IMG/VR virus record: IMGVR_UViG_2913091994_000006
Span: 4,043 to 68,042 of that record
DNA length: 64,000 nucleotides
Origin: a virus
Taxonomy: Duplodnaviria > Caudoviricetes
Strand: one strand, 5' to 3'
Positions 1 to 64,000 of the stretch are shown piece by piece. The notes beneath the pieces were generated by a model, which was not told the DNA's origin, made no database searches, and worked only from the letters and a program-made list of their open reading frames with translations. Made by a program: the position numbers and the translations under genes. Positions within the stretch are counted from its first letter, which is position 1; every line of letters starts with the position of its first letter.

Positions 1-71
1 GCACTGTCGCCGAGTTTGAAGGGGTTGTCTGTGGGTCTGAGCTTGCGGATAGCGGTATCAGTGAGTGCCAT
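1..71 (-). CDS. N-terminus of P4-type (tRNA-targeting) tyrosine integrase of a neighbouring island; runs off the window
   Basis: Manual translation MALTDTAIRKLRPTDNPFKLGDS, the typical IntA/IntB arm-binding N-terminus; lies just downstream of tRNA-Asn. Confidence 0.8.
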   Translation of the reverse strand, partial: MALTDTAIRKLRPTDNPFKLGDS

Positions 72-238
72 AGCGGGGGGGCTCCATTCGTTCAACGAAC
101 CGAGAGGCCCCCGATGAATCCCCCCGAAAACTACAGATATCAAAAAACCCGGCAATCCTTTTCAGGACAACCGGGTCAATCTAACTGCTTGTTTTTATAA
201 CGCATTAAGACTCACTGAGGCGTCTTAATACTAAAATC

Positions 239-314
239 TGGCTCCTCTGACTGGACTCGAACCAGTGACATACGGATTAACAGTCCGCCGTTCTACCGAC
301 TGAACTACAGAGGA
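239..314 (-). tRNA. tRNA-Asn(GTT)
   Basis: Reverse complement TCCTCTGTAGTTCAGTCGGTAGAACGGCGGACTGTTAATCCG...GAGGAGCCA, 76 nt with CCA. Confidence 0.97.
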
Positions 315-414
315 ATCGTTTCAACGAGGCGCATAATACTGGGCCAGCTATACCGTGTCAATAGTAAAATTAACGCGGTAATTCAATTGGTTAATTAACC
401 TACAAAATGAGGAA

Positions 415-1212
415 TTAATGCTCTGATGCTTTCCCGTAGTCGCCCTCGGTTGAGTGTACCCGTAAACGCTGAGAAGGGTCCTGGCGATAGAACTGACAAA
501 AACGCTGCCATAACGACGGAAAGCGTGGAGCAAACAGTTCTGGCGCACTGAAAAAATACTCTGACAACACGGCAAAACATTCTGCTGGGTCGGTGGCGGC
601 ATAGGCATCTATACTGGCAGCGCTTTCGCCAACAAGATCGATTTCATCCTGTATATTATTCATTGCAGCGTGGAGATCGTGTTCCCAGCCGGCCACGTCC
701 CGCAACGGGATGAAAGGAATACCGCTGGCGCGATCGCCATTGCGCATATCCAGTTTGTGCGCGACTTCATGGATAATGAGGTTGAAACCCGAAGCATCGA
801 ACGAGTCCTTGATATCCAGCCAGTTCAAAATGATTGGCCCTTGTTGCCAGCTTTGCCCCGACTGTACGACGCGCTGACTATGCACCAGACCTATGTCATC
901 TTCCCATTCATCATCTACAACAAAGGGGGCGGGATAAATGAGTACTTCATGGAAACCATCAAGCCACTCAATACCGAGCTCCAGGATCGGTAAACAAAAA
1001 ATTAACGCAATACGCGCGCTTTTCAACGAGTCGAGCTCAAATCCCTGTAGCGCTACCAGCCTTTTTTGCTGCAAAAAACGTTCGGCCAGCGCAATGAGTC
1101 GGGCCTGTTCTTGCGCGGTGAGGTTTACCAGAAGAGGTATAGCCAGCGCATCATCCCACGGCCAGTCTGCGTTCTGGGTTATTTCTTGTGCTTTCCAGGG
1201 CCATTTAATCAT
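415..1212 (-). CDS. mtfA: Mlc titration factor MtfA (YeeI), zinc metallopeptidase
   Basis: MIKWPWK start, HEVAH motif, position between asn and serU tRNAs. Confidence 0.95.
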
Positions 1213-1300
1213 CGTTTTGCTCGTAAACTCGTCACTTGAACAAAATTACCCAAACAGGGTCTGTTAAAATGCCAAATTACCTGGCATCATTGCAATATAC

Positions 1301-1390
1301 GGAGAGATGCCGGAGCGGCTGAACGGACCGGTCTCGAAAACCGGAGTGGGGGCAACTCCACCGGGGGTTCAAATCCCCCTCTCTCCGCCA
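1301..1390 (+). tRNA. serU: tRNA-Ser(CGA), prophage integration site
   Basis: 90-nt GGAGAGATGCCGGAGCGG...CTCTCCGCCA, long variable arm, CGA anticodon. Confidence 0.97.
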
Positions 1391-1392
1391 CA

Positions 1393-1468
1393 ATTCAAAC
1401 ACTTAGCTCATCTTCTTTCAGCGATCAGTCTCACACTTAGAATACAGTTAGAATATTCTGTTAGAATA
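1393..1468 (+). promoter_or_regulatory. att arm: IHF-like site and three TTAGAATA repeats (probable integrase arm-type sites)
   Basis: ATTCAAACACTTA at 1393-1405; TTAGAATA at 1437, 1448 and 1461, between tRNA and integrase stop. Confidence 0.55.
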
Positions 1469-1492
1469 TTACGTGAAAAACGTATCACCATT

Positions 1493-2515
1493 TTATGCTT
1501 TTTCTGCCAGAAGAGGGGCATCCAGTGATGGTGTGATTTTCACTTTTCGATCATAAGTCAGCACCTGGCTTTCGGTCCTGTGGCCGGAGAAAAGCTGTTT
1601 ATCACGACTGCTGCCTTCATAGTCAGAAATGGCCTTTGCTTTGATATCGTGGAAGGTGCATCCGAACGGAGTACCACATCTGGATTCCGCTGATTTTTTG
1701 GCTTTGTTCCACCATTCATTTACCAGCCGGGGCGAAGCCTTGTTTCCCGTAGCCCCTTTAATAACAAAACCTCCTGACTCTCCAAAGGCATTTCTGGCCA
1801 GTTGAATAGCAGCACGCAGGCGGGGAGACCATTCTTTAATTTGTTTTGTGCCCGTTTTGTTCTGCTCAATATAGATCCCCATGTCCATCACTTCATTCCA
1901 GCGTAGATCAAGAACATCCCCAAGCCGGGCAGCGCACAGGTACGAAACCTCCATCGCAACGCGTAATGCAGGCGTGGCTTCGTCATAAATTGCCGCATAT
2001 TGCTCATCGCTGATGTAGACGGTACGTGGCTTCGAAGTAAATTTACGTACCCCTTTGCAGGGATTGCCCTTCACATACCCACGTTCAAATCCCCATCCGT
2101 AAACACGGCTAAGACTCGCGAGTTCGTGATTAGCCTGTGTCTTACTTTCCAGCCCTCTCTTGTCCATAAAAATTCTAATATGTTCTGTTTTTACCGTGTC
2201 CGCACGCATTTTTCCAAAAACAGCCAGCAGCTTACGCTGGTGCTGGTGATAGTCTTTTTGAGTTCGTGGAGCCAGTTCGGTAAATGCTGGTGAATCAAGA
2301 AACAGATGCCATAATCTGGATACCGTCATTACGTTATTATGTTCGGCTTTTTTTGCCTCATATTTTTGCCACAATACAGCCATACTCGTGCCTTTAATTG
2401 GGGCCAGCGTGATACACGTCCGGCTATTTTTAGGCTTCCAGAAATAGCTATATTTGTTGTAATAAACATAGTCAGGTAATCGGTTGTCTTTCACATTCTT
2501 ACGCGGTCTTGCCAT
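1493..2515 (-). CDS. int: Prophage tyrosine integrase
   Basis: Catalytic motifs AARLGD, TFHDIKAK, FSGH...Y. Confidence 0.93.
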   Translation of the reverse strand: MARPRKNVKDNRLPDYVYYNKYSYFWKPKNSRTCITLAPIKGTSMAVLWQKYEAKKAEHNNVMTVSRLWHLFLDSPAFTELAPRTQKDYHQHQRKLLAVFGKMRADTVKTEHIRIFMDKRGLESKTQANHELASLSRVYGWGFERGYVKGNPCKGVRKFTSKPRTVYISDEQYAAIYDEATPALRVAMEVSYLCAARLGDVLDLRWNEVMDMGIYIEQNKTGTKQIKEWSPRLRAAIQLARNAFGESGGFVIKGATGNKASPRLVNEWWNKAKKSAESRCGTPFGCTFHDIKAKAISDYEGSSRDKQLFSGHRTESQVLTYDRKVKITPSLDAPLLAEKA

Positions 2516-2741
2516 TGTCCAGTGCTCCAAAATCTGGATCAGGAGAAACGAACTCTGATATTTTTGGCAGTGGAACTATAGGTTGCCGAAGGTACATGCG
2601 AAGAACAATAGGTTCGTTTTTCTTCCCGGTTGTAAAAGGTATGCCGTGGCAACGTAATTGTTGCTGTTGCTCCGTATAGCGCGTATACCCGGTGATCTCC
2701 TGAATTTCTTCTGGGGATAACGTCAGTTCATGCTTATACAT
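2499..2741 (-). CDS. Excisionase-like protein (DUF4224 type)
   Basis: LSPEEIQEITGYTRYTEQQQQLRCHGIPF pattern, overlaps the int start. Confidence 0.75.
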   Translation of the reverse strand: MYKHELTLSPEEIQEITGYTRYTEQQQQLRCHGIPFTTGKKNEPIVLRMYLRQPIVPLPKISEFVSPDPDFGALDNGKTA

Positions 2742-2820
2742 GGTCATGCCTCTATGGTTCATGACCGCCACCAACTATAAAGCGTGGAGGGCGGTCGGGG
2801 TTGAACAACGATGTTCAGGT

Positions 2821-3237
2821 TCAAAAATCAAAGGTTTGCTGCCCGCCACCTTTCAGTATTTCTATGCTTCTGGTATAGCTGTTAGCGAACCCAGCCCAAT
2901 GTGCTGCACGAATAATCGCGGCCTGCTCTTTGGTCAGGCAGGGTTGCGGTAATGCAGAATGCTTTCTGTGTTCTGCAACGCGTATGTATTCGCCAGCTTC
3001 GTGTAACTTCTGGCACAGGGGGCAAAGGTCGCGTGTATCCATCATCCGGAGTTTTCCGTCGATGAAGATGTTGCCATGCCATGTAGCGCAGCTCCGGCAC
3101 ACTGGTGCGTCGCAGGTGAACATGCCACGACATCTGGTCATGTGTCCGTGTTTGTCCTCATCGGCATCCCAGCCGATGATCCCGTCGCAAAGTAGGGGGG
3201 CCGGAGCGCCGCAGAACATGCAGACAGTTTTTTTCAT
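2821..3237 (-). CDS. Cys-rich (zinc-binding) hypothetical phage protein
   Basis: 138 aa ORF with several CxxC pairs in the early operon. Confidence 0.6.
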   Translation of the reverse strand: MKKTVCMFCGAPAPLLCDGIIGWDADEDKHGHMTRCRGMFTCDAPVCRSCATWHGNIFIDGKLRMMDTRDLCPLCQKLHEAGEYIRVAEHRKHSALPQPCLTKEQAAIIRAAHWAGFANSYTRSIEILKGGGQQTFDF

Positions 3238-3272
3238 GCAGCAATTACCTCTCGATTAATGCATAACAATAA

Positions 3273-3905
3273 TCACTCCTGGACGGGCTCAGTCGGCAGC
3301 CCAATCATCTCGTTCAGCGCTTCCCGGCGAATAGCAGGAGGCAGGGGAACAACCGCATCTTCAGCAGGTAACAGTTCTTTGGCTTCAGGCCACTGCTCCA
3401 GCAGACGCTTCACTGTTCTGGCTTTATCCAGTGCGGCGGTGACGTTCTGGCGGATGTCTGTTTCGTCGCTTTTTATTTCCCTGTAAAGCGCATCGAAGCT
3501 GTAGAACTCGGTAACGAGTGGGTCGTCTGCCAGCAGGGTATATTCATAGGGTGTAACTTTGCAGATATGGTCTGGTTGACCTGATTCGTGTGCGCGATAA
3601 TTACCGTTGAAGTACGCACAAACACATGAACCCGCCAGATTCAGATAAATATCAGCCCTCGTTCTGATAATCATGTTATCGGTCCTCAGTTCTTCGGGCA
3701 CTTTCGCAATAAGTGCTGCAATTTTCTTTTCGGTTTTTAATACCTCAGCTTCTGCTTCCGGGCCGCCAATTGCTGCCAGCCTTACACGTTCCGCCCAGTC
3801 TGCACGGGCATCACGCAGGGATTTTTTACGTTGCGGAATACCAGCTTTTGCCAGTGCGTTATCTACGATTTTCTCTTTAATGGATTTATTCAGCGTCTGG
3901 TTCAT
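3273..3905 (-). CDS. Nmad5-like (nucleotide-modification-associated) protein
   Basis: N-terminal LNKSIKEKIVDNAL and C-terminal RTVKRLLEQWPEAKELLP resemble the Nmad5 family (recalled). Confidence 0.6.
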   Translation of the reverse strand: MNQTLNKSIKEKIVDNALAKAGIPQRKKSLRDARADWAERVRLAAIGGPEAEAEVLKTEKKIAALIAKVPEELRTDNMIIRTRADIYLNLAGSCVCAYFNGNYRAHESGQPDHICKVTPYEYTLLADDPLVTEFYSFDALYREIKSDETDIRQNVTAALDKARTVKRLLEQWPEAKELLPAEDAVVPLPPAIRREALNEMIGLPTEPVQE

Positions 3906-4055
3906 ATTGTTCACCTTGTATAATTTAGGCTGCACGAATCCCGCCGCGAGAGCGGTGTTTAAAAACGATTTACGGTTAATTAATTATTCAGATGCGCGTT
4001 ATGGCATATGCAAAAGCCCACGCTATCCCGACATATAAAAATGCGTCAGGCCAGT

Positions 4056-4742
4056 TCATCCGTTATTTCCCTCCGGCTGCGGTGCTGCTGCGAGCATGGC
4101 CTCGTAGATATTCCCGAACTGTACGCAGAATGACTCATCGCTATTGAACAGCACATCTTCACAGTCCATTGCGGCATCGTGTAACTTGCTATTCGGTCTG
4201 GCATTTCTGAGCGAATGGGCTAAACGCTTAACCCACATAACAAGTTCGTCCGTCTGTTTGTTGTCCCGCGCTGGCGGGGTGTAGAAATACGGCCTGATAA
4301 TCCACTTTTTATTCCAGAAGTCTCGCGTTTTCTCGGCTTCCTCAAGCGTTGCAACACTACAGCCAACCTTTCCGCACTCTTTGATGACGTGGTATCCGGC
4401 TGGCTCGCTATCAGCCTTGCGGCGTTCCTGTAGCTCCTCGTCGTCAGCATTGTTACGGTTTTCGGCCTCATATAGTTGCTCCTGTACGTCCTCTATTTCG
4501 CCACGCAACGCCAGACAGGAGCGGCGGAGTTCCTGTAGCTCGTCTATCTCATCAAGCAAGCCCAGGACGATACTGAAACCGCATTTCTTCACAAAGTTAG
4601 CAAGTTGATCTTCTGCTCTTTCCATATCGTCTAGCGCTGCCGGGCTATCTCGGTTTTCTTCATACCACGCCCTAGTGGATTGATAATTTTCTACGCACTT
4701 ATTCAGCGTCTTGCGCCACTCTGGTAATTTGTTATTGGTCAT
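4056..4742 (-). CDS. Ea/EaA-like mosaic early protein
   Basis: ELQERRKADSEP and IYEAMLAAAPQ segments typical of P22 Ea-region proteins. Confidence 0.6.
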   Translation of the reverse strand: MTNNKLPEWRKTLNKCVENYQSTRAWYEENRDSPAALDDMERAEDQLANFVKKCGFSIVLGLLDEIDELQELRRSCLALRGEIEDVQEQLYEAENRNNADDEELQERRKADSEPAGYHVIKECGKVGCSVATLEEAEKTRDFWNKKWIIRPYFYTPPARDNKQTDELVMWVKRLAHSLRNARPNSKLHDAAMDCEDVLFNSDESFCVQFGNIYEAMLAAAPQPEGNNG

Positions 4743-5216
4743 TTAATCAATCTCCCGGTGTCGGTTGTATCCGAGTTCGTTTTTTCCCGTTGGCGTCAGG
4801 CGCATCGTTTCTGGCGAACAACCAACCGACGCGACAGTAATTAGCCCTTTATTTCGTAGCGCCCTTCCTTGCTGGGTGCACTTGCCACCAACCACCCACC
4901 AATAAACGTCTGTTTGCGGATAATGAAGCAACACAAAACCCGCCTCTAGTGCCCTTAGTACCCTTAACTGAGGAACAGGCAACCACCATCCAGCCATCAC
5001 TCCCCCCTCGCTTTCCGCTGCATCAAACCACGCATCCTGTCCCACAACGTCATCACCGCATGGCGGCTCACATTTCGAATAACGGCCCGCCCACCAAAAG
5101 TTACCGTTACGATGCTCTGCCGTTCCGCAGATATGGCATATATAAAACGAGCCATCGCGCTGATAGTGATGACCGTGTTTGTTGTTCATGCGTTCACGCG
5201 TCGTTCTGGCCATCAC
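4743..5216 (-). CDS. Hypothetical protein, probably two small genes fused at a G6 tract
   Basis: ORF track; internal GAGGGGGGAGTGATG junction. Confidence 0.5.
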   Translation of the reverse strand: MMARTTRERMNNKHGHHYQRDGSFYICHICGTAEHRNGNFWWAGRYSKCEPPCGDDVVGQDAWFDAAESEGGVMAGWWLPVPQLRVLRALEAGFVLLHYPQTDVYWWVVGGKCTQQGRALRNKGLITVASVGCSPETMRLTPTGKNELGYNRHREID

Positions 5217-6025
5217 GACTCCTTAACCTTGATGTCAGCGGCGTTCATCCGTGTAACTTCAGCAAGACACGCATTCCACGTATCACGAAACGTTGTCGCT
5301 ATAAGCCATTTTTCGTAACCATCAAGGACCGAAGCCAGATTTTCCGGGGCCCGCTGAGGTAAAGTCACCGTCCGCGCCTCCAGTTCTGCTATGCGTTTTT
5401 GCAGGCTGTCCATCTCAACTGTGTCGTTGATACTGTCCAGATTGGCCTTGATGGCTAACTCGTTCTGGTCGTGCGCAATGGTTCGCAGATTGCCGTTTTT
5501 ACTTTCCAGTTCGGCTATGTGCTGTTTCAGGTCGTCAATAGCTTCCATAATCGACTCATTGTCGCCAGCGCATCCCAGCGCCTCGGCAAAATCACGCTGT
5601 ACTTCATCAGCGCTTAACAGCAAAAATTTACGGTGATCCAGGCTACGCTGTTGTTCGGCATTCCGCTTTTCTGCGGCTTCCAGTTGCTCCCGCGCCTGTC
5701 GCATATCATCACGCATCGCCAGCGCTACGGCCTCTATTGCGTCTTTTTCCCGTTGGAGTTGAAGATTCTCATCCAGTAACGCCAGCACATCCGGGTCGCT
5801 AACATCGACGACAGTGACGCGAGACTGTTCGTAGTGGTCATCTGCAATACTGCGGCCTTCTGCGTAGTGGCAACCTTTATCGTCATATGTCGCGCCCGTG
5901 CAGCCATAGGTAATTCGACTGGCAGACATTCGCTGGATTGTCATTTCCTCGCCGCAAATATGGCATTTAGGTACAGGTTTTGGTGAATAGCGCTCACGCA
6001 GCGCCTGTTTGTCGATGTTGCTCAT
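5213..6025 (-). CDS. Ead/Ea22-like family protein
   Basis: MSNIDKQALRE start, PDVLALLDE motif, coiled-coil C-terminus. Confidence 0.8.
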   Translation of the reverse strand: MSNIDKQALRERYSPKPVPKCHICGEEMTIQRMSASRITYGCTGATYDDKGCHYAEGRSIADDHYEQSRVTVVDVSDPDVLALLDENLQLQREKDAIEAVALAMRDDMRQAREQLEAAEKRNAEQQRSLDHRKFLLLSADEVQRDFAEALGCAGDNESIMEAIDDLKQHIAELESKNGNLRTIAHDQNELAIKANLDSINDTVEMDSLQKRIAELEARTVTLPQRAPENLASVLDGYEKWLIATTFRDTWNACLAEVTRMNAADIKVKES

Positions 6026-6255
6026 TGGGCTGCCTCCTCAAATAAAACTTCACCCTCCAGCCCACCGACCTGATAAATGATTGAGCCATCCTCCCGATAT
6101 TCCATCGGGGCGGCGCTCCATCCCTCGCCGCTTGGATCGTCATCATCTCCAACCTGAACAAATCCCACAGCAACAACCGTGGCCGGATAAGTTTCACCCT
6201 CAGACCAGTAGCCCTCGGTGTCTTTTACACATTTCAGGAATATCAGATTGCTCAT
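6022..6255 (-). CDS. Hypothetical phage protein
   Basis: MSNLIFLKCVKDTEGYW ORF coupled to both neighbours. Confidence 0.6.
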   Translation of the reverse strand: MSNLIFLKCVKDTEGYWSEGETYPATVVAVGFVQVGDDDDPSGEGWSAAPMEYREDGSIIYQVGGLEGEVLFEEAAQ

Positions 6256-6839
6256 AGCGCGGCTCCTTTGCGAAGTTGGGTGGCCCATTCCTCAATCGAT
6301 TTCTCCGCGTATTCACCTGACAAACCGTCAGCCGCTGGTAGTGGGTCATTGGCTAAATCCTCTTTCGCCGACAAAATCATGCGTGTCACGTCGAGAACTT
6401 CTGATACAGGTTTATCGAGGAATCCGTGATTGAAGGCGGCGGCGAGACGGCTGGCGGCATAGTTTATGCCCTCGTTACGAGCACTTGCCCGCACTTCAGC
6501 CAGAAAAGCGTCAGTGGCTGGGGTCTCCATTGCATCCAGTGCACGGACACGGTGGTTTTTCTCAAGCACTGCTGCGTCAGGCTGGAGGATGTCGTTAAGT
6601 GCAGACTTCAGCCCCGCATTCTCCGCAGTCAGCGCATTACACTCCTGAACCAGCTTTTCCGCTGCTTCCTGCGCCAGTTTGTTTACTTGTTCGGCGGCTC
6701 CCATAAGGTCGTTAATCATGCTCAGCTTTGCAGCCAACGCCGCGCATTTTTCTTCCAGCTCAGCGATAGTCATCACATATTCGGCGTTACGTTCAGCCAG
6801 TTGATTCATGGTTAAACCATCATCTGTTTGCCTGCCCAT
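6252..6839 (-). CDS. Ea-region coiled-coil protein
   Basis: ETPATDAFLAEVRA...QLRKG motif common in lambdoid early proteins. Confidence 0.65.
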   Translation of the reverse strand: MGRQTDDGLTMNQLAERNAEYVMTIAELEEKCAALAAKLSMINDLMGAAEQVNKLAQEAAEKLVQECNALTAENAGLKSALNDILQPDAAVLEKNHRVRALDAMETPATDAFLAEVRASARNEGINYAASRLAAAFNHGFLDKPVSEVLDVTRMILSAKEDLANDPLPAADGLSGEYAEKSIEEWATQLRKGAAL

Positions 6840-7147
6840 TAGCCAACCCTCCGATCGAAATAGACGTATTGATTGACCTGACTGACTGGCATTTTCAGCA
6901 TCCCGGCAATATCCCGGCGTTTCATACCTTTCTGATGCAGGTCACGCGCCTGTTCAATATCACTCTGGCGATATTTTGCGGACTGGTGATAGTCACCACG
7001 CAGGCGCAAACTGATATGTAACTCCCGTGCTTTTGCACGTACCGCGCCGTCTGTTCTGCCAATCAACTGACCGATGTTCGCTACTTTCATCGTTCCGGCG
7101 CACTGGCGGATAATCAGGATTTCCGATCGTTTCCATTTATTCATCAT
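6839..7147 (-). CDS. HTH DNA-binding protein
   Basis: Two HTH-like segments (IGQLIGRTDGAVR; IAGMLKMPVSQV). Confidence 0.6.
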   Translation of the reverse strand: MMNKWKRSEILIIRQCAGTMKVANIGQLIGRTDGAVRAKARELHISLRLRGDYHQSAKYRQSDIEQARDLHQKGMKRRDIAGMLKMPVSQVNQYVYFDRRVG

Positions 7148-7179
7148 TATTTCGGGAGGCCAGCGACCGCCAGCCTCCG

Positions 7180-7995
7180 TTATTTGATATCCATACTGTT
7201 CAGGTCGTTGGCTTTTTCTTTGGTTGGTGTGACTTGCTCAAACCAGTCAGCAGGTGACGACATACCATCTTTTATGCTGGCAGATATTTTTTTTAACTGT
7301 ACGACCTGCGCTGGTCTTATAGCTTCAATTCGGCACTGGATACGTTTTTCAACCTGTTCTTTTGAGACGCCAAGCCTCTCAAATGATTTGATCATGGTTT
7401 GCAAATATTCTGGTGTCAGATCAAGGCTGGTATTCAGCGTTAACTCACACTGCTTAACTGCAGCCTCCACTACATCACCAGGAATAACACCAAGAATACA
7501 TGCACGAAGCCGACGAGCACCCTGACTGGCTACTACTTCGTAAATATCACGAGGATCGGCGAGTTTTTTTGTTCCCTTATTTGAGTAGCGGATATGTGGA
7601 ACAGTAAATGTTTTTACCTGGCGAGTGTTGGTTTCAACATCCCATGCAAATGCCTCAACAGTTGATTCCCCGTTTTTATTTTCCAGTTCCCGGATTCCGA
7701 ACTGAATATTCCCCCAGTTCTGCGCAATTGCTTCTGCCAGCCGAATGCTGGGACCAGTAACCTCCGTACCTCCACGTCCATAAGAATAAAGCGCACCTTC
7801 AGCAAGGGTGGGGCGGGTACAGGCCTGAAGAATACGATCCATTGCATGAATAGCATCACGGGGAAATTTTTTCGCAACAACAAGTGCAGCCTGAACTTCC
7901 TGCATGGCACGTTGTTGCTCAACAGCCACAAGCCCATTAATGTTATTATCCTGGTGTCCGTTATTTCCAAAAGGATTTATAATGTCGTTACTCAT
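7180..7995 (-). CDS. Putative single-strand annealing protein (recombinase partner of RecE)
   Basis: Occupies the recT position directly after recE; AKKFPRD and GPSIRLAE motifs. Confidence 0.6.
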   Translation of the reverse strand: MSNDIINPFGNNGHQDNNINGLVAVEQQRAMQEVQAALVVAKKFPRDAIHAMDRILQACTRPTLAEGALYSYGRGGTEVTGPSIRLAEAIAQNWGNIQFGIRELENKNGESTVEAFAWDVETNTRQVKTFTVPHIRYSNKGTKKLADPRDIYEVVASQGARRLRACILGVIPGDVVEAAVKQCELTLNTSLDLTPEYLQTMIKSFERLGVSKEQVEKRIQCRIEAIRPAQVVQLKKISASIKDGMSSPADWFEQVTPTKEKANDLNSMDIK

Positions 7996-8000
7996 GATAT

Positions 8001-10508
8001 TTAACCCCTTGCCCAATATGGACGCTCAATAACCTCAAATCCCCAACCCCATTTATTTGAGGATTTACATTCGTGATAAGTATTTAAATCTCTGCGAAAA
8101 AGGGAATAGCCAATATCGTGATGTTCGTCTTCGAGAATGTAGAGATGTGCCGGATATTTTCCACAATCAATACTTTCGCTGACAGCAAGAAATGCAAATC
8201 TTGGTGTTTCACCTGAATAAGCCTTCCAGCCTTCGCAATACATGGCTGCCTGTACGTGATAGCGGAACTCTTCTACATGGCGTGCAAAACGACTCATATC
8301 CGCCACTTTTTTAACATCAAGAATTAAAGGACTATTAGTCAGAAATTTATCCGGGCGAATCCGACATAACTCTCCTGTTTCCGTATCCGTCCAGTAGATA
8401 GAAGATTCTGTTTTTCCCTCAGCCTCAAGTAACGCCCGGCATCCTGGATGTGCCATTACACTTCCATACATAAGTTCCAGTTTGCGTCCATCTTCGGCGG
8501 TCATGACTGTTTTGCCGGAGTTTGCGCAGTTTTCCAGAAACGCTTTTTCCTCTTCTTTACCAGCCGTTGTCCGGCGATTGAATTCCGGCACAATAATAAA
8601 GCGTTTTTTAAATTCATCCGGCTCCAGCAGGCGGCAGTGCAGGGCGGTTCCCATATCCAGCGCCTTTGTTTTTTCGGTATCGACAGGCGCAGCCTTGCGC
8701 CACTGGTAGAAGGCAGGACAAACGGCAATATCATCAAGCTGTGATTTACTGACGCCGGGGCCAGCGTGATACGCCTCGTTAGCGATATCAAAGTAGATAC
8801 CAGGCTGAATATCATCCGGTACGCGTGGTACTGGTTCCGTTTGTGGCGTTTCCGGTTCGTTCTGGTCTGCTACTGGCTTAGAGTGGTTGGATTCTGGCTC
8901 GTGCTGGTTCGAAAACGCTTCAGAATGGTCAACTGAATCAGTAGCATCAGTCGCCACTTCCGTTTTTTCGCCCTCATTTGAGGCGCTGTAATCGTTATGA
9001 ACCCACTTCGGATCGTTCGGGTCGCTGATGCCTGGTACGAAATCACCACGTTCGGCCGCGAGTTGCTCGCCGAATTTTTCGCGAAGGGCTTGCTCGCTAT
9101 CATCCGCTACAGCTACAGATGATTCAGTCTCCACCTGCTGTGGGTCCGGATGATGTTCAGTTGTGTCCTGTTCCACTGCTTCAGACGCTGCCGGTTCATC
9201 TGCCATTGCGCCTGCTGATTGCGGTTTTTCTTCATCATCGTTTGTACTCCCCTTCATTGGCATGGGCAGTGATGAGCGACCGCAGGCGATATTCACTACC
9301 AGCGGATCTGAGGTAGCGTGATCAGTTTCCGTCAATACTTTATTCAGATGCTCACGGTGACGGAAAGGTGACTCGTATAGGTTTTCCGGCGTGGTTTTTA
9401 CCGTTGCAATAACGCAGGCGCGGGAATAATCAAGGCCGCCAGGCATCGATACGAACAATTCGCGCGTTGCCAGCCACTCAGGATCGTCAACTGCGTTCAT
9501 GATGGCGTTTGCTTTCAACTCGATTTCCAGCGGCAGCGAGTAAATATCGAACTCGTACTTACGCGCAAGAAGTCCAAGAGCTATTTCAAATTCAAGACCA
9601 AGAATTGTTTGTGGCATTTTGCGATCTGACTGTATGCCGCCGCCAGCGTTAGCGCCTGATGGAGTACGGTTGATACAGGATACGCGGTTACCTTTTTGCC
9701 ATTCTTTAGCCAGCAAAATACGATCAATGGGATGGGCCTCAGAGTACGCCTGTACAAAATTCATCATCATATGTAGGGCGTGACGTTTGTCCTGTGGGAA
9801 AATCTTTTTAAAGGCGTCAGTGAATTTCCACAGATTCGGGTTATCCAGCTTATGTATTTCGGGTACGTTATGGCAGGCCAGCAGCATGTCCTGGATGTAG
9901 GTGTCATCCATATCCAGTTCCATACGATTTACTTCGGATAATTGTTCTGGGGTAATGCGATGCGAGAATTCACCCTCAAGGATAAACTGGGAGAGAATAC
10001 GATGACGTTCGCTCATTGAGGCAACCGGTTGAAGCATTTGTTTCTCAACGTCTGACATCAGTTCTCCGTTGACGTTATAAGCGTAAGCGGGGAGGGGATC
10101 GCCGGCTGAGTCGTCACTGTCAGCTTCGGTGTCGGTTACAGGCGTATCATTGATGACGGCAGTATTCTCCACGGCTTCTCTGTGAAACTGGTCAGCAGGG
10201 ACCGCGCCGGGGATCAGCATCATGGTTTTTCCGTCTTCACCGCCTTTTTCGTAACGGTTGCAGAATTCAGTATCAAACACGCCTTCAGGGGGAAGGTCGC
10301 CAATGGCAGGAAGATTGACGCGAACGGGTTTTTTAAAGTCGTCCTCGTCATACCCCTTATCGTCCATTGCCGCAATACAGCGTGAAACGGCTACGGATAA
10401 TTTTTTCGCTGTGGTCCAGAAGAAGCCAGCTTTTATTCCAAGCCGCTTTCTGGCCTCTTCATTTTTAACAGGACAGTGCAGCGCAAAATCTTCTTTATTA
10501 TCGCTCAT
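8001..10508 (-). CDS. recE: RecE / exodeoxyribonuclease VIII
   Basis: C-terminal PGIYFDIANEAYHAGPGVSKSQLD, CRIRPDK, DVKK, YHVQAAMY motifs. Confidence 0.9.
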   Translation of the reverse strand: MSDNKEDFALHCPVKNEEARKRLGIKAGFFWTTAKKLSVAVSRCIAAMDDKGYDEDDFKKPVRVNLPAIGDLPPEGVFDTEFCNRYEKGGEDGKTMMLIPGAVPADQFHREAVENTAVINDTPVTDTEADSDDSAGDPLPAYAYNVNGELMSDVEKQMLQPVASMSERHRILSQFILEGEFSHRITPEQLSEVNRMELDMDDTYIQDMLLACHNVPEIHKLDNPNLWKFTDAFKKIFPQDKRHALHMMMNFVQAYSEAHPIDRILLAKEWQKGNRVSCINRTPSGANAGGGIQSDRKMPQTILGLEFEIALGLLARKYEFDIYSLPLEIELKANAIMNAVDDPEWLATRELFVSMPGGLDYSRACVIATVKTTPENLYESPFRHREHLNKVLTETDHATSDPLVVNIACGRSSLPMPMKGSTNDDEEKPQSAGAMADEPAASEAVEQDTTEHHPDPQQVETESSVAVADDSEQALREKFGEQLAAERGDFVPGISDPNDPKWVHNDYSASNEGEKTEVATDATDSVDHSEAFSNQHEPESNHSKPVADQNEPETPQTEPVPRVPDDIQPGIYFDIANEAYHAGPGVSKSQLDDIAVCPAFYQWRKAAPVDTEKTKALDMGTALHCRLLEPDEFKKRFIIVPEFNRRTTAGKEEEKAFLENCANSGKTVMTAEDGRKLELMYGSVMAHPGCRALLEAEGKTESSIYWTDTETGELCRIRPDKFLTNSPLILDVKKVADMSRFARHVEEFRYHVQAAMYCEGWKAYSGETPRFAFLAVSESIDCGKYPAHLYILEDEHHDIGYSLFRRDLNTYHECKSSNKWGWGFEVIERPYWARG

Positions 10509-10665
10509 TGTTTTTTAACCTCAGTTAAGATTAAAATTGTTGAATCCAGTGAACTTCCCTCTACGAATTCTCACTGGATATTTCTCTGTTGGTAAGGCTC
10601 ATCGTCTGCCTCAGCATCGCCGGGATGTAAAGCCGGGAATGAGACCGCTTACGGGCGGTCTTTTT

Positions 10666-11505
10666 TCATACATGGCAGTCGTACAGCGACAGCATCGTTT
10701 CATCCTGTAATTTGCTGATTAATTCAGAAACCTTTTCGTTCCACTGATACTGAGTCACTTCATCCTCGAACAAACCAAACCAGCCCATTTCGCCTTTGGA
10801 TATCCAGTTACCTTCGTGAATAATTGCGTAAGGGGAAAGTACGCAATTAACCTGGCGAATGACGTACGCTTGCTCGTCGTCTCCGTAGTGCTCAACGGCG
10901 CATTCGAAAAGAAGGTTTATTCCGGCTTCTTTAATTGATTTTATCGCCGGCTGTGATTTATAGAATTCGCGAGCTTTATCAATGTCTTTAATTTCAGCAC
11001 GAACAGAAGTCCAGGTACGCGGAAATTCATGTCCGGAGACAGCGCCCGCAAATTTCTCATAATCGCGTTTTGCTTCAATGGCTTTATCGGACAGCATTCC
11101 CGCAAGATCTATATCACCTTTTCTTAGTGAGTTAGTGAGCATACCGTTTTTGTGAAGGAAAAAACCATCCCAGCGACCACCGAGACAATACCAGTCCCAT
11201 TTTGCATTTGGGTTTGTGCGGCGAACAGCTTTAATCAGTTCACCATTACGGATAATGGCATAACCGAATTTATGCTGGTCTGCTAAATCGAGTTCTGACT
11301 CATCAGAAACAATGCTGTCATCACCGAGATTGTAGATAACAGATTCTTCAACTGAACCTTGTTCTTTAACGTCACCGCGAACTTCTTCAGTGATATCTAT
11401 TTCCCGTATATATCGATCATCAATACCAGTACATTCAAATTCATGATAAGGAGCTAACGCTTGTTCAGGGTTATTACCGATAACTAAAACAGTAAAATGG
11501 CTCAT
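10666..11505 (-). CDS. Conserved hypothetical phage protein
   Basis: NPNAKWDWY..GGRW and YDCH motifs, 279 aa. Confidence 0.7.
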   Translation of the reverse strand: MSHFTVLVIGNNPEQALAPYHEFECTGIDDRYIREIDITEEVRGDVKEQGSVEESVIYNLGDDSIVSDESELDLADQHKFGYAIIRNGELIKAVRRTNPNAKWDWYCLGGRWDGFFLHKNGMLTNSLRKGDIDLAGMLSDKAIEAKRDYEKFAGAVSGHEFPRTWTSVRAEIKDIDKAREFYKSQPAIKSIKEAGINLLFECAVEHYGDDEQAYVIRQVNCVLSPYAIIHEGNWISKGEMGWFGLFEDEVTQYQWNEKVSELISKLQDETMLSLYDCHV

Positions 11506-11578
11506 ATAGTTTCCCTTTTCAGGTTGAGTAAACACCTGCCGTTGCTGGCATATATTGAAATTAATATTTTTAAATTAA

Positions 11579-11785
11579 TTAGTTTGTAAGTAGTTCACCT
11601 TTACCATCAAGATAAGCTTCTATAACTAAATCACGGACGGTAATGTTTTTACGAGTATTTGTTAGCGTCAGTTTTCCTCCTGTATTAGTTGTTGCTTTAT
11701 AAATCAGGCCGTTATATTTGACCATCGTTCCCGGAATCACGCATTGCCTGATTACTTCCATTGTGCCGTAGTGCTGATGCTTCAT
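11579..11785 (-). CDS. kilR: KilR-like cell-division inhibitor
   Basis: HYGTMEVIRQCVIPG resembles Rac KilR HFGTDEIPRQCVTPG. Confidence 0.75.
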   Translation of the reverse strand: MKHQHYGTMEVIRQCVIPGTMVKYNGLIYKATTNTGGKLTLTNTRKNITVRDLVIEAYLDGKGELLTN

Positions 11786-11788
11786 TTC

Positions 11789-12070
11789 TCAGTCCTCTAC
11801 CTGTAATTCGCTATTTCTAATTTCAATCCAGTCGGACACATCGCGGATATCAAAATTATCAAGAAAACTGCTGAGTTTGTTATGATCGGAAATCCAGTCA
11901 GCAATTTTATCTTCACCTATTTTTTCCAGAATAGCTGAATCATCATCAACGGATTCAATAAGGTCAGATAATGAGAGGCCTTCAATTTCAACACCTACAC
12001 GATGGGTATTGACAGGTTTTATTATTGCATCTTGCCCCTCTACGTAAATGCCTATGGTTATCATGTTCAA
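11789..12070 (-). CDS. Acidic hypothetical protein (paralogue 1)
   Basis: ORF track; similar to the neighbouring ORF. Confidence 0.6.
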   Translation of the reverse strand: MNMITIGIYVEGQDAIIKPVNTHRVGVEIEGLSLSDLIESVDDDSAILEKIGEDKIADWISDHNKLSSFLDNFDIRDVSDWIEIRNSELQVED

Positions 12071-12363
12071 CTCTCCTTTGATACCGTCCAGCCTTTACTT
12101 TCCAGATATTCAGCAAGGTTCTCTTCATGACATTCATCAAGGAATTTTTCAATATACAGTTCGTCGTCATTATTAAACCAGAAAGCTATATTAGCCTCGC
12201 CGATCCCTTTAAGAATATCTGATTCACTAACGTACTCCATAAATTCTTTTAAATCGGCACCTTCAACGTCAACACGAAGTTTTTTATCGTAACCTCTTTT
12301 CACGGTCACGCTGGATGCGATAACTTCAAAATCAACTTTCATAGTCATGTCTCCTGTATTCAT
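12067..12363 (-). CDS. Acidic hypothetical protein (paralogue 2)
   Basis: ORF track; similar to the neighbouring ORF. Confidence 0.6.
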   Translation of the reverse strand: MNTGDMTMKVDFEVIASSVTVKRGYDKKLRVDVEGADLKEFMEYVSESDILKGIGEANIAFWFNNDDELYIEKFLDECHEENLAEYLESKGWTVSKES

Positions 12364-12439
12364 TTGTAAAAAGGGCGGCAGCGCAGCAAGGGAAAACTGA
12401 TACCGCCAAGACTACACACAGCAATGTTACGGTCCTAAT

Positions 12440-12521
12440 CGCAACCGGAAGCGCACTGTCGCAGTGGATTAACGACAAAACCAGTAAGGAATGGTCCTGC
12501 GTAGTGCGCTTTCGTGTTGTG
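12440..12521 (-). promoter_or_regulatory. Long hairpin in the early transcript, likely RNase III processing site
   Basis: CGCAACCGGAAGCGCACT pairs imperfectly with AGTGCGCTTTCGTGTTGTG. Confidence 0.4.
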
Positions 12522-12616
12522 TGCTCCGTAACGTGGAGCCGACGGCCTGTAGTTTCACCACTTATGGCCCGGTGGTATGCTGGTAGTTCCTACAACAGCC
12601 AGCATAAGGAGTACTT

Positions 12617-12895
12617 ATGGCTAAATTCATCGTTCGTATTGAACTTCGTAACTCAAAAGATGCCGATTACGATGAACTTCACAAAAAAATGACTTCTAAC
12701 AAATTTGTTCGGTTTAGCGAAATTGATTGCAAGTTATTATGGCTCCCGAATGCGGAGTATGAAATCACCTCCACTAAAAGCATTAATGACATAGCCAGTC
12801 TCGCAAAATCTGTTGCTGAAAAAATCAGTCCCGCTCCTAAAGTGCTTGTAACGGAGGTGAGCAATTTATTTCAACTCGGACTCGACAAATACTAA
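12617..12895 (+). CDS. GhoS/DUF2622-like small protein
   Basis: MAKFIVRIEL...DYDELHKKM...LPNAEY pattern; RBS AAGGAG upstream. Confidence 0.6.
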   Translation: MAKFIVRIELRNSKDADYDELHKKMTSNKFVRFSEIDCKLLWLPNAEYEITSTKSINDIASLAKSVAEKISPAPKVLVTEVSNLFQLGLDKY

Positions 12896-13291
12896 CTCCG
12901 ATAAGAGGAAATCCACTACCTCCTGACACGGTATTGAGTTCTCAACTTTGGTGATGGATTTCTTTAACCTGTCAGTGAGACTCTTAATATCAGGCTCTCC
13001 CTGTTTTTGTTGAACAAGGAGGGTTTGTTCTGTAGTTTCTGAACATCCTGTATCCACTATATTTCTGATAACCTTTACCAGTGTCTTACATTGAGCGCCT
13101 GCTGGTGAATTACAAAAAGCATCAAGCGTATTTAATATGTTATTTTCGACCCGTTCCTTTCTTCTTTTTTCAATGTCGATGTCGCTGATAAGCTTCATAA
13201 GCGCCTGAACACGTTCCTCATTGAATTTCTTGAATTGCAGTGCATCAGTCACAAGGAACGTGATAACATCTTTTATTGCATCATTTTTCAT
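12866..13291 (-). CDS. Hypothetical protein
   Basis: 141 aa AT-rich ORF. Confidence 0.55.
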   Translation of the reverse strand: MKNDAIKDVITFLVTDALQFKKFNEERVQALMKLISDIDIEKRRKERVENNILNTLDAFCNSPAGAQCKTLVKVIRNIVDTGCSETTEQTLLVQQKQGEPDIKSLTDRLKKSITKVENSIPCQEVVDFLLSELVFVESELK

Positions 13292-13329
13292 AAATACACC
13301 CTTTATGCTCTATAGGTTTGCGATTAAAG

Positions 13330-13743
13330 TTACTCGCATTCGGTACAGAATTCCTCTTCACAGCAATATTCAGTAAGGTGACACTCAACACATAACCATT
13401 CTTTACCATCAAATAAGTAGTTATATTCCTGTTGTTCTTTCTTAAGGACTTCGGTGAAAAGATAGTAATTGCGAGCCAGTGTGTTTTGTTCGCCACGGTC
13501 ACGACCATAATAAATCGTATATCCTTCCACTGGATGACAAAATGAATGACCTTCCGGCTGGTCGCAGTGTTCGCCAAGAACTGAAATATCGCCACCTGCA
13601 ATGAGTACCTCGGCTTTTTCCTGAGAGTTATAATGCAGGGCTAATTTTTTACCTACACCTTCAGGATAACCATCGAAATGACAATATACGGTCTGGAATT
13701 TTCCGTTGGAAGTTTTTACAGTAATGCTGCTGTGTGTAGCCAT
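13330..13743 (-). CDS. Conserved hypothetical phage protein
   Basis: VYCHFDGYPEGVG and YYGRDRGE motifs. Confidence 0.7.
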   Translation of the reverse strand: MATHSSITVKTSNGKFQTVYCHFDGYPEGVGKKLALHYNSQEKAEVLIAGGDISVLGEHCDQPEGHSFCHPVEGYTIYYGRDRGEQNTLARNYYLFTEVLKKEQQEYNYLFDGKEWLCVECHLTEYCCEEEFCTECE

Positions 13744-13802
13744 TTTATTTACCCTTTATATTTAAAAGATGAATACGCCAGAACAATGCAGATTCAGCAA
13801 AA

Positions 13803-13970
13803 TTAATCGTCTTCTTCGGTGTTTCGTTTAAACCAGTTTTCAGCGCCAGTTTCAGTTTTAAAGGTTTTGCTTCTGGTGAATGTCATCGCAGTAAACGAAC
13901 CATCGTGGTTGGGAAATACGCCGCTAACCTGTGATTCGTTATTGTTAAGGTCGATAGTTTTCATCTGCAT
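13803..13970 (-). CDS. DUF1391 (YdaF/YdfA-like) small protein
   Basis: Manual translation MQMKTIDLNNNESQVSGVFPNHDGSFTAMTFTRSKTFKTE. Confidence 0.75.
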   Translation of the reverse strand: MQMKTIDLNNNESQVSGVFPNHDGSFTAMTFTRSKTFKTETGAENWFKRNTEEDD

Positions 13971-14094
13971 CACCTTTTAACTTTGGTGTGGAAAGTGCCT
14001 CTGAAAATTCAGCAAAGCTCAGAACTTCTTCACCTTCGGCAAGACTTTCGAAATACACCTCATAAGCCCTGTCCATGTAATCGCTGTGATTCAT
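13945..14094 (-). CDS. YdfB-like small protein
   Basis: Manual translation MNHSDYMDRAYEVYFESLAEGEEVLSFAEFSEAL. Confidence 0.65.
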   Translation of the reverse strand: MNHSDYMDRAYEVYFESLAEGEEVLSFAEFSEALSTPKLKGDADENYRP

Positions 14095-14145
14095 ACCGAC
14101 CCTTCCCGCTTAACGCCTGATAGCTGGTTTGCCTCTGCTGGACAG

Positions 14146-14583
14146 CTATTTGGTAAGCATTATGTTCAACAACTGTTCGCGTACTATCTGACGTTTGTGC
14201 TCAGGCATGGACAGGTACTCTTTACTTATGGCTATCTGTTTTTCGAAATAGTCGACAATAGCTTTTGAAATCACATCCGGCAGTTGCGGAGAGCCACTAA
14301 GAAGCATATGTGATTCAGCCGGATTATGAGCCATGCGATCCAATATGCGTGATGCAATTCGTTGACCGTGAGGAATGAATTTTATGAAGGTTTCAAAGGC
14401 AGCATCAAAAACATTTTCGCCATCTTCGTTTACGGCAGTTAGGGTAATACCGAGCATAGCAGCTTCACGTACCTTTTCCCTGGCCGCCTGGATTGCGCTT
14501 TCTTGTGGAATGCAGGAATCAATAATTTCTACTGGTTCAGACTTCCGATCGAGGATATGGATTGCCATTTTTTGAAACCTCAT
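14146..14583 (-). CDS. Hypothetical protein, first gene after a leftward promoter
   Basis: 145 aa ORF downstream of the TGTACTA-N15-TATAAT motif. Confidence 0.55.
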   Translation of the reverse strand: MRFQKMAIHILDRKSEPVEIIDSCIPQESAIQAAREKVREAAMLGITLTAVNEDGENVFDAAFETFIKFIPHGQRIASRILDRMAHNPAESHMLLSGSPQLPDVISKAIVDYFEKQIAISKEYLSMPEHKRQIVREQLLNIMLTK

Positions 14584-14601
14584 AGTTCTGTGTCTATGAG
14601 G

Positions 14602-14631
14602 TTATTATAACTTTGTTTACTTCTTAGTACA
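14602..14631 (-). promoter_or_regulatory. Leftward promoter motif copy 1 (TGTACTA-N15-TATAATAA)
   Basis: Same motif and spacing at 29268-29297 and 46378-46407. Confidence 0.6.
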
Positions 14632-14647
14632 GTAAAATTTAGCTAAA

Positions 14648-14893
14648 TTAGTAAATTTTTTTACTCTTTGGTTTTGCGGGGCTCGAAGGCACTGATTCGT
14701 TAGAAAACGGATCGGCGCCTTCTTTCTCAAGGCGGAGGAGTCCGTTAAGCACAATTTTTCTGACCATTTTTGAAGAAATTTTTGCCGGGTTTTTGATGAT
14801 TTCAGCGAACTCCTCCTCATCTGCTTTAAGGCTGGGTGTGAGCGATATTTGACGATTTAAGCTATTGCGAAATAAAAACTTTTTAAAGTTCAT
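14648..14893 (-). CDS. Hypothetical basic protein
   Basis: 81 aa ORF. Confidence 0.4.
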   Translation of the reverse strand: MNFKKFLFRNSLNRQISLTPSLKADEEEFAEIIKNPAKISSKMVRKIVLNGLLRLEKEGADPFSNESVPSSPAKPKSKKIY

Positions 14894-14943
14894 AAATAAC
14901 CCCGTTGATTGAAATTAGTGCATATCCATTGAAAAATGGCCTT

Positions 14944-15597
14944 TCAACTGGGATGTCCGCTTTCTTCTTGAGAGAAAGGAAATGGGGTCGTGATTCGTTT
15001 GTAAATACCTTCTGCAGCCGACTCTTGTCGATAGCACCAGGTCATAAGTTCGTTAAAAAATGGTCTCCAGTGTCGCGAGTAGCTGGACTGTGAGACACTG
15101 ACAAATAATGTGAGCACATGAAGGCAACGACCATGAGAAAAGGGCTTTAATCCTGAGCCTTTACACCGTGAGCATGTTTTCATCACTGGTTTTCCCGATT
15201 TTATGGATTTCTTGATGTCACGAATTTCACCCCGCCCACCACAAAGACACTTTGCACCCTTAGTGTCCGCAGTCCGGCAGTACTCTTCCAGCACGAGCAT
15301 TGCCATGACCGAAACAGCAATGGGGAAGTTGCCATCAGGAATGCGGGAAAAATACTTCCACGAAATTGACGAAGCATATTTTTGCAGATCGCGTAACGCG
15401 AGTTCGGCAGCATGAAGGTCTTTTGTGTATTTGGCATATATCAATGACAATCCCGCCCGACATCTGGACTGAGTGATGCCGAGGGAGGCGACAATATCAT
15501 CACGGTTAAGGCGATCATCTCCCGAACAACCAGAAGGATGGGCTACAATCTGTGGTGATTTCGGATCGCCAATAGTGATGGCATACTTCAGTCTCAT
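14944..15597 (-). CDS. Q: Lambda-type late antiterminator Q
   Basis: MRL..PKSP, YCRTADTKGAKC, CSRCKGSG zinc finger and SYSRHWRPFF align with lambda Q. Confidence 0.85.
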   Translation of the reverse strand: MRLKYAITIGDPKSPQIVAHPSGCSGDDRLNRDDIVASLGITQSRCRAGLSLIYAKYTKDLHAAELALRDLQKYASSISWKYFSRIPDGNFPIAVSVMAMLVLEEYCRTADTKGAKCLCGGRGEIRDIKKSIKSGKPVMKTCSRCKGSGLKPFSHGRCLHVLTLFVSVSQSSYSRHWRPFFNELMTWCYRQESAAEGIYKRITTPFPFSQEESGHPS

Positions 15598-15669
15598 TCT
15601 GCTAGTGTCTCACGGTTGCTTATAACGGTATTGCATGTGCTATGCACTATGATTGCTGGATTCTTGCCC

Positions 15670-15900
15670 TTACTTGAGCTTCTCCCCGCGCTGCCGAATG
15701 ATTATCTCTGCGTACAGTACATAAGCCGTTTCTCCATATATGTAAGTTTTTTTGATGAAAAATCCTTCACTTTCTTCCCGCAACTGAGGAATGCGCATCA
15801 ATATTTCATCCACCAGTCGGTTGAGTTTTCGCACACTAAAAATGGTGCTGGTAATAATGAGTCTGGCCTCCATGCCAGCATCCTGAAACTCAATTTTCAT
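15670..15900 (-). CDS. Hypothetical protein
   Basis: 76 aa ORF overlapping the upstream gene. Confidence 0.55.
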   Translation of the reverse strand: MKIEFQDAGMEARLIITSTIFSVRKLNRLVDEILMRIPQLREESEGFFIKKTYIYGETAYVLYAEIIIRQRGEKLK

Positions 15901-16789
15901 AGCGGTTAATCCGGGCCAGGTATTTTTTCGCGTTGTTCACCGCGCCGCCCAGTTTTGTACCGGCCTCAACAATCGCGGTCAGTCTGCGAATTTCCCTCAC
16001 GATTTCTTTGGGGGCTGGAGTGACCTGAAGTCCGTAACGTCTGACGGCCTGTACTGCACTATGCGCTTTTTGCAGGCGTGCGAGCTGCGCCTTGTGCCGA
16101 CGCAAATTTTTCGCCACGGTGCGGGGGGAGGGGAGTTCCATCACATCAGGCACTACTGATAGAGTGTCTGCCAGTGGGATGTCGCTGACGGATTCGGCTC
16201 CGGCACTGGCGATATCTGGAGCATCGGCAGACTCGTCAGAAGCTTCCTGCGCGTCAGTTTTCACCACTTCCTGCGATGGTTCGGTTTTATCGGTGACAAT
16301 TACGTCAGGACTGGCTCTGTCGGTATCCGCTACTGGCTCCACGGTCGGCTCTGGTTCATGCGCTGAAACTGACTCTGGCAGGGTGTAGCAATATTTGCCG
16401 TCCTGCTTGATGCGGCTCAGGCGGCCTTTTCCGGTTGCTGTGGCCAGTGTCGAAATAACCTTACGGGATGTGATACCAAACAGCGTCGCAAGATCTTCGG
16501 CGGTCTGTGGACCATGCTCCCTTATGACGTCCATCAGTTGTGGCTCACCGATTTTAGCGGCGGTATCATTCGGCACTTTCGGCTTCGACGTTTTGCGCTT
16601 AACCGTTTTCGTCGTGGCTGGCTTGATGCCAGACAGCGACCAGTAACCGTTCAGAAATGTTACCGTGCCGATTTCCTGCTGCTCGTTCAGCAGGTTCAGC
16701 GCGTCCCGTGGTTCAATATCCAGCCTTGCCGCAATTTCGCGTGCAGTGGCTTTTCCCATCGCTTTCAGCGCATCAAGTACAGATTCCAT
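15890..16789 (-). CDS. DUF1627-like winged-HTH protein
   Basis: MESVLDALKAMGKATAREIAARLDIE N-terminus, usual position after the DnaC-like gene. Confidence 0.75.
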   Translation of the reverse strand: MESVLDALKAMGKATAREIAARLDIEPRDALNLLNEQQEIGTVTFLNGYWSLSGIKPATTKTVKRKTSKPKVPNDTAAKIGEPQLMDVIREHGPQTAEDLATLFGITSRKVISTLATATGKGRLSRIKQDGKYCYTLPESVSAHEPEPTVEPVADTDRASPDVIVTDKTEPSQEVVKTDAQEASDESADAPDIASAGAESVSDIPLADTLSVVPDVMELPSPRTVAKNLRRHKAQLARLQKAHSAVQAVRRYGLQVTPAPKEIVREIRRLTAIVEAGTKLGGAVNNAKKYLARINRYEN

Positions 16790-16808
16790 AAAATTTTCTC
16801 CTGAAAAA

Positions 16809-17555
16809 TTATTTGTGTTGGTTCACGTTTTGCCGCCAGCTTTCCCAGCCAAAAATTACCCAGCGCCCGCCGTTCATCCGCAGGCGGTCAGTCACCCGCT
16901 CCCCCGCCAGCGCCTTCAGTGCGTCAAAATTCAGGTTGGTGAGTATCCCGACCGATTTCATCGACGCAGTACGCCTGTCGACAATCTGGTTCAGGATGAC
17001 AAACTCGTTTTTCGTATCGCGCTGCACGCCAACTTCATCGAGCACCAGCAGGTCAACATCGCAAAGTCCCGACAGGAACGTCTCTTCGGATTTCCCCTTG
17101 TCGTAGCAGGCCCTGACACCGAGCATCACATCGGCCAGGGTGACAATCATCACGGTCTTACCCCGCGCCAGCAGCCGGTTCCCGATAGCCGCCGCCAGGT
17201 GATTTTTCCCGGTCCCTGTCGAGCCGCTGAACACGAAACTGGTAAAATCATCACTGCACAGACTTTCCGCGATGGATTTCGCCTGGCTCAGTGCGTGGCG
17301 CTGGCCATCGTTGACCACCCGGTAGTTCGCGAACGAACACCGGCGGTACAGGTCCCGAATCCCCGAACGACCGAAAATCTTCTCCGCCCTCGCCTGGCGG
17401 TTCTGGCGCTCGATTTCCTCGCTTCGCTTGCGCTCTTCGGACAGCAGCCATGCACGCCACTCGTCGGTGTTGCGGTACGGCGCGGCAGCGGCAGCACCTG
17501 ACGGAGCAAGACGGCGAAAACGTTCCAGAATCCCGTTGTTCGCGATGTTTTTCAT
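16809..17555 (-). CDS. DnaC/IstB-like helicase loader ATPase
   Basis: Walker A GSTGTGKNH, Walker B LLVLDEVG. Confidence 0.9.
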   Translation of the reverse strand: MKNIANNGILERFRRLAPSGAAAAAPYRNTDEWRAWLLSEERKRSEEIERQNRQARAEKIFGRSGIRDLYRRCSFANYRVVNDGQRHALSQAKSIAESLCSDDFTSFVFSGSTGTGKNHLAAAIGNRLLARGKTVMIVTLADVMLGVRACYDKGKSEETFLSGLCDVDLLVLDEVGVQRDTKNEFVILNQIVDRRTASMKSVGILTNLNFDALKALAGERVTDRLRMNGGRWVIFGWESWRQNVNQHK

Positions 17556-17561
17556 GGTGTA

Positions 17562-18482
17562 TTACCCCCTGAAACCCGGTGGAATGGTGTTATCCGGTGG
17601 CGAAATATCCTGGATTCGTGCCGGACTGTCGCGCCCACGGTTGCCTCCCCGGTCCTGGTCTTTCGCCAGCCAACCGGTGATAAATTTTTTGATGCCACGT
17701 GCGGTTTTCCGCCGTCGCAGGTCGCTCAGTAGCCATCCCCGTTGGTTACGCAGCGCCTGCCGGACATTGACCGCCGGATACAGCGTCTCAAACTCGGAAA
17801 CCAGTGATTCGGTCACGGAGAACTCAGAACCGTCGTTCAGCGGCAGCCGGATAAACTCAGGGTCATCGGGACGGGGCATTTCAGGCACACCAGCGCTCAG
17901 AGGCCGTCGCTCAGGTCCGGCATGGGCTGGTCGGGTGCCGTCATGCAAATTCAAACCGCATGATCCCCGGTTTTCGTCCGGCTGTGTGGGGCTGATTTTT
18001 TCAGCACCGCGCAAGAGGTTTTGATCTTTTAGATCTGTATCTTTATCTGGATCTGTATCTTTATTAGTTACCTGTTTGTTGACGTCATGTTCAAACACAG
18101 AACCAACACTTGTTGAACATGTGTTACTTTCGCTGACAGATTGCGTTTTCTTCCTGTCCCTTCTGGACTGAACTGATGCTTTTCCTGCTGCGGACCTTTT
18201 CGCTAAGGTTTCTCTGACTGCAGCAAGATCATCCTCGATACGCTCATGAATCCATTCCGTGCCGTTATCAATGAAAAATTCACTCAACGATTCTTCTACG
18301 GCTCCCCAGCGTTCGCTGCTGACCCGCGCAATTTTCGCCAGCCTGTTTTTTGGTATAGCTCTTCCGGTCTGCCAGTAATTGAACATCAGCAGCAAATAAG
18401 CCCCATGTTCCTCTGTGGACAGGTGCATGGTGTCCGCCAGATAATCAGCGATGTAAAGCTGCATGTATGGAAGTGCTGCCAT
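17562..18482 (-). CDS. Replication initiator (YdaU/DUF1376 family)
   Basis: MAALPYMQLYIADYLADTMHLSTEEHGAYLLL signature. Confidence 0.88.
   Translation of the reverse strand: MAALPYMQLYIADYLADTMHLSTEEHGAYLLLMFNYWQTGRAIPKNRLAKIARVSSERWGAVEESLSEFFIDNGTEWIHERIEDDLAAVRETLAKRSAAGKASVQSRRDRKKTQSVSESNTCSTSVGSVFEHDVNKQVTNKDTDPDKDTDLKDQNLLRGAEKISPTQPDENRGSCGLNLHDGTRPAHAGPERRPLSAGVPEMPRPDDPEFIRLPLNDGSEFSVTESLVSEFETLYPAVNVRQALRNQRGWLLSDLRRRKTARGIKKFITGWLAKDQDRGGNRGRDSPARIQDISPPDNTIPPGFRG
18020..18126. repeat. Probable phage origin: short repeats inside the initiator gene
   Basis: GATCTGTATCTTTAT twice plus TGTTGAC/TGTTCAAACA/TGTTGAACA repeats; lambdoid origins lie inside the initiator gene. Confidence 0.5.
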
Positions 18483-18621
18483 AACGCCTCGCTACGCTCT
18501 TTTTCGGGCTATCTGAAAACATGAATAGATACTCACTGTCCCAACCTCTCCTGTGGTGCCGAACCTCCTGACGGTGCTAGCCTGCTGATTCCCCAACCAA
18601 CAGAACCGAAGGAGGTTCGAT

Positions 18622-18885
18622 ATGACAACCTATTGCCCTATATGCGAAGGACCGGCAGCGTATATAATGAGAAGTGCTGAGGACGTTCGCTCCTATCACT
18701 GCCATATCTGTGGCGATTACGATATTCCTGGCGACTGCGCCCGACTGATGGAGAAAGGGAAAATGCATCCTGATCTGTGCCAAAGAATGCGCACCAGAAA
18801 AAAGGGGCAAGTTCCGCATTTCAAAATTAATGAGTACGGCGCTATTGTCCTAAATTTTCTCCCTGCATCTGACATCAACCATTGA
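18622..18885 (+). CDS. Small zinc-ribbon hypothetical protein
   Basis: CPIC and CHIC motifs; RBS GGAGG upstream. Confidence 0.6.
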   Translation: MTTYCPICEGPAAYIMRSAEDVRSYHCHICGDYDIPGDCARLMEKGKMHPDLCQRMRTRKKGQVPHFKINEYGAIVLNFLPASDINH

Positions 18886-19010
18886 TATCGGATATCGCTG
18901 AATAACGGTTAAAGGTCGCCCTATTCGCGGCCTTTAACCTGGTGTTCAGGTAGACGCGATTAACAATTGCCTTTAGCTCGCCAAGAGTGGTGTCCATAAA
19001 CACGGCGGCT

Positions 19011-19682
19011 TTATAAAGAAACGTTCCATACATAACCGTCATTACCAGTACCTTTTAGCCTTTCAGAAACATTGTCAGCACCCAGCCTTATGTCTCCCAC
19101 TTTCTTAAGCTCATAGGTGGGCGCATATGCGGCGGATTTGTCATGCGCGTCAAAGCAAACCAGTTCCCGGTTCTTCCGTCTGTTTAATTCCTTGTGTTGG
19201 TAGTGGGTTTCACTGGCCATGTCCCTGACACTGCTGACGGTAGCCGTTGCATAACGCCTGTAACGCATGAATGGCTTCGTCACACTCCCGCTCAACATCA
19301 GGGATGGGAGCGCCAAGTAGTACCGAGCTTGCGACGTCCGCTTTTTTAAAACGCGCGAAAGCAGATACTCAACGCTGCCGGAAGCGGTGATACTGGAATA
19401 CAGGTCAAAGTCGTTATCCCTGATAGCCCTGGTGATAGCCGGTAGCAGCAGGTTAAATTTCTTGCGATGCTCATCCGTGCGGCAGGTGAGCCAGCGGGTG
19501 AACAAATTGATGCGGTTTCTGCTCCATGCGGCGTAGTCGATGCTGCCGTCAGCATGTTCTATCTGATGAAGGGCAAGGGAAGGGCGATCAGGCTGGTTAA
19601 ACCATTCGTTCGTGATAAGACGAGTGGCCTCTTCCTGGGTGATTCGCCGCGCCCACATTTCCACGATTTCAGGGGTGATCAT
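19011..19682 (-). CDS. CII/YdaT-like regulator with an apparent -1 frameshift near 19345
   Basis: Position after cro; -1 frame gives a helical C-terminus ending at 19210. Confidence 0.65.
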   Translation of the reverse strand: MITPEIVEMWARRITQEEATRLITNEWFNQPDRPSLALHQIEHADGSIDYAAWSRNRINLFTRWLTCRTDEHRKKFNLLLPAITRAIRDNDFDLYSSITASGSVEYLLSRVLKKRTSQARYYLALPSLMLSGSVTKPFMRYRRYATATVSSVRDMASETHYQHKELNRRKNRELVCFDAHDKSAAYAPTYELKKVGDIRLGADNVSERLKGTGNDGYVWNVSL

Positions 19683-19942
19683 CGTTGTTCAACCTCCCTG
19701 TATTTTCTGGCTGTATACTCAAGTTCGTCCTCAAGCCAGAATTTTCGCCAGGAATCAGGAAGCATTTCCTTTCGTGTGACTTTACCGTTGGTGATTATCT
19801 CGATAGATAGTGCTCGGGAGGCGGGTATTCTGGTATACCCCGATGCCATCTGAGACAGAAACGAGGATGTAATGCCCATTTTTAGCGCCATACTGCATAA
19901 TTCACCGCGATCCATTGAGGAAATATAGTCTTTTAAACGCAT
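19679..19942 (-). CDS. Cro/YdaS-like HTH regulator
   Basis: GITSSFLSQMASG...IEIITNGKVTRKEMLPD. Confidence 0.85.
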   Translation of the reverse strand: MRLKDYISSMDRGELCSMALKMGITSSFLSQMASGYTRIPASRALSIEIITNGKVTRKEMLPDSWRKFWLEDELEYTARKYREVEQR

Positions 19943-20040
19943 ACAAATATCCTTTATCTTGAGGTAAGTAAATATTACTTAAAATGGATCAATTGGTAAA
20001 GTGATTGCTTCCTTTTTTAACGTTAATTAAAATTAATGCT

Positions 20041-20391
20041 ATGGAAATAAAAGAAATCAGACGTAGACGCTTGAAGGAGTGGTTTGCCGATGGCAAATAT
20101 CCCGAGAAAGATTCAAGCTACATATCTCAGGTCATCAATGGTAAAGCCATTGGAGAGAAGGCTGCGCGTAGACTGGAGCGTGATTATGAGATGCCGGAAA
20201 TGTTTCTGGATATGCCTTATGATGTCCAGGAAAGCAAAACTGTAGAGCTAACGGACAGGCAGCGTAAGGTTGTAGATTTGCTGGACTCCCTGCCAGATGA
20301 TGAAGTTGATGAGTTTATCGTTAAGCTTCAGGAGCGTAAGGCTTTTTATGATCGTCGTTTACGAGCTTATCTGGCTAAAAATATGCCTTGA
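20041..20391 (+). CDS. Prophage repressor without an S24 peptidase domain
   Basis: Divergent from cro; SYISQVINGKAIGEKAARRLE HTH; 116 aa. Confidence 0.8.
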   Translation: MEIKEIRRRRLKEWFADGKYPEKDSSYISQVINGKAIGEKAARRLERDYEMPEMFLDMPYDVQESKTVELTDRQRKVVDLLDSLPDDEVDEFIVKLQERKAFYDRRLRAYLAKNMP

Positions 20392-20407
20392 TTTTTTTAC
20401 CGTTTAC

Positions 20408-20448
20408 TTGACCACTGAATAAATTTGATCTAATCTCGCCTAAACGAT
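20408..20448 (+). promoter_or_regulatory. Lambda pR'-like late promoter / qut site
   Basis: TTGACC-17-TAATCT, spacer TGAATAAA, then AACGAT pause element, as in lambda pR'. Confidence 0.75.
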
Positions 20449-20468
20449 GGAAAATTGTATCTTATGAC

Positions 20469-20493
20469 ACCCGCCGACACTGGCGGGTTTTTT
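20469..20493 (+). terminator. tR'-like intrinsic terminator
   Basis: ACCCGCC-GACACT-GGCGGGT followed by a T run. Confidence 0.8.
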
Positions 20494-20538
20494 GTTTCAG
20501 ACGAAGGGAAGTATCCCCACAGGGGAGCTACTGGTTTT

Positions 20539-20782
20539 TTATCCGATTCGCCGTAAAAACCTCGTCTTCAGGGCGGGGAGCAGTCAAGGCTTGCCAGTTT
20601 CACTGAGAACCTCCGCTAACAATTGGGCGTCATACTCCAGTTTGTCGATGAGATGGTCAAAATTCACCCAGATTTTTACGGGCAATGCAGTGGCATTTCC
20701 CCCGGCCTCTGGGTGAGAAACGATGTTGAATATTTACATTCTCCCCGCCCTGAAGGTCTGGGTTTTACGGCGCACCTGATAA
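20539..20782. repeat. Two inverted ~50-bp IS200/IS605-like end remnants
   Basis: TTAT..CGCCGTAAAA..TTCAGGGCGGGGAG on + (20539-20587) and on - (20733-20782). Confidence 0.55.
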
Positions 20783-20853
20783 CTCCTCTTTTTAATTATA
20801 TTAACCTATAAGCTAATTTAAAACCGATGTCCTGAAGATAACGGGAGTCCCAC

Positions 20854-21291
20854 GTGGGTATTAAATTTTATCTGCGCGACGACAGAATACGTCGCAATCT
20901 GATTGAATATCTCAATAAACAACCGCTAAGTGTTGATTTCCCCCTGGTAGTGTCATTCTCCGATCCTCGCCGTACACTTCCTCAGAATGCTCTGTTTCAT
21001 GCTTTGTGCGGCGACCTTGTGCGTAATGATGTGCAGTGGGCGGATTCCACCTGGTCAATATCTTCCTGGAAAGCGATTCTGGTATCCGGTCACGCAATAG
21101 CAACCGGAGGGGAAGGGAAAGTTATTTCCGGTATTGAAGGGGAACTGGTGGCTATTCGCGAAAGTACCGCTGCGATGGGGATAAAAAGAATGAATAGTCT
21201 GATTGAATACAGTCAGGCGTTTGCCGTTGAACAGGGAGTGCAACTACGGGAGGTACGTTACAGCGGGGATTATTTCGGACGACTGGTATGA
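20854..21291 (+). CDS. ninB: NinB/YbcN-like recombination protein
   Basis: RTLPQNALFHALCGD and RESTAAMG..MNSLIEY motifs. Confidence 0.8.
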   Translation: MGIKFYLRDDRIRRNLIEYLNKQPLSVDFPLVVSFSDPRRTLPQNALFHALCGDLVRNDVQWADSTWSISSWKAILVSGHAIATGGEGKVISGIEGELVAIRESTAAMGIKRMNSLIEYSQAFAVEQGVQLREVRYSGDYFGRLV

Positions 21292-21482
21292 GAGAAACCT
21301 GGTTCAGATACCCGGACTGTACTATTGAGGAAGCTGAAGAACTAATGAGGCAATATCATCGCCGTGGCGTATCGGTGGAAAAGAGCCTGAATCATGATTT
21401 TATTACATGGACGGTAAGTGCTCTTTTGCCTGAATACCGGAACAAACCGAAGCAAAAGGAACAATGCTGGTATCTGAGATGA
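21288..21482 (+). CDS. Small nin-region hypothetical protein
   Basis: Translationally coupled ORF. Confidence 0.65.
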   Translation: MRETWFRYPDCTIEEAEELMRQYHRRGVSVEKSLNHDFITWTVSALLPEYRNKPKQKEQCWYLR

Positions 21483-21775
21483 AAAGCATTTACCGCAATA
21501 AAAAATGGCTGGCTGCCGTCGGGCAAATAGAGCAATGCGTGTTGTGTGGCAGGTGGGGAACGCAGGTTGCTCACCGCAACGAATCAAAAGGCATGGGACT
21601 TAAAACCGATGACTGCGCCACTGCCGCGCTTTGCCTGGAATGTCATCACGAAATCGATAACGGAAGCCATCTGAGCAGAGAAGAACGCCGTCAGTTGATG
21701 AATAAAGCTATCGTTTTGACAGTAGTTGAGCTTGCTCGTCGAGGACTGATAATTCCGGCAATGATTAAAGCATGA
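21479..21775 (+). CDS. DUF968/DUF1364-like zinc-finger nuclease-type protein
   Basis: CVLCG, AHRN..KGMG.K.DD, LCLECHHEID. Confidence 0.75.
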   Translation: MKSIYRNKKWLAAVGQIEQCVLCGRWGTQVAHRNESKGMGLKTDDCATAALCLECHHEIDNGSHLSREERRQLMNKAIVLTVVELARRGLIIPAMIKA

Positions 21776-21888
21776 TCTTCAGCAGGCTTAGCGAAAATGC
21801 AGTGTATGGGCAGCAGGGACATAGCTTATGATGGATCTTACGACATTACTCACGGGCCGTTCGCGACCTCTTTTGCACTAATGGTTAC

Positions 21889-22236
21889 TCACATATTGAA
21901 CTGGATTCGGGATGCAAAAAACTGCATTCGGAAACGTTCATCAGGTGGCAGATCATTCAGCCATCGTTGAATAAATGCCTTTCGACAATCAGCGCATAGT
22001 CCTTCACCACTTACGCCCGTTAGCACATAAAACAGATCTATTCTCATCGAGGTAAACAGATTGTAAACATACGGCGTCAGAAGATTCATGCTCAGTACCT
22101 CCCAGCCATCGCTGATATAATTGTACTGGCGTTCATTTAACCCCAGCACCATAGCCAGCTTTGCTTTTTTGATACACAGACGCCGGGCCTCGTGTTCAAG
22201 GCGGGTTATTACTGGCAGGTGGTAATCATCCTTCAT
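21889..22236 (-). CDS. XRE-like HTH protein (paralogue A)
   Basis: RLEHEARRL...LAMVLGL...DLFYVLTG. Confidence 0.6.
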   Translation of the reverse strand: MKDDYHLPVITRLEHEARRLCIKKAKLAMVLGLNERQYNYISDGWEVLSMNLLTPYVYNLFTSMRIDLFYVLTGVSGEGLCADCRKAFIQRWLNDLPPDERFRMQFFASRIQFNM

Positions 22237-22248
22237 GTGCTTTCCTTA

Positions 22249-22647
22249 TTAATGTTGAACGGGGTCTTCACCTGTACTGGCGGCTTTCATGAGTTTTTCA
22301 TATACAGGCTCAACCAGTACACGAATATTATCTTGCTCCTCAAGGGGTAATTCCTGAATGGCATAATCAAACGCTTCCAGCATGCGCTCATAGTTTTCGC
22401 TGCGGTACTCCCCGGTCAGCACATAAAAGAGATCAAAGCCTGCGTTATCAAGCGCCGCCTGAACGTCCCCGGACATTTCGTAAACTTTAAAGTCAGGTTT
22501 TTCATCAGCGATGAGGTAGTAGAAATATATGTGAAGCCCCAGAATCTTAGCCATCTGACCATCACTGATTCCAAGGCGCTTCTTCTCCTTGAGGAGCCGC
22601 TTTGTTGGGTTTAAATCCCAGTCGCTCTTTGGTGTTTCTGCTGGCAT
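22249..22647 (-). CDS. XRE-like HTH protein (paralogue B)
   Basis: RLLKEKKRLG...MAKILGL...DLFYVLTG. Confidence 0.65.
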   Translation of the reverse strand: MPAETPKSDWDLNPTKRLLKEKKRLGISDGQMAKILGLHIYFYYLIADEKPDFKVYEMSGDVQAALDNAGFDLFYVLTGEYRSENYERMLEAFDYAIQELPLEEQDNIRVLVEPVYEKLMKAASTGEDPVQH

Positions 22648-22781
22648 AGTAATTTCCTTTTTTGTTTTTTGTGGACAGACATAAGCAACCTATGATCTAT
22701 AGGTGGCATTTTTCAACATTTAATAAGTGTCCCGTAAATCTTCGCTCTGCAAGGGGGTGTCAAACCTAATTTTTTGGTACG

Positions 22782-23060
22782 TCAGGCGTGAGACAAAATA
22801 GGTTTAACTTCCGGCCTGCTACCCTGTGATGCAACCCAAAGTTCGTACTGAGACTGCATGTCAGTCCACATTTCAGCACTGGTTCCAAGAGCTGCTTCGA
22901 GACGCAGTGCCATATCAGCAGAAATACCCGCACTTCCGTTTAAAATACGGGAAAGCGCGGCACGCGTAACATTGAGCGCTTTTGCTGCATCGGTAACAGA
23001 AACATCCCCCAGGTATTCACGAAGAACAGCGCCGGGATGTGCGGGGTTGTGCATTCTCAT
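22782..23060 (-). CDS. higA: HigA-family antitoxin
   Basis: MHNPAHPGAVLREYL...ISADMALRL. Confidence 0.9.
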   Translation of the reverse strand: MRMHNPAHPGAVLREYLGDVSVTDAAKALNVTRAALSRILNGSAGISADMALRLEAALGTSAEMWTDMQSQYELWVASQGSRPEVKPILSHA

Positions 23061-23069
23061 AATCGTTCC

Positions 23070-23351
23070 TTAGTGGTAGTCCAGATAGTCAACAAGGATC
23101 GCATCTTCGCCATCAAAGCGAAACGTCAGTCGCCAGTTACCGTTAACGGATACAGCCCAATGTCCTTTCAGACGATTTCCTCTGAGTGGGTGTAACTCCC
23201 AGCCGGAAGCGGCCATATCATCAGGCTTTTTTGCAACGTTCAGGGCGGTAAGCTGGATCTGAAGTTTAACTGCGTGCTTCGCCTGTATGCCGGAAGTTGA
23301 GCCGGTTTTAAAAAATCTCTCAAGTCCCTTGTGGCGAAAGCTTTTGATCAT
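23070..23351 (-). CDS. higB: HigB (RelE/ParE) toxin
   Basis: MIKSFRHKGL...VNGNWRLTFRF...DYLDYH. Confidence 0.9.
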   Translation of the reverse strand: MIKSFRHKGLERFFKTGSTSGIQAKHAVKLQIQLTALNVAKKPDDMAASGWELHPLRGNRLKGHWAVSVNGNWRLTFRFDGEDAILVDYLDYH

Positions 23352-23453
23352 ATTGCTGTCTCGTATAGTGTATATAAACACTATACATGGTAGTGCGTAT
23401 AAAATCAATATTTGGCATTGAATGAAAAAGGCTGATTACGTTAGTATCCAACC

Positions 23454-23576
23454 GTTGCGGTGAATCCAGCTATGCGCATGGGCGGAAGTGGTTTCAGGAT
23501 AGTTAATTATCAAGGTAGCGCGAGTCACGGTCGGCAGCCAGCCAACGACTCACCGGGAGGCACCCGGCACCGCGAC
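23454..23576 (+). ncRNA. Structured RNA motif copy 1
   Basis: GTTGCGGTGAATCC...GACTCACCGGGAGGCACCCGGCACCGCGAC; covaries with copies 2 and 3. Confidence 0.65.
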
Positions 23577-23582
23577 ACTTCC

Positions 23583-23658
23583 GGCCCTTTAGCTCAGCGG
23601 TCAGAGCAGACGGCTCATAACCGCTTTGTCGCTGGTTCAAGTCCAGCAAGGGCCACTA
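23583..23658 (+). tRNA. tRNA-Ile2 (CAT, ileX/ileZ-like); 3' end reads CTA instead of CCA
   Basis: GGCCCTTTAGCTCAG...CTCATAA...GGTTCAAGTCC...GGGCCA. Confidence 0.85.
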
Positions 23659-23763
23659 TGCAAGTGTAGACTACTAAATAAGTAGCCTACCGATGCGATA
23701 GTCTTTCCACGCATGACTATAAATATCGTCGTGGTGACGGCAGGGAAAGACCTGTATTCATAA

Positions 23764-23838
<75 letters not shown>

Positions 23839-23966
23839 GAATCTCAGTACATCACTCACGAAGAAGGGTAAACCGGAGCGTTTGGTGTGCTGCACAACTG
23901 CATGAGTATTGAAGGAACCTGAATCCGCCTTCTTCGTAGGTCTGGCACTGAGCAGTACTCATGACA

Positions 23967-24198
23967 GTTGTGGTGAATGCGTAGGCTGATACGCTGACGA
24001 GAGAGAGGTCAGTAGAAATACTGAATAGCAGAGAGAGTGGAATGTGGTAGGTGCCACACTGGAGTACCAGACAAAGCTCGTGCAATGTGCAGGCTGACGG
24101 GTTAACGAAGATACGCACCTTGATACGTTAGCCATATGAAATCCAAAAAGTGTTAGTGAAACCACCTTAAGCCGGAGATCAGCACCGGCCACCGCAAC
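23967..24198 (+). ncRNA. Related structured RNA with complementary loops GCTGA / TCAGC
   Basis: Closing stem GTTGTGGTG / CACCGCAAC with internal hairpins GCGTA-GGCTGA-TACGC and GCCGG-AGATCAGCA-CCGGC. Confidence 0.55.
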
Positions 24199-24223
24199 AA
24201 CTAATTGCACGATACAAAGTACC

Positions 24224-24252
24224 AGAGCCTGTTCTTCGGAACGGGCTTTTTT
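24224..24252 (+). terminator. Intrinsic terminator
   Basis: AGCCTGTTC-TTCG-GAACGGGCT followed by a T run. Confidence 0.8.
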
Positions 24253-24334
24253 GTCTCCGTTTGTCGCGTAGTGACTTCACATAACATAGCAACGATATTT
24301 ACATTTAACATTATATCAATTGTAATGTTTTCAT

Positions 24335-24454
24335 GTTGCAGTGAATCCCACTAGCGTAGGGGCGAAAGGCCAGATTTTCATATTGTGCTGATTTTCGCGG
24401 GTCATGGTGTACTGGCGTACCAAAGGCTCATCGGGAGGCACCCGACACTGCAAC
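24335..24454 (+). ncRNA. Structured RNA motif copy 2
   Basis: GTTGCAGTGAATCC...GGCTCATCGGGAGGCACCCGACACTGCAAC. Confidence 0.65.
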
Positions 24455-24461
24455 AACTCAT

Positions 24462-24538
24462 CCGCCACTAGCTCATCCGGACAGAGCAGCAGCCTTCTAA
24501 GCTGTAGGTACGAGGTTCAACTCCCCGGTGGCGGACCA
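24462..24538 (+). tRNA. tRNA-Arg(TCT)
   Basis: Acceptor CCGCCAC/GTGGCGG, anticodon loop CTTCTAA, CCA end, 77 nt. Confidence 0.85.
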
Positions 24539-24606
24539 TATACCCCGTGTAGCTCCGCTGGTCACGCGGCGGCGGTGGCCCATCGTTACAGGGCAAATTT
24601 CAGGCA

Positions 24607-24725
24607 GAAAAAACCCGCCAAAGGGAAGAGGCGGGCAGTAAATACTGAACCTGACACAAAGAAGGAAAATACATCATTTTCATCAGCAGAAGACCTGCAC
24701 ATCAGGCTGATAGTGCAGACACTGC
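24607..24725 (-). ncRNA. Antisense sRNA-like cassette A
   Basis: 5' hairpin CTGCAC..GTGCAG, U-rich middle, terminator CCCGCC..GGCGGG + T6. Confidence 0.45.
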
Positions 24726-24800
24726 GACTTTGCCTGATATTCGTAGTTAAGTGAAACAGATAAATCCTAATAAACCATGTAAACTACGATGTTATTATGC

Positions 24801-24940
24801 AGATGTTGCGGTGAATCCCGTTAGCGCGGGGCAAACTGATCATATACTTCTGTTAACCAACGTTGCAGCAGACATGAGCACCGCGAGTTATGGCAGATCA
24901 ACCAAAGGCTCACCGGGTAGCGACCGGCACTGCAACATCT
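24801..24940 (+). ncRNA. Structured RNA motif copy 3
   Basis: 13-bp closing stem AGATGTTGCGGTG / CACTGCAACATCT; same internal motifs. Confidence 0.65.
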
Positions 24941-24960
24941 ACCTACTCATTGTCTGAATC

Positions 24961-24984
24961 AAAGGCTACTTCGGTAGCCTTTTT
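24961..24984 (+). terminator. Intrinsic terminator
   Basis: AAAGGCTAC-TTCG-GTAGCCTTT followed by T. Confidence 0.85.
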
Positions 24985-24991
24985 CTTTGGG

Positions 24992-25115
24992 TAAAAAAAT
25001 ACCCGGTCAGAGAACCGGGCTGGAATGACGAAAAAAGAGTCAAAAATGTCTTTCATTGATTGCCTCATAGGGTTAAGGCACAAAAACGATAATCATTTCA
25101 GTTTGAAAAGGTCAA
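24992..25115 (-). ncRNA. Antisense sRNA-like cassette B with promoter
   Basis: TTGACC-18-TATCGT, hairpin, U-rich region, CCCGG..CCGGG + T7. Confidence 0.55.
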
Positions 25116-25302
25116 CAGGGTCGCGCTACGGCGTAGTCTTGGTTTTGTGATGGTTATATGTTTTGGGGCTGAGTACATCCTCATACATTAACGATAAACA
25201 GCATCATGGGTGATGTAGTCTGTAGAATATCAACGCTGCGGCTATAGCCATAAAACAGATAACGATTGCGAGTTTTTCGAAAGGACTCATCTGATTCTGC
25301 CT

Positions 25303-25438
25303 GAAAAAAATGCCCGGAATGACGAGACCGGGCAAACTCATTCATGAAAATAAAATATACATTTGACAATTGGAACGCCGCTCACCTTCTGGTATGAACG
25401 GCAGAAGAACCATAAGCATTTCAGTTAAACCAGGTCAA
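25303..25438 (-). ncRNA. Antisense sRNA-like cassette C with promoter
   Basis: TTGACC-18-TATGGT, hairpin, AU-rich region, GCCCGG..CCGGGC + T7; flank duplicated with cassette B. Confidence 0.55.
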
Positions 25439-25500
25439 CAGGGCTGCGCTACGGCGCGGCTTTTTTATTAACCAAAATCGCCAGTCAGACGGGAGAAACT

Positions 25501-25752
25501 ATGTATAAAGTCAAAGTTACCTACATATTGCCGGAAGGTGATTTAGTTCGTGTTGCGGTATGCGCCGTGAAAGAGGACGGCAGTCAGATTTTCCAGATGG
25601 AGATCCAGTCACCATACGAAAAGGGCAAGTCCCTGGACGCCTACGAGCAGGCCGCTATTGAGCAGTACATCTCGACTGTCAGTGATATCGCCGCTTCTGC
25701 GCAATCAGCACCGGCTGAGCCGGAAGTCGCGGAAGCCAGCGCCAAAAAATAA
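25501..25752 (+). CDS. Small hypothetical protein upstream of the holin
   Basis: RBS GGGAG, 83 aa. Confidence 0.65.
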   Translation: MYKVKVTYILPEGDLVRVAVCAVKEDGSQIFQMEIQSPYEKGKSLDAYEQAAIEQYISTVSDIAASAQSAPAEPEVAEASAKK

Positions 25753-25824
25753 TGTTTCCACAGCAGCATAAACGGGTCGCCAGGTGCGGCCCTTTCTTTT
25801 ATCAACCCCCACAGGGAAGCGATC

Positions 25825-26115
25825 ATGCTGGAGAAACACACAACGTGGCTGGCCTATCTGTGGGCGGTGATATGCGGCGTTCTTGCCCAATGGACAGTAC
25901 ACGACTACGGGGCGCTGATTGGCATTATTCTCGGTATCGGTACGTTCTGGGTTAACCGCCATTACAAAAAGAAGCTGGAGCAGACGCAGGCAAGACAGGC
26001 GGCAGCACTGGAAAAGCGTAACCAGATACTTGAACAGATGACCAGAAAGCCGGACAGCGCGACCACTGCCCTGATAGTGGAATCTGAGAGGCTGGATGAT
26101 GCAGATAAAAGTTAA
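25825..26115 (+). CDS. Class II holin
   Basis: Two TM segments then NRHYKKK; precedes the endolysin. Confidence 0.85.
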
Positions 26116-26578
26116 AAGGCTTATCGCTGGTGGCGCGGGCGCAATAGCGATAGCGGCGGCGATGCTTGGTGGTCATGACGGGCTGGAAGGCAGGCGCTAC
26201 GAGCCTTACCGCGATGTGGCAGGTGTACTTACCGTATGTGACGGGCATACGGGAAAAGACATCATCCCCGGTAGGCGTTACACCGATGCAGAATGTGATG
26301 CACTACTGAATAAAGACCTGGCACTGGTCGCAGCCCGCATTGATCCACTGATTAAGGTCAGTATCCCCGAAAGCGAAAGGGCGGCGTTCTACTCCTTTGC
26401 GTACAACGTTGGTACTGGTGCATTTGCCAAATCCACCCTGCTGAAAAAACTCAACGCTGGTGATCAGGCCGGAGCCTGTAACGAGCTTAAACGCTGGACG
26501 TATGCAGGTGGTAAGCAGTGGAAAGGGCTGGTAACGCGTCGCGAGATTGAACATGAGGTGTGTACGTGGCAGCAATGA
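26096..26578 (+). CDS. SAR endolysin (T4-lysozyme-like, phage 21 R type)
   Basis: Gly/Ala-rich SAR N-terminus, [24 protein letters not shown]. Confidence 0.92.
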
Positions 26579-26676
26579 TTTGTTTCGTTGCGGCGGCATT
26601 ACTTGCTGCATCCGGTATGGATGGCTGGGGATGGTTCCTGTTTATTGGGTTACTCGTTATGTCTCATCCAGAATAA
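26575..26676 (+). CDS. 33-aa hydrophobic peptide
   Basis: Manual translation [33 protein letters not shown]; ATGA overlap with the endolysin stop. Confidence 0.45.
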
Positions 26677-26869
26677 TCCACCAAAAAATGCCGTGGCGCC
26701 ATTTGGACGGATAACACAAAATCCGCCAGTTTCTGATTAACGAAGGACATTAAAGCGAAAACCCCGATTGCGCTAACAGTCGGGGTTTTCTGGTGTAACG
26801 AATTAACTAAAACAGGGAGGTGCCTTCCCTTTGAAGAAGTATAGACGAATACTTTTGAGGTTGTCCATT

Positions 26870-27004
26870 ATGAAAGGTATTGAAGTTAACGCGCCAGTCA
26901 CAAAAGAAATCAGTACCGCTACGGCATGGGCCATCCGGGCAGTGGCGTTAACAGTTGTGCTGTACGGTATCGCTCGCCTTATTGTCGCGATTCGCTGGTG
27001 GTGA
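26870..27004 (+). CDS. 44-aa membrane peptide
   Basis: Manual translation MKGIEVNAPV...VLYGIARLIVAIRWW; RBS GAGG. Confidence 0.55.
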   Translation: MKGIEVNAPVTKEISTATAWAIRAVALTVVLYGIARLIVAIRWW

Positions 27005-27005
27005 C

Positions 27006-27938
27006 ATGAAATATACCACCCACCACGGCGACTGCCTTGACGTCACACCGACACTTGAACCCGGCAGCGTTGACCTTATCGTGTGCGATCCGCCCTACGG
27101 CACCATCAAAGGAATGATCACGCATTCATGGAGCGACGACACCACGCACTGGGACACTACCATTGAGCCGGAGAAGCTGTTTACCGCGTGCGAACGAGTG
27201 ATCAGGGTTAACGGCGCACTGGTACTGTTTGCCATGGAACCCTATACCAGCCGCCTGATAACACAGGCGCACAGTAATCTGCCGTTCAGTTATCGCATGG
27301 TGTGGAAAAAAGAACACTTCGGTAATCCCCTGATTGCCAGGAGTGCGCCAGTCTCATACTTTGAAGACATTCTGGTATTTTTCAAAAAGTACGAAACAAA
27401 CCTCATGAACCCTTTGCGTGAATATTCCCGCCGGGTCAGAGCATTTACCGGGGCAACAAAGGCACAGGTAGAGCGCGTGCTTGGACACAGGGGAGCCGAT
27501 CACTTCTGGCGTGCCGACACGGTGCAATTCTCACTACCAACACGCAGCACATACGACCAGTTGACCGCTGCCTACAACCTGTCCGCCATGCCGGGCTTTA
27601 TGACGTATGACGAGATGAAGCACAGCGAAATGGCATTGCCGCAACGCGTTTTCAATCTGCCACCAGGCAAGCGACATAAACCCAACATTCTGAAATATGC
27701 CCGCGACCGGGAAAAATATCACCCAACCCAGAAGCCGGTAGCGTTACTGGAAGACCTGATTCAGACCTACAGCAACCCCGGCGATATGGTGCTGGATTTC
27801 ACGATGGGAAGCGGTTCAACGGGCGTTGCCTGCATCAATACAGGCCGCCGCTTTATCGGTATCGAAAAAGAGCAGCGTTACTTTGATATTGCGGAAAATC
27901 GACTCAGTAACGCAGCCGGGAAAGAGGTGGCTGCATGA
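27006..27938 (+). CDS. Orphan beta-class N6-A/N4-C DNA methyltransferase
   Basis: DPPY before HPTQKP and DFTMGSGSTG. Confidence 0.9.
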   Translation: MKYTTHHGDCLDVTPTLEPGSVDLIVCDPPYGTIKGMITHSWSDDTTHWDTTIEPEKLFTACERVIRVNGALVLFAMEPYTSRLITQAHSNLPFSYRMVWKKEHFGNPLIARSAPVSYFEDILVFFKKYETNLMNPLREYSRRVRAFTGATKAQVERVLGHRGADHFWRADTVQFSLPTRSTYDQLTAAYNLSAMPGFMTYDEMKHSEMALPQRVFNLPPGKRHKPNILKYARDREKYHPTQKPVALLEDLIQTYSNPGDMVLDFTMGSGSTGVACINTGRRFIGIEKEQRYFDIAENRLSNAAGKEVAA

Positions 27939-28399
27939 ACCGCATAACGACTGGCGCAATAGTCTCGTTGCTGATTGTGGCCGCCGCGCTGGCGTGGACT
28001 ACCGACCACTACCACGGTAACGCCGTGCGCTACAAAGACCAGCGCGACACAGCCACTCACAACCTGAAGCTGGCGAACGAGACGATTGACGATATGCAGG
28101 TACGCCAGCGTGACGTAGCTGCCCTTGATGCCAGATATACAAAGGAATTAGCTGATGCACAGACCAGGAATACTGATTTGCAGCGCCGCCTTGCTGCTGG
28201 TGGCCGGGTGCGCGTCAAAGGACAGTGTACAGTGCCAGCCAGTACCACATCCGCCAGCACCGGCAGCGTGGGCGATGCTGCCTCCGTCGAACTCTCTACA
28301 GATTCTGGACGAAACGTTCTCGATATCAGAGCCGGAATTATCAGCGACCAGGCAAAACTGAGGTATCTACAGCAGTACGTCAGGGAACAATGCCGATAA
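27935..28399 (+). CDS. Rz: i-spanin Rz
   Basis: N-terminal TM, RQRDVAALDARYTKELADA, LQQYVREQC. Confidence 0.9.
   Translation: MNRITTGAIVSLLIVAAALAWTTDHYHGNAVRYKDQRDTATHNLKLANETIDDMQVRQRDVAALDARYTKELADAQTRNTDLQRRLAAGGRVRVKGQCTVPASTTSASTGSVGDAASVELSTDSGRNVLDIRAGIISDQAKLRYLQQYVREQCR
28155..28361 (+). CDS. Rz1: o-spanin Rz1 (embedded lipoprotein)
   Basis: Lipobox LVAGC and Pro-rich PPAPAAWAM in an alternate frame inside Rz. Confidence 0.8.
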   Translation: MHRPGILICSAALLLVAGCASKDSVQCQPVPHPPAPAAWAMLPPSNSLQILDETFSISEPELSATRQN

Positions 28400-28547
28400 A
28401 AAATACCCGCGTCAGTCACGGGAACTTTTGCGGGTTAATGCTACATAGTCAATGTTATATGGATAGTGGTGAACGCAGGCGGATTATCTGCCTGACATTA
28501 GCTACAGTCTATCAGGTAATGGTGAGTAGTACCGCAGGTGAGCATTT

Positions 28548-28916
28548 TCAGAAAAGCGCCTGTTGCGGTGTTGCCTTTGGATCGTATTCAGATACGGTGA
28601 CGCCAAGTTCCTGTTCGAACCAGGAAGCCACCAGATGGCGGTGACAGAACTCTCCAGGCTTCTCCCAGCACAACAAAACAGGTTCATAACCTCCCGTCAT
28701 GGCGTGAAGTTCATCCCACGTTCGTCGCGGATCGAGAGGCGCGAGAATTTCATTTCTGAATAACTCGTTATATTTTGCTTCTGAAACAGAATTAAACCAG
28801 GAACCCGGAGCCAGTTTGTTATAAATACGATAACCGGCGGGCGTGTTGCGTGGAGCATATCTGGCGATACTGATTCGTCCATCGCCTTTATACAGCGAAA
28901 AGCAGGATGTTTTCAT
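28548..28916 (-). CDS. DUF488-family protein
   Basis: LAP and LLCWEKPGEFCHRHLVA motifs. Confidence 0.75.
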   Translation of the reverse strand: MKTSCFSLYKGDGRISIARYAPRNTPAGYRIYNKLAPGSWFNSVSEAKYNELFRNEILAPLDPRRTWDELHAMTGGYEPVLLCWEKPGEFCHRHLVASWFEQELGVTVSEYDPKATPQQALF

Positions 28917-28986
28917 TGATTACCTCATGGTTGACGGTTGTTACAAGGGATTGCCACCAGGTGAGTTTCTGATGGCTGTTTCGTTA

Positions 28987-29220
28987 TCAGCAGTACAGGG
29001 TTAACAGTGCAGGTTTTTCGTCGTTTACGTTACCCTGAATGAACCCGATTTTTTCGCCTTCCTGATTGAGGAAAAATACGGTTGTTTGCAGATAATCAAG
29101 TTTCATTTTTCTCATTTTTGCCGGATTTAAATTAAGTTCTTTTAAAATATTAATTGCTGCGTTGATGTTTGATTTTGCTGTAGTGGTTTTAACTACCAGT
29201 TCAATATATTGATAAGTCAT
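28987..29220 (-). CDS. Small hypothetical protein
   Basis: 77 aa, RBS AAGGA, downstream of the shared promoter motif. Confidence 0.55.
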   Translation of the reverse strand: MTYQYIELVVKTTTAKSNINAAINILKELNLNPAKMRKMKLDYLQTTVFFLNQEGEKIGFIQGNVNDEKPALLTLYC

Positions 29221-29267
29221 AATGGTTTCCTTTTTTATTCTGTTGGTTAATGTGTTTTTCTATATTT

Positions 29268-29297
29268 TTATTATATCAATGTAGCGCTGTTAGTACA
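29268..29297 (-). promoter_or_regulatory. Leftward promoter motif copy 2
   Basis: TGTACTA-ACAGCGCT-ACATTGA-TATAATAA. Confidence 0.6.
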
Positions 29298-29348
29298 GTG
29301 TTTTATTTAAAAATACCTTATTTATCATTATCTTATAGTGGTGCCGTT

Positions 29349-30626
29349 ATGTTTATCGGGTCATTACCTAAAAAATTAATCACACAGATGTTGATTAATA
29401 TACAGCTTAAATCTGATGTATATATCGGTTGCTCAGGCTCATTCAGAATTGAGCACGCCATTAAAAATATGATGCCGGAGAAAAAAGTATACGGTAATGA
29501 TGTTTCATTGCTCTCGTGTGCGGTGGGATATTTACTTACAGGGCAACGGCTGGACGTGGAATTTACCGGGAGGCTGGAGCCACTCAATCAACTTCGCGGT
29601 GATATAGTGGCAAACACATCTGCAATATGCCTTGCTGTAATGCTGTCCCGGTTCAAAGGCAATAACCAGTACAGCCAGGCACACTTTGCTCACATTCTGC
29701 GTAATCTGGCCGATTATCACAGCGCTGAGAGAGAAAAACTGCTGCGTTACACCGATGGTTTCAGTCTTGATGGCTTCCATGCCGGGGATTTCCATCATCA
29801 GATTGATGCAGCAAGGGAAAATGGAGGAACGCTAATCATGTTCGCACCAACCTATAAGGGCGGATATGAAAACCTGTACAAATTCGTAAACGAGAACACA
29901 AAATGGGATTCACCCTCCTACGGAGTATGGGACCCTGAGAATATTGGCGATCTGGTCCTTGAACTACAGGACAACAATCAGAATTTTGCGATCATCACCG
30001 ATCGCCGGCTGGAAAGCACCGAACCGCGGATGATGTTTGCCGGAGGCAATAAGCCGGTTTTCCTGTACGCTAACGATGCCCGGTCATCATTACGCCGTGA
30101 AAACAAAAAATCGCAGCCATTCCGGTATAAAGTGATTGATCCCGATGCAGTGAAAGCCGACAGCCGGATTGAAATCAGCCCGCTAACCTCTCAGCAGCTA
30201 AATTTTCTGAAGGATGTCTATCTGGCCAAAGGTATTAACCATAAAAACGGAATGATTAATTTCGGCGTGTTTATCGACGGAATGCTGGCTGGCGCTTTCA
30301 TTTTTTCCCTGTCTCAGTACGGGGACAAAATACACAGCATCTACATGTTGAGCGACTTCTCAACGACCAGACTGCGGAGGATCTCCAAACTCATTCCCAT
30401 GCTGGCAACCAGTCGTGACGTTATTAACTTCGTTAACCGTAAATACATGATCGACATCCGATCGGTAAGTACCACTGCATTCACCCGCAATCCCGTTTCA
30501 ATGAAGTACCGGGGGATCTATGAACTGGTCAAACGCGGAGAGGGATTTCTGAATTATGAGTCTGCGGTAAGAGAACAGACACCGCAGGAAATTTATCTCA
30601 CCTGGTACAGAAAATATGCCACTTGA
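29349..30626 (+). CDS. Putative DNA-modifying enzyme: divergent adenine-MTase fold fused to a Mom/GNAT-like domain
   Basis: DVYIGCSGS (motif I-like), GND, FAPTY (DPPY-like); C-terminal FGVFIDGMLAG..SKLI..TTAFTRNPVSMKYRG. Confidence 0.55.
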   Translation: MFIGSLPKKLITQMLINIQLKSDVYIGCSGSFRIEHAIKNMMPEKKVYGNDVSLLSCAVGYLLTGQRLDVEFTGRLEPLNQLRGDIVANTSAICLAVMLSRFKGNNQYSQAHFAHILRNLADYHSAEREKLLRYTDGFSLDGFHAGDFHHQIDAARENGGTLIMFAPTYKGGYENLYKFVNENTKWDSPSYGVWDPENIGDLVLELQDNNQNFAIITDRRLESTEPRMMFAGGNKPVFLYANDARSSLRRENKKSQPFRYKVIDPDAVKADSRIEISPLTSQQLNFLKDVYLAKGINHKNGMINFGVFIDGMLAGAFIFSLSQYGDKIHSIYMLSDFSTTRLRRISKLIPMLATSRDVINFVNRKYMIDIRSVSTTAFTRNPVSMKYRGIYELVKRGEGFLNYESAVREQTPQEIYLTWYRKYAT

Positions 30627-31299
30627 TACTGAAATTATCGCCGTCGAACCGAAAAGTCTCAGGCTGCTGGAAAAAAACGCCCATTATATGGAGCCTGCCG
30701 AATTTGAAAGACTGGTGGAAAACATCAGAAAAGATGGCGTTCTGACCAGTACGCCGGTTGTGTATCAGGGAACGGTGCTTTCCGGCAATCACAGGGTGCA
30801 GGCGTCAATTACGGCCGGACTGGAAGTCATTCAGGTCATTAATATCCGGTCAGAACTGACAGAAGATCAGCAAAAAGCCATTCAGTTAAGCCATAACGCC
30901 ATAAACGGAAAAGACGATAACAACCTGCTTCAGGAGTTATTCGACTCTATCGACAGCCTGGATATGAAGCTCTATTCCGGCCTGACAGATGACGACTTCA
31001 AAATTACCGACATTGATGTGCAGACGCTTTCATTTGTTCAGCCATCCTGGGAAGACATGGTGATTGCGTTCCTGCCGGAAGAGAAAGCCTTGTTTATTGA
31101 GGCGCTGGAAAAAATAGGGAAAAAGGCCAAAGACCGGTTGATTGTTGCTGGCCGTATTAGTGATTTTGACCAGGTATTTAATGCTGTCATCAATGCCAAA
31201 AGCAAACTGAACATTATCAATACCGCCGAGGCGCTGAAAACGATGGCGGAGCTTGCGTTACAGAAACTTGAGGAAACGGAAGATGAACCAGAAGCCTGA
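30616..31299 (+). CDS. ParB/Srx N-terminal domain protein
   Basis: NAHYM..F.RLVENIRKDG, VLSGNHRV. Confidence 0.85.
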   Translation: MPLDTEIIAVEPKSLRLLEKNAHYMEPAEFERLVENIRKDGVLTSTPVVYQGTVLSGNHRVQASITAGLEVIQVINIRSELTEDQQKAIQLSHNAINGKDDNNLLQELFDSIDSLDMKLYSGLTDDDFKITDIDVQTLSFVQPSWEDMVIAFLPEEKALFIEALEKIGKKAKDRLIVAGRISDFDQVFNAVINAKSKLNIINTAEALKTMAELALQKLEETEDEPEA

Positions 31300-31537
31300 G
31301 ATGGATTTAGCGAAAGCGGAAGCGCTGGGGGCCATGCAAATGAAATCACAGCAGATTGCCTGCGCTATGGATATAGATCTGAACAAACTACGGGAAGATA
31401 AAGAACAATACGACACCTTCATGGCGGCAGTAAGTAAGGGCAGGGCAAAGGGAGAGGCGGAGATAAGAAGCCTGCTTTTTAAACGCGCAAGGGAAGGTGA
31501 CAGCGTCGCCATTCGTGAGTTACTCAATTACAGGTAA
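31283..31537 (+). CDS. Small helical protein upstream of the terminase
   Basis: Coupled ORF, AVSKGRAKGEAEIRSLLFKRAREGD. Confidence 0.6.
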   Translation: MNQKPEMDLAKAEALGAMQMKSQQIACAMDIDLNKLREDKEQYDTFMAAVSKGRAKGEAEIRSLLFKRAREGDSVAIRELLNYR

Positions 31538-31549
31538 GGATGGTGGCGA

Positions 31550-32539
31550 ATGAGCAGACCGGACGAGAGCTCACTGAAAAGTGATTACTGCGCCGGGGTG
31601 CTTTCAATCCAGAAGGTTGCAGTAAAGCACGGTATCGCCAAATCCACACTGATAGATATGGCGAAAAAAAATCAGTGGACGCGGGAAAAAAATCCGACCA
31701 AAAAATCCGACCAAAATGAAAATGGTCGGACGGACGGTCGGGAAAAAAAATACCTTAAAAATTCAGATGAAAAAAATCCAGGAAATTTTCCATCTGATAA
31801 CCGATATAGCGATAGCGACTATACGTTCAACCCAGATGATTTCGGTATTTCAGAACAGCAGGGCGTTTTCGCTGAATATGTGGCAGCAGGTAAAAGCCTG
31901 GCTGAAGCCTACCGTCTTGCTGGCTATCAGGGAGAGGGGAATACAATCTATGTCAACGCCAGCCGGTTACTAAGAAATGCTAAGGTTTATCGTGCCATTC
32001 GCTGGCTGCGTGACAAGCGCCAGCGTCGGCTTGCTCTCACCGAAGACGAAATCATTCACCAGCTTTCCGCTATTGCCAGTGCCGATCCCAATGAAATTTC
32101 TCACATTCGCCGCGTGAACTGCCGTTATTGCTGGGGAAAAAACCATCAATATCAGTGGCGTGATATGGATGAGTACCACGCTGCGCGCGAGAAGGCACTT
32201 GATGGCGAGATGCCTGAATATGGCGGGATCGGCTTTTTTGATTCTGCTGTCCCTAATCCTGAATGTCCACGCTGTGGCGGAGAGGGCGTACCCGATATCT
32301 ATTTCGCCGACACTACCATGATTGATGGTCCTGCCAGATGGTTGATTGCCGGTGTCAGACAGACCATGAACGGACTTGAGGTGAAGATTGCCAGCCAGGA
32401 ATCTGCCCGCCGGGAACTGTTGCGCATTCTGGAACGACATCTTGCCAGTAAACCGGAAGAACCACAGATACCGGGAGACGATTACCGGTTACAGGAGCTG
32501 ACTCCTGATGAAGCTGTACCCCCAAAGCCCGTCCTCTGA
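31550..32539 (+). CDS. terS: Terminase small subunit with zinc-finger insert
   Basis: AYRLAGY..ASRLLRN; CRYCWG..CPRCGGEG. Confidence 0.85.
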   Translation: MSRPDESSLKSDYCAGVLSIQKVAVKHGIAKSTLIDMAKKNQWTREKNPTKKSDQNENGRTDGREKKYLKNSDEKNPGNFPSDNRYSDSDYTFNPDDFGISEQQGVFAEYVAAGKSLAEAYRLAGYQGEGNTIYVNASRLLRNAKVYRAIRWLRDKRQRRLALTEDEIIHQLSAIASADPNEISHIRRVNCRYCWGKNHQYQWRDMDEYHAAREKALDGEMPEYGGIGFFDSAVPNPECPRCGGEGVPDIYFADTTMIDGPARWLIAGVRQTMNGLEVKIASQESARRELLRILERHLASKPEEPQIPGDDYRLQELTPDEAVPPKPVL

Positions 32540-33833
32540 CGAGGTGGTCAGACTCACCCCAAAGCAGGCAAATATTTACGTCTGGGGCTGGCAGCCAGAA
32601 GCCCGTTTCCGTGATGCCGTATGCGGGCGACGTTTCGGTAAAACATATCTGGGAAAGGCGGAAATCCGCCGGGCGGCACGTCTGGCGCAAAAATGGCACG
32701 TCAGTATCGAGGATGAGATCTGGTACTGTGCGCCTACTCAAAAACAGGCAAAACGTGTTTTTTGGCGGCGTCTCAAACAGGCCATTCCTCCTGCATGGCG
32801 TGCCGGTAAGCCAAATGAGACCGAACTTTCCATCACGTTGAAAAGCGGTCATATCATCCGGTGTGTCGGTCTTAACAACTATGATGATCTGCGCGGCTCC
32901 GGACTGTTCTTTGTTCTTATTGACGAATGGGCGGATTGCCCCTGGGCTGCATGGGAAGAAGTCATTCGCCCGATGCTTTCCACCTGTCGCTATGTTGTTG
33001 ACGGTGTGGGCCGGGTTGGCGGTCATGTGCTACGCATTGGTACGCCCAAAGGGTTTAACCACTGCTATGACACCTGGCTGGACGGCCAGGAAGGACGGCA
33101 GCCAGATCACAAAAGCTGGCTGTATACGTCAGTTCAGGGCGGGAATGTTCCACAGGAAGAAATAGACGCTGCCCGCCGCAAAATGGACCCGCGTACATTC
33201 CGCCAGGAGTATGAGGCCAGTTTTGAAAACTACCAGGGTGTTGTCTATTACTGTTTTGATCGCCGGAAAAACCATACTGATATTACGGTACAACCTGGCG
33301 ATGCGCTGCATATCGGAATGGACTTCAACGTCGGGAAAATGGCAGCGGTGGTTTACGTGCTGCATGACGGCCTGCCGTATGCCGTGGATGAGTTTATGGA
33401 TGTATTTGATACCCCGGCCATGACGAAGGCAATCAATGATCGTTACGGCGAGGGTGGGCATTCCATTACCATTTATCCCGATGCCAGCGGTAAAAACCGA
33501 CAGACCAGTAATGGACTAACGTCAGATATCGCATTGCTGGAACAGGCCGGGTTTGATGTTTGCGTCAATAACAGCAACCCCGCAGTGAGAGATCGTATTA
33601 ATGCCATGAACGCTATGCTCTGCAATACCGTCGGTGAGCGGCGTTTACGCGTGAATACCACCACATGCCCACGCTTCACACAGTGCCAGGAGCGCCAGAT
33701 CTACAACGACAAAGGCGAGCCGGACAAAAAAGCCGGTTTTGACCATGCCAACGATGCCGGAACCTACCCCATAGCTTACCTGTATCCGATTAACGCACCG
33801 GCAGGCGATCTCGAAATAGGATTCTTATACTGA
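32508..33833 (+). CDS. terL: Terminase large subunit
   Basis: CGRRFGKT Walker A, LIDE Walker B, GMDFN nuclease, DHANDA. Confidence 0.93.
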   Translation: MKLYPQSPSSDEVVRLTPKQANIYVWGWQPEARFRDAVCGRRFGKTYLGKAEIRRAARLAQKWHVSIEDEIWYCAPTQKQAKRVFWRRLKQAIPPAWRAGKPNETELSITLKSGHIIRCVGLNNYDDLRGSGLFFVLIDEWADCPWAAWEEVIRPMLSTCRYVVDGVGRVGGHVLRIGTPKGFNHCYDTWLDGQEGRQPDHKSWLYTSVQGGNVPQEEIDAARRKMDPRTFRQEYEASFENYQGVVYYCFDRRKNHTDITVQPGDALHIGMDFNVGKMAAVVYVLHDGLPYAVDEFMDVFDTPAMTKAINDRYGEGGHSITIYPDASGKNRQTSNGLTSDIALLEQAGFDVCVNNSNPAVRDRINAMNAMLCNTVGERRLRVNTTTCPRFTQCQERQIYNDKGEPDKKAGFDHANDAGTYPIAYLYPINAPAGDLEIGFLY

Positions 33834-35236
33834 TGAGCGACAGTAATATTAACTACAGACATCCGGCATACAGTGAGTTCTTGCCGGAATGGCAGATGGT
33901 CGGCGACTGTGTAGACGGGGAGCGGGCTGTCAAAAAACAGCGCGAAAAATACCTCCCCCATCCGGGGGACGAAGGTCAGAACAGCGAACAGGATCGGGAG
34001 CGCTATAAGGCTTATCTGAAACGGGCGCCGTTTATCAATGCTACCGGAAGAACATTAACCGGACTTATCGGTATTGCATTCAATAAACCCGTAAAAATCC
34101 AGCTTTCCGGGAAGCTCACCGCCATAGAATCGGATGCCGACGGTGAAGGGCAGCCGCTCACGCAGCTAATCCGTGATGCACTGAGCCAGAACCTGCAACG
34201 GGGGCGGGCAGGAATACTGTCAGATTACACTTCCGGTGGCACTCAGACGGTGGCGACGGCGGGGCGTCCGGTTATCCGGCTGTTCACCGCGAAACAAATC
34301 ATCAACTGGCGCGTCACGAACAATAAAACGTCACTGGTTGTTCTGCACTATCAGGAGCCGGTAAACGATCCGGATTCGTTTGAACTGATTATGCAGGATT
34401 TCTGGCTGGAGCTGCGTCTTGTTGATGGTTTTGCCATGTCAAGAAAATGGCAGGAAAGCGACGAAGGCATTCAGGCGAACGAATGGGTGGATCTGAAAGA
34501 TGCAGGCGGTAAACGTATGGAAGAACTGCCCTGGGCGTGGATTGGCGCTGTCAATAACGATCACACGCCGGATGCACCGCCGCTGGCAGATATCGCGTAC
34601 ATCAATATCAAACACTACCAGGCCGAGGCCGATATTGCTGAAATAGCGCACACAGTCGGGCAGCCAACTATCGCAATATCAGAAGTGTCTCAGCAGTGGG
34701 TGGATAAAAACCTTAAAGGTGTGAAGGTTGGTGCAAGAAACGGCCTGATGTTGCCTGTTGGCGGAAAGATTTCAATGGTGCAGGCAGAAGACCGCAACCT
34801 GCCGCTTATCGTTGCCGAACGGCGCGAAAAACAGATGGCTATGCTGGGCGCTAAGCTGGTGGAACGCAATACCTCCGCAAGAACCGCAACACAGGCCAGC
34901 GATGAAGCCCAGACCGATAATTCTGTATTGTCGTTATGTGCCGGGAATGTTGAGCAGGCAGTTAACCGGGCGCTGTCTTTCGCTGTGGCGTTCGCAGGGA
35001 GCGGTGACGGGCAGATTGAACTGAACAAGCGCTACGAGTTGTCACAACTGGATTCTGCCTCACTGACGGCAATGATGGCTATGGTTCAGTCCGGGCAGAT
35101 GCGGCTGATTGATTTTATTCGCTATCAGCAAAGTATCGGCCTTATCGACCAGCAGGAAAAGCCGGAACATATTGAAGATGAACTGCGTAATGACGGGGTT
35201 GACCTGACGGGTGGCGATGATGGCAACGGTGAATGA
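33833..35236 (+). CDS. Portal protein (DUF4055 type)
   Basis: Follows terL; YLP..Y..YLKRA.F.N, PPLADIA.INIKHYQ. Confidence 0.85.
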   Translation: MSDSNINYRHPAYSEFLPEWQMVGDCVDGERAVKKQREKYLPHPGDEGQNSEQDRERYKAYLKRAPFINATGRTLTGLIGIAFNKPVKIQLSGKLTAIESDADGEGQPLTQLIRDALSQNLQRGRAGILSDYTSGGTQTVATAGRPVIRLFTAKQIINWRVTNNKTSLVVLHYQEPVNDPDSFELIMQDFWLELRLVDGFAMSRKWQESDEGIQANEWVDLKDAGGKRMEELPWAWIGAVNNDHTPDAPPLADIAYINIKHYQAEADIAEIAHTVGQPTIAISEVSQQWVDKNLKGVKVGARNGLMLPVGGKISMVQAEDRNLPLIVAERREKQMAMLGAKLVERNTSARTATQASDEAQTDNSVLSLCAGNVEQAVNRALSFAVAFAGSGDGQIELNKRYELSQLDSASLTAMMAMVQSGQMRLIDFIRYQQSIGLIDQQEKPEHIEDELRNDGVDLTGGDDGNGE

Positions 35237-36335
35237 ACGTCTGCTGGATGAGTCCATCGCCCACGCGCTGTATCTGTCGCGGTACTCGACGGGAACCGCA
35301 AAAAAAATGGTTAAGTTGCTCAATGACAGTGACAAAGAGCTTTCTGCTCGGTTGCTTGTAGCCCTGGAAGATGCTGACGCCGACAGTTTAACGGTTCAGC
35401 GACTTAATACCCTGTTGCGGGACGTCCGTAAGTTTAACAGCCAGGCCGTTGAGCATGTTTTCTCCGCGCTGGGCGATGATTTGCGGGATTATGCGTCGTA
35501 TGAGGCGCAGTATCAGTACGATTTGCTCAGTCATCTGCTGCCGGACATCGTGACGGAGCGCTATCCACTGACGGGACTGTCTCCGCACCAGGTGTATGCG
35601 GCGGCGATGGCCAGACCGTTTCAGGGGCGGTTACTCAGCGAGTGGGCCGACAATATCGCCGATGACCGTATGACCCGTATCAATAATGCCGTCCGGCTGG
35701 GGTATCTCAACGGGGATACCACGGAACAGATTGTTCGGAAAATTCGCGGGAGTCGGGCCAGACAGTATAAGGACGGCATCATTGAGTCCGGGCGACGGAA
35801 TGTTATGGCGGTTGTGAAAACGGCGGTAGGGCATATGGCGGCGGTTGCGCGGGATGATTTTGCCAGTGCCAATGATTCTGTCATTAAGGGTAAACGCTGG
35901 GTGTCCACTCTGGATTTACGCACCACGCCGGGCTGTATTATCCGGGACGGACGGGAATACACCGTCGACAACAAGCCGGTGGGACACCATATTCCCTGGT
36001 TGCAGGGGCCGGGACGTTTGCATTTTTGCTGTCGAAGCGTGTACACCTTCATCACAAAAACATTCCGCGAGATGGGGATTGATATTGACGAAATACCGGA
36101 AGCAACCCGCGCCAGTATGGATGGGCCGGTTCCGGCGAGCACTACTTATGTTGAGTGGATACAACGCCAGTCGCCGGAACGTCAGAAAAAGGTGCTGGGA
36201 GCAATACGGGCAAAGCTGCTTCGGGATGGTGGCATGAAACCGGATGAATTTTTCACCGACAGGGGTGAGTGGATGACGCTGGAAGAGATGAAGGAAACCG
36301 ACTACCAGGCGTTCGCTGATGCAGGCGTCGCCTGA
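35220..36335 (+). CDS. Head morphogenesis protein (SPP1 gp7 / Mu F-like)
   Basis: WVSTLDLRTT..C and LHFCCRS motifs. Confidence 0.85.
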   Translation: MATVNERLLDESIAHALYLSRYSTGTAKKMVKLLNDSDKELSARLLVALEDADADSLTVQRLNTLLRDVRKFNSQAVEHVFSALGDDLRDYASYEAQYQYDLLSHLLPDIVTERYPLTGLSPHQVYAAAMARPFQGRLLSEWADNIADDRMTRINNAVRLGYLNGDTTEQIVRKIRGSRARQYKDGIIESGRRNVMAVVKTAVGHMAAVARDDFASANDSVIKGKRWVSTLDLRTTPGCIIRDGREYTVDNKPVGHHIPWLQGPGRLHFCCRSVYTFITKTFREMGIDIDEIPEATRASMDGPVPASTTYVEWIQRQSPERQKKVLGAIRAKLLRDGGMKPDEFFTDRGEWMTLEEMKETDYQAFADAGVA

Positions 36336-36418
36336 CAAACGAATGATATTTACCACGGGCTGCCATATGGCGGCCTTTTTTATTTACTGCGATCGGGGAT
36401 CGCGCCATCACAACGGGG

Positions 36419-37138
36419 TTGATGATGAAACTGAAATTCAGGATCACAAAAGAAGAGTTTGACGCGTTAACGGAAGAACAACAGGCGCTATACGGAGAAT
36501 CTGGCGAGGGCTATCAGATTGCCATTGAAGGAATACCGGATACATCAGCACTGGATGGGTTGAAGTTGAAAGTCGAGGAGCTGCTGTCAGAGAAAAAAGC
36601 CGAGCAGAAGAAACGCGAAGAGGCTGAAGCCGAAGCCGAAAAAGAGCGACTGGAGAAACTGAAGAAATCCGGTGACATCGAGTCGCTCGAAAAATCCTGG
36701 CAGGAAAAGCTGGAAAAGGCCGAACAGGACAGCAGGGCGAAAATCGATGCGCTGAACACCTCCATTCACAAAATGCTGGTCGATAACGTGGCGCTGGATT
36801 TAGCCACCTCACTGTGTGGTGAAGCGGCTCCTGTCATTCTTCCACATCTCAAAACGCGTCTGACCGTGGAGACCGATTCTGACGGCAACCCGGTAACGCG
36901 TGTGGTGGATAGCGCCGGGAAACTCAGCGCGGCGTCACTGGACGATCTGAAAAAAGAGTTTACCGAGAACAAACTGTTCTCAGCACTGATTATTGATTCA
37001 AAAGCCAGCGGAACCGGGGGTGACGGTGGTGAAAAGAAACCTGACGCCGGGGGCGAAAGGCAGAAGAAAACAACCGTGGCGGGCGATCCGATGGTGGATG
37101 CTGCCCGTGAAATTATTGGTAATATGAATAAGGATTAA
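36419..37138 (+). CDS. Capsid scaffolding protein
   Basis: Charged coiled coil, ASGTGG tail, upstream of the capsid gene. Confidence 0.75.
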   Translation: MMMKLKFRITKEEFDALTEEQQALYGESGEGYQIAIEGIPDTSALDGLKLKVEELLSEKKAEQKKREEAEAEAEKERLEKLKKSGDIESLEKSWQEKLEKAEQDSRAKIDALNTSIHKMLVDNVALDLATSLCGEAAPVILPHLKTRLTVETDSDGNPVTRVVDSAGKLSAASLDDLKKEFTENKLFSALIIDSKASGTGGDGGEKKPDAGGERQKKTTVAGDPMVDAAREIIGNMNKD

Positions 37139-37143
37139 CCTCC

Positions 37144-38121
37144 ATGAGTTTAGTTATTTTTGAAACCCAGGTCTCCACGGCGGCAACGGAGCTTATTAAC
37201 CAGAAGGTGCAGGAGTTCAACGCCGCTTCCGGTGGTTCTCTGGTGCTCGGCAATGGCGATCACATCGGTGATTACATCGAGAGAACAAGCTGGCAACTGA
37301 TTGGCGGGCTGGCACAACGCCGTAACGCCTACGGCTCCGGAACGCTGACGCCGCAGGAGCTGGGGCAAATCCTCGACCGCATGGTGAAAATCGACGGTCG
37401 CGTGGGTCCAATCACTGTGACGCCGACCATGATGAAACGTCTGGGTAAGGATGTTGCGGAAGCCGCTGCTGTTGTTGCTGCACAGGCTGCAACCGCCATG
37501 ATTCAGGATTACCTGAATACTGTGGGTTCTGCCCTGAAAACAGCCATTTCCACCAACAAAAAGGCGGTAACGGACCTGTCAGGTGCGAAAAACAGCCCGA
37601 CCTCGCCGTCGCTGCGTGGGCTGAACAAAGGCACCCGCCCGTTTGGTGATGCTTATTCCCGTCTGATAGCCTGGGTGATGACCGGCGCGGCATTCAATGA
37701 TTTCACTGACGAATCGCTGAACAACGCCGAGCGCCTTTTCCAGATCGGCAACGTCACCATCAAGCAGGACAGCATGGGGCGTCGTTTTGTCATTTCTGAC
37801 ATCCCGGCACTGATGGATGGCAATCTCCAGCATATTCTCGGACTGACGCTGGGAGCCGGGGCAGTTCAGACCGCGCCGCTGAGCATGAAGGCGCAGGATG
37901 TGCTGGGGCAGGAAAACCTTAAGGCGTTGATGCAGGGTGAGTACGACTTCACTATCGGTATCAAAGGCTACCAGTGGGCAACGGACAAGATTAAGTCACC
38001 GACCAATGATCAGATTTCCGCCGCCGCAAACTGGAGCCAGATTGCAACGGATGTGAAGGACACGGCGGGCGTTATCGTCACGTTTGGAGAAAGAGCCGCG
38101 GCGTCATCCGCTTCAGCATAA
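37144..38121 (+). CDS. Major capsid protein
   Basis: FNAASGG..L and KDTAGV motifs; position; followed by a terminator hairpin. Confidence 0.85.
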   Translation: MSLVIFETQVSTAATELINQKVQEFNAASGGSLVLGNGDHIGDYIERTSWQLIGGLAQRRNAYGSGTLTPQELGQILDRMVKIDGRVGPITVTPTMMKRLGKDVAEAAAVVAAQAATAMIQDYLNTVGSALKTAISTNKKAVTDLSGAKNSPTSPSLRGLNKGTRPFGDAYSRLIAWVMTGAAFNDFTDESLNNAERLFQIGNVTIKQDSMGRRFVISDIPALMDGNLQHILGLTLGAGAVQTAPLSMKAQDVLGQENLKALMQGEYDFTIGIKGYQWATDKIKSPTNDQISAAANWSQIATDVKDTAGVIVTFGERAAASSASA

Positions 38122-38164
38122 CAATAAGGGGAGCTTCGGCTCCCTTTTGTTTCAGGAGGCTATT

Positions 38165-38653
38165 TTGCTTGTAACCGATCTGACGTCAGACAGTGCCGAC
38201 AGCTATGCCGGGGTGGGCGATCTTCGTCATTATGCCGGGCTGCGGGGCTACTCAGTCCCGGAGGATGACGCATCCTGTGAAACACTTCTTATTAAAGCAA
38301 TGGACTATCTTGCCGGTATGCCCTGGTGTGGAGAAAAGGCAGAGCGGGGGCAACCGCTGGACTGGCCGAGACGTGACGTTTGCGTGGATGGTGCCATCCT
38401 GCAGGATGGGTTGTTACCAAAACGGGTTGTTGATGCACAGTGTCGCCTGGCGGTGGAAGCACAGTCAGTTGATTTACAGCCCACGCTCAATGGTGAAGCC
38501 GACATTCTCAGTGAGAGCATCGCGGGGGCCGTTGCGGTCACTTACGATCCTGATTCGGCGGGAACACCACCATCATTTCCGTGGCTTGATACCATTTTGC
38601 GGGGACTGGTTGAAAATGGCGACGGGATCAATTTTGACGTTATGCGGGGGTAA
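38165..38653 (+). CDS. Head-tail adaptor (DnaT-like annotation)
   Basis: ADSY, LIKAMDYL, QPLDWPR; TTG start after GGAGG. Confidence 0.75.
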   Translation: MLVTDLTSDSADSYAGVGDLRHYAGLRGYSVPEDDASCETLLIKAMDYLAGMPWCGEKAERGQPLDWPRRDVCVDGAILQDGLLPKRVVDAQCRLAVEAQSVDLQPTLNGEADILSESIAGAVAVTYDPDSAGTPPSFPWLDTILRGLVENGDGINFDVMRG

Positions 38654-38655
38654 TT

Positions 38656-39039
38656 ATGCCGTATGACTATTCACGGCTGAAAAATAGGGGTGCGGCGCTG
38701 ATAAAAAAATACGGATATTCGCTGTCGCTGGTGCGTCCGGCGAAATCCGGTATTGATCCGGCGACGGGCGACAGACTGTCTGACGCAGAACAGCAGATAT
38801 TCAGCGTAAACGGCATTGATCAGCAATACAAACAGTCTGAGGTTGACGGGACGCTGATACAGACAGACGATAAAAAAATACTGCTTACCGCTGAAACCGC
38901 GCCGGAGCAGGGAGATTATCTTACAGATGGTCTTTCCCGGTGGGACATTATCACCATCACGCCTGTAAAACCGGCAAACGATGTTCTTCTGTACTCACTA
39001 CAGGTGAGGCTGGGAGGTCAGAATGGGGTTCGCGGATAA
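38656..39039 (+). CDS. Head closure protein
   Basis: Position; DGTLIQTDDKK..YSLQVR. Confidence 0.65.
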   Translation: MPYDYSRLKNRGAALIKKYGYSLSLVRPAKSGIDPATGDRLSDAEQQIFSVNGIDQQYKQSEVDGTLIQTDDKKILLTAETAPEQGDYLTDGLSRWDIITITPVKPANDVLLYSLQVRLGGQNGVRG

Positions 39040-39478
39040 AATTCACCAGTTTTCCGTTGACGTGCCTGAGCAACTTTCCGGTACATCCAAAAAAATCGCC
39101 ATCGATTTCTTTTCTGGTGTGATCCGGGACACGCCGGTTGATACCGGGCGTCTGCGGGGAAACTGGCAGTGTACAAGAGGAGAACCAGCATCCGGCGAAC
39201 TTGATGTAACTGATAAGTCGGGGCAGGAAACCATCAACAAAATGGTTCAGACGGTGGATTCTGCGAAGGGTGACTTTGTGGCGTATCTCACCAATAACCT
39301 TGCGTATGCGGCGGTGGCGGAGTTTGGCCTGTGGAAGGATAAAGACGGCAAGCCTGCTAACGGACCAAAGACCACACACGGCTACTCAATACAGGCCCCT
39401 TCCGGTATGGTCGGGCTGAATGTGTCACGTATTAACATTTATATAAAACAGGCTATAGCGGAGATGAAAAGGCCATGA
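39023..39478 (+). CDS. HK97 gp10-like neck protein
   Basis: TPVDTGRLRGNW, NNLAYA, QAPSGMV. Confidence 0.8.
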   Translation: MGFADKIHQFSVDVPEQLSGTSKKIAIDFFSGVIRDTPVDTGRLRGNWQCTRGEPASGELDVTDKSGQETINKMVQTVDSAKGDFVAYLTNNLAYAAVAEFGLWKDKDGKPANGPKTTHGYSIQAPSGMVGLNVSRINIYIKQAIAEMKRP

Positions 39479-39885
39479 AAGACATCTCCACTGCACTGCG
39501 CACCCGTATGCAGGAGGCCGCAGTATCGCTTAATCTTCCTGTGGCCTGGCCGCTGGAGGACTTCACCCCGCCGGATGGCGACTGGCTCGAATTTATCTTT
39601 CGCCCGGCGTCTGATACACCACTGTCGCAGGGACCGGGGGGACTGAACACTATCTCGGGTTTTATCAGGATAACCGTTCACTGTAAGCATCGTGAGGGCG
39701 TCAGTTCAGACGCCCTTTTTTATGGCGACAGACTGAGAACCTTTTTCACCTCCGGCGTGACGCTCGACTGTAATGAGACGCGTGTCACCCTCAAAAACCG
39801 TGACTACAACGGTCCGTTACCCGTCGCGGGTCATGTTGCCTGGATACTGACCGTCTACTGGTCATCTTACGAATTACGGAGTTAA
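39475..39885 (+). CDS. Tail terminator
   Basis: Position before the tube gene. Confidence 0.65.
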   Translation: MKDISTALRTRMQEAAVSLNLPVAWPLEDFTPPDGDWLEFIFRPASDTPLSQGPGGLNTISGFIRITVHCKHREGVSSDALFYGDRLRTFFTSGVTLDCNETRVTLKNRDYNGPLPVAGHVAWILTVYWSSYELRS

Positions 39886-39889
39886 TGCT

Positions 39890-40867
39890 ATGACAGCACC
39901 GATTGTGGCCAGCTCAAAGCAGGTCAGCTACTACTATGTACCGGAAATGACCGAAGGGGAAACCCCCGCAAATCCGGCTTTTATTCGCATACCCAAAAAG
40001 CCAGGAGAATTAACCCTGAAACGGGAGACGTTCACGTCTGAACAGATACGCGGAGACCGCCAGACAGCGACGCTGGGCTATGGCGCGGAAAGTGTCGACG
40101 GTACGCTTGAAACCGAGTTTGCCTTTGCTGACTTTGATTTCCTGCTTCAGGCGGCATTGTGTAATGACTGGCAGAACGATGTACTGAAGGTCGGGCAGGT
40201 GAAAAAGCCGTTCACCGTTGAGCGCGTACAGAATGACCTCAAAAAATACCGTCGTTTTACCGGTTGCCTGGTGAACTCTTTAGATTTGAGCGTTGCCCCT
40301 AACGCCATCGTTACCGCCAGTTTTGCGCTGATGGGAGCGACCGCGACCTATGGCGACGCCGTGCTTTCAGGGGCCACTTACAAAGAGCTGGCCAATAACG
40401 ATCCGTTCGACTCAACGGGCGAGAATGTGGCGCTGAAAGCGCAACTGAAAATCAACGGCAAGTCCAGCAACGTAGTCACTTCCATCAGCCTGAAACTGGA
40501 TAACGGCGTTGCGCAGGCTCACGTCGTCGGTCAGCGGGCAGTTGCGACAACCGGGCTGGGTAATTCTTCCGTCACTGGTTCGCTGGCGTTTCTGTATACA
40601 GGCGATGATATTTCCGATTTGTTTATCAACCGCGAGGACGTGTCGCTGGAGTTCACACTCAGCGGGAAAGGCGGTTCATACACTTTCCTGTTGCCGCGCA
40701 TCAAACTGACCAGTGAGTCTCCCGGCGAGCAGGATGTCTTCACCATCATTAACTCCGATTTTCAGGCACTGCTTGACCCGGCAACCGGAACCAACCTGCA
40801 AATCACCCGTAAGGCCGATACTCCGTCTCAGACCGCACATAATGACATTCCATCAGTACAAGGATAA
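39890..40867 (+). CDS. Major tail tube protein
   Basis: E.T.G.TP..P, SEQIRGDRQ, FTGCLVNSL. Confidence 0.8.
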   Translation: MTAPIVASSKQVSYYYVPEMTEGETPANPAFIRIPKKPGELTLKRETFTSEQIRGDRQTATLGYGAESVDGTLETEFAFADFDFLLQAALCNDWQNDVLKVGQVKKPFTVERVQNDLKKYRRFTGCLVNSLDLSVAPNAIVTASFALMGATATYGDAVLSGATYKELANNDPFDSTGENVALKAQLKINGKSSNVVTSISLKLDNGVAQAHVVGQRAVATTGLGNSSVTGSLAFLYTGDDISDLFINREDVSLEFTLSGKGGSYTFLLPRIKLTSESPGEQDVFTIINSDFQALLDPATGTNLQITRKADTPSQTAHNDIPSVQG

Positions 40868-40873
40868 TACCCG

Positions 40874-41275
40874 ATGAAAATTTCTGATTTTGCCACCCGT
40901 CAACGTGCCAACCAGGGCGAAAAAATGTTTCTGTCCCTGCCGGACGGTACTAAAACAGAAGAATACCTGATTGTGCGTGGTGTGGATTCTGACGCCTACA
41001 ACCAGGCACGCAGTGAAGCCAGTCGTCGGGTGTTCTCGCTGAAAGAAGATGACGATCCGTCTCCGGTCGTGGAAGAAAACCGCTTCAATCTTATGACGAG
41101 TCTCGTTGCCGGATGGTCGCTGGAGGAAGAGTTCAGCGAAGCGAACCTCCGCGATCTGCTGAAAGAATGCCCGCAGATTGGCGACCAGATTAACCAGTTT
41201 GCGGCGAACCGCGCGGAGTTTTTCAGAAAAAAGCCGGAGAAATCCTCGACTACGGCAGATACCAGAAAAAGCTGA
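40874..41275 (+). CDS. Tail assembly chaperone G
   Basis: Between tube and tape-measure genes. Confidence 0.8.
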   Translation: MKISDFATRQRANQGEKMFLSLPDGTKTEEYLIVRGVDSDAYNQARSEASRRVFSLKEDDDPSPVVEENRFNLMTSLVAGWSLEEEFSEANLRDLLKECPQIGDQINQFAANRAEFFRKKPEKSSTTADTRKS

Positions 41276-41544
41276 GTAAAAAACAAAAGGACGGAAAAAC
41301 GCTGGGGGAACACTGCCAGCAGGCCGTGAAAGCCGGAATAACGCCGGATATTCTCATCAACGCCCCGACATTACCCGCCGGGGCAGAATATCTGTGGGAA
41401 TGGTTTATCACCCTGACGCGTGGAAGTGCTGGAGAAGTGACGTACAGTGAGATAAAAGCCTGGTCAGAACTGACGGGAATCATCCCCACGGCTGATGAGG
41501 TGGGGGTGATTGTTGATCTGGCGGTGATATTTGCTGAAGTCTGA
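41227..41544 (+). CDS. -1 frameshift extension (GT) of the tail chaperone
   Basis: In-phase A AAA AAG slippery site at 41227-41233; -1 frame open to 41544. Confidence 0.75.
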   Translation, partial: KKAGEILDYGRYQKKLSKKQKDGKTLGEHCQQAVKAGITPDILINAPTLPAGAEYLWEWFITLTRGSAGEVTYSEIKAWSELTGIIPTADEVGVIVDLAVIFAEV

Positions 41545-41835
41545 TCACGCTGCCGTCGAGTGAAGTTTCAGACCAAGCGCCTTAACGACTTTCAGAATGG
41601 TGCCAAACTCAGGATTGCCGCTACCAGAAAGGGCTCGATACAGACTCTCACGGGATACACCTGCATCACGGGCAACTTGTGTCATTCCACGGGCGCGGGC
41701 AATGGTGCCAAGCGCTTTTGCGATGAAAGCGGGATCGTCTCCGGCTTCTTCCATGCAGGCGTTCAGATATTCAGCCATATCCTCTTCCGTTTTCAGGTAT
41801 TCCGCTGTATCCCATTGTGCAAATTGTTCAGTCAT
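41545..41835 (-). CDS. Addiction-module antitoxin (HTH)
   Basis: WDTAEYL, IARARGMTQVARDAGVSRESLYRALS..GNPEF. Confidence 0.88.
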   Translation of the reverse strand: MTEQFAQWDTAEYLKTEEDMAEYLNACMEEAGDDPAFIAKALGTIARARGMTQVARDAGVSRESLYRALSGSGNPEFGTILKVVKALGLKLHSTAA

Positions 41836-42136
41836 TTTTTGCCTCTCTCCAGGCCTTAGCGATTTGCTTTGCCTGTTTAATATCTTTTGATTGCGAACTC
41901 TTATCACCGCCACAGAGTAAAACGACAACAACGTTGCCCTGTTGCATGAAATACACCCGATAACCTGGACCGTAGTGGATACGAGCTTCACTGAGTCCAT
42001 CGCCAATGGGTTCTGAATCTCCAAAATTACCCGCCTTCATGCGATCTATTCGGGCAAGCACGCGGGCTTTTGCTCGTGAGTCTTTAAGAGACAACAACCA
42101 GTCAGAAAATGTTTCACTACGGATTATTTCTTTCAT
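41828..42136 (-). CDS. RelE/ParE-family toxin
   Basis: GNFGD, EARIHYGPGYRVYF, LLCGGDKSSQ. Confidence 0.88.
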   Translation of the reverse strand: MKEIIRSETFSDWLLSLKDSRAKARVLARIDRMKAGNFGDSEPIGDGLSEARIHYGPGYRVYFMQQGNVVVVLLCGGDKSSQSKDIKQAKQIAKAWREAKND

Positions 42137-42198
42137 GATTAAATTGTAGCTTATGGGCTACATGGTTGCAATGTTTATCCAGTATCAGGAGCCCGATA

Positions 42199-45100
42199 AT
42201 GGCAGACGAAATCGCCAGCCTTGTTATCAAGGTTGAATCAGGAGGCATCAATAAAGCCACTGACGCACTCAATAACCTGGCAAAATCCGGCCAGCTTGCC
42301 GAGGATGCCGCCGGGTCATTGTCAGATGCATGGGGCGGTCTTGGTAAAAGTGCGCAGACAGCAACCGGCTATCAGGACAGATACGTCCAGAGTGTTAACC
42401 GTTATCTGCGACAGGAAAGGGAGGCGCAGAAGCAGACCCGGTTAACGTCGGAAGAGTGGAATAAGCAGAATGACGCTCTTCAGGAGTTGCTGGGACAGAT
42501 TAACCCACTGATAGGCGCATTCGGGCGACTGGATGAAGCGGAGAAAAAATTACAGGGCTTCCACAAGTCCGGACTGATGGATGCAGGCGATTTTAAGGAC
42601 TACACCGCGCAGATTAATAAAATGCGCGTTGACCTGGAGGCGGCAGCACATGCCCGTACTGAACAGGGGCAGGCCGAAGCCAGAGCAGCACGTGAAGCGG
42701 CTGCGGTTGAGAAAGCTGCCACAGTTGCCAAACAGTCGTTTATCGACAAGCTGAAAACCGAATCCGAAACGCTGGGACTCACGACGCACCAGATGCTGGA
42801 ATATAAAGCGGCACAGCTTGGGGTGACAAAGGAAGCGCAGCCATATATTGCAAAACTGAAAGCCGCAGAAGCCGCTACCGGTTCGCTGGGGCTGAAATCG
42901 GCAATGGCCCGTCGTGAGTTGGGTGTGCTGATTGGTGAACTGGCGCGCGGAAACTTTGGTCAGTTGCGTGGCTCAGGTATCACGCTGGCTAACCGTGCCG
43001 GATGGATAGATAAGCTGTTTACGCTTCGGGGGCTGGGTATTGCGGGCGTCATTGGCGGAATTGGCGCCGCTGTCTATGCGCTGGGTAAAGCCTGGTACGA
43101 AGGTTCTCAGGAAGCGGTCGAGTTTAACAAACAGCTTATTCTGACGGGAGGATATGCCGGAAAAACCGCAGGGCAATTGCAGGATATGGCCCGCGCATTA
43201 GCCGGTAATGGAGTCACACAGCACGACGCGGCGGGCGTGCTGGCGCAGGTAGTGGGGAGTGGTGCATTTTCTGGTAGTGATGTAAACATGGTGGCGCGTA
43301 CCGCAGCCAGAATGAAAGAGGTTGTAGGGCAGTCGGTTGATGAGACCATCAGGCAGTTTAAACGCCTGCAGGATGATCCGGTTAATGCAGCGAAAGAACT
43401 GGATAAAACCCTGCACTTTCTGACCGCCACCCAGCTTGAGCAAATCCGGGTTCTGGGCGAGCAGGGTAGAACTGCCGACGCCGCGAAAATCGCCATGTCC
43501 GCTTATTCGGAAGAAATGAATAATCGGATGAGCGACGTTCACGACAATCTGGGCTGGGTTGAAAGCGCATGGAATGCCGTGGGGGATGCGGCGAAATGGG
43601 CGTGGGACCGTATGCTGGACATTGGCCGCGAAGACACGCTCGATGAAAAAATCGCGAAATTACGAAAAAAAATTAAAGACGGCGGGCAGCGGATAGGCAA
43701 AGCGTTTATTCCTGTAACCCAGCAGGACAGGGATAGACTTGCCGCGCTAGAGGAGGAGGACTTTCAGGAGAAACTGAAGGCCGCGCAGGATCAGGCTGAG
43801 CGTAATTACCAGGAAACGCAGAAGCGCAGGAATAAAGAAAACACCGCGCTTGATCATGATAACGAAACGGAGGAGATGCGTCATAAGAATAAGATTGACT
43901 GGATTAAGTCACAGGAATATGCCGATGCCTCAAAGCGTAATGCCGCACTGGAACGCGAAAACGAACGCCATAAAAAGGCAATGGAACGCCAGACGAAAAA
44001 GCCATCTGCTTACCACGACGACGAAGCCACCCGTCTGTTAACTCAGTACCGCGAAAAACAGTCTAAGTTGCAGGGAGAACTGGACAATTCCCGCCTGTAC
44101 AGTAACCAGAAACTCACTGAGTCCGAAAAAGAGCTTCTGGCACTGGAAACGCGCATTGCCGGGATGAAGGGAAAAGCTCTTACCGCGGCAGATAAAAGCA
44201 TCCTGGCTCACCAGAAGGAACTGGAAGCGATTCTGGGGATTAATGCGGGAATAGAGAAACAACTCCGTAATCAGGCAGCGTTAAACAAGTTGCAGGAGAA
44301 AGGCGTTCAACTGGCTCAGCAGCACCGGCAACAGCTTGAACAACTCAGGGCTAAAGGTGAATTTGACGTTGCCTCAATGGGAATGGGGAGCAAGAAACGC
44401 CAGCGGGCGCAGGAGGAGTTCAATCTCAAACAGCAGTTTGCCAATGAGATGAAGGAAATCGATCGCGTTACTCAGCGTGATGGCACTTATGGTTCCCAGG
44501 AATATTTTGCACTGGCAGCCGAAAATGCTGCTTCTCTTAACGAGCAACTGGTTCAGATGAAGCAGAACTACGAGAATATTGATGCGGCGCAGGGGGACTG
44601 GGTAAACGGCTTTTCAGCAGCATACCAGGATTTCATGGCTCAGGGTGCCGATGTTGCGGGAATGACAAAGCAGGTATTCAGTAACGCCTTTAATGGTATG
44701 ACTGACGCGCTGACGCAGTTTGCACTGACAGGCAAAATGAATTTCAAAAGCTTTGCTGTTTCGGTGCTGACTGACCTGGCAAAAATGGAAGCTCGTATAG
44801 CCACCTCAAAAGCGTTAGGTATGCTGATGAACTGGGGAATGAGTGCTATGGGTATTGGCGCGGCGGGCGCAGCAGGAGGCAGTACACCTTCGGGGGCGTA
44901 TGAATCAGCCGCAGCCGGCCTTCAATTTGCTAAAGGTGGTGCTGTTTCATCACCAGACCTCAGCATGTACAGCGGTCAGATCCTGACTCAGCCGACATTC
45001 TTCAAATTTGCCCGTGGCGGTGGCGTTGCCGGAGAAGCGGGGCCTGAAGCCATTCTCCCGTTGGCCCGTGACAGTCGCGGCTATATGGGCGTGCGTCTTG

Positions 45101-45312
45101 CTGATAAAGGCGGAAAGCAGCAACTTCCCCCGATTCAGATCACCGTGACGCAGCATATTGACCAGCGCGGAACGGACCAGAATGACCAGGCGGCCGCGAA
45201 GCGTAATAACCTGCAACTGGCAAAAATGTTGAGTGATATGGTTGAAACGAAGATTAATAGCGCTATCGATAACGAAATGCGGCCAGGTGGAAAACTGGCA
45301 ATGGTGCGCTGA
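42199..45312 (+). CDS. Tail tape measure protein (lambda H-like)
   Basis: 1037 aa helical, Ala-rich; C-terminal FAKGG..GEAGPEAILPL..RPGG. Confidence 0.92.
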   Translation: MADEIASLVIKVESGGINKATDALNNLAKSGQLAEDAAGSLSDAWGGLGKSAQTATGYQDRYVQSVNRYLRQEREAQKQTRLTSEEWNKQNDALQELLGQINPLIGAFGRLDEAEKKLQGFHKSGLMDAGDFKDYTAQINKMRVDLEAAAHARTEQGQAEARAAREAAAVEKAATVAKQSFIDKLKTESETLGLTTHQMLEYKAAQLGVTKEAQPYIAKLKAAEAATGSLGLKSAMARRELGVLIGELARGNFGQLRGSGITLANRAGWIDKLFTLRGLGIAGVIGGIGAAVYALGKAWYEGSQEAVEFNKQLILTGGYAGKTAGQLQDMARALAGNGVTQHDAAGVLAQVVGSGAFSGSDVNMVARTAARMKEVVGQSVDETIRQFKRLQDDPVNAAKELDKTLHFLTATQLEQIRVLGEQGRTADAAKIAMSAYSEEMNNRMSDVHDNLGWVESAWNAVGDAAKWAWDRMLDIGREDTLDEKIAKLRKKIKDGGQRIGKAFIPVTQQDRDRLAALEEEDFQEKLKAAQDQAERNYQETQKRRNKENTALDHDNETEEMRHKNKIDWIKSQEYADASKRNAALERENERHKKAMERQTKKPSAYHDDEATRLLTQYREKQSKLQGELDNSRLYSNQKLTESEKELLALETRIAGMKGKALTAADKSILAHQKELEAILGINAGIEKQLRNQAALNKLQEKGVQLAQQHRQQLEQLRAKGEFDVASMGMGSKKRQRAQEEFNLKQQFANEMKEIDRVTQRDGTYGSQEYFALAAENAASLNEQLVQMKQNYENIDAAQGDWVNGFSAAYQDFMAQGADVAGMTKQVFSNAFNGMTDALTQFALTGKMNFKSFAVSVLTDLAKMEARIATSKALGMLMNWGMSAMGIGAAGAAGGSTPSGAYESAAAGLQFAKGGAVSSPDLSMYSGQILTQPTFFKFARGGGVAGEAGPEAILPLARDSRGYMGVRLADKGGKQQLPPIQITVTQHIDQRGTDQNDQAAAKRNNLQLAKMLSDMVETKINSAIDNEMRPGGKLAMVR

Positions 45313-45370
45313 TATTGATCACCAGCGCACCTGTTTTTCGGGGGGTGCCAACATTCCATTAGTTAACCCC

Positions 45371-46222
45371 TTACGAACGGGCGCTTATTTTTGCTGCAAC
45401 CCCGTGTTTAGCAGGAATAGCATCTTTGCGTATTGCCATGAAACCAGCGCGATCCTGTAACCATAAAAATGTGTCAATTGTGCCAACAATGACCTCATCA
45501 TCTAGCTTTTTCTGCGAAATGTTACCTGAGCTATCTACTTCAATAAGCAGGCGATCGCCGCGCTTCAGTTCGCCAAAATAGGGAAGGTGGTTTTTTCCCG
45601 TGTTGGTTTTCTGATTTCTGGCTTCACTGGCAATTTTCCTGTGTTCGATTTCCAGATCTTTGAGGTATTCAATGGCTTCAGTTATTTGCTCAGGACTGAG
45701 TTGCTGGATCTGATCAACCCCGAAACGCTGATGAACAAGCTTCCATATGCCAGGATAAGCCTTGCCAAGGTCTGTGGTGATTAAGCGCTCAACGAGCTGG
45801 CGGAGGGGCGTTGTCTGTTTTGATGTGCTAAGATTCGGTCTGGATTTTGTGGTGGCGTTGTTTTTTACGGGAACGTTGAAATAGTTATTTTCAAGATCTT
45901 CAAGTAACATGTCTGCTTCATCGGTATTGAACAGCCGGAGAAGTTTTGTAATACCGCGTTCATTAAGTAATATGAGTTTACCTCCATGAGTAGTTGACGT
46001 CATATTGCCACGAATCATGGTTTTTTTGATTTTTCGGCGTTCTTCTCCCGTCACGTAAAAATAGTGTTCACCTTCAATGAAGTGGGCGCGATATCTGCCG
46101 AAGATCTGACGGATGTACGTAGGTTCTTCACCCATGAGCATTGCTACAAGTTCAGTAGTGAGAACTGGTTCATTATAATAAGTGACAACTTTGAGGGACT
46201 TTACTGAAATGGGGTTACTCAT
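45371..46222 (-). CDS. Antirepressor-like protein (ORF6N plus P22AR-C-like)
   Basis: PVLTTELVA..F..Y..FIEGEHYF; IWKLVHQRFGV..I..L. Confidence 0.75.
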   Translation of the reverse strand: MSNPISVKSLKVVTYYNEPVLTTELVAMLMGEEPTYIRQIFGRYRAHFIEGEHYFYVTGEERRKIKKTMIRGNMTSTTHGGKLILLNERGITKLLRLFNTDEADMLLEDLENNYFNVPVKNNATTKSRPNLSTSKQTTPLRQLVERLITTDLGKAYPGIWKLVHQRFGVDQIQQLSPEQITEAIEYLKDLEIEHRKIASEARNQKTNTGKNHLPYFGELKRGDRLLIEVDSSGNISQKKLDDEVIVGTIDTFLWLQDRAGFMAIRKDAIPAKHGVAAKISARS

Positions 46223-46377
46223 AATGACCTCTACTTATTTTTCAGATGAATTAATTTATCTGTCATGATTAATTCACATGGGGTTTGGGATAATGCAATT
46301 AATTTTTCGTGGTGTTTTATTTGTCTGTGTTGTCTTTAGTTAATTGAGCACATTTCACCGTGGTTTGTTATGTGTTT

Positions 46378-46407
46378 TTATTATATCAATGTGATGGGGG
46401 TAGTACA
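46378..46407 (-). promoter_or_regulatory. Leftward promoter motif copy 3
   Basis: TGTACTA-CCCCCATC-ACATTGA-TATAATAA. Confidence 0.6.
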
Positions 46408-46703
46408 TTATTTTTAATTAAAAAATATCATATTTTTCATGTCCTTATTCTATTTCAGAGTTTCGCTTTAAATCTCTGTCGTAAAAATAATAAAAATATC
46501 TAATTGTCATTTTAGGGAAGTATTCTCGGGTGTGGGCTGTGCTGACAGAAAACCATCAAAGTAGTGAGGCATTAGGGGAACGTTTGAATAAATGATGTAT
46601 TAATATATTTGATCTATACGATCGATATATGTGATTGAACTTATCCGCCTGCTACTGATTTATTGAGCCTGTACAGTAAATAAATTAGCAAAAGGAAAAT
46701 TTT

Positions 46704-47228
46704 ATGAAGAAGATTGCAGCGGCGGTTCTGGTTGGTCTGGTGCTGGGTAGCGTTGGTGTGGTGAATGCTGAGTCCCGGAATACTGTTTCAATAGGGTATG
46801 CCTACACTGATTTAAGTGGCTACATTTCTGGTAACGCAAATGGTGCCAACCTCAAATATAACTGGGAAGATTTGGATAGTGGGTTTGGGGTGATGGGGTC
46901 GGTCACATACACTACCGCTGGCATTGAAAATGGTTACGGAAACAAAGTGGGGGATGGATATTATACGTCAACCCTCGTTGGACCCTCTTATCGTTTCAAT
47001 GATTATATCAATGCTTACGTGATGATTGGTGTCGGGAATGGACGGCTCAACGATTACCTCGGTAATTCTTACGATAAAACCAGCTTTGCTTATGGTGCCG
47101 GTATTCAGGTTAATCCGGTTGAACATATCGCTGTTAACGCTTCCTATGAACATGCGAGCTTCTCCACTGATGCTGACGGTGACATCAACGCCGGAACTTG
47201 GGTGCTTGGTGTAGGTTACAGCTTCTGA
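46704..47228 (+). CDS. Ail/Lom/PagC-family outer membrane beta-barrel
   Basis: Signal peptide, G.NLKY, VGPSYRFNDY, AYGAG.Q.NP, GVGYSF. Confidence 0.92.
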   Translation: MKKIAAAVLVGLVLGSVGVVNAESRNTVSIGYAYTDLSGYISGNANGANLKYNWEDLDSGFGVMGSVTYTTAGIENGYGNKVGDGYYTSTLVGPSYRFNDYINAYVMIGVGNGRLNDYLGNSYDKTSFAYGAGIQVNPVEHIAVNASYEHASFSTDADGDINAGTWVLGVGYSF

Positions 47229-47262
47229 TGACAAAACCCGTCAGAACAAGTGGAGATAAAGT

Positions 47263-47829
47263 ATGAAGAAAATAGCTGCATTATGTATTGCTATTTCTTT
47301 TTTAACTGGTTGTGCTGTTAATTTGCCGTTTAATAACAGGCTTTCATATAGCGCAATAAAGGAATTACGACAAAGCATTCACCCGACAGGAGCTAAAATA
47401 AACATTTCATGGGAACCTTCCGGTTTCCCTGAGCGTATTGATGTTCATGGCTCAAGTGGGTTTGTTGGTGGTGGTTCAAGAACGCGGATACCCACAGGAA
47501 TCGCATTATCAGCAAGGATAGAAGAAGCAATATCATCTTACGCAGATATCGCACCTGATGGGAAAAATCTGATCATTAAGGTTGATGATGCTCAAAGCAA
47601 ATTTGAGTTCGCTTCTGGCCTCGTTAACGTAACGCCTACTATAGATGTTGCAGATGCTACATTTAAGGCCACATTCAATCTTGATGGTGATGTCTGGACA
47701 AAAGAGTACAAATCAAAGTTGAAAGATCCGACTATCGGGGGAACCAGCGAAACCGGATTACTTGAAAAAGCATGGGATAATATAGCCGTTCAGGTAGCTA
47801 CGGATGTGGCACGTCATCTCAGGCAATAA
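47263..47829 (+). CDS. Lipoprotein of unknown function
   Basis: Lipobox FLTGC. Confidence 0.75.
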   Translation: MKKIAALCIAISFLTGCAVNLPFNNRLSYSAIKELRQSIHPTGAKINISWEPSGFPERIDVHGSSGFVGGGSRTRIPTGIALSARIEEAISSYADIAPDGKNLIIKVDDAQSKFEFASGLVNVTPTIDVADATFKATFNLDGDVWTKEYKSKLKDPTIGGTSETGLLEKAWDNIAVQVATDVARHLRQ

Positions 47830-47952
47830 CTGGATTTGAATTCACTTACATTGTGCCCCAAACATTATGGGGCATTTTTTTGCCTGGTGATAGCGGTGTG
47901 CAGCAATCTTAAGAATTTCGTCGGTGGGGAGTTAATCCAGAACAAAGCCTCT

Positions 47953-48369
47953 TTAATCAATAAACAAAGCGGGTGAGATACCAAACCGGGATGACAGCTT
48001 TTTGATGTGGTTAACGCTGAGATTGCGCTTTCCGTTCAGTACGCGGGATACCATTGATTTAGAACCGATTTCATTTTGAAAATCAGAAGTGGTTAATTTG
48101 TACTGATCCATGAGCGTTCGCAGAATCGCAAGACCCGCAGGGATAGCATTCATTTCTTCACGGAGCGCAACGATTTCAGGCTGACCGTCTTCATAGGTAC
48201 GGATTCGATTACAGACGATATCCAGTAAAGGGCTACCCGGATTCTCCATTAACAGGTGTTCGACAAGTTCCAGGGCCTCTTCGTAATCTTTCTCGTCAGG
48301 GTTATCTCCCAGAAGAGGAACGGCAGCTATAAGGGCATTGGTCGCTTTAAGTGCGTCGGCAACGATCAT
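47953..48369 (-). CDS. higA: HigA-type antitoxin (E. coli HigA-like)
   Basis: LRTLMDQY.L..SDF..EIGSKSMVSRVLNGKR.L...HIKKL. Confidence 0.85.
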   Translation of the reverse strand: MIVADALKATNALIAAVPLLGDNPDEKDYEEALELVEHLLMENPGSPLLDIVCNRIRTYEDGQPEIVALREEMNAIPAGLAILRTLMDQYKLTTSDFQNEIGSKSMVSRVLNGKRNLSVNHIKKLSSRFGISPALFID

Positions 48370-48683
48370 TATCTTTTCCCCTTTGTACGGTGTTGAGAAG
48401 TAAACCTGTCGTACTCACTATGGTTGAATACATGGCGAATATAAAACTTCTGACTCTCGAAAAAAACAATTGCGATAATTCTTATATTATTGTTTGCAAT
48501 ATCAATAACATAATGTTTATCCAGATATTTAAAATTATCCAGAGATGGATAGATTTTTTTCAGATCTTCGGGTGTAGGGCAATTACCTTTCTCTATGTTC
48601 CGACCAAACTGTAGAAGCTCTTTTTTATACTGAGGGTATCTGTTAACTGCTTCATGGATCGCTTTCATTGAGATAAGGTGCAT
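48369..48683 (-). CDS. higB: HigB-type mRNA interferase
   Basis: MHLIS, P..L...YPSLDNFKY..KHYVIDIANN. Confidence 0.85.
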   Translation of the reverse strand: MHLISMKAIHEAVNRYPQYKKELLQFGRNIEKGNCPTPEDLKKIYPSLDNFKYLDKHYVIDIANNNIRIIAIVFFESQKFYIRHVFNHSEYDRFTSQHRTKGKR

Positions 48684-48770
48684 TGCGTTTATTCCGTTGT
48701 CTATATGTAAATATAATACCATGAGTTGCCAATGTGTCAACTTATAAATAGCGTATAAGCAGGGGTATCA

Positions 48771-49100
48771 ATGAGAACATTTAACTGGCCTGTAGACCAG
48801 ACGTTGCAGGTGAAGGTCGCTCCACGCGTCAAAGTCGTCAAATTTGGTGATGGCTACGAGCAACGAGCACCGGATGGACTGAATACTGATCTGCGAACAT
48901 ACACCGTTAAGTTCAGCGCGGAATCAGCAGATATTAACCTTATAGACAAATTCCTCACTGAACATGCCGGGTATCAGGCGTTTGTGTGGGTGCCACCAGA
49001 TCGCTATAAAACGGGAAGGTATAAGTGCGAGGAGTGGAGCAAGGAAGTTAGCGGCCTGTGGGACACACTGACGGCGACGTTTGAACAGGTGGTGGTCTAG
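48771..49100 (+). CDS. Minor tail protein M
   Basis: VKFGDGYEQRAPDGLN..TATFEQVV. Confidence 0.9.
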   Translation: MRTFNWPVDQTLQVKVAPRVKVVKFGDGYEQRAPDGLNTDLRTYTVKFSAESADINLIDKFLTEHAGYQAFVWVPPDRYKTGRYKCEEWSKEVSGLWDTLTATFEQVVV

Positions 49101-49144
49101 CATGAGTTTACTGCCCGACATTTATTCTGTCGGGCGTGTAATGA

Positions 49145-49630
49145 TTATTTATTCATAACCTGTTTAATTGCTTCCTGTGCGCAGTGCTGGTCGTCGGCAG
49201 GGCCGCCAGTTCCGGCCACGCCAATTGCGCCAATAACCATGTCTCCGGACTTAACGGGTACACCACCGCCCAGTAACAGTAGCTGCGGTACAGTGTTCAG
49301 GTTCTGCGTTTCAGGATTAGATGCTGCTTTTTTAGCAAGCTCGCGGGTATCGCTTTTGGTGGAAAGCGCAGTGTAGGCTTTTTTCTGGGCAGCCAGCGTG
49401 TTGTGAGGACCTACGTTGTCGTCACGTTGCAGGGCGACAAGATTTCCTCCTTTGTCAACAACGGCAACAACGCCGGTTTTGTTTTCACTGTGACAAATTT
49501 TTAGCGCGGTGCTGACCAGTGAGTTGGCGATAGCTGATGGCATGTCATGATACTGAGCCTGCTGGCCGGCAAACGCGGATTTTCCCAGTAAAACAGCAGG
49601 AATAACAAAAAAAAGAGACAGCTTTTTCAT
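49145..49630 (-). CDS. Secreted GlcG/HbpS-family heme-binding protein
   Basis: Signal peptide; VAVVDKGG, KKAYTA, GGGVP..IGAIGVAG. Confidence 0.85.
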   Translation of the reverse strand: MKKLSLFFVIPAVLLGKSAFAGQQAQYHDMPSAIANSLVSTALKICHSENKTGVVAVVDKGGNLVALQRDDNVGPHNTLAAQKKAYTALSTKSDTRELAKKAASNPETQNLNTVPQLLLLGGGVPVKSGDMVIGAIGVAGTGGPADDQHCAQEAIKQVMNK

Positions 49631-49792
49631 TTAGTTCACCTGATAAGGTTTTGGGAACCTGAGTCTATCAGCGTCTGATAAAGAAATTATCTATTAAATG
49701 GATAGGTGAAAATACAATAATTAATCATTGATTAATTGTTGCTGCTTACATTATTAAATTATCCCTTAAACCGTAAAATGGATTAATTGAAA

Positions 49793-50230
49793 ATGAGCAA
49801 GATGATTAAATATTCACTGGCGGCGGCCCTTATGTCCGTATGCGCTTTCTCAATGGCTGCAACCAGCGAAAAGTCTGCAACCCCGATGAAAAACCCTGTC
49901 AGTGTTCATGTGCTGAACCTTCAGACTGGCATACCGTCTGAAGGCGTGACTGTGGTACTGGACAAGAAAGAAGGCGACAAGTGGATTAAACTGAACTCGG
50001 CTGTCACCAGTCAGGATGGTCGTATTAATGCCCTTTACCCGGACGGGAAGGAAATTCAGCCGGGGGATTATCGTGTGACTTTTGAAACAGGCAAATACTA
50101 CGCCGATCATAACGAAGATACTTTCTTCCCTGAAATTCCGGTGATTATCCATGTACCAAAAGCGGGTGAGCACTATCATGTGCCACTACTGCTGAGCCAG
50201 TATGGATACTCAACGTATCGCGGCAGTTGA
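49793..50230 (+). CDS. hiuH: Periplasmic transthyretin-like 5-hydroxyisourate hydrolase
   Basis: SVHVL, DGR, HYHVPLLLSQYGYSTYRGS. Confidence 0.92.
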   Translation: MSKMIKYSLAAALMSVCAFSMAATSEKSATPMKNPVSVHVLNLQTGIPSEGVTVVLDKKEGDKWIKLNSAVTSQDGRINALYPDGKEIQPGDYRVTFETGKYYADHNEDTFFPEIPVIIHVPKAGEHYHVPLLLSQYGYSTYRGS

Positions 50231-50304
50231 TCACGAACACTTTAATGAAACACTAATGAATAAAGACGCCTTATGGCGTCTTTATTGTTGTAACACCGAT
50301 AATA

Positions 50305-50835
50305 TTACTCCACTACACCGCACGCAAAACGAGCACCACCGCCACCCAGAGGCGCTGGATTGTCGGAGTAATTATCCCCGCCTTTGTGGATCATCAGTGA
50401 GTGACCTTTCAGTTCTGACAGTGATTTAAAGCGGGGAGCAAGGAGTTGGTAAGTCGCAGTCCCGTCTGCATTGACAACCAGTCCGGGGAGATCTCCCAGG
50501 TGACCTTTGTCATTATAGGGACCAAGATGTTTACCTGTTTTCTCCGGGTCAAGATGCCCTCCTGCCATTAACGCAGGTACGCTTTTGCCATCTTTCATTC
50601 CAGGCATGCAACTCGGGTTTGTATGCACATGGAATCCGTGAATTCCCGGCGTAAGACCCTTGAGGTGAGGAGTGAAAAGCAGACCGTAAGGTGTTTCTGA
50701 AACTGTGATTTCACCGATGTTTTCTCCGGTTCCGCTGGACAGGGCGTCGTTCATCTTTACAGTCAGGTTATTTTCTGCCATTGCTGAACAACTGATGAGC
50801 GCACCAGCTACCAGCGACAATATTGTGTATTTCAT
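50305..50835 (-). CDS. sodC1: Periplasmic Cu/Zn superoxide dismutase SodC1
   Basis: HGFHVH, GGHLDP, GHLGDLP, GGGGARFACGV; closely resembles Gifsy-2 SodCI. Confidence 0.93.
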   Translation of the reverse strand: MKYTILSLVAGALISCSAMAENNLTVKMNDALSSGTGENIGEITVSETPYGLLFTPHLKGLTPGIHGFHVHTNPSCMPGMKDGKSVPALMAGGHLDPEKTGKHLGPYNDKGHLGDLPGLVVNADGTATYQLLAPRFKSLSELKGHSLMIHKGGDNYSDNPAPLGGGGARFACGVVE

Positions 50836-50926
50836 TAGTTACCCTCATTTTTTTGGTTGTACCGTGAATACTAATAATAAAGGTAGGTATATTTTTGCAA
50901 TATAAATAATAAAGGATCTTTCAGAT

Positions 50927-51478
50927 ATGCAGGACATTCCTCAAAGTACCCTTAATGAAACAACCAAAACAGAACAACCCGCCAGGGTTGTGCTGTGGGA
51001 ACTGGATTTAACCCTTATTGGCGGCGAGCGATTTTTCTTCTGCAATGGAGCGAACGAGAAAGGCGAGCCGGTAACGTGGCAGGGCAGGCAATACCAGCCT
51101 TATCCGGTAAAAGGCGATGGTTTTGAAATGAGAGGCAAAGGGGTCAGTAACCGTCCCACAATTGAAGTATCAAACCTGTTTGGCCTGGTAACTGGTATAG
51201 CAGAAGACTTAAACAGCCTGGTGGGATCTCGTGTTTATCGTCGCCAGGTGTATTCAAAATTTCTCGATGCGGTAAACTTTACCGATGGCAATCCAAACGC
51301 CGATCCGGAGCAGGAGATTGTTCAATTTTATATAGTTGAGCAACTGAGCGCGCTTAATGCCAAAGGGGCAAAATTTACGCTTGCCTCTCCGGTTGAAGCT
51401 GATGGTGCCGTTATACCAGCAAGAACCATGCTGGCAACGCCAGATGGCTTTCCGTCAATTGGTAAACTTTCCCGGTAA
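50927..51478 (+). CDS. Minor tail protein L lacking the C-terminal Cys cluster
   Basis: VTWQGRQYQPYP, SNLFGLVT, FLDAVNF; 183 aa. Confidence 0.85.
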   Translation: MQDIPQSTLNETTKTEQPARVVLWELDLTLIGGERFFFCNGANEKGEPVTWQGRQYQPYPVKGDGFEMRGKGVSNRPTIEVSNLFGLVTGIAEDLNSLVGSRVYRRQVYSKFLDAVNFTDGNPNADPEQEIVQFYIVEQLSALNAKGAKFTLASPVEADGAVIPARTMLATPDGFPSIGKLSR

Positions 51479-51483
51479 AAAAC

Positions 51484-52221
51484 ATGATTAATGATGACAT
51501 TCTGGCGCATGCCCGACAGTGTGCGCCCGCGGAGTCGTGCGGCTATGTGGTCAGAACGCCGCAGGGCGAACGGTATTTTCCGTGTGAAAATCTGTCTGCT
51601 GAACCCACAATGTATTTTCGTATTTCACCGGAAGATTACCTGCTGGCCAGCGCGGCGGGTGAGGTGGTGGCGCTGGTACACAGTCATCCAGGCGGTAAAC
51701 CATTCCTCAGTAGCGGCGACCGCACGATACAGTTACAGACGGCGCTTGCGTGGTGGCTGGTCTGTGACGACCAGATTTATAAATTCCGCAGCGTGCCGCA
51801 CCTGACAGGCCGACAGTTTGAGCATGGTGTATACGACTGTTACACGCTGTTCCGTGACGCTTACCATCTGGCGGGGATTGAGTTACCTGATTTTCACCGC
51901 GAAGAAGACTGGTGGGATAAAGGTGAAAACCTCTATCTGGATAACCTGGAGGCAAACGGTTTTTATCAGGTTCGCGCGGATAAAGCGCAGCCGGGCGATG
52001 CGCTTATCTGTTGCTTTGGCACATCGACCGCCAATCACGCGGCGATTTATTGTGGCAACGGGGAGCTATTGCACCACGTACCTGAACAACTGAGTAAACG
52101 CGAGAGGTATAACGAAAAATGGGAAAGACGGACGCACTCAATCTGGAGATGCCGGGCATGGCAACCCTCCGCCTTTACGGGGATTTGCAACGATTTGGAA
52201 AGCGCTTCGATCTCAGCATAA
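51484..52221 (+). CDS. Tail assembly protein K (JAB + NlpC/P60)
   Basis: ESCG, VHSHP, DCYTL, NHAAIY. Confidence 0.9.
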   Translation: MINDDILAHARQCAPAESCGYVVRTPQGERYFPCENLSAEPTMYFRISPEDYLLASAAGEVVALVHSHPGGKPFLSSGDRTIQLQTALAWWLVCDDQIYKFRSVPHLTGRQFEHGVYDCYTLFRDAYHLAGIELPDFHREEDWWDKGENLYLDNLEANGFYQVRADKAQPGDALICCFGTSTANHAAIYCGNGELLHHVPEQLSKRERYNEKWERRTHSIWRCRAWQPSAFTGICNDLESASISA

Positions 52222-52871
52222 AAACCGCAGCGGAAGGGCTTCATGCGTTGTACCTCCAGATACCGGGACTCAGGCAGAGGATACAGGAAGGGTGGTATCA
52301 GGTCAGGATTGCCGGTAAGGATGTTACGCCGGATGACGTCACGGCCAGGCTGCACGAACCGTTGCCATCCGGCGCCGTTATTCACATTGTGCCGCGTATG
52401 GAAGGAGCGGGGAATGCCGGGATATTTCAGATCGTTGCAGGTGTTATCCTAATCGCTGTGGCATGGTGGAACCCGGCAGGTTGGCTTGGCGCGGCTGCCG
52501 TTACCGGGATGTATGGCGCCGGTGCTGCTATGGTTGTCGGTGGTTTTGCTCAGATGTTGGCACCAAAACCTCAGTCACCCTCAATGAGCCACGCCGATAA
52601 TGGTAAAGCTAGCGTTTACTTTTCTTCTGTCGATAACATGATTGCCCAGGGGAATCCGGTTCCGATCCCCTACGGTGAAATTATGTGTGGCTCCCGCGTT
52701 ATCAGTCAGGAAATCACAACCCGTGACGAAAGTACGCCGGACAAGGTTATAAATCTCGGGGGAATGCCGTTCTTCAGTCGTAAGGCGAGAGAACGTGCGC
52801 AGGATAAGCTGGAACAGCAACTTATTGATCAGGGGCTACCCATCACAAAGCCAAGAGTGCTGATCCGATAA
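52149..52871 (+). CDS. Tail assembly protein I
   Basis: LYGDLQRFG, IHIVP, QGNPVPIPYGE. Confidence 0.88.
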   Translation: MPGMATLRLYGDLQRFGKRFDLSIKTAAEGLHALYLQIPGLRQRIQEGWYQVRIAGKDVTPDDVTARLHEPLPSGAVIHIVPRMEGAGNAGIFQIVAGVILIAVAWWNPAGWLGAAAVTGMYGAGAAMVVGGFAQMLAPKPQSPSMSHADNGKASVYFSSVDNMIAQGNPVPIPYGEIMCGSRVISQEITTRDESTPDKVINLGGMPFFSRKARERAQDKLEQQLIDQGLPITKPRVLIR

Positions 52872-52975
52872 CGATAAATTGTATTTTGTTGTATGTAGTA
52901 TCGTACAACATATTACAAATACTACATTTACAGATAACCGCCGCCTGGCGGTTTTGTTGTTTCTGGAGTACAGAC

Positions 52976-55900
52976 ATGTCAAAAGGCGGCGGCAAACAGC
53001 ATACACCCCGCGAAGAGCGCGATAACCTGAAGTCGGTGCAGGAGCTGAGCGTCATCGATGTTATCGGGGAAGGCCCGATACAGGGACCTGTTAACGGCCT
53101 GCAAAGCCTGCTTCTTAACGATACGCCGGTAGTTGATGCGCAGGGCGGCGTTAACGTTCACGGCGTCGAAGCGCAATTTCGTTCAGGGGAAGATCATCAG
53201 TCGCCACTGGAGGGCTTTGACGGCTCCGCCGCTGAAACGCTGATACAGGCGGAGGTCACGCACGACAAACCCATTACGCGTACAATCACATCAGAAGTGG
53301 TTGACCGGCTGCGTGTCACCGTTGGCGTTCAGGCGCTACAGCAAACGACCGATGAAGGCGATCGCATCGGGACTTCTGTTCAGATGGATATCCAGCTCCA
53401 GCAAAACGGCATCTGGTCAACGGTCAAAAGCGTCATTATCAATGATGGCAAGCGTACCAGCCCGTATATGGCGGCGGTTATCATTAATAATTTGCCGCCA
53501 CGTCCGTTTAACATCCGGGTGGTCAGAATTACCGAAGACAGCACCAGTGACACGCTGCAGAACAAAACGGTGTGGCAGGGGCTGACTGAAATTATCAATA
53601 TCACTCAGTCCTACCCCAATACGGCGTTAGTTGGTCTGAAAGTTGATGCTGACCAGTTCGGCAGCCAGTCAGTAAGCCGGAAATTTCACTGCCTGGGACG
53701 CATTGTTCTCGTGCCGTCGAACTATGACCCGAAAAGCAGAACGTACGCCGGGTTGTGGGACGGTACATTTAAACCGGCTTACACCAATAACCCGGCCTGG
53801 ATAATTCTGGACCTGCTGACACACCCCCGCTACGGTCTGGGACAGCGTATTGGTCTGGCGGACGTGGACAAGTGGGCGCTGTATGCCATTGCGCAGTATT
53901 GCGATCAACTGGTCCCGGACGGCTTCGGTCAGGATGAGCCGCGCATGACCTGCAATGTGTATCTCGCTGACCGTCGCAAGGCCTATGACGTTATCAGTGA
54001 TTTTTGCTCGGTGATGCGCTGTATGCCGGTATGGACAGGCCAGCGGATGACATTCATCCAGGACCGGCCATCGGATAAGGTCTGGACGTACACTAACGCG
54101 AATGTGGTAAACGGTGAGTTTAATTACAGCTACAGCGCGGCAAAAGACCGCCACAACGCGGCGGAAATTCGTTTCATTGATCCGCAAAACGGCTGGAATG
54201 TGTCTGTCGAACTGGTCGAGGATAAGGCCGATATCGCTAAAAATGGTCGTAAGGTGCTCCAGATGGACGCCTTTGGCTGTACCAGTCGTGGACAGGCGCA
54301 CCGCACCGGGCTGTGGGTCATTCAGACTGAGTTACTGGAAACGCAGATGGTGACGTTCGGTGTCGGCGCGGAAGGACTGCGTCACACGCCGGGCGATATC
54401 TTTGAGGTGTGCGACAACGATTATGCCGGTGCTTCGATCGGTGGTCGCATTGTTGCCGTTGATGTGGCGGCGCGGACACTGACGCTCGACAGGGATATTG
54501 AATTACCCGGTACAGGAAAGGCCGCAGCGGCAATAAGCTTCATCGGGCATAAGGGCGAATCGCTGAGCGCTACGGTTGTATCACAGCCAGACAAAAACAG
54601 CGTTGTTCTCAGCAGTCTGCCGGAAGGTGTTATGGAAGGTGGCGTGTGGGGGCTGAAACTGCCGACGCTGCGTCGCCGCCTGTTCCGCTGCATGGCGATA
54701 CAGGAGAAAGAGGACGGCACGTTTGCCGTTTCCGCGCTTCAGCATGTGCCGGAAAAAGAAGCGATCGTGGACAGGGGGGCGACGTTTGAACCGGAGTCCG
54801 GCACGCTTAATGGCGTGACTCCGCCAGCGGTGCAGCACCTTGCCGTGGACACCTCCGCAGACAGCAGCCTTTACCAGGCAAAAGCAACGTGGGACACGCC
54901 GCGCGTTATTAAAGGCGTGAGGTTTGTTCTGCGTCTGACGGTGGGTGCCGGAACGGAGGAAGAGCCCGCCCGTCTGGTGACGACCGTCAGGACCAGCGAG
55001 ACCGAATTTACGTTCCATGAGTTACCGTACGGACACTACACCCTGACGGTGAGCGCAATAAACGGTTATGGGCAGCAGGGCGATCCGGCGTCGGTGGAAT
55101 TTGATATCGACTTGCCTGAACCTCCCGATTTTATCGAGATCACACCCGGCTACTTTAGCCTCACGGTTGCCCCGCGCCAGAAGGTCTACCATCCGGACGT
55201 TTCTTTTGAATTCTGGTTCTCGGAAAAACAATTGCTGAGTGCAGATCAGGTACTGGCCGAAGGGCAATATCTGGGACGTGGCAGCATGTGGATAAAGGAC
55301 GGTCTGATGTTGCTGGGGACGGATTACTGGTTTTATGTCCGCAGCGTGAACCTTGTCGGTAAATCGGCGTTCGCCGAGGCCAGCGGGCAGGTTAAGAGTG
55401 ATGCTCAGGGAGTTCTGGAACTGCTCAAAGGAAAAATCACCGCTAATCTGCTTAACCGTGAGTTTCTCAGCACCATCGAGAATGACACGGTGCGTCGTGA
55501 GTTTGAGGCCGCGTTGCGGATATCGGAAACCAACGTGCAACAGCAGCTTGAAACCCTGAAAAGTACCGTCAATGTGAGCGTAGCCGCCGAACTGGAGACC
55601 ATCAAACGGACGGCAGCAGATGAGCACGCTGCCGTTACGTTACAGATGAGTACGCTGCAAACACAGATCAGCACGGACATTACCAGCAAGATTGAGGCGC
55701 TACAGCGGGCCAGCAGTACCGCAGAAGGTTCGCTGACGGAGAAACTGACGCAACTGAACGCCACAGTTAACGGGCAGGTGACAACCATTCAGGAAATCAG
55801 CCGGGCGCAGGCCATGCTCAACGACACAGTGGCGGCGCTGAAATCATTCCGCGTTCAGTATCAGGCGAACGGCAAGGCCGCTATCGCCGGTATTCAGCTA

Positions 55901-56194
55901 TCTGCCACGCAGACGCAAAGCGAAATCCTGATGATGGCCGACAGAATTGCATTGCTGAATCCCTATAACGGTTCGGTGACGCTGCCATTCCTGATCCAGA
56001 ACGGGCAGGTGGTTCTGGCGGATACGTTTGTGAAGTCGCTGAACATTAACGATCGCTTCGTGGTTGATACCGCGGGCAATGTGCAGATCAGGGACAGCGC
56101 GAGAAACACAGGCTTATCCCTGAATAACAGAGCGATAAAGGTCTTTGACGACTACAGCAGAAAGCGGGTTCAGCTTGGCGACCTTTGGGCGTGA
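52976..56194 (+). CDS. Tail tip / host specificity protein J
   Basis: MSKGGG, EGPIQG, WDGTFKPAYTNNPAW, GCTSRGQAHR. Confidence 0.93.
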   Translation: MSKGGGKQHTPREERDNLKSVQELSVIDVIGEGPIQGPVNGLQSLLLNDTPVVDAQGGVNVHGVEAQFRSGEDHQSPLEGFDGSAAETLIQAEVTHDKPITRTITSEVVDRLRVTVGVQALQQTTDEGDRIGTSVQMDIQLQQNGIWSTVKSVIINDGKRTSPYMAAVIINNLPPRPFNIRVVRITEDSTSDTLQNKTVWQGLTEIINITQSYPNTALVGLKVDADQFGSQSVSRKFHCLGRIVLVPSNYDPKSRTYAGLWDGTFKPAYTNNPAWIILDLLTHPRYGLGQRIGLADVDKWALYAIAQYCDQLVPDGFGQDEPRMTCNVYLADRRKAYDVISDFCSVMRCMPVWTGQRMTFIQDRPSDKVWTYTNANVVNGEFNYSYSAAKDRHNAAEIRFIDPQNGWNVSVELVEDKADIAKNGRKVLQMDAFGCTSRGQAHRTGLWVIQTELLETQMVTFGVGAEGLRHTPGDIFEVCDNDYAGASIGGRIVAVDVAARTLTLDRDIELPGTGKAAAAISFIGHKGESLSATVVSQPDKNSVVLSSLPEGVMEGGVWGLKLPTLRRRLFRCMAIQEKEDGTFAVSALQHVPEKEAIVDRGATFEPESGTLNGVTPPAVQHLAVDTSADSSLYQAKATWDTPRVIKGVRFVLRLTVGAGTEEEPARLVTTVRTSETEFTFHELPYGHYTLTVSAINGYGQQGDPASVEFDIDLPEPPDFIEITPGYFSLTVAPRQKVYHPDVSFEFWFSEKQLLSADQVLAEGQYLGRGSMWIKDGLMLLGTDYWFYVRSVNLVGKSAFAEASGQVKSDAQGVLELLKGKITANLLNREFLSTIENDTVRREFEAALRISETNVQQQLETLKSTVNVSVAAELETIKRTAADEHAAVTLQMSTLQTQISTDITSKIEALQRASSTAEGSLTEKLTQLNATVNGQVTTIQEISRAQAMLNDTVAALKSFRVQYQANGKAAIAGIQLSATQTQSEILMMADRIALLNPYNGSVTLPFLIQNGQVVLADTFVKSLNINDRFVVDTAGNVQIRDSARNTGLSLNNRAIKVFDDYSRKRVQLGDLWA

Positions 56195-56203
56195 GGAGGG
56201 AGA

Positions 56204-56560
56204 ATGGAGCGCTACGGTATTCAGGTTTGGGATGAGAACGGCAAGTCCACTGCCACGGGGATCACGCCTGTTCTTATACTCGACTACTTTCAGGTCAGTT
56301 CAGGGCAGACTTCCGGGACGCGTTTTTATCCGGAGCTGCCGGCAGGCGCGAGAATTAATTTTTTCGCGTTTCCGTCTGACGGCGGCTCAGGCGGGGGAGG
56401 GATCAGCCGGACAAATCGAATAAGAGGGATACGCATCAACGGGAACCAGGTAATTATTGAAGAGCTGCCCAACCCGCAGGCCGGGAGAGAGGCGCTGCCG
56501 TGGGACATGAGTATTGATTCGGAGCTTGATGTGGTGGTTTACGTGGAGAAGGTTTACTGA
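56204..56560 (+). CDS. Tail-tip associated protein
   Basis: YGIQVWDENG motif, follows J. Confidence 0.65.
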   Translation: MERYGIQVWDENGKSTATGITPVLILDYFQVSSGQTSGTRFYPELPAGARINFFAFPSDGGSGGGGISRTNRIRGIRINGNQVIIEELPNPQAGREALPWDMSIDSELDVVVYVEKVY

Positions 56561-57312
56561 TGGCGTTTGGCATTTATCTTGAAGATGAGTACGGCAATCC
56601 CTGGTGCTGGGACGGAACCCGTAATTTTCAGCTTATAGAGACACACAGTTATAACGGTGTCACTACGGGCAGTAATTACGATACCGGGATCAGTGTGTTA
56701 CGTCCGTGTTTTTTGTTCTGGCAGGTGACATGGACGCCGGATATTACCAGTATCCCCCTGATGTTTTACGGGAAAAATCCGGGCGGAAACTGGTATTACC
56801 GGTTTGATAAAGACGCTGACAGTCCGGGCTGGGACAGTAACGTTAATGTCAAAATTTTTATCTTCAGTAATTACGCGCCGGTACTCCCCCACTATGGTAT
56901 TGCAATATGGGATGAGCGTGGGGATCTGGCGTTAACCAGTGAATCAAAACTACTGCGGATAGCCGGAACCCTGGACTGTCGTGTTATTGGTGAACGTCGG
57001 GCAATTGCGGGCAGTTACGCGATTATGCCGATGATAACGGCGAGTGCAGCCTTTGACAATCTGGGGCTTGATGCAGTGATTGGGGATCTGTCGGATGAAG
57101 CTTCAGATGTGAGTTTCGGTACATCAGCGCACATTGAAGGCGGCATAACGGTGCTGACAAACGGGCTGGCAAAAAGTGGAGATCCGAACAGTTGGGGTCA
57201 CGTCAGTATCAAAGACGGGCGTTATTCCTGGTTTGAGCTGTGGGCGGGCCCCGAGGGGAAAAACATCATTAACACGCCGATACCGTATATCAATGCCGCT
57301 GAATATATTTAA
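56560..57312 (+). CDS. Tail-tip associated protein
   Basis: FGIYL...YGIAIWDERG repeat motif. Confidence 0.65.
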   Translation: MAFGIYLEDEYGNPWCWDGTRNFQLIETHSYNGVTTGSNYDTGISVLRPCFLFWQVTWTPDITSIPLMFYGKNPGGNWYYRFDKDADSPGWDSNVNVKIFIFSNYAPVLPHYGIAIWDERGDLALTSESKLLRIAGTLDCRVIGERRAIAGSYAIMPMITASAAFDNLGLDAVIGDLSDEASDVSFGTSAHIEGGITVLTNGLAKSGDPNSWGHVSIKDGRYSWFELWAGPEGKNIINTPIPYINAAEYI

Positions 57313-57334
57313 CGGGGCGTCTTGCCCCGCTGGT

Positions 57335-57769
57335 TTATGCTGCAACCTTATTAACGCTAATCTGTACGGTCCGGTTTAATTGCTGTAGTGCAAGCTCTAC
57401 TGTTTCCACCTTTGATGAGTGGCAAACATCCAGAAGGCGGTCGATTTGCGGTCCCTTCATTCCCATAGAACGCGCCAGATCGGATTTTCGTGTGCCGGTG
57501 GCAATCATTGCATTATGCAGGGCGGCCTTCATCACAACCAGCACAGGAAGGTGAATAACATATTCCCCTTCTTCTGGCTGGCTGGCAGCCGGTATTGGGC
57601 GCCGCGCATCAATTTCGATTGACAGTGCAACTATAGCCCCATCAACAGACTCAAGGAGCGCGTCATCAACACTGTCGCCTACGGAGTTAAAGAGCGGTAG
57701 ATCACGACATGTGGCAATCCAGCTTTTAGTGTCGGGATCGTGCTCAAGTTTCACGGCGTAATTAAACAT
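57335..57769 (-). CDS. hicB: HicB antitoxin
   Basis: CRDLP..SVGD, K.ALHNAM, QIDRLLD..H.SK. Confidence 0.88.
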   Translation of the reverse strand: MFNYAVKLEHDPDTKSWIATCRDLPLFNSVGDSVDDALLESVDGAIVALSIEIDARRPIPAASQPEEGEYVIHLPVLVVMKAALHNAMIATGTRKSDLARSMGMKGPQIDRLLDVCHSSKVETVELALQQLNRTVQISVNKVAA

Positions 57770-57799
57770 CGATTTTATCTCCGGTAAAAAGGTTGGGGC

Positions 57800-57982
57800 T
57801 TACAGCCCCAAATCCTTGAGTATTTTCTTTCTTAGTGGCTCCGGTATCTCTTTAGCGCCGTGGTAGGGAAATACTGATTCCCTGCCGTTTAGTATGACGC
57901 GTTGATGACTCCCGCCACCTGGCGCATTGATAAACTTTGCACCTTGTCGGATGAGCCACCGCCTGAACTCGTTGTATTTCAT
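57800..57982 (-). CDS. hicA: HicA toxin
   Basis: GSH..P.HGAKEI.EPLRKKILKDLGL. Confidence 0.9.
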   Translation of the reverse strand: MKYNEFRRWLIRQGAKFINAPGGGSHQRVILNGRESVFPYHGAKEIPEPLRKKILKDLGL

Positions 57983-58068
57983 GCGGTCTCCTTAACCAAC
58001 AAAGTAATTATATCATTGTTGTTTTAAAATGCAACATATGTGTTGTGTGTTATATTCAGGAGTAATCC

Positions 58069-59298
58069 ATGCCAATAATCTCAGGCACACTCAAAGACGG
58101 CGCCGGACAGCCCATTGCCGGTTGCACTATCCAGCTAAAGGCGATGAACACTACCAGTGCGGTAATCAGGAGCACCACCGCGAGAGTTGGCGCGAATGCT
58201 GGCGCGTACAGTATTGATGCTCAACCAGGCCGCTACGAAGTGACGCTGGCAGTAGAAGACTACCCGCCGCATAAAGTTGGCGTCATTGATGTCTACGCCG
58301 ACTCTCCGGACGGGACGCTGAATGATTTTCTGACCGCAACAAAAGCGGAGTACCTGACGCCGGATGTGATGAACCAGTTTAAGTTGCTGGCGCAGCAGTC
58401 CAGGGAAGCCGCAGAAGCGGCTGGCGTGGCCTCTCAGGGCGTATCCACGATAAAAGATGCAGCAGAAAAAGCCGCCAGTAACGCTGCTTTGTCAGAAAAC
58501 AATGCGGCAGCCTCAGCGCTGGCAGCCAGAACAAGTGAAGCCAGTGCTTCAGACTCGGCAACCAAAGCAGATGCCAGCGAGAAAGCCTCCGCGTTGCACG
58601 AGCAGTCTGGCGCAACCCACGAAACAAACGCGGGGCAAAGCGCAGCAGATGCTGCATTAAGCGCAACAAAGGCCGCTGATTCTGCATTAAACGCCGGGAA
58701 ATCCGCAACGGAAGCCGCCAGCCATGCAACTGATGTGCAAACACAGGCCGGGAATGCAGCTACCAGTGCAGGGGAAGCCCGACAGGCCGCGCTGGACGCA
58801 CAACAGGCGGCAACAAAAGCGGCAACTGACGCAGTGGCGGGCGCGGTTCCGGCAGCCGTGGAGCAGGTAAAAGCCGAAATTGCCGGAAATGTAACCCGTG
58901 CCGAGACCGCCGCCGCCAGTGCAGAGGTCAGTAATACCGGGGCGCAAAAGGCGCTGGAAGAGGCGAAGCTGATTGCGAAAACGCCGGGTGCGCCGGGTAA
59001 GGATGGAGCGCCGGGGTTACCAGGCAAGGACGGTTTACCGGGTTTACCCGGCAAAGACGGAGCACCAGGACTACCAGGACTACCGGGGCCACCCGGCGCA
59101 CCTGGTAAAGACGGCGCGCCCGGTCATGACGGCAGATCAGCTTACGGAATCTGGCTGGACAATCAGCCAGTGGGCGCAGACACCTCCATGACGGCCTTCC
59201 TTGACTCCATGAAAGGCAGTGGCGGCGGTGAAGGTAGCGGCGGTGCTGTTCCGGGCTATGGTGAAGTAGGTTCTTATGTTTGGGCGGTAATAAATTGA
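58069..59298 (+). CDS. Side tail fibre (Stf-like) with collagen-like segment; tip domain apparently cut off
   Basis: [16 protein letters not shown]-domain, Ala-rich coil, G-X-Y repeats, stop just after VGSYV. Confidence 0.8.
58987..59133 (+). repeat. Collagen-like Gly-X-Y repeat
   Basis: [49 protein letters not shown]. Confidence 0.9.
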
Positions 59299-59320
59299 TA
59301 ATAGATTGGGGTAATACGAC

Positions 59321-59527
59321 ATGTCATCAAGTAATGTATCAATTGACGAAACCAAGGCACTTGTTCCGGGGGAACGTGTTGTGCCGGTTTTTGCTTATGC
59401 CCACGACGGCTCAATCCATAACTCGGATCAGCATCTTGCCGGAACATGGGAGGTGTGTTTCAGAGGGCGATTAGAATGGCAACCAGATCTGTATGGTGCT
59501 GTTTTTCTCCTGAAGCGGATAAGGTAG
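59321..59527 (+). pseudogene. Probable detached C-terminal tip of the tail fibre
   Basis: LAGTW...FLLKRIR resembles fibre C-termini; out of frame with the upstream ORF. Confidence 0.5.
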
Positions 59528-59536
59528 AGGCAATAT

Positions 59537-60157
59537 ATGACGACTATCACCGATGCAAAAAACGCCCGTTATAACGAGAGCGGCACCATTACCGCCGATG
59601 TTCGTTTTGATGACGAAATCGCGCCGGACGGTACGCCGCTTTATCTGCCCTATACGGCAGCGGCGCATGACCCTGCTCCGTATGGTGCGCAACTCTACGA
59701 CGACCTTGTTTCAGGTAAATATGGCAGCATTACGTCGTTCACCGTTACCCCTGAAATGCTCACCGCAGCAAAACAGGCTAAACATGCCGAGATCAACGCG
59801 TGGCGTGACGCACAGGAGAACGGCAGCATTATTTTTACCCTCAACGGTCATCGCTGGGATTGTGGTAAAGCCTCACAAACCCGCCTTGCTCCTGTTGTTG
59901 CCGTGGCCAAATCAGGCGCACTACCGCCAGGCTTCTTCTGGACAGACGCCGATAACATCGATGTACCAGTGACTGCTGACGAACTCGCCGCGCTGGAAGC
60001 CGCCATGCAGCAGAACATGGTGATGCAGGGTTTCAGAATCCACGAACGCCAGCGGCAGATGAAAGAGGAAGTGGACAAACTGACCACGATGGATGATGTG
60101 AGAGCGTACATACCGGACTGGCCGCCAGCGCCAACGCCAGCCAGCACAACTGATTAA
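59537..60157 (+). CDS. Tail fibre assembly protein (DUF4376-like)
   Basis: KHAEINAWRDAQE, WTDADN, IHERQRQMK. Confidence 0.8.
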   Translation: MTTITDAKNARYNESGTITADVRFDDEIAPDGTPLYLPYTAAAHDPAPYGAQLYDDLVSGKYGSITSFTVTPEMLTAAKQAKHAEINAWRDAQENGSIIFTLNGHRWDCGKASQTRLAPVVAVAKSGALPPGFFWTDADNIDVPVTADELAALEAAMQQNMVMQGFRIHERQRQMKEEVDKLTTMDDVRAYIPDWPPAPTPASTTD

Positions 60158-60211
60158 ACCGGAGCCGGGAAATAACCCGGTTTTTTTATGCACTTTTTCT
60201 GAGGAAATGCG

Positions 60212-60445
60212 ATGGCCACTACAGCAAAAATGATTAACCGGGACTGGCAGCAGATAACGGATGGTACGCAGACAAAGGTGATTCAGATAACCGGCTCGGC
60301 GGACGTGTGCGACAGCCCTGTTAAGCCAGGTGAAGAGCAGGCTTCTCTCAGTTTCAGTAATACTGAACTGACCATTACGCCACCCACCGCGCTGTGGATA
60401 CGCGCGTCGTGGTTTAATGGCAGCATCAGGGTAGCGATTTTATAA
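60212..60445 (+). CDS. Hypothetical protein
   Basis: RBS GAGGA; WQQITDG motif. Confidence 0.65.
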   Translation: MATTAKMINRDWQQITDGTQTKVIQITGSADVCDSPVKPGEEQASLSFSNTELTITPPTALWIRASWFNGSIRVAIL

Positions 60446-60456
60446 GAGGGCTGGTT

Positions 60457-60978
60457 ATGGCTATTTACAGCGGCTTTAACCCGATACCCCCGGTAAAGGG
60501 CCTGCATGTTAAGGGAATGATCACGCTGGGATCTGACGTGGTTATTCCTGATTCGCTCCTTCTGAAACTGAAACCGCAGAACAGTACCAGGCTGGGTTCC
60601 CCGTCCGTTCTGGGCAATACGACCAATACCCAGCTTCCGGAGCGCCGTATCCTTAATGTGGTCAACACGTATCTGAAAACGCCACTGACCGATGAAGAGC
60701 TGAAACTGATACTGGCAAACCGCTATAAGTTTGAGTTCACGATTGGCGCAGGCGACAGGCGGGAAGTCCTTAAAGAGCGATTCAGGCTGACAACCAACTG
60801 GCACGGTGAAGATGTGAATAATTTATTGCTCAGTCCCGAACCGTGGGACGGCTGGCCGCCTTACCTGTTCAGTTTCAGTTTTTCCGGCAGGACGGGAGAG
60901 ATGAGTCTGACAGACAGTCATTCAAGCGGAAACACCTACGGTGCTATACGTTATCTGACAATAAGGGTTAAGCCATGA
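60457..60978 (+). CDS. Hypothetical protein
   Basis: 173 aa ORF in the operon. Confidence 0.65.
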   Translation: MAIYSGFNPIPPVKGLHVKGMITLGSDVVIPDSLLLKLKPQNSTRLGSPSVLGNTTNTQLPERRILNVVNTYLKTPLTDEELKLILANRYKFEFTIGAGDRREVLKERFRLTTNWHGEDVNNLLLSPEPWDGWPPYLFSFSFSGRTGEMSLTDSHSSGNTYGAIRYLTIRVKP

Positions 60979-61014
60979 GCCGCTTCACAACGCCCGCTAT
61001 TCTCGAAATGCTGG
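60975..61014 (+). pseudogene. Duplicated 5' fragment of the DUF1353 gene
   Basis: Encodes MSRFTTPAILEML, identical in protein to the start at 61124. Confidence 0.8.
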
Positions 61015-61123
61015 TGAGAACCCAAAAAAAAACGGGTACATTTCTGTACCCGACAATACGGTAGTCAAACGGAACACTCTTATAAGTCACCTTTCTTATT
61101 TCATACGCAGCAGATAAAAAACT

Positions 61124-61477
61124 ATGAGCAGATTCACAACTCCGGCAATCCTTGAAATGCTGGATCATTACCTGTGGCGTGTTTACGAGCCTTTTGAATT
61201 TTACCTCAGTGACGACAACAGCGACGTGATCGAGGTTCCAGCAGGCTTTATCACTGACCTTGCGACAGTGCCGCGTATTTTCTGGGTATTGTTACCGCCA
61301 GACGGCAAATACGCCAAAGCGGCAATAATTCACGATTATCTCTACGACAACGCGCTGCGTACGAAGAAGGAGGCCGATCGCATTTTTCTTGACGGGATGA
61401 CGGTGTTAGGCGTTCCTAAGTGGAAACGGATTGTGATGTATCTGGCCGTGCGGTTGTTTGGTCGGGGGAGTTACTGA
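61124..61477 (+). CDS. DUF1353-family protein
   Basis: VPAGFITDLATVPR, AAIIHDYLY, AD.IF. Confidence 0.85.
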   Translation: MSRFTTPAILEMLDHYLWRVYEPFEFYLSDDNSDVIEVPAGFITDLATVPRIFWVLLPPDGKYAKAAIIHDYLYDNALRTKKEADRIFLDGMTVLGVPKWKRIVMYLAVRLFGRGSY

Positions 61478-61485
61478 TCGAGGTG

Positions 61486-61587
61486 TTATTTTTTCTTGTT
61501 TGCTTTTTCAATCAACGCTGGAATAACGTCAAAGCAAACGTAAAAGACCAGAAACACCAGAAAAAACGCTTCTATTGTTGCAAACAT
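61486..61587 (-). CDS. 33-aa single-TM micropeptide
   Basis: Manual translation MFATIEAFFLVFLVFYVCFDVIPALIEKANKKK. Confidence 0.45.
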   Translation of the reverse strand: MFATIEAFFLVFLVFYVCFDVIPALIEKANKKK

Positions 61588-61622
61588 ATTATGTGACACA
61601 GAACCCCCGATGGTTAGTCTTG

Positions 61623-61730
61623 CTACCTGCTTCCATTCTTGCGAAAAAAGTCATCAGCGAAAGCTGCCACGACAATAACTATCGCATAGATAACGATAAA
61701 CCCGAACAGTACAAGAACAATTGAACCCAT
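61623..61730 (-). CDS. 35-aa single-TM micropeptide
   Basis: MGSIVLVLFGFIVIYAIVIVVAAFADDFFRKNGSR; RBS GGGGA. Confidence 0.6.
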   Translation of the reverse strand: MGSIVLVLFGFIVIYAIVIVVAAFADDFFRKNGSR

Positions 61731-61948
61731 AGTTTCCCCGAAAAAAAAGAGGGGCCGGTAGCCCCTGAAATTGCTGGTTACGGTTAACAACACGGCACCT
61801 GATGGTGCTCTTTAGTAAATGGACGATTAACGCTTTATTTTTTTCGCGTATGCAGTGTGTGGATGTCAACAAAAATAGAAAGTAGGTAGATGGTTGACGC
61901 TATCAACGGGAAGGGGTTGTGAAGGATTGGGCGGGTGCATATCCGCAA

Positions 61949-62053
61949 TCAACTATCGTGACCGTGCAGATACTCATCAACAATGGCTATCATGATAATG
62001 ATAAGCGCAAAGATAACACCAATCCCGAGCAATATAAGCGCAAATTTACTCAT
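61949..62053 (-). CDS. 34-aa single-TM micropeptide (paralogue of 61623-61730)
   Basis: MSKFALILLGIGVIFALIIIMIAIVDEYLHGHDS. Confidence 0.6.
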   Translation of the reverse strand: MSKFALILLGIGVIFALIIIMIAIVDEYLHGHDS

Positions 62054-62320
62054 GGTTCCGCCAAAAAAAAGAGGGGCGTCGGATCATGCCCCTATATAAT
62101 AAAAAAATAACAACAAGGATTATATTGCATGAACCTTATTTCATACGCAGCAGATGCAGGTCAAGCCAGTAAAATGAATTGATGTTATGAGATTAAGCGA
62201 TAGGTGTGACGCCCGACAACGTGAAAGATCACCTGGAAACACGTTGCGTCGTGTATTCGGGCGTCACCTTTCACTTATGACAGGATCGGGGGAAAGCAGC
62301 AAATAAAAGCACAATAAAAA

Positions 62321-62518
62321 TTATTCGCTTTTGATGATAGTACCGAGAGAGCCTTCTCGCGGTTCTCCAACATTATTGAGCACAACATCAAATGTACCGA
62401 CCAGTAACACAGTGATGCAGATAGCCTGCACGACAACCATCAGCCACCTGAAAATAATGAACGGCAGTATTTCAGTCCAGTAAACCGATTTCTTAAAAAA
62501 CAGAATCTTCTTCAACAT
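62321..62518 (-). CDS. Small membrane protein
   Basis: MLKKILFFKK..WLMVVVQAICITVLLVGTF. Confidence 0.45.
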   Translation of the reverse strand: MLKKILFFKKSVYWTEILPFIIFRWLMVVVQAICITVLLVGTFDVVLNNVGEPREGSLGTIIKSE

Positions 62519-63098
62519 AGTCAATTCTGTTGGCAACATCCGCACGTTGAAAAGCGAACGCGATCACGGCGGGAACAAGGATGAGGGTTCGTATAACAGC
62601 TTTCATCAGTGATTCATCTGGTAAAAAAAAGGGCTACTTGCGGAGCCCTGCTTGCAACATGGATAGGAATCGACACCTTATGGCGCTCTTTATTGGGCAA
62701 ATCAAGTGCTGGGTGTCTTTTTCGTGTTTGCAGGTGGTAGTTGTCAATAAAAAAAGAAGGGCGAATCGCAAAGCCCCGCAACGTAAAAAACTGTGGGGCT
62801 TTTTTTTCAAAGATGGATGTTTTAAATTTATTTTCTTTATTTTACAGTTGGGTAGGTTGCTATTTAAAGTTCCCGAAAGGCATTTTAACCGCTGATAGTT
62901 AGTGGAGACCGCAACTCCTCGCTATGCAAGAAAGGGGAGGGGCTACGGCCAGATGGGGATCGTTCGATAGTGCGAGTATTGAATGATTGCCTGTCGCAGC
63001 GGATTGTACTTATCTAAAATGACAAAACAATGCGCTTTATCTGTAAAACTTAGTAACTGTGTCAGATGTTGGGGCAGGGAGTATGTTGAGGGAAAATA

Positions 63099-63527
63099 TT
63101 AATCTTTGCTTACTTTGCCTGTCGGGAAAAGTCCACGGATCACTCCAAGGAATGCTGCGAAAACGTTCAGTGTTACTGCTGTTGTTATAGCAATCATTAC
63201 TTCATTGGGAAAAATTTCATATCCCCAGATCTTGGATATACCATAACAAAACAAAAGTATTGCCCAACCATAAAGGGTTTTGCGGACAACCTTATAAGCT
63301 TTATCCCCAAATTTTTCCCTTAGGGCTCGGTCTGCTTTACGATCTTCAATTTCTTGAATTACTAAAGCATCAGTAAAAACATCCTTCTTCCCATGAGGAG
63401 GGACATCTTCTTGACTTATAATTTGGGAGCCAGTGGGAACCGTTTTTTCATCAAAGAATGGATTAGCATCCGGTGTGACACCCCCGGATGCTTTCGTTGT
63501 ATTGTTTTGATGAACAATGTCGGTCAT
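63099..63527 (-). CDS. Candidate PanT toxin with two TM helices
   Basis: ATGA overlap with the Panacea gene; two hydrophobic segments. Confidence 0.6.
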   Translation of the reverse strand: MTDIVHQNNTTKASGGVTPDANPFFDEKTVPTGSQIISQEDVPPHGKKDVFTDALVIQEIEDRKADRALREKFGDKAYKVVRKTLYGWAILLFCYGISKIWGYEIFPNEVMIAITTAVTLNVFAAFLGVIRGLFPTGKVSKD

Positions 63528-64000
63528 TGAGGGTGTATATACTTCTGCATTTGTTCAAGGGAAATGACGCTCCCATTGTCTGGACCCATCGACCATGCGG
63601 CACCAGGTGCATGAGTCATCGCTGAAAGCTCAGAACCCGAATACTTTCCGTAGGCAGAAGAAATCTGATCGATAAGTTGTATCGCCGACTCATCTGCGCA
63701 ATTTATCTCTGGGGTTACGATTCGCACGCCCTGAGGCGTTTGTATTATGCTGGATATCTTACGAGTTACTTGATGATATCCATACGGTTTTAGTTCTTGA
63801 TAAATAGAAGGAACTACTGGACCAAACTTCCAGCGCTCGAAATTATCATCAAATAACGGAATACCTTGGTTGAAGCGAAGATACCAAGACTGTGTATAGA
63901 AAAGCAGCTTTTGGACCTTCATCGGTGTCAGGTCAGGAATAATCCCTCTCTGAGCACGATCAATGAAGGCATTAGCTACTGCTTGTGCAGAATACGCCAT
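63524..64000 (-). CDS. Panacea (DUF4065/SocA/GepA) antitoxin
   Basis: VAN.FI, LTPMKVQKLLFY, W.FGPVVPSIY, LSAMTH....W. Confidence 0.88.
   Translation of the reverse strand: MAYSAQAVANAFIDRAQRGIIPDLTPMKVQKLLFYTQSWYLRFNQGIPLFDDNFERWKFGPVVPSIYQELKPYGYHQVTRKISSIIQTPQGVRIVTPEINCADESAIQLIDQISSAYGKYSGSELSAMTHAPGAAWSMGPDNGSVISLEQMQKYIHPQ

Follow-up and report, generated by a model that had tools for sequence, protein, structure and literature searches.

The DNA analysed here (the window) is a 64,000-nucleotide stretch of the IMG/VR virus record IMGVR_UViG_2913091994_000006. Between positions 61486 and 62810 its minus strand carries three units, each made up of a promoter-like block, a leader and an intrinsic terminator, and the small open reading frames behind the three terminators (ORF-A and ORF-B in unit 3, P2 in unit 2, P1 and M37 in unit 1) follow at gaps of 9-16 nt (16, 9 and 10 nt from T-run to start codon in units 3, 2 and 1, respectively). 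Re-reading of the sequence showed that the coordinates and strand given for this array in an initial annotation, made from the sequence alone, were correct. The leader-terminator-micropeptide layout is real and conserved (below), and it adjoins the tail-fibre genes of a lambda-like prophage of the Salmonella/Citrobacter group; the array is placed after tail-fibre, DUF4376 and DUF1353 genes, and its G+C content is 0.42-0.45 vs 0.48-0.64 for the tail region. Its orientation matches that of int (1493-2530, minus strand), and a Q-family protein is encoded at 14944-15597. No repeat of the tRNA-Ser/attL region that could represent attR was found within the window, and the record stops short of the prophage's right end. 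One search of public sequencing runs gave only two matches (word shares 0.07 and 0.24), both assembled contigs that contain relatives of parts of the stretch and give no transcript starts, ends or levels. The features of the array and its borders, in the direction of the minus strand, are as follows:

62772..62818, plus strand: boundary hairpin and T-run at the upstream edge of the array, read by eye
62719..62755, minus strand: leader 3 promoter-like block, with a T-run, TTGACA (62747-62742), a 17-nt spacer containing CTGCAA, and CGAAAA (62724-62719)
62673..62690, minus strand: leader 3 AAGAG element and 5-bp hairpin, GCGCC AUAA GGUGU, with two G.U pairs
62622..62649, minus strand: terminator 3, AGGGCTCCGCAAGTAGCCCT followed by T8; stem 62649-62630
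62604..62618, minus strand: mini-ORF of three codons, ATGAATCACTGA, with a stop codon that overlaps the start of ORF-A (TGATG)
62493..62606, minus strand: ORF-A, 37 aa with one hydrophobic helix; pN/pS 0.46 from 5 distinct sequences
62321..62518, minus strand: ORF-B, 65 aa, hydrophobic, overlapping the end of ORF-A; pN/pS 0.29
62203..62290, minus strand: near-invariant block of ~90 nt, with an 11-bp outer stem (GTGACGCCCGA / TCGGGCGTCAC) around inner pairings
62119..62164, minus strand: leader 2 promoter-like block, with TTGACC (62164-62159), a 17-nt spacer ending in TATG, and AAATAA (62141-62136)
62063..62093, minus strand: terminator 2, AGGGGCATGATCCGACGCCCCT followed by CT8; stem 62093-62072
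61949..62053, minus strand: P2, 34 aa, single helix and DEYLHGHDS tail; pN/pS 0.32 from 6 distinct sequences
61841..61877, minus strand: leader 1 promoter-like block, with a T-rich stretch, TTGACA (61869-61864), a 17-nt spacer containing CTGCAT, and CGAAAA
61795..61812, minus strand: leader 1 AAGAG element and hairpin, GCACC AUCA GGUGC
61741..61766, minus strand: terminator 1, AGGGGCTACCGGCCCCT followed by CT8; stem 61766-61750
61623..61730, minus strand: P1, 35 aa, single helix and DDFFRKN tail; pN/pS 0.20 from 4 distinct sequences
61486..61599, minus strand: M37, 37 aa, hydrophobic, with a GTG start here and ATG in relatives; pN/pS 0.36
61024..61115, minus strand: "Unit 0", a second copy of a 21-nt element (61115-61095) and then a terminator (61052-61033)

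The three terminators, which the initial annotation had described as stems followed by T8, are present in all three units on the minus strand, with folding energies of -9.8, -10.4 and -11.7 kcal/mol in units 3, 2 and 1 (z about -2.2 to -2.4); terminator 2 was not picked up by the consensus scan because its loop is 10 nt long. Between 60900 and 63200 five terminator-like sites were observed vs 2.1 +/- 1.3 in shuffled sequences, four of them on the minus strand, and one of these four is the leader hairpin and not a terminator. The peptide-proximal terminators are one-directional, and the 23-nt gap between P1 and M37 contains none. The Unit 0 terminator, which is strong (T9, -13.1 kcal/mol, minus strand) and lies between DUF1353 and a truncated duplicate of the 5' end of the DUF1353 gene, is probably the end point for read-through transcripts of the array. 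At the opposite edge, the boundary hairpin is flanked by A8 (5' side on the minus strand) and includes one G.U pair that is possible only in plus-strand RNA; plus-strand transcripts (late or antisense) likely end here.

The small ORFs behave as coding genes, as had been proposed subject to a dN/dS-type check: six peptide families preserve their reading frames and lengths at pN/pS values of 0.20-0.46 (0.42 for P3), and such purifying selection requires that the peptides be expressed somehow. The paralogy suggested for P1 and P2 is borne out by a gap-free end-to-end alignment (32% identity, hhalign probability 95%); P3 was also considered as a P2 paralogue, which the comparison did not support (hhalign probability 7%). 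SD-like sequences precede both P2 (GGCGGA) and P1 (GGGGA). Two ORFs had been described less exactly: the "33-aa" ORF exists, but it is the 37-codon GTG ORF at 61486-61599, of which 33 codons remain when counted from an internal ATG, and the 65-aa ORF is found at 62321-62518 as described, but the 37-aa ORF that overlaps it (62493-62606) had been missed. In loci L022 and L023 the position of the three-codon mini-ORF is taken by ATGAATTATTGATG. A programmed +1 frameshift joining ORF-A and ORF-B at T6-AA was rejected, since in L005 and L023 ORF-A stops ahead of the T-run and ORF-B keeps its ATG. ORF-B has 90 database relatives, and all the named ones are a "hypothetical protein" of Salmonella enterica or Citrobacter braakii. 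The size, hydrophobicity and position of the peptides would suit membrane toxins or exclusion factors.

Is the placement of start codons immediately behind terminators more than an accident of this prophage? The layout recurs in seven other loci (IMG/VR proviruses, one metagenome contig and two Citrobacter braakii prophages). All 19 peptide starts in seven of the eight loci searched lie 9 to ~35 nt behind a G+C hairpin and T-run, and in the eighth (L027) ORF-B itself lies behind a hairpin and T-run. Because this holds at 19 of 19 starts in seven other loci, the arrangement is more than chance; the start codons that the initial annotation had placed right behind terminators are thus a kept design feature, and the conserved order of terminator and then start codon means that peptide expression must cross a terminator. 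Arrays contain three cassettes in the window and four or five in the relatives, and all start with a leader and finish with an ORF. P1 stands behind a class 1 leader in the window, L022 and L023 and behind a class 2 leader in L026, and P2 behind class 2 in the window, L022, L023 and L014 and behind class 1 in L025 and L016. Comparison of these sequences indicates that leaders and peptides have been shuffled independently, with the junction at the ribosome-binding site. The ~90-nt block at 62203..62290 is always found ~45 nt upstream of a class-2 promoter-like block. Half (11/22) of the family representatives fetched are annotated with N-terminal extensions reading ..P(L/S)FF.., which result when the terminator 3' arm and T-run are translated in frame. 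In a second Enterobacteriaceae genome, a T7 run precedes a distant P2-like gene, although a clean G+C hairpin is not evident before that run; a neighbouring 33-aa hydrophobic ORF in that genome lies behind a short hairpin and T6. No close DNA relatives were found by megablast in 5,426 E. coli genomes, by blastn in 50,697 phage records, or in those records by tblastn with ORF-B.

The leaders are 45-100 nt long. The blocks common to units 1 and 3 in the initial annotation are confirmed: TTGACA..CTGCA.AC.CGAAAA and AAGAGC(A/G)CCAT.AGGTG each match twice in 64 kb vs 0.00 and 0.11 matches expected, respectively. The spacer from TTGACA to CGAAAA is gap-free in leader 3, and across 12 aligned leaders the block from TTGAC to CGAAAA has zero indels vs a remaining leader that is indel-rich. 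The earlier caveat that no canonical -10 accompanies the TTGAC hexamers stands: the promoter scan calls no sigma-70 consensus there, and the hexamers at the 17-18-nt position are CGAAAA, GAAAAA, AAATAA or TAGAAG, all of which lack the last-position T. Leader 2 has a second possible -10, TATAAT (62124-62119), and its block contains the first copy of the 21-nt repeat (62155-62135). The array needs its own promoter because the upstream gene is on the other strand (in L022, L023 and L026) and array-strand terminators precede the first leader (two each in L022 and L023, one in L026). The leaders may have promoter activity, and a factor may be needed for it. Sigma-54, LexA-box and CII-type readings of the block, and kinship with immunity-region operators, do not fit when judged by eye or pattern, and a link to the phage's own late promoter is not supported either, since a search of the 64 kb that allowed up to three mismatches gave no leader motif beyond the two array sites.

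The leader hairpin is paired in 90% of cells of the alignment, and three of its five pairs show changes on both sides; shuffles reached the observed values in 12-16 of 500 cases. Its compensatory and G.U changes fit the array (minus) strand only. The boxA that the initial annotation read in the hairpin is not supported, as the match is on the non-transcribed plus strand and the exact 9-mer is limited to the two window copies among the 12 aligned leaders (the 7-mer complement AAAGAGC is present in 7/12). No boxA (CGCTCTTA / TGCTCTTTA) beside a boxB hairpin was found on the transcribed strand: terminators, ORFs and hairpin G.U pairs all belong to the minus strand, opposite to the plus-strand match. 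The hairpin motif alone is unspecific, and a scan of viral contigs with it gave five unrelated coding-region matches plus two known loci. In 8/12 leaders an ORF of at least 20 codons begins at a GUG or AUG 13-14 nt behind AGAG and spans the terminator. Translational coupling of such a leader ORF to the peptide was considered and dropped, as the geometry is inconsistent; the leader-ORF end relative to the peptide start is in frame, -24, -10, +1, +74 or +77. For a ribosome-mediated attenuator of the pyrBI/trp type, the features seen are this terminator-crossing ORF in 8/12 leaders and, in the leader folds, no conserved alternative (antiterminator) pairing; a switch for read-through, if there is regulation, is not apparent in these folds. 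Duplexes between leaders and start sites do not go beyond shuffles (z -2.7 to +1.7 in 15 pairs, with zero conserved).

No counterpart of the leaders or peptides came out of the family libraries. For 60800-64000, Rfam (IsrK family included) gave zero matches at E <= 1; the peptides had no match in Pfam, PHROGs, PADLOC or NCBIfam, with Pfam and NCBIfam giving none to the type I toxin families Hok, Ldr, TisB, Ibs, ShoB and Fst at E <= 0.1; in the ESM Atlas the peptides give no match above 0.83. Tandem Repeats Finder reported only two trivial 2-copy repeats, outside the leaders. Full-text literature searches, which covered the main texts of papers, found neither four peptide fragments nor, by topic, a description of this array.

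Starting from this conserved anatomy, the protein-level constraint on the ORFs, the minus-strand RNA hairpin and the modular shuffling, we tentatively favour the explanation that the array consists of autonomous accessory ("moron"-type) cassettes, in which a terminator close behind the promoter would limit or gate the output of membrane-active peptides and leave a short structured RNA as a further product. Each cassette would run from a T-rich stretch, a TTGAC -35-type hexamer and an A-rich hexamer at fixed spacing through a 45-100-nt leader to a strong intrinsic terminator, a Shine-Dalgarno sequence and a small single-helix membrane peptide or pair of peptides. RNA polymerase would start at the leader promoter, the majority of transcripts would end at an efficient terminator to give the short structured RNA, and a minority, larger under some condition, would read through to give a translated peptide mRNA. 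Because most transcripts would stop and few read through, the terminator would set or gate the dose of the peptides, which could act at the membrane as superinfection-exclusion factors or low-dose toxins. Leader and terminator together are a 5' unit that is swapped between different peptide genes, with recombination at the ribosome-binding site.

Other explanations must be weighed against this one. The leaders might instead be small regulatory RNA genes (Hfq-/ProQ-type trans-acting sRNAs or IsrK-like dual-function RNAs), with the terminated RNA as the main product, whose targets would be mRNAs of host or phage or its own read-through isoform, and the peptides as secondary output. The class-2 leader follows the layout of Hfq-binding sRNA 3' modules (A/U-rich stretch, G+C hairpin, U8), a single-stranded AAGAG is conserved in the class-1 leader next to a covarying hairpin, and leader conservation equals peptide conservation. 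IsrK is a precedent, according to sections of PMC4825925. We nevertheless think this unlikely, as Rfam gave zero matches at E <= 1, the leader-to-start-site duplexes are within shuffles (above), the 5' "seed" part of the class-1 leader is its least conserved part, and the tight conserved linkage of terminator and start codon is left unexplained. Rather less probable is a passive reading, in which the hairpins and T-runs are ordinary 3' ends and insulators and also serve as short shared sites of prophage recombination, the peptides are made by leakage and the layout does not serve regulation. In lambdoid phages mosaic boundaries commonly fall at terminators, the leader/ORF recombination junction lies at the T-run and SD (L026 P1 vs window P1 and P2), and the region bears duplication scars (the 21-nt repeat and the duplicated DUF1353 5' end); however, no ORF precedes the first leader of an array and no leader follows its last ORF, the leader hairpin and fixed-spacing TTGAC block are conserved more than a 3' end requires, and purifying selection on the peptides means that expression is somehow required.

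Two further readings we consider improbable. A toxin-antitoxin system, in which a membrane toxin peptide is neutralised by the terminated leader RNA or an antisense RNA and the terminator sets the RNA:toxin ratio, would agree with the array order of promoter, non-coding RNA, terminator and gene, which sections of PMC3401426 give as the defining order of type III, and with the small hydrophobic tandem paralogues typical of type I toxins (parts of PMC2887945); the 27-37-aa single-helix peptides under purifying selection are small hydrophobic ORFs of that kind. Against it, the leaders have no tandem nucleotide repeats, the "toxins" are 27-37-aa helices and not endoribonucleases, no conserved antisense promoter or terminator was found, leader-mRNA complementarity is within shuffles, and Pfam has no Hok, Ldr, TisB, Ibs or Fst match at E <= 0.1. 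The type I version raised in the initial annotation is not supported in a cis-antisense form: by eye, the sole plus-strand promoter-like site in the array (62430-62458) is not kept in relatives (on that strand zero sites are called in L023, and two overlapping ones elsewhere in L026), and the peptide-proximal terminators are one-directional. The earlier interpretation is thus supported in part: the coding ORFs and the terminator-before-start design are retained, and boxA and this cis-antisense version are not. Just as improbable is a gate in which the leader hairpin is a nut-, RAT- or qut-like site and read-through is driven by the antiterminator of the induced prophage or of an incoming lambdoid phage. 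Promoter, conserved motif and 5-bp hairpin, 25-35 nt, terminator and gene follow in that order here, and lambda early and late units share the order of promoter, motif/hairpin, terminator and gene; moreover, the window encodes a Q-family protein (14944-15597), and since the array has the same minus-strand orientation as int, it would lie downstream of int in the excised circle, like the lambda b-region ea genes. This gate has to contend with a boxA-like string that is on the wrong strand and not conserved, a leader motif that the rest of the window lacks, also ahead of the lysis genes, no identified N-like protein or nut site, and late plus-strand transcription that converges on the array and would oppose it. 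Least probable of all, in our estimate, is that the leader (AAGAG, 5-bp hairpin and terminator) is a decoy antitermination site that senses the prophage's own or an invading lambdoid antiterminator and responds by read-through and a burst of membrane-depolarising micropeptides; if true, it would be an abortive-infection or exclusion switch made from transcription termination alone, with leader modules as specificity determinant and peptide paralogues as interchangeable warheads.

Salmonella/Citrobacter prophages gain from this array at least six small-protein families (P1/P2, P3, A, B, M37) and two classes of leader RNA that had lacked annotation, and its peptides are mostly missed by gene callers or given false N-terminal extensions through the terminator. 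The repeated design, with its independently exchanged leaders and peptides, is a compact natural system for learning how a terminator before a gene sets or gates a membrane-active dose, and it lets one ask whether prophages restrain toxic or excluding peptides via upstream terminators; should the gate answer to antiterminators, the array would represent a phage sensor of a new type.

How does the array compare with known systems? Phage morons are autonomous promoter-gene-terminator insertions in lambdoid late regions (the Hendrix/Juhala concept), and the array resembles them in its small low-G+C accessory genes by a tail-fibre module that apparently have their own signals and are dispensable for virion building. 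It differs in order (promoter, terminator, gene in place of promoter, gene, terminator) and in having several cassettes in a row with a shared exchangeable 5' leader module; its signals are a conserved fixed-spacing TTGAC hexamer with no canonical -10 and a terminator between the promoter-like block and the gene. The lambda pR'-tR' unit (6S RNA), in which transcripts from a constitutive promoter end early as a short RNA unless polymerase is modified to resist termination, and nut-dependent early units are similar in this proposed behaviour, but the array's transcribed strand has no qut/nut features, the phage's late region has no leader motif, and the array strand is opposite to the late operon. 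HK97 gp15 and phi80/N15 Cor are small prophage membrane proteins that block superinfection; like the array peptides they are encoded next to tail genes, and their site of action in lysogens is the membrane or envelope, but there is no sequence relation and the array peptides are much smaller and lie behind terminators. In type III toxin-antitoxin systems (ToxIN, CptIN, TenpIN), according to sections of PMC3401426, a terminator between the RNA region and the toxin gene regulates their relative levels and the components are spaced 1-50 bp apart. The array shares the terminator between a non-coding RNA region and a gene (19/19 starts) and a component spacing of this order, but not the tandem RNA repeats (it has two trivial 2-copy repeats, none in a leader) or a ToxN/CptN/TenpN-type endoribonuclease, its products being 27-65-aa hydrophobic peptides with no PADLOC or Pfam match. 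With type I systems (Hok/Sok, Ldr/Rdl, Ibs/Sib, Zor/Orz), as described in parts of PMC2887945, the array has in common <60-aa hydrophobic peptides, tandem paralogues, long structured 5' regions and a mobile-element location; it differs in that no antisense or divergent sRNA gene was found in the array, no family matches, and a terminator stands between promoter and ORF. The Salmonella Gifsy-1 IsrK system has no sequence or Rfam relation to the array, its downstream genes are orf45-anrP and not 27-65-aa membrane peptides, and trans pairing of short and long forms was not found in the array. It is nonetheless, according to sections of PMC4825925, also prophage-borne, and from its one promoter arise both a short terminated RNA and, by read-through, an mRNA with downstream ORFs, a precedent for what is proposed here for the array, in a system that tunes the expression of a harmful protein.

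The window covers 64 kb of a 68-kb IMG/VR provirus that is lambda-like, with a J-type tail gene ~72% identical to its Stx phage counterparts. The features in and around the minus-strand array are as follows:

58069-59298, plus strand: collagen-repeat tail fibre gene, before the array
between the tail fibre and DUF1353 genes, plus strand: DUF4376 tail-fibre protein gene, then a 173-aa ORF
61052-61024, minus strand: additional terminator, beyond DUF1353
61124-61477, plus strand: DUF1353 protein gene, the last plus-strand gene before the array
61869, minus strand: TTGACA of leader 1, with hairpin 61795-61812 and terminator 61766-61741, then P1 (35 aa) and M37 (37 aa)
62164, minus strand: TTGACC of leader 2, preceded by a 90-nt palindromic block (62290-62203), with terminator 62093-62063, then P2 (34 aa)
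62747, minus strand: TTGACA of leader 3, with hairpin 62673-62690 and terminator 62649-62622, then ORF-A (37 aa) overlapping ORF-B (65 aa)
~62772-62818: boundary hairpin between the 142-aa gene and the array
63099-63527, minus strand: 142-aa membrane-protein gene (phrog_33656) with a C-terminal hydrophobic region, overlapping the next gene by 4 nt
63524-64000, minus strand: SocA/Panacea-domain gene (PF13274, E 2e-19), its start codon taking up the record's final three bases

The last two genes (63099-64000) lie directly upstream of the array and look like a Panacea antitoxin paired with a membrane toxin. Elsewhere in the prophage, a tRNA-Ser(CGA) gene, probably attL, directly adjoins the integrase gene (window 1301-2530), and the tRNA-Asn and peptidase M90 genes to its left are likely host DNA within the provirus call; no attR repeat matching this side occurs within the window, the right prophage end being outside the record. 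In the early region (14900-20400), Cro-like, CII/YdaT-like, O-like, DnaC-like, DUF1627 and Q-family antiterminator genes occupy the minus strand, which also carries RecE and int; on the plus strand are a repressor-like gene, NinB, an HNH gene, three tRNA genes (Met, Gly, Arg; 23583-24538) and the lysis and structural genes. This order is unusual for an early region and suggests that a segment was inverted or that two prophages make up a composite. The nin-like region also has a minus-strand HigB-like toxin (phrog_3066) and HTH antitoxin (phrog_1381) pair at 22782-23408.

The blocks that the initial annotation had found common to the first and third units are each present in two copies in the 64 kb, against 0.00 and 0.11 expected. 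Between 60900 and 63200 there are five terminator-like sites (2.1 +/- 1.3 in shuffles); the minus strand has four, including a leader hairpin, and the unit-2 terminator is absent from this count because its loop is 10 nt. Terminator folding energies are -9.8 to -13.1 kcal/mol. SD-like purine-rich sequences precede P1, P2 and M37, the last of which begins 23 nt after P1. ORF-A has no SD of its own, and the stop of a three-codon mini-ORF (ATG AAT CAC TGA; 62604-62618, minus strand) overlaps its start; proviruses L022 and L023 retain this mini-ORF but with other codons, which hints that ORF-A translation may be coupled to it by termination-reinitiation.

Pattern and protein-anchored scans found arrays in five IMG/VR proviruses (L022-L026), a metagenome contig (L027) and three prophage regions of one Citrobacter braakii genome. 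One of these three regions, on contig 21 (L013), is taken to be the L026 array because the feature lists of L008 and L013 are identical; the comparison rests on about 9 arrays. At the DNA level, one genome was positive among the 401 Enterobacteriaceae species genomes sampled, in which Salmonella assemblies were covered at one per species, and one among 18 genomes of the positive genome's genus; a P1/P2 profile search raised the former to 2 of 401, and no array match was found in the E. coli genome and phage collections. A search of 5.8 billion proteins gave 90 relatives of ORF-B, those with a name all being annotated 'hypothetical protein' and coming from Salmonella enterica or C. braakii, and the P1/P2 profile retrieved only 24 cluster representatives among 1.84 billion, those named being from Salmonella. 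In the second Enterobacteriaceae genome (L036, G301:C1, ~1500-1810, minus strand) a distant P2-like 34-aa ORF behind a T7 run, before which no clean G+C hairpin was seen, adjoins a 33-aa hydrophobic ORF preceded by a short hairpin and T6; this locus is a diverged two-cassette version of the array.

The layout that these arrays share is a terminator directly before a start codon, as first proposed for the window, where the T-run ends 16, 9 and 10 nt from the start in units 3, 2 and 1, respectively. Families A, P1, P2 and P3 have 19 starts in the eight loci searched, and each of these has a G+C hairpin and T-run 9 to ~35 nt upstream; in L027 ORF-B itself stands behind one. Homologous cassettes have terminator stems that differ yet stay paired (e.g. 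GGGGC/GCCCC vs GGGGU/ACCCC). Half of the P1/P2 representatives fetched (11/22) were called from an upstream start, with ..P(L/S)FF.. immediately ahead of the genuine start methionine, which reads as a translated terminator arm and T-run. Every array begins with a leader and ends with an ORF. The array is not simply riding on an upstream operon, since in L022, L023 and L026 the gene ahead of it has the opposite orientation and array-strand terminators (two, two and one, respectively) precede the first leader.

Reading frames and lengths are preserved across the six peptide families, with pooled pairwise pN/pS values (from non-independent pairs) of 0.20 for P1 (4 distinct sequences), 0.29 for B (7), 0.32 for P2 (6), 0.36 for M37 (3), 0.42 for P3 (4) and 0.46 for A (5); judged from these sequences, all six appear to be genes. 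The single-TM peptides P1 and P2, already taken for paralogues, probably are (hhalign 95%), and both are under purifying selection. A relation of P3 to these two was not demonstrable by comparison, and no family matched the family libraries searched.

In 12 aligned class-1 leaders (the type of leaders 1 and 3) a gap-free block (T-rich, TTGAC, 17 nt containing CTGCA, CGAAAA) is followed by a stretch of variable sequence, A(A/C/T)AGAG with a hairpin of 5 bp, a linker that also varies, and the terminator. Base pairing holds in 90% of the hairpin cells, and 3 of the 5 pairs have changed on both sides, values reached by 12-16 of 500 shuffles; when partners are shifted by 1-3 columns, the paired share drops to 23-47%. 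G.U pairs are present in several copies and would be A.C on the other strand, so the hairpin is an RNA feature of the array strand. As the initial annotation cautioned, no leader has a canonical -10, the correctly spaced hexamers all lacking the final T. The -35-type hexamer recurs in class-2 leaders (the type of leader 2), together with AAATAA and a related spacer (..CTGC(A/G)T(A/G)TG), and these leaders lie downstream of the near-invariant palindromic block. This block (62203-62290, ~90 nt; 11-bp outer stem, conserved inner pairings, variable central loop) far exceeds the peptide genes on either side in conservation, and its L014 variant has a G.U pair on the array strand. In the loci L011/L012 (~1985-2100) it has a different context, a 37-aa hydrophobic ORF (MDNTLIIISLL..) following ~110 nt later with no terminator between; candidate roles are operator, RNase III site or recombination site. 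Leaders are modules that combine freely with peptides: P1 is joined to class 1 in three loci but to class 2 in L026, whereas P2 stands behind class 2 in four loci and class 1 in two, the swap junction being the T-run and SD.

The reading that we tentatively favour is that the array consists of autonomous accessory cassettes, in each of which a promoter-proximal terminator would limit or gate the mRNA reaching a putative membrane-active micropeptide, a short structured leader RNA being released as by-product or co-product. Its G+C, lower than that of the tail region, and its position beside tail fibres fit the moron class, and expression in the lysogen rather than in late lytic growth is suggested because late transcription converges on the array. 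That the leaders are themselves sRNA genes is somewhat unlikely. It is unlikely that the hairpins and T-runs are passive insulators and recombination linkers. A copy of the first 45 nt of the DUF1353 gene lies 149 nt upstream at 80% identity (window 60970-61163), and an exact 21-nt element, ATCTGCTGCGTATGAAATAAG (minus strand), is present twice, beside the start of DUF1353 and within the promoter block of the class-2 leader (62135-62155); both are scars left where the array recombined with the end of the tail genes.

Cassettes with an RNA antitoxin, including the type I TA proposed initially, are very unlikely: the array contains a single promoter-like site on the plus strand (62430-62458), which is not preserved in the relatives compared, the peptide-proximal terminators have no T-run on the opposite strand, and leader-to-start-site duplexes are within the shuffle range. 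A gate triggered by an antiterminator would suit the terminator-before-start layout but is just as unlikely, as the leader motif recurs nowhere else in the window, including the region before the lysis genes, and the supposed boxA is a plus-strand string, exact only in the two window copies among the 12 leaders (AAAGAGC in 7/12). No conserved antiterminator pairing was seen in the leader folds, and an ORF from the 3' arm of the hairpin crosses the terminator in 8 of 12 leaders with inconsistent end points.

The features tested exclude the array from both IsrK and type III TA; its leaders differ from the latter in having no tandem repeats. IsrK of Gifsy-1 (PMC4825925) and the type III systems, in which the terminator sets the RNA-to-toxin ratio (PMC3401426), are the closest precedents for the array.
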